From assembly GCA_964408285.1 (NCBI GenBank), contig CAYOYV010000013.1, positions 1 through 11,516 on the forward strand: a stretch of 11,516 nt of DNA, in the 5' to 3' direction. The DNA comes from an uncultured Nitrososphaerota archaeon. Its GTDB lineage: Archaea > Thermoproteota > EX4484-205 > JAAOZO01. The position numbers were made by a program, and so were the translations under genes. The notes beneath the pieces are model-generated. The model ran no database searches, was not told the origin of the DNA, and worked only from the letters and a program-made list of their open reading frames with translations. Shown here piece by piece: positions 1 to 11,516 of the stretch (within the stretch, counting starts at the first letter, position 1; each line of letters starts with the position of its first letter).

Positions 1-722
1 GCATCCACGGCTTCCTTGTGTTCATCCAAGAATTGCTTGAGAAAAAGAGCTGACCCTCCAAGGAACTTGTGATCGGGGAAGAATGACCCGATTGTTGGAC
101 TCAGTCTCGTACAGTTCCCGATATCCATGGCATAAGTCAGATAAGGTTCTATCAGGTAGGCAGAGTCTAATCTGCCGCTTAGAAGTGCTTCGTGCTGTCT
201 TTCGCTCGGCATGTAGAAGACATTCACATCGTCTAGACTCAGATTGTGCTTTCTCAGAATGAACCTTACAACCACCTCCCCAAGTCCTCCTCGACTCGTT
301 ACGCCGACATTCCTTCCTTTGAGATCCGATATGGATTCTATGCCAGAACCCTTGAGCACGACGATGTAACCCCCCTCATGCTCCTCATCTGAATGGCCCC
401 CATCGGTAGCGATCCTAATGTCGATCCCCCTCACAAAAGCGTTGACGCTCGTCGAGAAAGGAACAAAGCCAAGGTCTAAGCTGCCGGCTGCAATGGCTTC
501 CACCATTTTGGACCCTGTTTCGATTTCCACCAGCGTGACGTTCAGACCCTCATTCTTGTAGAATCCCTTCTCGTATGCTATCCAATACGGAGCACAATAT
601 GCACTATCGAAGTAACCAATGCGTAGCGATACTGGCTTCGTAGGAAATACCCTCCAATAGATGTAAGCCCCTGCTGAGAAGAAGAATAGGCATAAGACAA
701 TCGCAATCGTCCTCTTGCTCAT
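1..722 (-). CDS. ABC transporter substrate-binding protein, NitT/TauT (SsuA/THI5/NMT1-like) family; 3' end truncated by the window edge
   Basis: Not in the ORF track; translated by hand from ATG at 722: MSKRTIAIVLCLFFFSAGAYIYWRVFPTKPVSLRIGYFDSAYCAPYWIAYEKGFYKNEGLNVTLVEIETGSKMVEAIAAGSLDLG...VVLKGSGIESISDLKGRNVGV...ALLSGRLDSAYLIEPY..., open to base 1. The motifs 'LRIGY', 'A.EKGFY..EGL.V', 'I.SISDLKG..VGV' and 'G.LD....EP' are typical of this family; N-terminal hydrophobic anchor. Confidence 0.9.
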   Translation of the reverse strand, partial: MSKRTIAIVLCLFFFSAGAYIYWRVFPTKPVSLRIGYFDSAYCAPYWIAYEKGFYKNEGLNVTLVEIETGSKMVEAIAAGSLDLGFVPFSTSVNAFVRGIDIRIATDGGHSDEEHEGGYIVVLKGSGIESISDLKGRNVGVTSRGGLGEVVVRFILRKHNLSLDDVNVFYMPSERQHEALLSGRLDSAYLIEPYLTYAMDIGNCTRLSPTIGSFFPDHKFLGGSALFLKQFLDEHKEAVD

Positions 723-752
723 TTCATGAAACCAATTGACAAGGCAGCACAC

Positions 753-767
753 AATATAAGAGTTTGG
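753..767 (-). promoter_or_regulatory. Putative archaeal BRE/TATA promoter of the substrate-binding protein gene
   Basis: Minus strand reads CCAAACT-CTTATATT, ending about 30 nt upstream of ATG 722. Confidence 0.55.
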
Positions 768-932
768 AATCCTACGAAATCACCTAACCTCTCTCCGAAC
801 GTGAATCCCGCGGAAATAATATCCAAGATCCCCTATGAACAGGACCTCACGATGGGAAGTTGGGTATGAGAAAGATGAGTTCCATTGCACGGCCGAATGG
901 ATGGGCGATCACCCGATGGGCAGAACCAACCT

Positions 933-947
933 TCAAATCTTATTAAG
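933..947 (+). promoter_or_regulatory. Putative BRE/TATA promoter (leaderless) of the ECF S-component-like gene
   Basis: TCAAATC-TTATTAAG; the TATA-like box (940-947) ends 22 nt before in-frame ATG 970. Confidence 0.6.
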
Positions 948-969
948 GGTTCATCTGTCCAGCCCAACA

Positions 970-1500
970 ATGGCAGGGGGAAGATATCTAACCACCAAAG
1001 ACATTTCAGTGATAGCACTTTTCTCCGGAATCTGGGCAATCCTGAACCTCGCCATATCGCCCTTCATATGGCAAGTCACTCATCTTCCGTTCACCTGCGA
1101 TCTAATTGGATTCGCTTCCTTGATAGTAGCCATTCACATCACTAGGAAGCCAGGGATGGGGTCAGCCATCGGACTTGTGTCCACTCTTCTCACCTTGTTC
1201 TTGAGGCCGGACGCGCTCTATTTCTTCGGCTTCACAATAGGAAGCATCACATTCGATGTCGTCTCGATTGCAGTTGGATATGAGACATTCTTTGATAGGA
1301 AGGCTGTTAGCTTGCTAACAATACTAATTGTATCAGCGGCCTCCGCCACGCTCGCCGGACTAGTGATTGGAAGATTGTTCATGGCACTTGGCGACATCGT
1401 TTCGATTCTGACTTTCTCAGCTCTCCACGGAATTGGCGGCATCATGGCGGCAATCATTGGCTATCCGGTCGTAGGTGCTCTACGGAGAAAGGGAATTTGA
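970..1500 (+). CDS. ECF-transporter S-component-like integral membrane protein (about 176 aa)
   Basis: About 5-6 hydrophobic segments, N-terminal 'LTTKDISVIALFSGIWA' and an internal 'RKPG' motif as seen in S components. Start moved from 835 to ATG 970 because the first 45 codons are hydrophilic, look non-homologous and contain the TATA box. Confidence 0.7.
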   Translation: MAGGRYLTTKDISVIALFSGIWAILNLAISPFIWQVTHLPFTCDLIGFASLIVAIHITRKPGMGSAIGLVSTLLTLFLRPDALYFFGFTIGSITFDVVSIAVGYETFFDRKAVSLLTILIVSAASATLAGLVIGRLFMALGDIVSILTFSALHGIGGIMAAIIGYPVVGALRRKGI

Positions 1501-1688
1501 TCTCTGAGTCTGGCAGCGAGATGCTGGCTTGGCATGGGAAGATGCCCTTGAAAATCTGTGAAGTCTCCGGCGTATTCCGAATTGAAAGTCGCGTTACGGA
1601 ATTTTGATCCGTCGTACACACATCTACTAATGAAAGCCATGGACGAATGTCTAGTGCCGTTTGAGGGAACGTAATTGAGCTATCGCAG

Positions 1689-2858
1689 CTATTCGGTCCT
1701 TTTGACTTTCGCGATGATGAAGGGAATCACAAAAGCCACAGAAAGAATGGAGACGAAGGAAGAGATCAGGAACATCACCCAGAGCCCGAAACTATCTGAG
1801 AGCAACCCACCTAGATATGGTCCTGCAGCCATTCCCGAGGAAAAAGCTAGGCCATATAGGCCAGCAAATAGGCTTCCTCTTTTTTTTCCACCCAAGCCCG
1901 AGCTAATTGACATGCCGGAGATCGTGAATAGGGAATATGCGATTCCTCGGAGACCTTGGACCAAGACGTACATGTAAAGGTCTTTCACGATTCCGTAAAG
2001 CCAGTAAACGCCAGCGAGGAGGGTCTCCCCAATGGCGAGAACGGAGAAACCCCCGATGTGATCTGAGAGCAGACCTCCTAGATACATGGCAGGTATCTCA
2101 GCGACGGCACCTGTAGCAATGATCACACCAAGGAAAAGAGCATCTCCTCCCAAATCGGTCAATGACAACGTTAGGAAAGATGATGTTGCACCCATGCTCA
2201 ATCCAGCCAGAAACACACTGATCATGAAGGGCATCGTTCTACCCCTAGTTGTTTCAGACTCTCCTTCCTCAGATACCGCGAGATTCTGATTCGCCTTCTT
2301 CACAACATCAGATAAAGCAATGCTAACAAGGAAAGCCAGCAGTGATAGAACTGATGCGATTAGGAAAATGTTTCTCATTGCCTCCTTGGCGAAGAGGCCA
2401 GTCAGAACACATGATATCACCCAACCAGCCGATCCAAACAGCCTATATCTCGCCATAGACCTTCCCAGCTCGTCTCTTCCCGACAAATCGGCAACCATGG
2501 ATTGCGCAAGGGGCGTGAAGCCAGAGAGAAGGAAGCTGGTGGCTACGTACCATATTGACATGCTCGGGACATCGGTCGAAATAAACATCATCAGGCTTGT
2601 TGCAGTCCTCGCAAGCAAGGAAAGAGACATGACCGTTCTCCTTCTACCGATCCTATCAGCAACTGCACCGAATATGACTTGAGGTACTGAAGAGAGCAGG
2701 TTTCCGGCCGTCAAGATCATACCAATCGTACCATAAGTCAATCCCAAGGACTTCAAATAGACCCCAAAAAGCATTGAGAGTGGAGCGAAGGAAGCCCAGA
2801 CTAGACCACCCATAATTGATATGACAGCTATATCTCTTGACTTCCTACCTGAGGACAA
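1689..2858 (-). CDS. MFS transporter (12-TM, 389 aa)
   Basis: MFS motif A 'GAVADRIGRR' and the second-half repeat 'GLLSDHIG'; 'RLFGSAGW' and 'GAVAEIP' resemble LacY/NHS/PPP-like MFS members. TTG start preceded by SD-like GGGGCGG, 25 nt after the upstream stop. Confidence 0.93.
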   Translation of the reverse strand: MSSGRKSRDIAVISIMGGLVWASFAPLSMLFGVYLKSLGLTYGTIGMILTAGNLLSSVPQVIFGAVADRIGRRRTVMSLSLLARTATSLMMFISTDVPSMSIWYVATSFLLSGFTPLAQSMVADLSGRDELGRSMARYRLFGSAGWVISCVLTGLFAKEAMRNIFLIASVLSLLAFLVSIALSDVVKKANQNLAVSEEGESETTRGRTMPFMISVFLAGLSMGATSSFLTLSLTDLGGDALFLGVIIATGAVAEIPAMYLGGLLSDHIGGFSVLAIGETLLAGVYWLYGIVKDLYMYVLVQGLRGIAYSLFTISGMSISSGLGGKKRGSLFAGLYGLAFSSGMAAGPYLGGLLSDSFGLWVMFLISSFVSILSVAFVIPFIIAKVKRTE

Positions 2859-2883
2859 TCGCGCCGCCCCGATGAACGAACCA

Positions 2884-4194
2884 CTATCTCAGTTCTTCTA
2901 TCAGAGATAGACTCTGCTCAATAACCGTCTCTGCAGATCCCCTCCCCAGACGATTCCACCAAGCGGGAGTCGCTTCGTATCCCCCGCGATCGTAGCTTTC
3001 TGAAGTGGGCATATACCCGTGGTAACCATTTGCGTATGCGACCACCAGAGTTGGCTTGAAGGGCGACCTTGCCTTGATTCTCAGTCCGACTTCCACAAGT
3101 GGCTCGCCGGGTATCGCAACAAGGGCCGCATCGCCGATCCTGAGCACTTGAAGTGTGATGTCGGTCTTGTCTTCTAGACCACCTTTTTGGATCAGGCTTA
3201 GATTCTTCTTCAGATACGAGAGACCCGATTCAGCCCGCTTGATGTCTTCCTCAGAGGCATTCTGCGTCCTGAGATCCGATATGGCTTTTTCCTGATCCCT
3301 TACTAGCTCTCTTGCCTGCTCCTCGGACGGCATCACCAGCGAAAGACTAATCCTCTTTTCAACAGAACGAACCGGTGGATCATCTGTCACGCTGATTGAC
3401 TTCATCGCGTTTATTGCCGCATCGGCCACTCTTGCTCCCAATTGCTCCACATCTTCGAATGTCCCCGGGCAAGCATATCCAACGGACGTAATAGGGTTCA
3501 GATCGCCTGTCGCCCCGTTTGTGAAGAGTGAAATATGTCCGGGTCCGAACTCGTTTTCGATTCTACTTGCAACCGCCCCAGGATAGTCCGCTGAGATAAG
3601 GTAATTCTTGTCCCCGAGCACGACGCCATGGCACGCGTAATTCACTAAAGAACCGATTGCCCTACCTGAACCATTCCTTGCAATGAATACACTCACTTCG
3701 CGGTCAACGGGGCCGTCTTTTTCCCTCCGATTGAACGCGATTGAAGCTTTCGATGTGCCCCAACCCACCTTTGCATTTTGTGCACATCCCCGAGCCTCGA
3801 TTGCGACCTCAACCATTTTCTCAGGCAGCGTCTTGAAATATTCTCTGACTGAATCTGGAGAAACGGACTCACTCGGAGAGATGGCCGGATCAGAGATCAA
3901 GATTCCTTCCTGCGAGGGTCCAGAGTGCGTGTGCGTCGCGGAAATCATGATGCTGCTACCTTTCAATTTCGTTCTTCCTGCGATCTCGGATCTCACCTTT
4001 GTAACGATGTGATTGGGCACGTTCACCAAGTCATTCGCTATCAGCAGGACAGACTCTTCCCGACCTTCGACATAGAGGGCTCTCGCGTGTAGGGGATCAT
4101 GAATTCCTTCTGAGCCCTTGTACCTTGCGGCGTATCCTCCTAATCTGATCCCGATCGGAGGCGTTATGTCCGCTTTTGATACCCCAATCCTCAT
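2884..4194 (-). CDS. Neutral/alkaline non-lysosomal ceramidase-family metallo-amidohydrolase (substrate unknown)
   Basis: Motifs 'DITPP', 'G.HDPL.ARAL', 'ATHTHSGP', 'NRR', 'NYACH', 'ISADYPG', 'NGA.GD.NP', 'PGE' and 'YANGY.GY.P....Y..GGYE'. No signal peptide, so probably cytoplasmic. Confidence 0.88.
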   Translation of the reverse strand: MRIGVSKADITPPIGIRLGGYAARYKGSEGIHDPLHARALYVEGREESVLLIANDLVNVPNHIVTKVRSEIAGRTKLKGSSIMISATHTHSGPSQEGILISDPAISPSESVSPDSVREYFKTLPEKMVEVAIEARGCAQNAKVGWGTSKASIAFNRREKDGPVDREVSVFIARNGSGRAIGSLVNYACHGVVLGDKNYLISADYPGAVASRIENEFGPGHISLFTNGATGDLNPITSVGYACPGTFEDVEQLGARVADAAINAMKSISVTDDPPVRSVEKRISLSLVMPSEEQARELVRDQEKAISDLRTQNASEEDIKRAESGLSYLKKNLSLIQKGGLEDKTDITLQVLRIGDAALVAIPGEPLVEVGLRIKARSPFKPTLVVAYANGYHGYMPTSESYDRGGYEATPAWWNRLGRGSAETVIEQSLSLIEELR

Positions 4195-4212
4195 GATACC
4201 ACGCGAATCATT

Positions 4213-4242
4213 AGAATCTTATTAAAGTAATGGAAGAATCTT
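4213..4242 (-). promoter_or_regulatory. Internal TATA promoter for the ceramidase-like/MFS pair, flanked by two AGAATCTT copies
   Basis: Minus strand TTTAATAA (4226-4219) lies 24 nt upstream of ATG 4194; AGAATCTT occurs at 4213-4220 and 4235-4242. Confidence 0.55.
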
Positions 4243-4248
4243 GGCAGT

Positions 4249-5460
4249 CTAAGACCCGGGAACCAAGGTTCCAAGAATCACCTTTCTCTCAGCTCCAGTC
4301 GCGGACGGAAGGTTCGAAGTGTGCCCCATGATGAATTCATTAGCAAGTATTGCCATGTAAGCGGCCTCCCTGGCTTCTGATGGCAAACCTAGCTCATCGA
4401 AATGTCTGATTCTGGATTCTGGCATCCTTCTTGCCAACCAATTCACCATTGTAGAGTTCTTTGCTCCGCCGCCTGCGAGATAGACGACGTCCAGTGGTCC
4501 CTTTGTCCGGACGAAGTCTTCGTAGGCTCTGGCAATGCTCTCAACTGTCAGCATCGTCGCAGTGGCAATTGCGTCTTCTCGGCTTATGCCTCGCTGCATC
4601 ACGCTGTGCAAATATCGCCCCACATATCTTGCCCCGAACGATTCACGTCCGGTTGACTTGGGTGGTGGCCGGGAGAAATAGGGATCTTCCAAAAGCTCGT
4701 CGAGAAGTCCCTTGTCAACATGTCCTCGTGCCGCGATTGCACCATCAGCGTCATAGTTTGATTCACCTCTCGTATAGGAATTCACCAGCCCGTCCACGAT
4801 CATATTTCCCGGGCCGGTATCGAACGCTATGACCTCATCTTCTGAGCACTTTGGAGGTAGGTAGGCTACATTCGCGATTCCACCTATGTTCTGTATTGCT
4901 ATTCCGATTTCCTGATTCCTATATAGTATGAAATCCACATAGGGCGACAGAGGAGCACCCTCTCCCCCGGCAGCGAGATCCCTTTTTCTGAAATCACCAA
5001 TCGTCATGACACCCGTCATCTCCGCTATGACTGCAAGCTCCCCAATCTGGAGACTTGAACCAGTCTGGTCTGATCCCGATGGCTTGGGGAAATGGTAGAT
5101 TGTTTGACCATGAGAGCCAATCGCATCTATCTGATCGGTCGATAGATTGATTGAATCGGCTAGTGATCTTGAAGCTCTCGCCAACTCCTTGCCAAGAGTG
5201 AAGTTCATCGCGCACACCTCATCCAATCTAGCTGTCTCAGGATCGAAGAGGCTGAATATTCTCTCTCTTAGTGCCTTTGAATAGGGATAAGTCCGAAAAC
5301 CAAGAAGAACAGGCCGGGTGTTCGTGTAGAAACCCGCGAGCCTGAGAGCGCACGCAGTTATGCCGTCCGCCGAAGTCCCGGACATCAATCCTATCACTGT
5401 TCTGCTTTCCTTTGATGCAATCCTATCCAATTCGGCCCGAGGATCCGAGCGAGGACTCAT
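4249..5460 (-). CDS. anmK: Anhydro-N-acetylmuramic acid kinase family protein (AnmK/levoglucosan kinase family)
   Basis: All family motifs present: IGLMSGTSADG, IGSHGQT.YH, SLQIG, DFR.RD.AAGGEGAPL, NIGGIANV, AFDTGPGN, PPPKSTGRE.FG, GGGA.N, REA. Start uncertain (ATG 5481, 5469 or 5460); 5460 best fits the TATA-like CTTAATCT at 5495-5488. Confidence 0.95.
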   Translation of the reverse strand: MSPRSDPRAELDRIASKESRTVIGLMSGTSADGITACALRLAGFYTNTRPVLLGFRTYPYSKALRERIFSLFDPETARLDEVCAMNFTLGKELARASRSLADSINLSTDQIDAIGSHGQTIYHFPKPSGSDQTGSSLQIGELAVIAEMTGVMTIGDFRKRDLAAGGEGAPLSPYVDFILYRNQEIGIAIQNIGGIANVAYLPPKCSEDEVIAFDTGPGNMIVDGLVNSYTRGESNYDADGAIAARGHVDKGLLDELLEDPYFSRPPPKSTGRESFGARYVGRYLHSVMQRGISREDAIATATMLTVESIARAYEDFVRTKGPLDVVYLAGGGAKNSTMVNWLARRMPESRIRHFDELGLPSEAREAAYMAILANEFIMGHTSNLPSATGAERKVILGTLVPGS

Positions 5461-5487
5461 CTGGATCATCCGCAAGGACATGGATGC

Positions 5488-5639
5488 AGATTAAGGTATT
5501 GCTTCCGGTCACAAAGGCGATCCAATCGGACTCCATGGATCGCGCCATCGGCAATCCCTGAGCTTTTTCGCCGAGGAAGCCGGACATTCGTCCAGGCGGC
5601 ATCTGCGCGATTGGATCCTTTTCGGCAATTCTTAAAATA
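5488..5639. promoter_or_regulatory. Divergent promoter region (anmK / prenyl synthase) with mirrored elements
   Basis: Minus strand: CGATTGGATC (5528-5519)...GCAATAC-CTTAATCT. Plus strand: CGATTGGATC (5608-5617)...GCAATT-CTTAAAATA (to 5639). Confidence 0.55.
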
Positions 5640-5664
5640 CCTCAGGTTGATTCACAAGGGTGTA

Positions 5665-6675
5665 TTGTTCTCCTTTGAGGGCATTGATGATGTGAATGCC
5701 GCCATAGATTCGTTTATGGAAAAGCATCTCACATCAGAGGTCTATCCGGCATTCAGGGATGCTTTGATGTACCCGATCAAGGTTGGGGGAAAACGAATCA
5801 GACCTATTCTCGTCATGCTGTCTGCTGAAGCTGCAGGCGGGAGTGCCCAAGCAGCAATACCCGCTGCCACTGCCTTTGAGCTTGCTCATAATGGGACTCT
5901 GATCTTCGATGACATCATAGACAGAGGCGAGCTGCGAAGGGGGAACGTGAGTGCTTGGAAGAAATATGGGGAAGCGGCAGCCATCTTGATCGCCCTCCGG
6001 TATAGAGAGGCGATAGTAAGAGTTCTAAGCGAGTCGAAGCACCCCCTTGAGATTGAGAGCCTTGTCTCAAAGGTAATAGATGACGTCATAGAAGGGGAGA
6101 TGCTTGACATTTCGTTAGAGAGAGCGGGCAGAGATGAGCCGCTGTTCTCCGGATTCAGGAAGAAGGAGGTCACTGTTGATGACTATCTTTTCATGATCAG
6201 GAAGAAGACCGCATCACTATTCGAAGGTTGTTGCAGGGCCGGAGCGATCGTCGCGGATGCGCCACCCAGCACGGAGAAAGCGCTATCCACTTATGGACTG
6301 AATCTAGGCTATCTATTTCAAATCACTGATGACATCTTGGACATATTTGGCGCGGAGGAGGAATTCGGGAAAAAGATTGGAAAGGACATAATGGAACACA
6401 AGGGAGGCAACATCGTGATCCTCCTCGGGCTGCAAATGCTGAATGACGAACAAAAGCGGATGTTGGCAAGGGGTCTAGTGAAGGAATCCGTGACAGAGAA
6501 GGAAGTCACGGAGCTAATAGGCGTTCTCAGATCGGCAGGGCTTGATCGGGAGAGTCGTACATTTGCCTCTAAGTATGAGGAAGAAATGAACAAGGCCTTG
6601 AGGAGTCTTCCTGAAACCGATGCCAGATCCATGCTGGAGGCGTTGCCCGGCATTTTGCTCCAGAGGAGACATTAG
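5665..6675 (+). CDS. trans-Isoprenyl diphosphate (polyprenyl) synthase, IspA/IdsA/IspB superfamily
   Basis: GGKRIRP, FARM 'HNGTLIFDDIID....RRG', 'GEMLD', 'KKT', SARM 'FQITDDILD', 'GK.IGKD..E.K'. Start moved from 5611 to TTG 5665, which is 25 nt after the TATA box TTAAAATA (5632-5639) and follows AAGGGTG. Confidence 0.93.
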   Translation: MFSFEGIDDVNAAIDSFMEKHLTSEVYPAFRDALMYPIKVGGKRIRPILVMLSAEAAGGSAQAAIPAATAFELAHNGTLIFDDIIDRGELRRGNVSAWKKYGEAAAILIALRYREAIVRVLSESKHPLEIESLVSKVIDDVIEGEMLDISLERAGRDEPLFSGFRKKEVTVDDYLFMIRKKTASLFEGCCRAGAIVADAPPSTEKALSTYGLNLGYLFQITDDILDIFGAEEEFGKKIGKDIMEHKGGNIVILLGLQMLNDEQKRMLARGLVKESVTEKEVTELIGVLRSAGLDRESRTFASKYEEEMNKALRSLPETDARSMLEALPGILLQRRH

Positions 6676-6725
6676 GGAGGACGTTATTGGCGTCTTTCGC
6701 TCGCGCGCGCGTTTGACATCCCCCG

Positions 6726-7937
6726 TCACTTTCTGCCTGCAGCCACTATCTTTATGACATCCCTGTCCCTGAGGACATAACTCTCTGGAAGCCTCAATCC
6801 CGTTCTGACATCCATGGCGAAAATAAAGGTCCTTGCCAGTTCGCTGTGGATTCTTCTTGCCAAGGCCTCAGTCGATGAGCTCGGTGCCATAAGATAGGCA
6901 TCTGGCAATATGTTCCCATGTTTGTCAGAGTACTTCCTCTCATCAGAGACGGGATAGATGACATTCATGCCGAGTAGCTTGAAGATTGCGAAATTTATCG
7001 CAAATTGAACGCCGGTCCTCAGCCACTTCTCTATGACCTTATCAGAAACATATGAGAGAGCCATCTTTTGCCTATCGCTGAGCTTCTGCTCATTGACAAT
7101 CTCGAATTTCTCCTCTCCTGGGACATATCTTATCAACCCAGCTTTCTCCGCCCTTCGTAATGCCAATTCAGCGTCCGCTGAGCAGGGCACAATGAACCTA
7201 CTTCCCAATTTCCTCATGAGTTCAGTGTAGTTCCTCTCAGCGGAAGGCAGGTCCATCTTGTTCGCCACTATGAGGGTAGGCTTTGCCTTGGATCTTAGGA
7301 CGGAGGCGAATCTCTCCAGATCGTTGTCACTCCATCTGGAGAATTCCCTTTCCGCAAGTTCACTAGCCTCCAGCGATTCGCTTATCGTTCTTCTGTCTAT
7401 CTTTGCACCTGAAAGAACGGATTCTAGAGCGGTAGGCAGATCCAGCTTCTTAGACCTGGTCAATCGAACCACTCTCTTATTCTTCTGCTCCAAGAACTTC
7501 TTGAACCATAAAACAAGCTCCTTCTCAGTCTCATCATAGTCCCGGATGGGATCTCCCTTTCCGGGTTCACATATCTTGCCATCTTGGTCAACACTCCCGG
7601 AAGCGTCAACCACATGGAGCAGGACATCCGAGGTCATGGCAACCCTCAGGAACTGGATACCTAGTCCCCGTCCAAGGTGAGCACCTTCTATCAATCCGGG
7701 AAGATCCATTATCTGGAGAGGTATGAATCTCCAGCCCTCTATGCATGCGGAATTCTTGGGCTTGTCCTTAACGCCGAACTCCCTACACACGCAGGGAGTC
7801 TGAACGTAGGCCATCCCGTAGGCAGGTGATTTGGTTGTGAATGGATATGTGGATATTTTCGCGTTCAACAAAGTCGCGGCGTTGAAGAATGTGGTCTTGC
7901 CCACGTTTGTCTTTCCTACTATTCCTATCCTCACCAA
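6726..7937 (-). CDS. ychF: Archaeal Obg/YchF-family translation-associated GTPase with C-terminal TGS-like domain
   Basis: G1 GKTNVGKTT, G2 YPFTT, G3 DLPGL, 'GA..G.GLG..FL', G4 NKMD, archaeal insert 'PCVCREFGV..KPKNS.CI.G.RFIP', and C-terminal 'G.ILPDAYL...LA..IH.ELA..F..A.D.RT...L...Y.L...DVIKIV'. Start TTG 7937 or GTG 7934. Confidence 0.93.
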   Translation of the reverse strand: MVRIGIVGKTNVGKTTFFNAATLLNAKISTYPFTTKSPAYGMAYVQTPCVCREFGVKDKPKNSACIEGWRFIPLQIMDLPGLIEGAHLGRGLGIQFLRVAMTSDVLLHVVDASGSVDQDGKICEPGKGDPIRDYDETEKELVLWFKKFLEQKNKRVVRLTRSKKLDLPTALESVLSGAKIDRRTISESLEASELAEREFSRWSDNDLERFASVLRSKAKPTLIVANKMDLPSAERNYTELMRKLGSRFIVPCSADAELALRRAEKAGLIRYVPGEEKFEIVNEQKLSDRQKMALSYVSDKVIEKWLRTGVQFAINFAIFKLLGMNVIYPVSDERKYSDKHGNILPDAYLMAPSSSTEALARRIHSELARTFIFAMDVRTGLRLPESYVLRDRDVIKIVAAGRK

Positions 7938-7963
7938 ATTCCTGTTAAGTATATCTTTCGATG

Positions 7964-7972
7964 AATATAAAG
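7964..7972 (-). promoter_or_regulatory. Putative TATA box of the GTPase gene
   Basis: Minus strand CTTTATATT, ending 26 nt upstream of TTG 7937. Confidence 0.6.
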
Positions 7973-8035
7973 CAACAGCTTCCAGTAATCATATTCTCCA
8001 TTCACTCAAACAGGAGCAATAGATGATGGCATTTG

Positions 8036-8050
8036 GCTAAGCTTATTAGC
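8036..8050 (+). promoter_or_regulatory. Putative TATA box of the UroD-like gene, embedded in a GCTAA-N5-TTAGC inverted repeat
   Basis: GCTAAGCTTATTAGC; TTATTAGC (8043-8050) ends 23 nt before ATG 8074. Confidence 0.5.
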
Positions 8051-8073
8051 ACGACATGCGCTGGACTGGTACG

Positions 8074-9150
8074 ATGAACTCAAGGGAGAGATTCAAGGCA
8101 GTGATGAACTACCAATCAGTCGATAGGAAACCCTTCTATGAGTGGCTTGGATTTTGGGCAGAGACTGTAAACAGATGGTACGGAGAAGGCTTGCCAATAG
8201 GGATGAGCATTTGGGACTATTTTGATTTCGATGAAAGAGAAAATGTTCCGATAGATCTTGGGCCAATACCGAGATTCATCCCGAGAGTTGTTGAGGAAGA
8301 CAGCAGATACAAAGTAACAATAGACGATCACGGGACCAAGGCCAAAGCCCTGAAAACAGGGGTTTCAATGCCCGCCTACATAGACTTCCCCGTCAAGGGA
8401 AGAAGTGAATGGGAGCAGATCAAGAAGCGATACGATCCCTCCGATAAGAGGAGATACCCGATGACATGGAGCAAGGAATTGATAGACTACTATCAGAGCC
8501 TCGATAAGCCAGTTGGGATTGGCCTTATCGGATTCTTCGGAGAAACTCGGCGTTGGATGGGACTTGAAACATTGCTCAGATCTTTCCACAAGGATCCCGG
8601 CCTAATTAGAGATATGATGGATTTCTGGACTGATTTTCAGATAGAAGCCTTGTCAGAAGCTGTTGAGTCGGTGGAGATAGACTATGCCACTATATGGGAA
8701 GACATGGCCTACGTGAATGGTCCGTTGATATCGCCGAGATTCTTCAGGGAATTCATGGTGCCACCGTACAGGAAGACGACGGATTTCCTTCGGAAGAACG
8801 GGATCAACATCATAATGGTAGATACTGATGGAGACCACAATCTTCTGACACCGTTTTTCATTGAAGGAGGTGTCAACTGCCTCTATCCATTAGAGGTCCA
8901 GTCGCACATGGACGCGATAAGCATGAGGAAGAAATATGGAAGGGAATTGCGGCTCATAGCTAATGTGGACAAGAAGGCATTGGCGTCAGGACCCGAGTCA
9001 GCTGCGAAGGAGATCGAACGCATAAGACCCCTAATTGAGGAGGGCGGCTTCATTGCGAGCGTCGATCATGCAGTGCCATCGGACGTCTCCTTCGTGAATT
9101 ACACTTACTATGTGGATCTCTTGAGGAAGGAAGTTGGGGTCACTTCTTAA
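8074..9150 (+). CDS. Uroporphyrinogen decarboxylase (URO-D)/MtaA-CmuA superfamily protein, function unknown
   Basis: Typical N-terminus 'MNSRERF.A.M.YQ.VDR.P', plus 'R.WMGLE.LL', 'EDMAY..GPLISP..FREF..P.Y', 'DTDG', 'P.E', 'GGFI...DH.VP.DV...NY'. ATG 8074 preferred over 8056 because of the family N-terminus and TATA spacing. Lacks the HemE RQAGR motif. Confidence 0.88.
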   Translation: MNSRERFKAVMNYQSVDRKPFYEWLGFWAETVNRWYGEGLPIGMSIWDYFDFDERENVPIDLGPIPRFIPRVVEEDSRYKVTIDDHGTKAKALKTGVSMPAYIDFPVKGRSEWEQIKKRYDPSDKRRYPMTWSKELIDYYQSLDKPVGIGLIGFFGETRRWMGLETLLRSFHKDPGLIRDMMDFWTDFQIEALSEAVESVEIDYATIWEDMAYVNGPLISPRFFREFMVPPYRKTTDFLRKNGINIIMVDTDGDHNLLTPFFIEGGVNCLYPLEVQSHMDAISMRKKYGRELRLIANVDKKALASGPESAAKEIERIRPLIEEGGFIASVDHAVPSDVSFVNYTYYVDLLRKEVGVTS

Positions 9151-9214
9151 TCCTTCGAGCCCAGTTGAAGAAGAATCTGGAAGACATATACGTAGCTCCC
9201 GCTTAATCCTGAGG

Positions 9215-9961
9215 CTAGATTCCGAATAGCTTTTTCGCATTCGTATAGAATATCGCTTCCTTTGCTTCTTCAGATATCTCCGCTTCTGTTACCATGCCCA
9301 CAGCGAAATCAGGGGCTATGAGAGTCATATCGCTGCCGAATAATATTCTATCACAGCCCATCGCATCTACGGCTTCCTTTATTCTGTCCTTGTGCAGATC
9401 GCTCCCACATATTTCTAGGTAGACATTGTCTAATTTCCTTGCCGCTCCGATTGCAGCCCTCCAACCCTGACCATTGAGTCCGTCTCCTCCCATGTGGCCC
9501 ATGATTACGAAAAGGTCTGGGAAAGTCTCAGCGACTGCTGAGCTGGCCCTAACCCCCTGTTCCCCCCAGGTGTGTAGGAGGACAACCCTCCTTTTCTTCC
9601 TAGCTAAGTCGAGAAGATGAATGTTCGTCTCGCATGAGACCGGTTGGGCACTGTAATCCGGATGGATCTTCATGCCGAGGAATTTGGGATTCGAGAGGCA
9701 TTCCAAGATCATTTTCTCAGATAGCTCCGGATAGTTTGGATTCAGCACAACGTAGCCATAATAGTCGGGATTCATGTCGATGAGAAAGCCCAGCGCCCTG
9801 TTGCCCTCAACGAGGTCATAGACTATTGCGAGAGTTGAGGAGAATATCACTTTTTCAATCTTGTATTTGGCCGCGATTCTCATGATATCGTGCTCCTTTG
9901 TGGCCCTTATCGGAAAAAACCATTCGCCATAATGCGCGTGAGCATCAATGATTCTCATCAC
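9215..9961 (-). CDS. Amidohydrolase_2-family TIM-barrel metallohydrolase (metal ligands intact)
   Basis: 'IIDAHAH', 'GMKIHP', 'LLHT', 'MGHMG', 'RILFGSD', 'IFYTNAKKLF'. Start (GTG 9961 or ATG 9958) overlaps the upstream TGA; SD GGTGA at 9973-9969. Confidence 0.9.
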   Translation of the reverse strand: MMRIIDAHAHYGEWFFPIRATKEHDIMRIAAKYKIEKVIFSSTLAIVYDLVEGNRALGFLIDMNPDYYGYVVLNPNYPELSEKMILECLSNPKFLGMKIHPDYSAQPVSCETNIHLLDLARKKRRVVLLHTWGEQGVRASSAVAETFPDLFVIMGHMGGDGLNGQGWRAAIGAARKLDNVYLEICGSDLHKDRIKEAVDAMGCDRILFGSDMTLIAPDFAVGMVTEAEISEEAKEAIFYTNAKKLFGI

Positions 9962-10686
9962 TCGAATTTCACCAACCTCCGGATATTACCCGCGAATATG
10001 AGCTCCTTGTCTGGCTGTGATATGTCAGAGTTCATGACCGACAAGAACGGACTCAGGAAGTACGTCAGTGGGGAATTCGAGCCGAACAATAGCCTCTCTG
10101 CTCCCACTTCCTTGCAGAGGACCTCTATGCCATCAGGGCTATCTATAAGGTGAGTTTCGAGAAAGATTCTCTCATTTGCCCTCATTATCGCGATTGCCTC
10201 ACTCATCGTCCAGTATCCTATCGAAGTCAGGATCAGATTGATTGGAAGCCCTGTGGCCAAGTCCGCTATCTTGGTGGCCGCGCCGTAAGTTTGGGCAGTG
10301 ATCATCAGAGGCAGTCCCACTCCCGCAATCTCCCTCATCAGCACCCTTAGAGGCGCAAAGTCCATTGGCCAACCTTGGTATTCGGGAAAGAGCCTTAGCA
10401 TCTTGAACGAAGATCTCCTTAGGTCATCCACCTCGCTGTCATTCCCGAAGTATTTCCTTAGATCGATCGTGGCAACTGGCACTAGTGTCTCGTTTTTTGC
10501 ACAGACTGCAATCGTTTCATTGTTGCCTTCTCTGTAATCATAGAATATGCCCTTCATCGAAAGCGTAAGTGCCCTCTCAACTGTGTTCTTCTTGAGAAGG
10601 GAAACTAGGAATTCTGGTGAGGCGTTGACATTCCTCTTTGGATATGTCCCAAAGAAGGTGTTCGCGTCTATCACACTGAGTGGCAA
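9958..10686 (-). CDS. Amidohydrolase_2-fold protein with degenerate active site (probable non-catalytic subunit)
   Basis: Same fold landmarks ('VIDANT..G', 'RLFP..QGW', 'GAERLLFGSN.P', 'I...DKELIF.GN..RL') but no HxH, K, H, H or D ligands. TTG start with SD GGGAGTGA (10700-10693); overlaps the upstream gene by 16 nt. Confidence 0.85.
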   Translation of the reverse strand: MPLSVIDANTFFGTYPKRNVNASPEFLVSLLKKNTVERALTLSMKGIFYDYREGNNETIAVCAKNETLVPVATIDLRKYFGNDSEVDDLRRSSFKMLRLFPEYQGWPMDFAPLRVLMREIAGVGLPLMITAQTYGAATKIADLATGLPINLILTSIGYWTMSEAIAIMRANERIFLETHLIDSPDGIEVLCKEVGAERLLFGSNSPLTYFLSPFLSVMNSDISQPDKELIFAGNIRRLVKFE

Positions 10687-11516
10687 GCTGACTCACTCCC
10701 TGCTTGTTTGGAATAGAAGGTCGCAACCTTCTTTGTCGCTCGTGCAATGTCTTCTACGTCTGAGTCTTCATAGAACTCGTTTATGGGTAGGGTCAGCAAT
10801 TCCTTAAGTATGCCCTCTGCATTGGGGCAATCCCCCTCTTTATATTCAATCTCCTTGCCATAGAACTTGCAGTCAAAGGGGCAATGAGAATTCCCATAGG
10901 TTCTCTTTTCCTTCAGAATCGGAAAGAGATATAGTGGCTTCTTTATGTATCCACTGCTACAGGGTATCCCCTCGGCCGCCAAAGCCTCCGCGAATTCCTG
11001 CGGCGAGGCCTTGACGAATGACTTGTCCAATGTGAATGGATATAGCCAATAGGAGTGCTTGCTCCCTTCAGTGATGAAGGGAGGAGAAACGCTCTTCACT
11101 TCCTCCAATGATTTGGTCAGAAGCTCTGCGGCATGCCTCCTTCTTTCCACGATGCTCTTGACCTTTCTGAGTTGTGCGAGGCCGACAGCACCTTGGAGTT
11201 CTGTCATCCTGTAGTTCATCGAAAGGAAGAGGTAGCCCCTTTGTTCCCATCCTCCTCCCCTGGGCCAGGCCTTGTCAGAGAACAACCTTGCTCTTTCGGC
11301 GAGGCCAGAGTCGTTCGTAATGGTCACACCACCATCTCCGGCTGTCATCTGCTTTGATTGCTGGAGGCTAAAACAGCCCATGTCACCCATGGTGCCTGCC
11401 AACTTGCCCTTGAACTCTGCGAGGTGAGCTTGCGCCGCATCCTCTATTAGCCATATGTTGCGTTCTTTACAGATCTCACGAAGTTCTTCCATGTTGCCAA
11501 TTCCCCCGAATAAATG
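10671..11516 (-). CDS. DegT/DnrJ/EryC1/StrS-family PLP-dependent aminotransferase; 5' end truncated by the window edge
   Basis: The frame is open to 11516 (HLFGGIGNMEEL...), so the tracked Met at 11492 is internal. Motifs 'HLFG', 'IEDAAQAH', 'FSLQQSKQMTAGDGG' (PLP lysine), 'NYRMTELQGAVG.AQL', 'L.AEGI', 'CPNAE'. Confidence 0.95.
   Translation of the reverse strand, partial: HLFGGIGNMEELREICKERNIWLIEDAAQAHLAEFKGKLAGTMGDMGCFSLQQSKQMTAGDGGVTITNDSGLAERARLFSDKAWPRGGGWEQRGYLFLSMNYRMTELQGAVGLAQLRKVKSIVERRRHAAELLTKSLEEVKSVSPPFITEGSKHSYWLYPFTLDKSFVKASPQEFAEALAAEGIPCSSGYIKKPLYLFPILKEKRTYGNSHCPFDCKFYGKEIEYKEGDCPNAEGILKELLTLPINEFYEDSDVEDIARATKKVATFYSKQAGSESACHSV

Follow-up and report, generated by a model that had tools for sequence, protein, structure and literature searches.

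Side-by-side genes for an AnmK-family kinase and a ceramidase-fold hydrolase in a Bathyarchaeia-type genome probably belong to separate functional units

A gene for an AnmK-family anhydro-sugar kinase stands directly beside a gene for a predicted zinc hydrolase with the catalytic fold of neutral ceramidases (hereafter CER) in an archaeal genome. We favour, with a probability of about 0.6, the explanation that two functionally separate units happen to lie side by side. One unit is anmK, which would serve a canonical muramic-acid pathway whose genes are dispersed in the genome, and the other is a cassette formed by CER and the gene for an MFS carrier. The window (the whole stretch of DNA that was analysed, 11,516 nucleotides) consists of bases 1-11516 of a 46.5-kb contig in a MAG of 1.82 Mb that is 93.7% complete with 2.6% contamination.

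A sequence-only reading of this DNA had described three co-oriented genes, and the ORF list and family matches bear this out. All three are on the minus strand: anmK at 4249..5481 (410 aa), CER at 2884..4194 (436 aa) and the MFS gene at 1689..2858 (389 aa, TTG start), separated by spacers of 54 nt (4195-4248) and 25 nt (2859-2883). An alternative in-frame ATG start for anmK, as used in the earlier reading, lies at 5460. The archaeal origin claimed for the contig is also confirmed, and the genome is a Thermoproteota/Bathyarchaeia-type MAG. Specifically, the contig carries an archaeal flap endonuclease gene (TIGR03674, 391 bits versus a cut-off of 352) and MtaB/corrinoid genes, the window itself encodes a YchF-related GTPase, and the source names of close CER relatives are Thermoproteota or Bathyarchaeota. 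The MAG assembly yielded no 16S rRNA gene.

The kinase matches PF03702 with 330.5 bits (E 1.8e-98; cut-off 24) and exceeds the cut-off of 387 for the NCBIfam equivalog NF007148 with 460.8 bits. Its motifs GLMSGTSADG and AFDTGPG align in the printed alignment with those of solved levoglucosan kinase (LGK), corresponding to the GxxSGTSxDG ATP motif and the FDTGPG motif. The Asp of the latter, which is residue 212 of the solved LGK chain when counted from this alignment, is presumably the catalytic general base. Divergent from anmK is a polyprenyl diphosphate synthase gene (5611..6675, plus strand; PF00348, 198.6 bits), a housekeeping gene outside both units; the same divergent arrangement occurs in a genome of the same family (G015). 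We propose that anmK is a stand-alone gene that probably provides the entry kinase for anhydro-MurNAc.

The genomic partner of anmK is MurQ. Among 301 sampled genomes of the phylum, AnmK was detected in 27 and MurQ in 32, and 23 of the 27 AnmK genomes have both. In five genomes (G271, G080, G205, G265 and G277), AnmK orthologs at 42-48% identity are encoded 2.9-7.8 kb from MurQ, and the two clusters that are annotated (G271 and G205) share the gene order AnmK / NagZ / NamZ-MurQ-kinase and have no CER gene. These data bear on whether the kinase might instead prefer levoglucosan, anhydro-GlcNAc or some other 1,6-anhydro sugar as its substrate. Such a preference is suggested by the best solved relatives, which are Lipomyces levoglucosan kinases (267.7 bits) ahead of two bacterial AnmK structures (215 and 197 bits). 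However, given that the AnmK equivalog cut-off is passed, that MurQ accompanies the kinase in most genomes, and that orthologs are found near MurQ, NagZ and NamZ, we consider this specificity improbable.

The earlier reading had proposed a wall-sugar scavenging module without murQ and nagA, in which CER performs a missing amide-cleaving step. Both genes are present elsewhere in the genome, with 373.6 bits for MurQ (cut-off 302) and 299 bits for NagA (cut-off 225.65), as are genes for NagB (315.8 bits; cut-off 236.9), a NagZ-type GH3 (210.4 bits; cut-off 207) and NamZ (302.5 bits, above its curated cut-off). The MurQ gene begins 18 nt after a gene for a BadF/BcrAD-type (MurK/NagK-like) kinase with a GH84 gene nearby, and the NagZ-type GH3 gene is coupled to one whose product has a beta-lactamase fold and lacks a signal peptide. 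The genome also encodes a single Amidase_2 protein, likewise above its curated cut-off, which looks extracellular because it has hydrophobic segments at both its N- and C-terminal ends. The complete canonical pathway is present, with its genes dispersed, and the idea of a missing step is not supported. The related claim that this archaeon scavenges bacterial wall sugars gains support, since the matches to MurQ, NagA, NagB, NagZ, NamZ and Amidase_2 indicate that it is equipped to do so.

In such a pathway, the extracellular Amidase_2 would remove peptides, after which NamZ, NagZ and GH84 might free the monosaccharides. Either AnmK or the MurK-like kinase would form MurNAc-6-P, which MurQ, NagA and NagB could then convert to fructose-6-P. 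That Bathyarchaeia should possess a full muramic-acid pathway of the bacterial type is of interest in itself. A cytoplasmic amidase and a muropeptide importer are not firmly assigned, given that the sole Amidase_2 looks extracellular and that an AmpG-type permease (TIGR00901) was not found in the genome, where the top match (14.2 bits) is on a contig other than that of the window.

CER matches the neutral ceramidase N-terminal domain (PF04734) with 91.9 bits, above the cut-off of 32.1, and has a profile match to 2zws/4wgk. Its AF2 model (pLDDT 85) aligns to 2zws/2zxc/4wgk with Foldseek TM values of 0.73-0.75. The invariant residues H88, H90, R156, H189, E364, Y394 and Y406 align, respectively, to H97, H99, R160, H204, E411, Y448 and Y460 of 2zws, which we take to be zinc ligands or catalytic residues. 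Neutral ceramidases are secreted or ecto-enzymes; in CER, as read from the sequence, the protein begins straight at the conserved core (MRIGVSKADITPP), and no hydrophobic leader precedes it. We therefore predict that CER is a cytoplasmic zinc hydrolase or amidase of the neutral-ceramidase fold. Assignment as a full neutral ceramidase was rejected, because the protein reaches only 51.7 bits against the whole-protein equivalog NF041649 (cut-off 1200) and has no Pfam match to the ceramidase C-terminal domain. Two further CER paralogues are encoded in the same genome, on contigs C10 and C3.

The carrier encoded next to CER matches MFS_1 (132 bits) and MFS_1_like (122 bits). Its best NCBIfam matches are weak (Tet 46.5 bits, sugar efflux SetA-type 43.7 bits and HcaT 41.4 bits), and the AmpG family is absent from those at E <= 0.01. 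Identity as an AmpG-type muropeptide permease is not supported, as the carrier does not match the AmpG model TIGR00901.

CER and the MFS gene form the recurrent unit at this locus. They are adjacent in all five family genomes with a CER ortholog (G000, G015, G047, G063 and G111). Among 38 metagenome loci, 11 show the same arrangement, as does a further locus (L106), and the gaps between the paired genes are about 10-70 nt. This adjacency is not kept in genus g4, where the two orthologs are on separate contigs in seven genomes. The gene upstream of the pair differs among relatives, being PmbA, an isochorismatase gene or, in L136, a divergent ABC ATPase gene; in the last case, the divergent orientation requires a separate promoter for the pair. 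Within the 54-nt spacer of the window (4195..4248, minus strand), a TATA-like TTTAATAA occupies 4226-4219, which is 32-25 nt ahead of the CER ATG and inside the zone from -44 to -27 relative to start codons where TTTAWA hexamers concentrate genome-wide. This single octamer is suggestive of a candidate archaeal promoter element for CER. We infer that CER-MFS is probably an autonomous two-gene cassette with its own promoter. The short spacer and common strand would also permit read-through from anmK into the cassette.

A module of anmK, CER and the MFS gene was part of the sequence-only reading, and the survey of relatives does not support it as a conserved operon. The adjacency of anmK and CER occurs in one of the 27 AnmK-bearing genomes of the phylum sample, in none of 75 CER loci drawn from many bacterial and archaeal phyla, and in one of the 38 metagenome loci, on a contig that shares 98-100% identity with the window. 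G047 and G063, of the sister genus, carry the two genes on a single contig with about 10-11 kb between them, which indicates that the neighbourhood is loosely kept within the family. Within these samples, anmK is next to CER only in this organism. Two findings that the earlier reading had itself named as counting against it are thus seen, namely a linkage lacking in relatives and a complete canonical pathway at other places in the genome. Of the original interpretation, the scavenging capacity is supported while the module and the missing step are not.

It might still be argued that the three genes act as one muropeptide-scavenging operon in this genome, with the MFS carrier importing wall fragments, CER serving as a cytoplasmic MurNAc-L-Ala amidase or N-deacetylase, and AnmK phosphorylating the freed anhydro-MurNAc. 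The tight co-oriented spacing, the intact zinc-amidase site of CER with no signal peptide seen, and the extracellular appearance of the sole Amidase_2 in a genome where no AmpG-type permease was found are all consistent with this idea. So are the NagA-like, NagB-like and SIS genes that accompany bacterial CER relatives, and the presence of a CER-like gene in 23 of the 27 AnmK genomes, although these genomes are related and the latter evidence is hence weak. However, the remaining four AnmK genomes (G031, G265, G277 and G297) all have MurQ and no CER-like gene, and four other genomes (G081, G097, G105 and G129; 80-90% complete) have CER orthologs with 41-42% identity and no detected AnmK or MurQ. 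Coupled with the rarity of the adjacency and the lack of CER in the annotated archaeal AnmK/NagZ/NamZ/MurQ clusters, these distributions make a single operon unlikely. Moreover, NagA covers the deacetylase step, and the beta-lactamase-fold protein coupled to NagZ might cover the amidase step.

If anmK and the CER-MFS cassette are separate, as we favour, the cassette most likely would carry out uptake and N-deacylation of some N-acyl amino sugar or similar compound, using a cytoplasmic zinc amidase and a sugar-type MFS carrier; the gene identities, the presence of the pathway and the linkage counts are established, whereas all substrates, the inward direction of transport and the transcript structure are inferred. 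Gene neighbourhoods across the 75 CER loci point to possible partners. A tandem CER paralogue is found in 24 loci, and the commonest other neighbour is DegT (19 loci by HMM; in a DegT cluster of 15 loci, 13 genes directly adjoin CER), followed by NagA-like genes (8), SIS_2 (7) and ABC permeases (7). Amidohydro_2 genes are present in four loci (L062, L077, L097 and L098) and are paired in all of these except L097. In the Bacillota locus L077, the homologue adjoining CER is 41% identical to one of the Amidohydro_2 proteins of the window.

That protein (a; 9215..9961, minus strand, 248 aa; PF04909, 101 bits) overlaps by 4 nt with a second one (b; 9958..10686, minus strand, 242 aa; PF04909, 30.7 bits), and next to the pair is the 3' part of a DegT/DnrJ/EryC1 aminotransferase gene (10671..11516, minus strand; PF01041, 172 bits). 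The DegT gene is interrupted by a scaffold gap of 100 N immediately outside the window (contig 11517-11616), and its N-terminal part is beyond this gap. A gene for a URO-D/MtaA-like protein (8056..9150, plus strand; PF01208, 50 bits) adjoins the pair, and the housekeeping gene for a YchF-related GTPase (6726..7937, minus strand; NF007171, 478 bits versus a cut-off of 387) stands between anmK and this group. The DegT and Amidohydro_2 genes are 5-7 kb upstream of CER. Elsewhere in the genome, the CER paralogue on C10 adjoins an Amidohydro_2 gene, and that on C3 is 10 kb from a DegT/Amidohydro_2 cluster flanked, as in the window, by the URO-D/MtaA-like family. Amidohydro_2 protein a is thus a likely functional partner of CER, and conserved gene neighbourhood suggests that CER-MFS belongs with the DegT gene and the Amidohydro_2 pair.

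The recurring neighbours across phyla are of sugar type (DegT, NagA-like, SIS, sugar ABC systems, ROK, GFO/IDH/MocA and GH38), which weighs against CER being a true lipid N-acyl amidase, whether ceramidase-like or specific for N-acyl amino acids or lipopeptides, with an MFS carrier that exports or imports a lipid-derived product. The ceramidase fold and catalytic residues, the weak efflux-type matches of the carrier, and the position of CER-MFS after TldD/PmbA peptidase or isochorismatase-type hydrolase genes in some relatives might be expected of such an enzyme. Even so, with the ceramidase C-terminal domain lacking and the equivalog score far too low, we give lipid substrates little credence. 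The bacterial contexts with NagA-like, NagB-like and SIS genes are also compatible with a muramyl-type amino-sugar substrate.

A more specific proposal for CER, which we offer tentatively and consider possible rather than probable, is that it performs the N-deacylation step of a catabolic route that is as yet undescribed. This route would break down an N-acylated amino sugar or an aminocyclitol-like compound and would be widespread among bacteria and archaea. The substrate would be imported by an MFS carrier or a sugar ABC system, a DegT-type aminotransferase might remove the freed amine, and the Amidohydro_2 pair, together with GFO/IDH/MocA dehydrogenases in some lineages, could process the carbon skeleton. 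If true, this archaeon would hold three paralogous versions of the route (contigs C13, C3 and C10). CER, DegT and Amidohydro_2 form an uncharacterised module that is still of interest.

Compared with neutral ceramidases (P. aeruginosa 2zws/2zxc and human ASAH2 4wgk), CER has the same catalytic-domain fold and conserved aligned residues. In contrast, it has 436 rather than 630-670 aa and 18-19% identity, lacks the C-terminal domain and any visible signal peptide, and lies among genes of sugar type rather than lipid type. With Gram-negative peptidoglycan recycling (AmpG, AmpD, NagZ, AnmK, MurQ, NagA and NagB in E. coli and P. aeruginosa), the archaeon shares AnmK, MurQ, NagA, NagB and a NagZ-type GH3. 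It differs in that its genes are dispersed, an AmpG-type permease was not found, and its only Amidase_2 looks extracellular whereas AmpD is cytoplasmic. Because the archaeal host makes no murein, the role of the pathway would be scavenging, not recycling.

Bacillus subtilis and Tannerella forsythia scavenge MurNAc with NamZ, NagZ, AmiE, MurK and MurQ, and AmiE and MurK have roles in this process. The archaeon resembles them in having NamZ, a BadF/BcrAD-type kinase gene directly upstream of MurQ, and a beta-lactamase-fold protein coupled to the NagZ-type GH3, and related archaea have NagZ beside the NamZ-MurQ-kinase cluster. In contrast to these bacteria, we identified neither a PTS nor a known MurNAc transporter in the archaeon, and AnmK is additional. 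Finally, the levoglucosan kinase of Lipomyces starkeyi (4zxz, 4yh5) is the top-scoring solved relative of the archaeal kinase and has motifs in common with it, but the genomic company of the archaeal enzyme (MurQ, NagZ and NamZ) points to anhydro-MurNAc.

The kinase gene of the window, anmK, is an unexceptional part of a canonical muramic-acid pathway, here in an archaeon, and its position beside a ceramidase-like gene is a real but lineage-specific juxtaposition. The arrangement described in the sequence-only reading is borne out by the list of ORFs and by family scores. Three consecutive minus-strand ORFs, with spacers of 54 and 25 nt, encode an AnmK-family kinase (4249..5481, 410 aa, with an equally possible start at the in-frame ATG at 5460), a neutral-ceramidase-fold zinc hydrolase that we call CER (2884..4194, 436 aa) and an MFS carrier (1689..2858, 389 aa, TTG start). 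The kinase matches PF03702 (E 1.8e-98) and scores 460.8 bits against the NCBIfam equivalog NF007148, whose cut-off is 387. The carrier matches MFS_1 and MFS_1_like; its NCBIfam subfamily matches are all weak (Tet 46.5, SetA-type sugar efflux 43.7 and HcaT 41.4 bits), with no AmpG match among them. Adjoining the MFS gene is a gene for a 221-aa membrane protein (835-1500, plus strand) with a weak ECF S-component match. One metagenome contig (L149), on which CER shares 73% and MFS 65% identity with its counterpart in the window, ends in a fragment 67% identical to the start of this membrane protein.

The archaeal assignment of the contig also stands. The window spans bases 1-11,516 of a 46.5-kb contig belonging to a MAG of 1.82 Mb (46 contigs, completeness 93.7%, contamination 2.6%). 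Also on this contig are the genes for an archaeal flap endonuclease (TIGR03674, 391 bits, cut-off 352) and for MtaB/corrinoid proteins. Within the window, a YchF-related GTPase scores over its cut-off, and the closest named CER homologues come from MAGs of Thermoproteota or Bathyarchaeota. The assignment is based on protein markers and source names; no 16S rRNA gene was found in the assembly.

A family search across the same genome located the muramic-acid pathway elsewhere. MurQ is encoded on contig C1 (267025-267894; score 373.6, cut-off 302), with a BadF/BcrAD-type (MurK/NagK-like) kinase gene 18 nt upstream (PF01869, 70.1 versus 31.5) and a GH84 N-acetylglucosaminidase gene 4 kb away (PF07555, 356.9 versus 25). 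Contig C4 supplies NagA (299 versus 225.65), NagB (315.8 versus 236.9) and a NamZ exo-muramidase (302.5 versus 26.9), whereas a NagZ-type GH3 (210.4 versus 207) is encoded on C1, a second GH3 on C8 (PF00933, 244.2 versus 27) and an Amidase_2 protein on C5 (106.6 versus 26). The description of the module as being without murQ and nagA is therefore correct for the immediate neighbourhood and fails genome-wide: murQ, nagA, nagB and nagZ are all present over their cut-offs, so that neither an etherase nor a deacetylase is missing.

Two further proteins of this genome bear on amide cleavage. A beta-lactamase-fold ORF ends 4 nt before the NagZ-type GH3 gene (C1, L041 910-3577); its product has an SxxK motif and no signal peptide, and its best NCBIfam match, PBP4B at 122.7 bits, falls under the cut-off. 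The arrangement resembles the amiE-nagZ pairing of Bacillus, and the protein could be a cytoplasmic MurNAc-peptide amidase. The 297-aa Amidase_2 protein has a hydrophobic segment at each end and is for that reason probably displayed outside the cell. Its gene, the only one of its kind in the genome, is divergent from that of a GHL10-type glycosidase-like protein (C5, L045 9163-11445) that likewise has an N-terminal hydrophobic segment, and the two may form an extracellular wall-degrading pair. The genome search found no AmpG-type permease.

The company kept by the kinase was surveyed in 301 genomes of the phylum, that of the window included. CER-like genes (E <= 1e-20) occur in 54 of them, AnmK (E <= 1e-10) in 27 and MurQ (E <= 1e-40) in 32, with 31 of the 32 MurQ proteins scoring over the family cut-off. 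The exception, in G113 (C164:12850-13566), contains one in-frame TGA, which may reflect either a disrupted gene or an error in sequencing. MurQ is present in 23 of the 27 AnmK genomes; those without it are G095 and three with a kinase of no more than 36-39% identity. The AnmK-MurQ distance is 2.9-7.8 kb in G271, G080, G205, G265 and G277, and in the two of these five that were annotated, G271 and G205, the clusters comprise AnmK, NagZ and then NamZ, MurQ and a NagK/MurK-like kinase. These two loci, from other archaeal families (7989-13938 in L028, G271:C17:11751-28923, and 6055-13594 in L029, G205:C112), have the NagZ-type GH3 divergent from AnmK and the NamZ-MurQ-kinase genes on the opposite strand, a layout that is a compact, bacterial-type muramic-acid catabolic cluster in archaea. 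Because the kinase co-occurs with MurQ and can lie near MurQ, NagZ and NamZ, it keeps canonical muramic-acid company, which argues for anhydro-MurNAc as the predicted substrate of the AnmK of the window although, among solved structures, fungal levoglucosan kinases match it best (267.7 bits), ahead of those of bacterial AnmK (215 and 197). The main text of a 2023 AnmK paper reports the catalytic Asp and leaves out the sugar-contact residues.

A recurrent linkage of anmK with the ceramidase gene, as the sequence-only reading anticipated, did not emerge. By coordinate comparison the two genes are adjacent in one of the 27 AnmK genomes, namely that of the window, and at none of 75 loci of the wider CER family. 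In the sister genus (G047 and G063) some 10-11 kb of a single contig separate them, and every other genome with both has them on separate contigs or at a large distance. It is thus improbable that anmK, CER and MFS form one muropeptide-scavenging operon with CER as its amide-cleaving enzyme. The 54-nt spacing would permit read-through from anmK, the proximity in the sister genus is in keeping with such an operon, a CER-like gene accompanies AnmK in 23 of 27 genomes (which are, however, related), and no cytoplasmic AmpD-type amidase or muropeptide importer is firmly assigned in the genome of the window. However, four genomes that carry a CER ortholog (80-90% complete) yielded no AnmK and no MurQ, and a CER-like gene is missing from four that have both AnmK and MurQ. 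The proposal of a non-canonical pathway uniting anmK and the ceramidase-like gene should be abandoned.

CER itself appears to be an intact enzyme. The sole domain matched is PF04734, the N-terminal catalytic domain of neutral ceramidase (91.9 bits); the whole-protein ceramidase equivalog scores 51.7 bits against a cut-off of 1200, and matches in a protein atlas are confined to 'ceramidase N-terminal domain' clusters. A CER-family profile retrieves only neutral ceramidases from the PDB (2zws, E 5e-38, and 4wgk). The AlphaFold2 model (pLDDT 85, pTM 0.88) superposes on 2zws, 2zxc and 4wgk with TM 0.73-0.75 at 18-19% identity, and the structure search gave no other credible match. Seven residues are invariant in 28 diverse members (H88, H90, R156, H189, E364, Y394 and Y406), and they align with H97, H99, R160, H204, E411, Y448 and Y460 of 2zws, which we take to be zinc ligands and catalytic residues. 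Together with the lack of a leader peptide, the fold match and these residues point to an intact, probably cytoplasmic zinc amidase.

Rather than belonging with anmK, CER and MFS constitute a cassette of their own, of an uncharacterised family. MFS comes immediately after CER in all five genomes of the archaeal family with a CER ortholog (G000, which is the genome of the window, G015, G047, G063 and G111) and in 11 of 38 metagenome loci, with gaps of roughly 10-70 nt across all adjacent pairs. The only metagenome locus with anmK upstream of CER (L135) is 98-100% identical to the window and so comes from the same population and adds no independent evidence; the shortness of many of the 38 loci makes the absence of anmK weaker than the count implies. 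The upstream gene varies, being PmbA after TldD, an isochorismatase-family hydrolase or a divergent ABC ATPase (L136 and L137), and this last arrangement requires a promoter belonging to the pair itself. The window has a TATA-like TTTAATAA at 32-25 nt before the CER ATG. TTTAWA hexamers, tallied over the 926 genes of this genome that have an upstream spacer of at least 50 nt, cluster at -44 to -27, so the motif is correctly placed, although as a promoter element it is suggestive only. Several archaeal relatives carry CER-MFS downstream of TldD-PmbA metallopeptidase genes (L017 4777-10194, L018, L023, L106, L138, L140 and L146), and in some the isochorismatase-family gene is directly upstream of CER. 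The pair is not universal: in another genus, g4, the two orthologs lie on separate contigs in seven genomes, and four have the MFS ortholog but lack that of CER. The neighbours of MFS in g4 (thermosome, phosphoribosyltransferase and ABC ATPases) were uninformative as a clue to substrate.

At least 600 CER relatives exist in species-representative genomes. They were scanned with a closer 15-sequence alignment, the 28-sequence alignment being too diverse, and 75 loci were kept from Acidobacteriota, Planctomycetota, Chloroflexota, Bacillota, Armatimonadota, other bacteria and Bathyarchaeia. When proteins of the window and a few from related loci were used as tblastn queries within 7 kb of CER, AnmK, MurQ and NamZ were each found at 0/75 loci, the window-type MFS at 2, DegT aminotransferases at 18 (19 by HMM), NagA-like proteins at 8 and GFO/IDH/MocA proteins at 7. 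Clustering of the three genes on either side of CER recovered a second CER paralogue at 24 loci, DegT at 15 (13 of the genes immediately beside CER), NagA-like Amidohydro_1 at 8, and ABC permeases and SIS_2 at 7 each; Amidohydro_2 genes are less recurrent (4/75 by HMM). Representative orders are CER, NagA-like, NagB-like, SIS_2, two Amidohydro_2 genes and a sugar-binding protein in Bacillota; ROK, DegT, CER, YdjC, an ABC system and two Amidohydro_2 genes in Anaerolineae; and SIS, MFS, CER, DegT and then TldD-PmbA in an archaeon. The best-supported association of CER is accordingly with DegT aminotransferases and, less often, Amidohydro_2 genes. Tandem pairs of short ceramidase-fold paralogues are frequent in bacteria (the 24 loci lie among L046-L120), and at L155, a metagenome locus, four CER-like matches fall inside about 7.5 kb. 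In g4, a CER-like gene lies beside genes for a GH38 alpha-mannosidase and a GFO/IDH/MocA oxidoreductase (L009-L015, L130-L134, L147 and L148) and also adjoins one for a DUF5107-TPR protein; a CER paralogue in the genome of the window (C10, L038) has the same GH38 and GFO/IDH/MocA neighbours, which hints at a role for CER-like genes in glycan breakdown.

The window offers its own instance of the DegT association, with a DegT gene (10671-11516) and an overlapping Amidohydro_2 pair (9215-10686) located 5-7 kb upstream of CER. A 100-N scaffold gap (C13 11517-11616), one base past the end of the window, cuts DegT, so its two ORF pieces are an assembly effect and do not point to a pseudogene; the reading of DegT as a broken gene is rejected. 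The combination occurs three times in this genome, on C13 (8056-12112), C3 (L127 4853-12504) and C2 (L128 6602-10660). URO-D/MtaA-like genes flank the C13 and C3 clusters, and the C2 cluster has a GFO/IDH/MocA gene. Of the other two CER paralogues, one adjoins an Amidohydro_2 gene (C10) and one is 10 kb from the C3 cluster. The genome has five DegT genes over its 1.82 Mb, from which we roughly estimate that about 4% of random 14-kb stretches would include one, versus 25% of CER loci.

A canonical muramic-acid pathway in an archaeon is ecologically interesting. Bathyarchaeia rank among the most abundant sediment archaea, and if they hold a complete NamZ/NagZ/AnmK/MurK/MurQ/NagA/NagB route, they would be candidate consumers of bacterial peptidoglycan (necromass) in anoxic sediments. 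Literature searches on archaeal AnmK and MurQ found no paper describing a muramic-acid pathway in archaea, and those on ceramidase/DegT clusters and short ceramidases found nothing relevant. A term search of the text of a 2025 review on carbon metabolism in Bathyarchaeia returned none of 'cell wall', 'muram', 'murein' and 'amino sugar', and one passage of a 2026 paper refers to carbohydrate esterases of Bathyarchaeia as 'related to peptidoglycan degradation'. For CER, the linkage to DegT and Amidohydro_2 genes provides a starting point for finding the substrate of an enzyme that differs from the neutral ceramidases in dispensing with their C-terminal domain.
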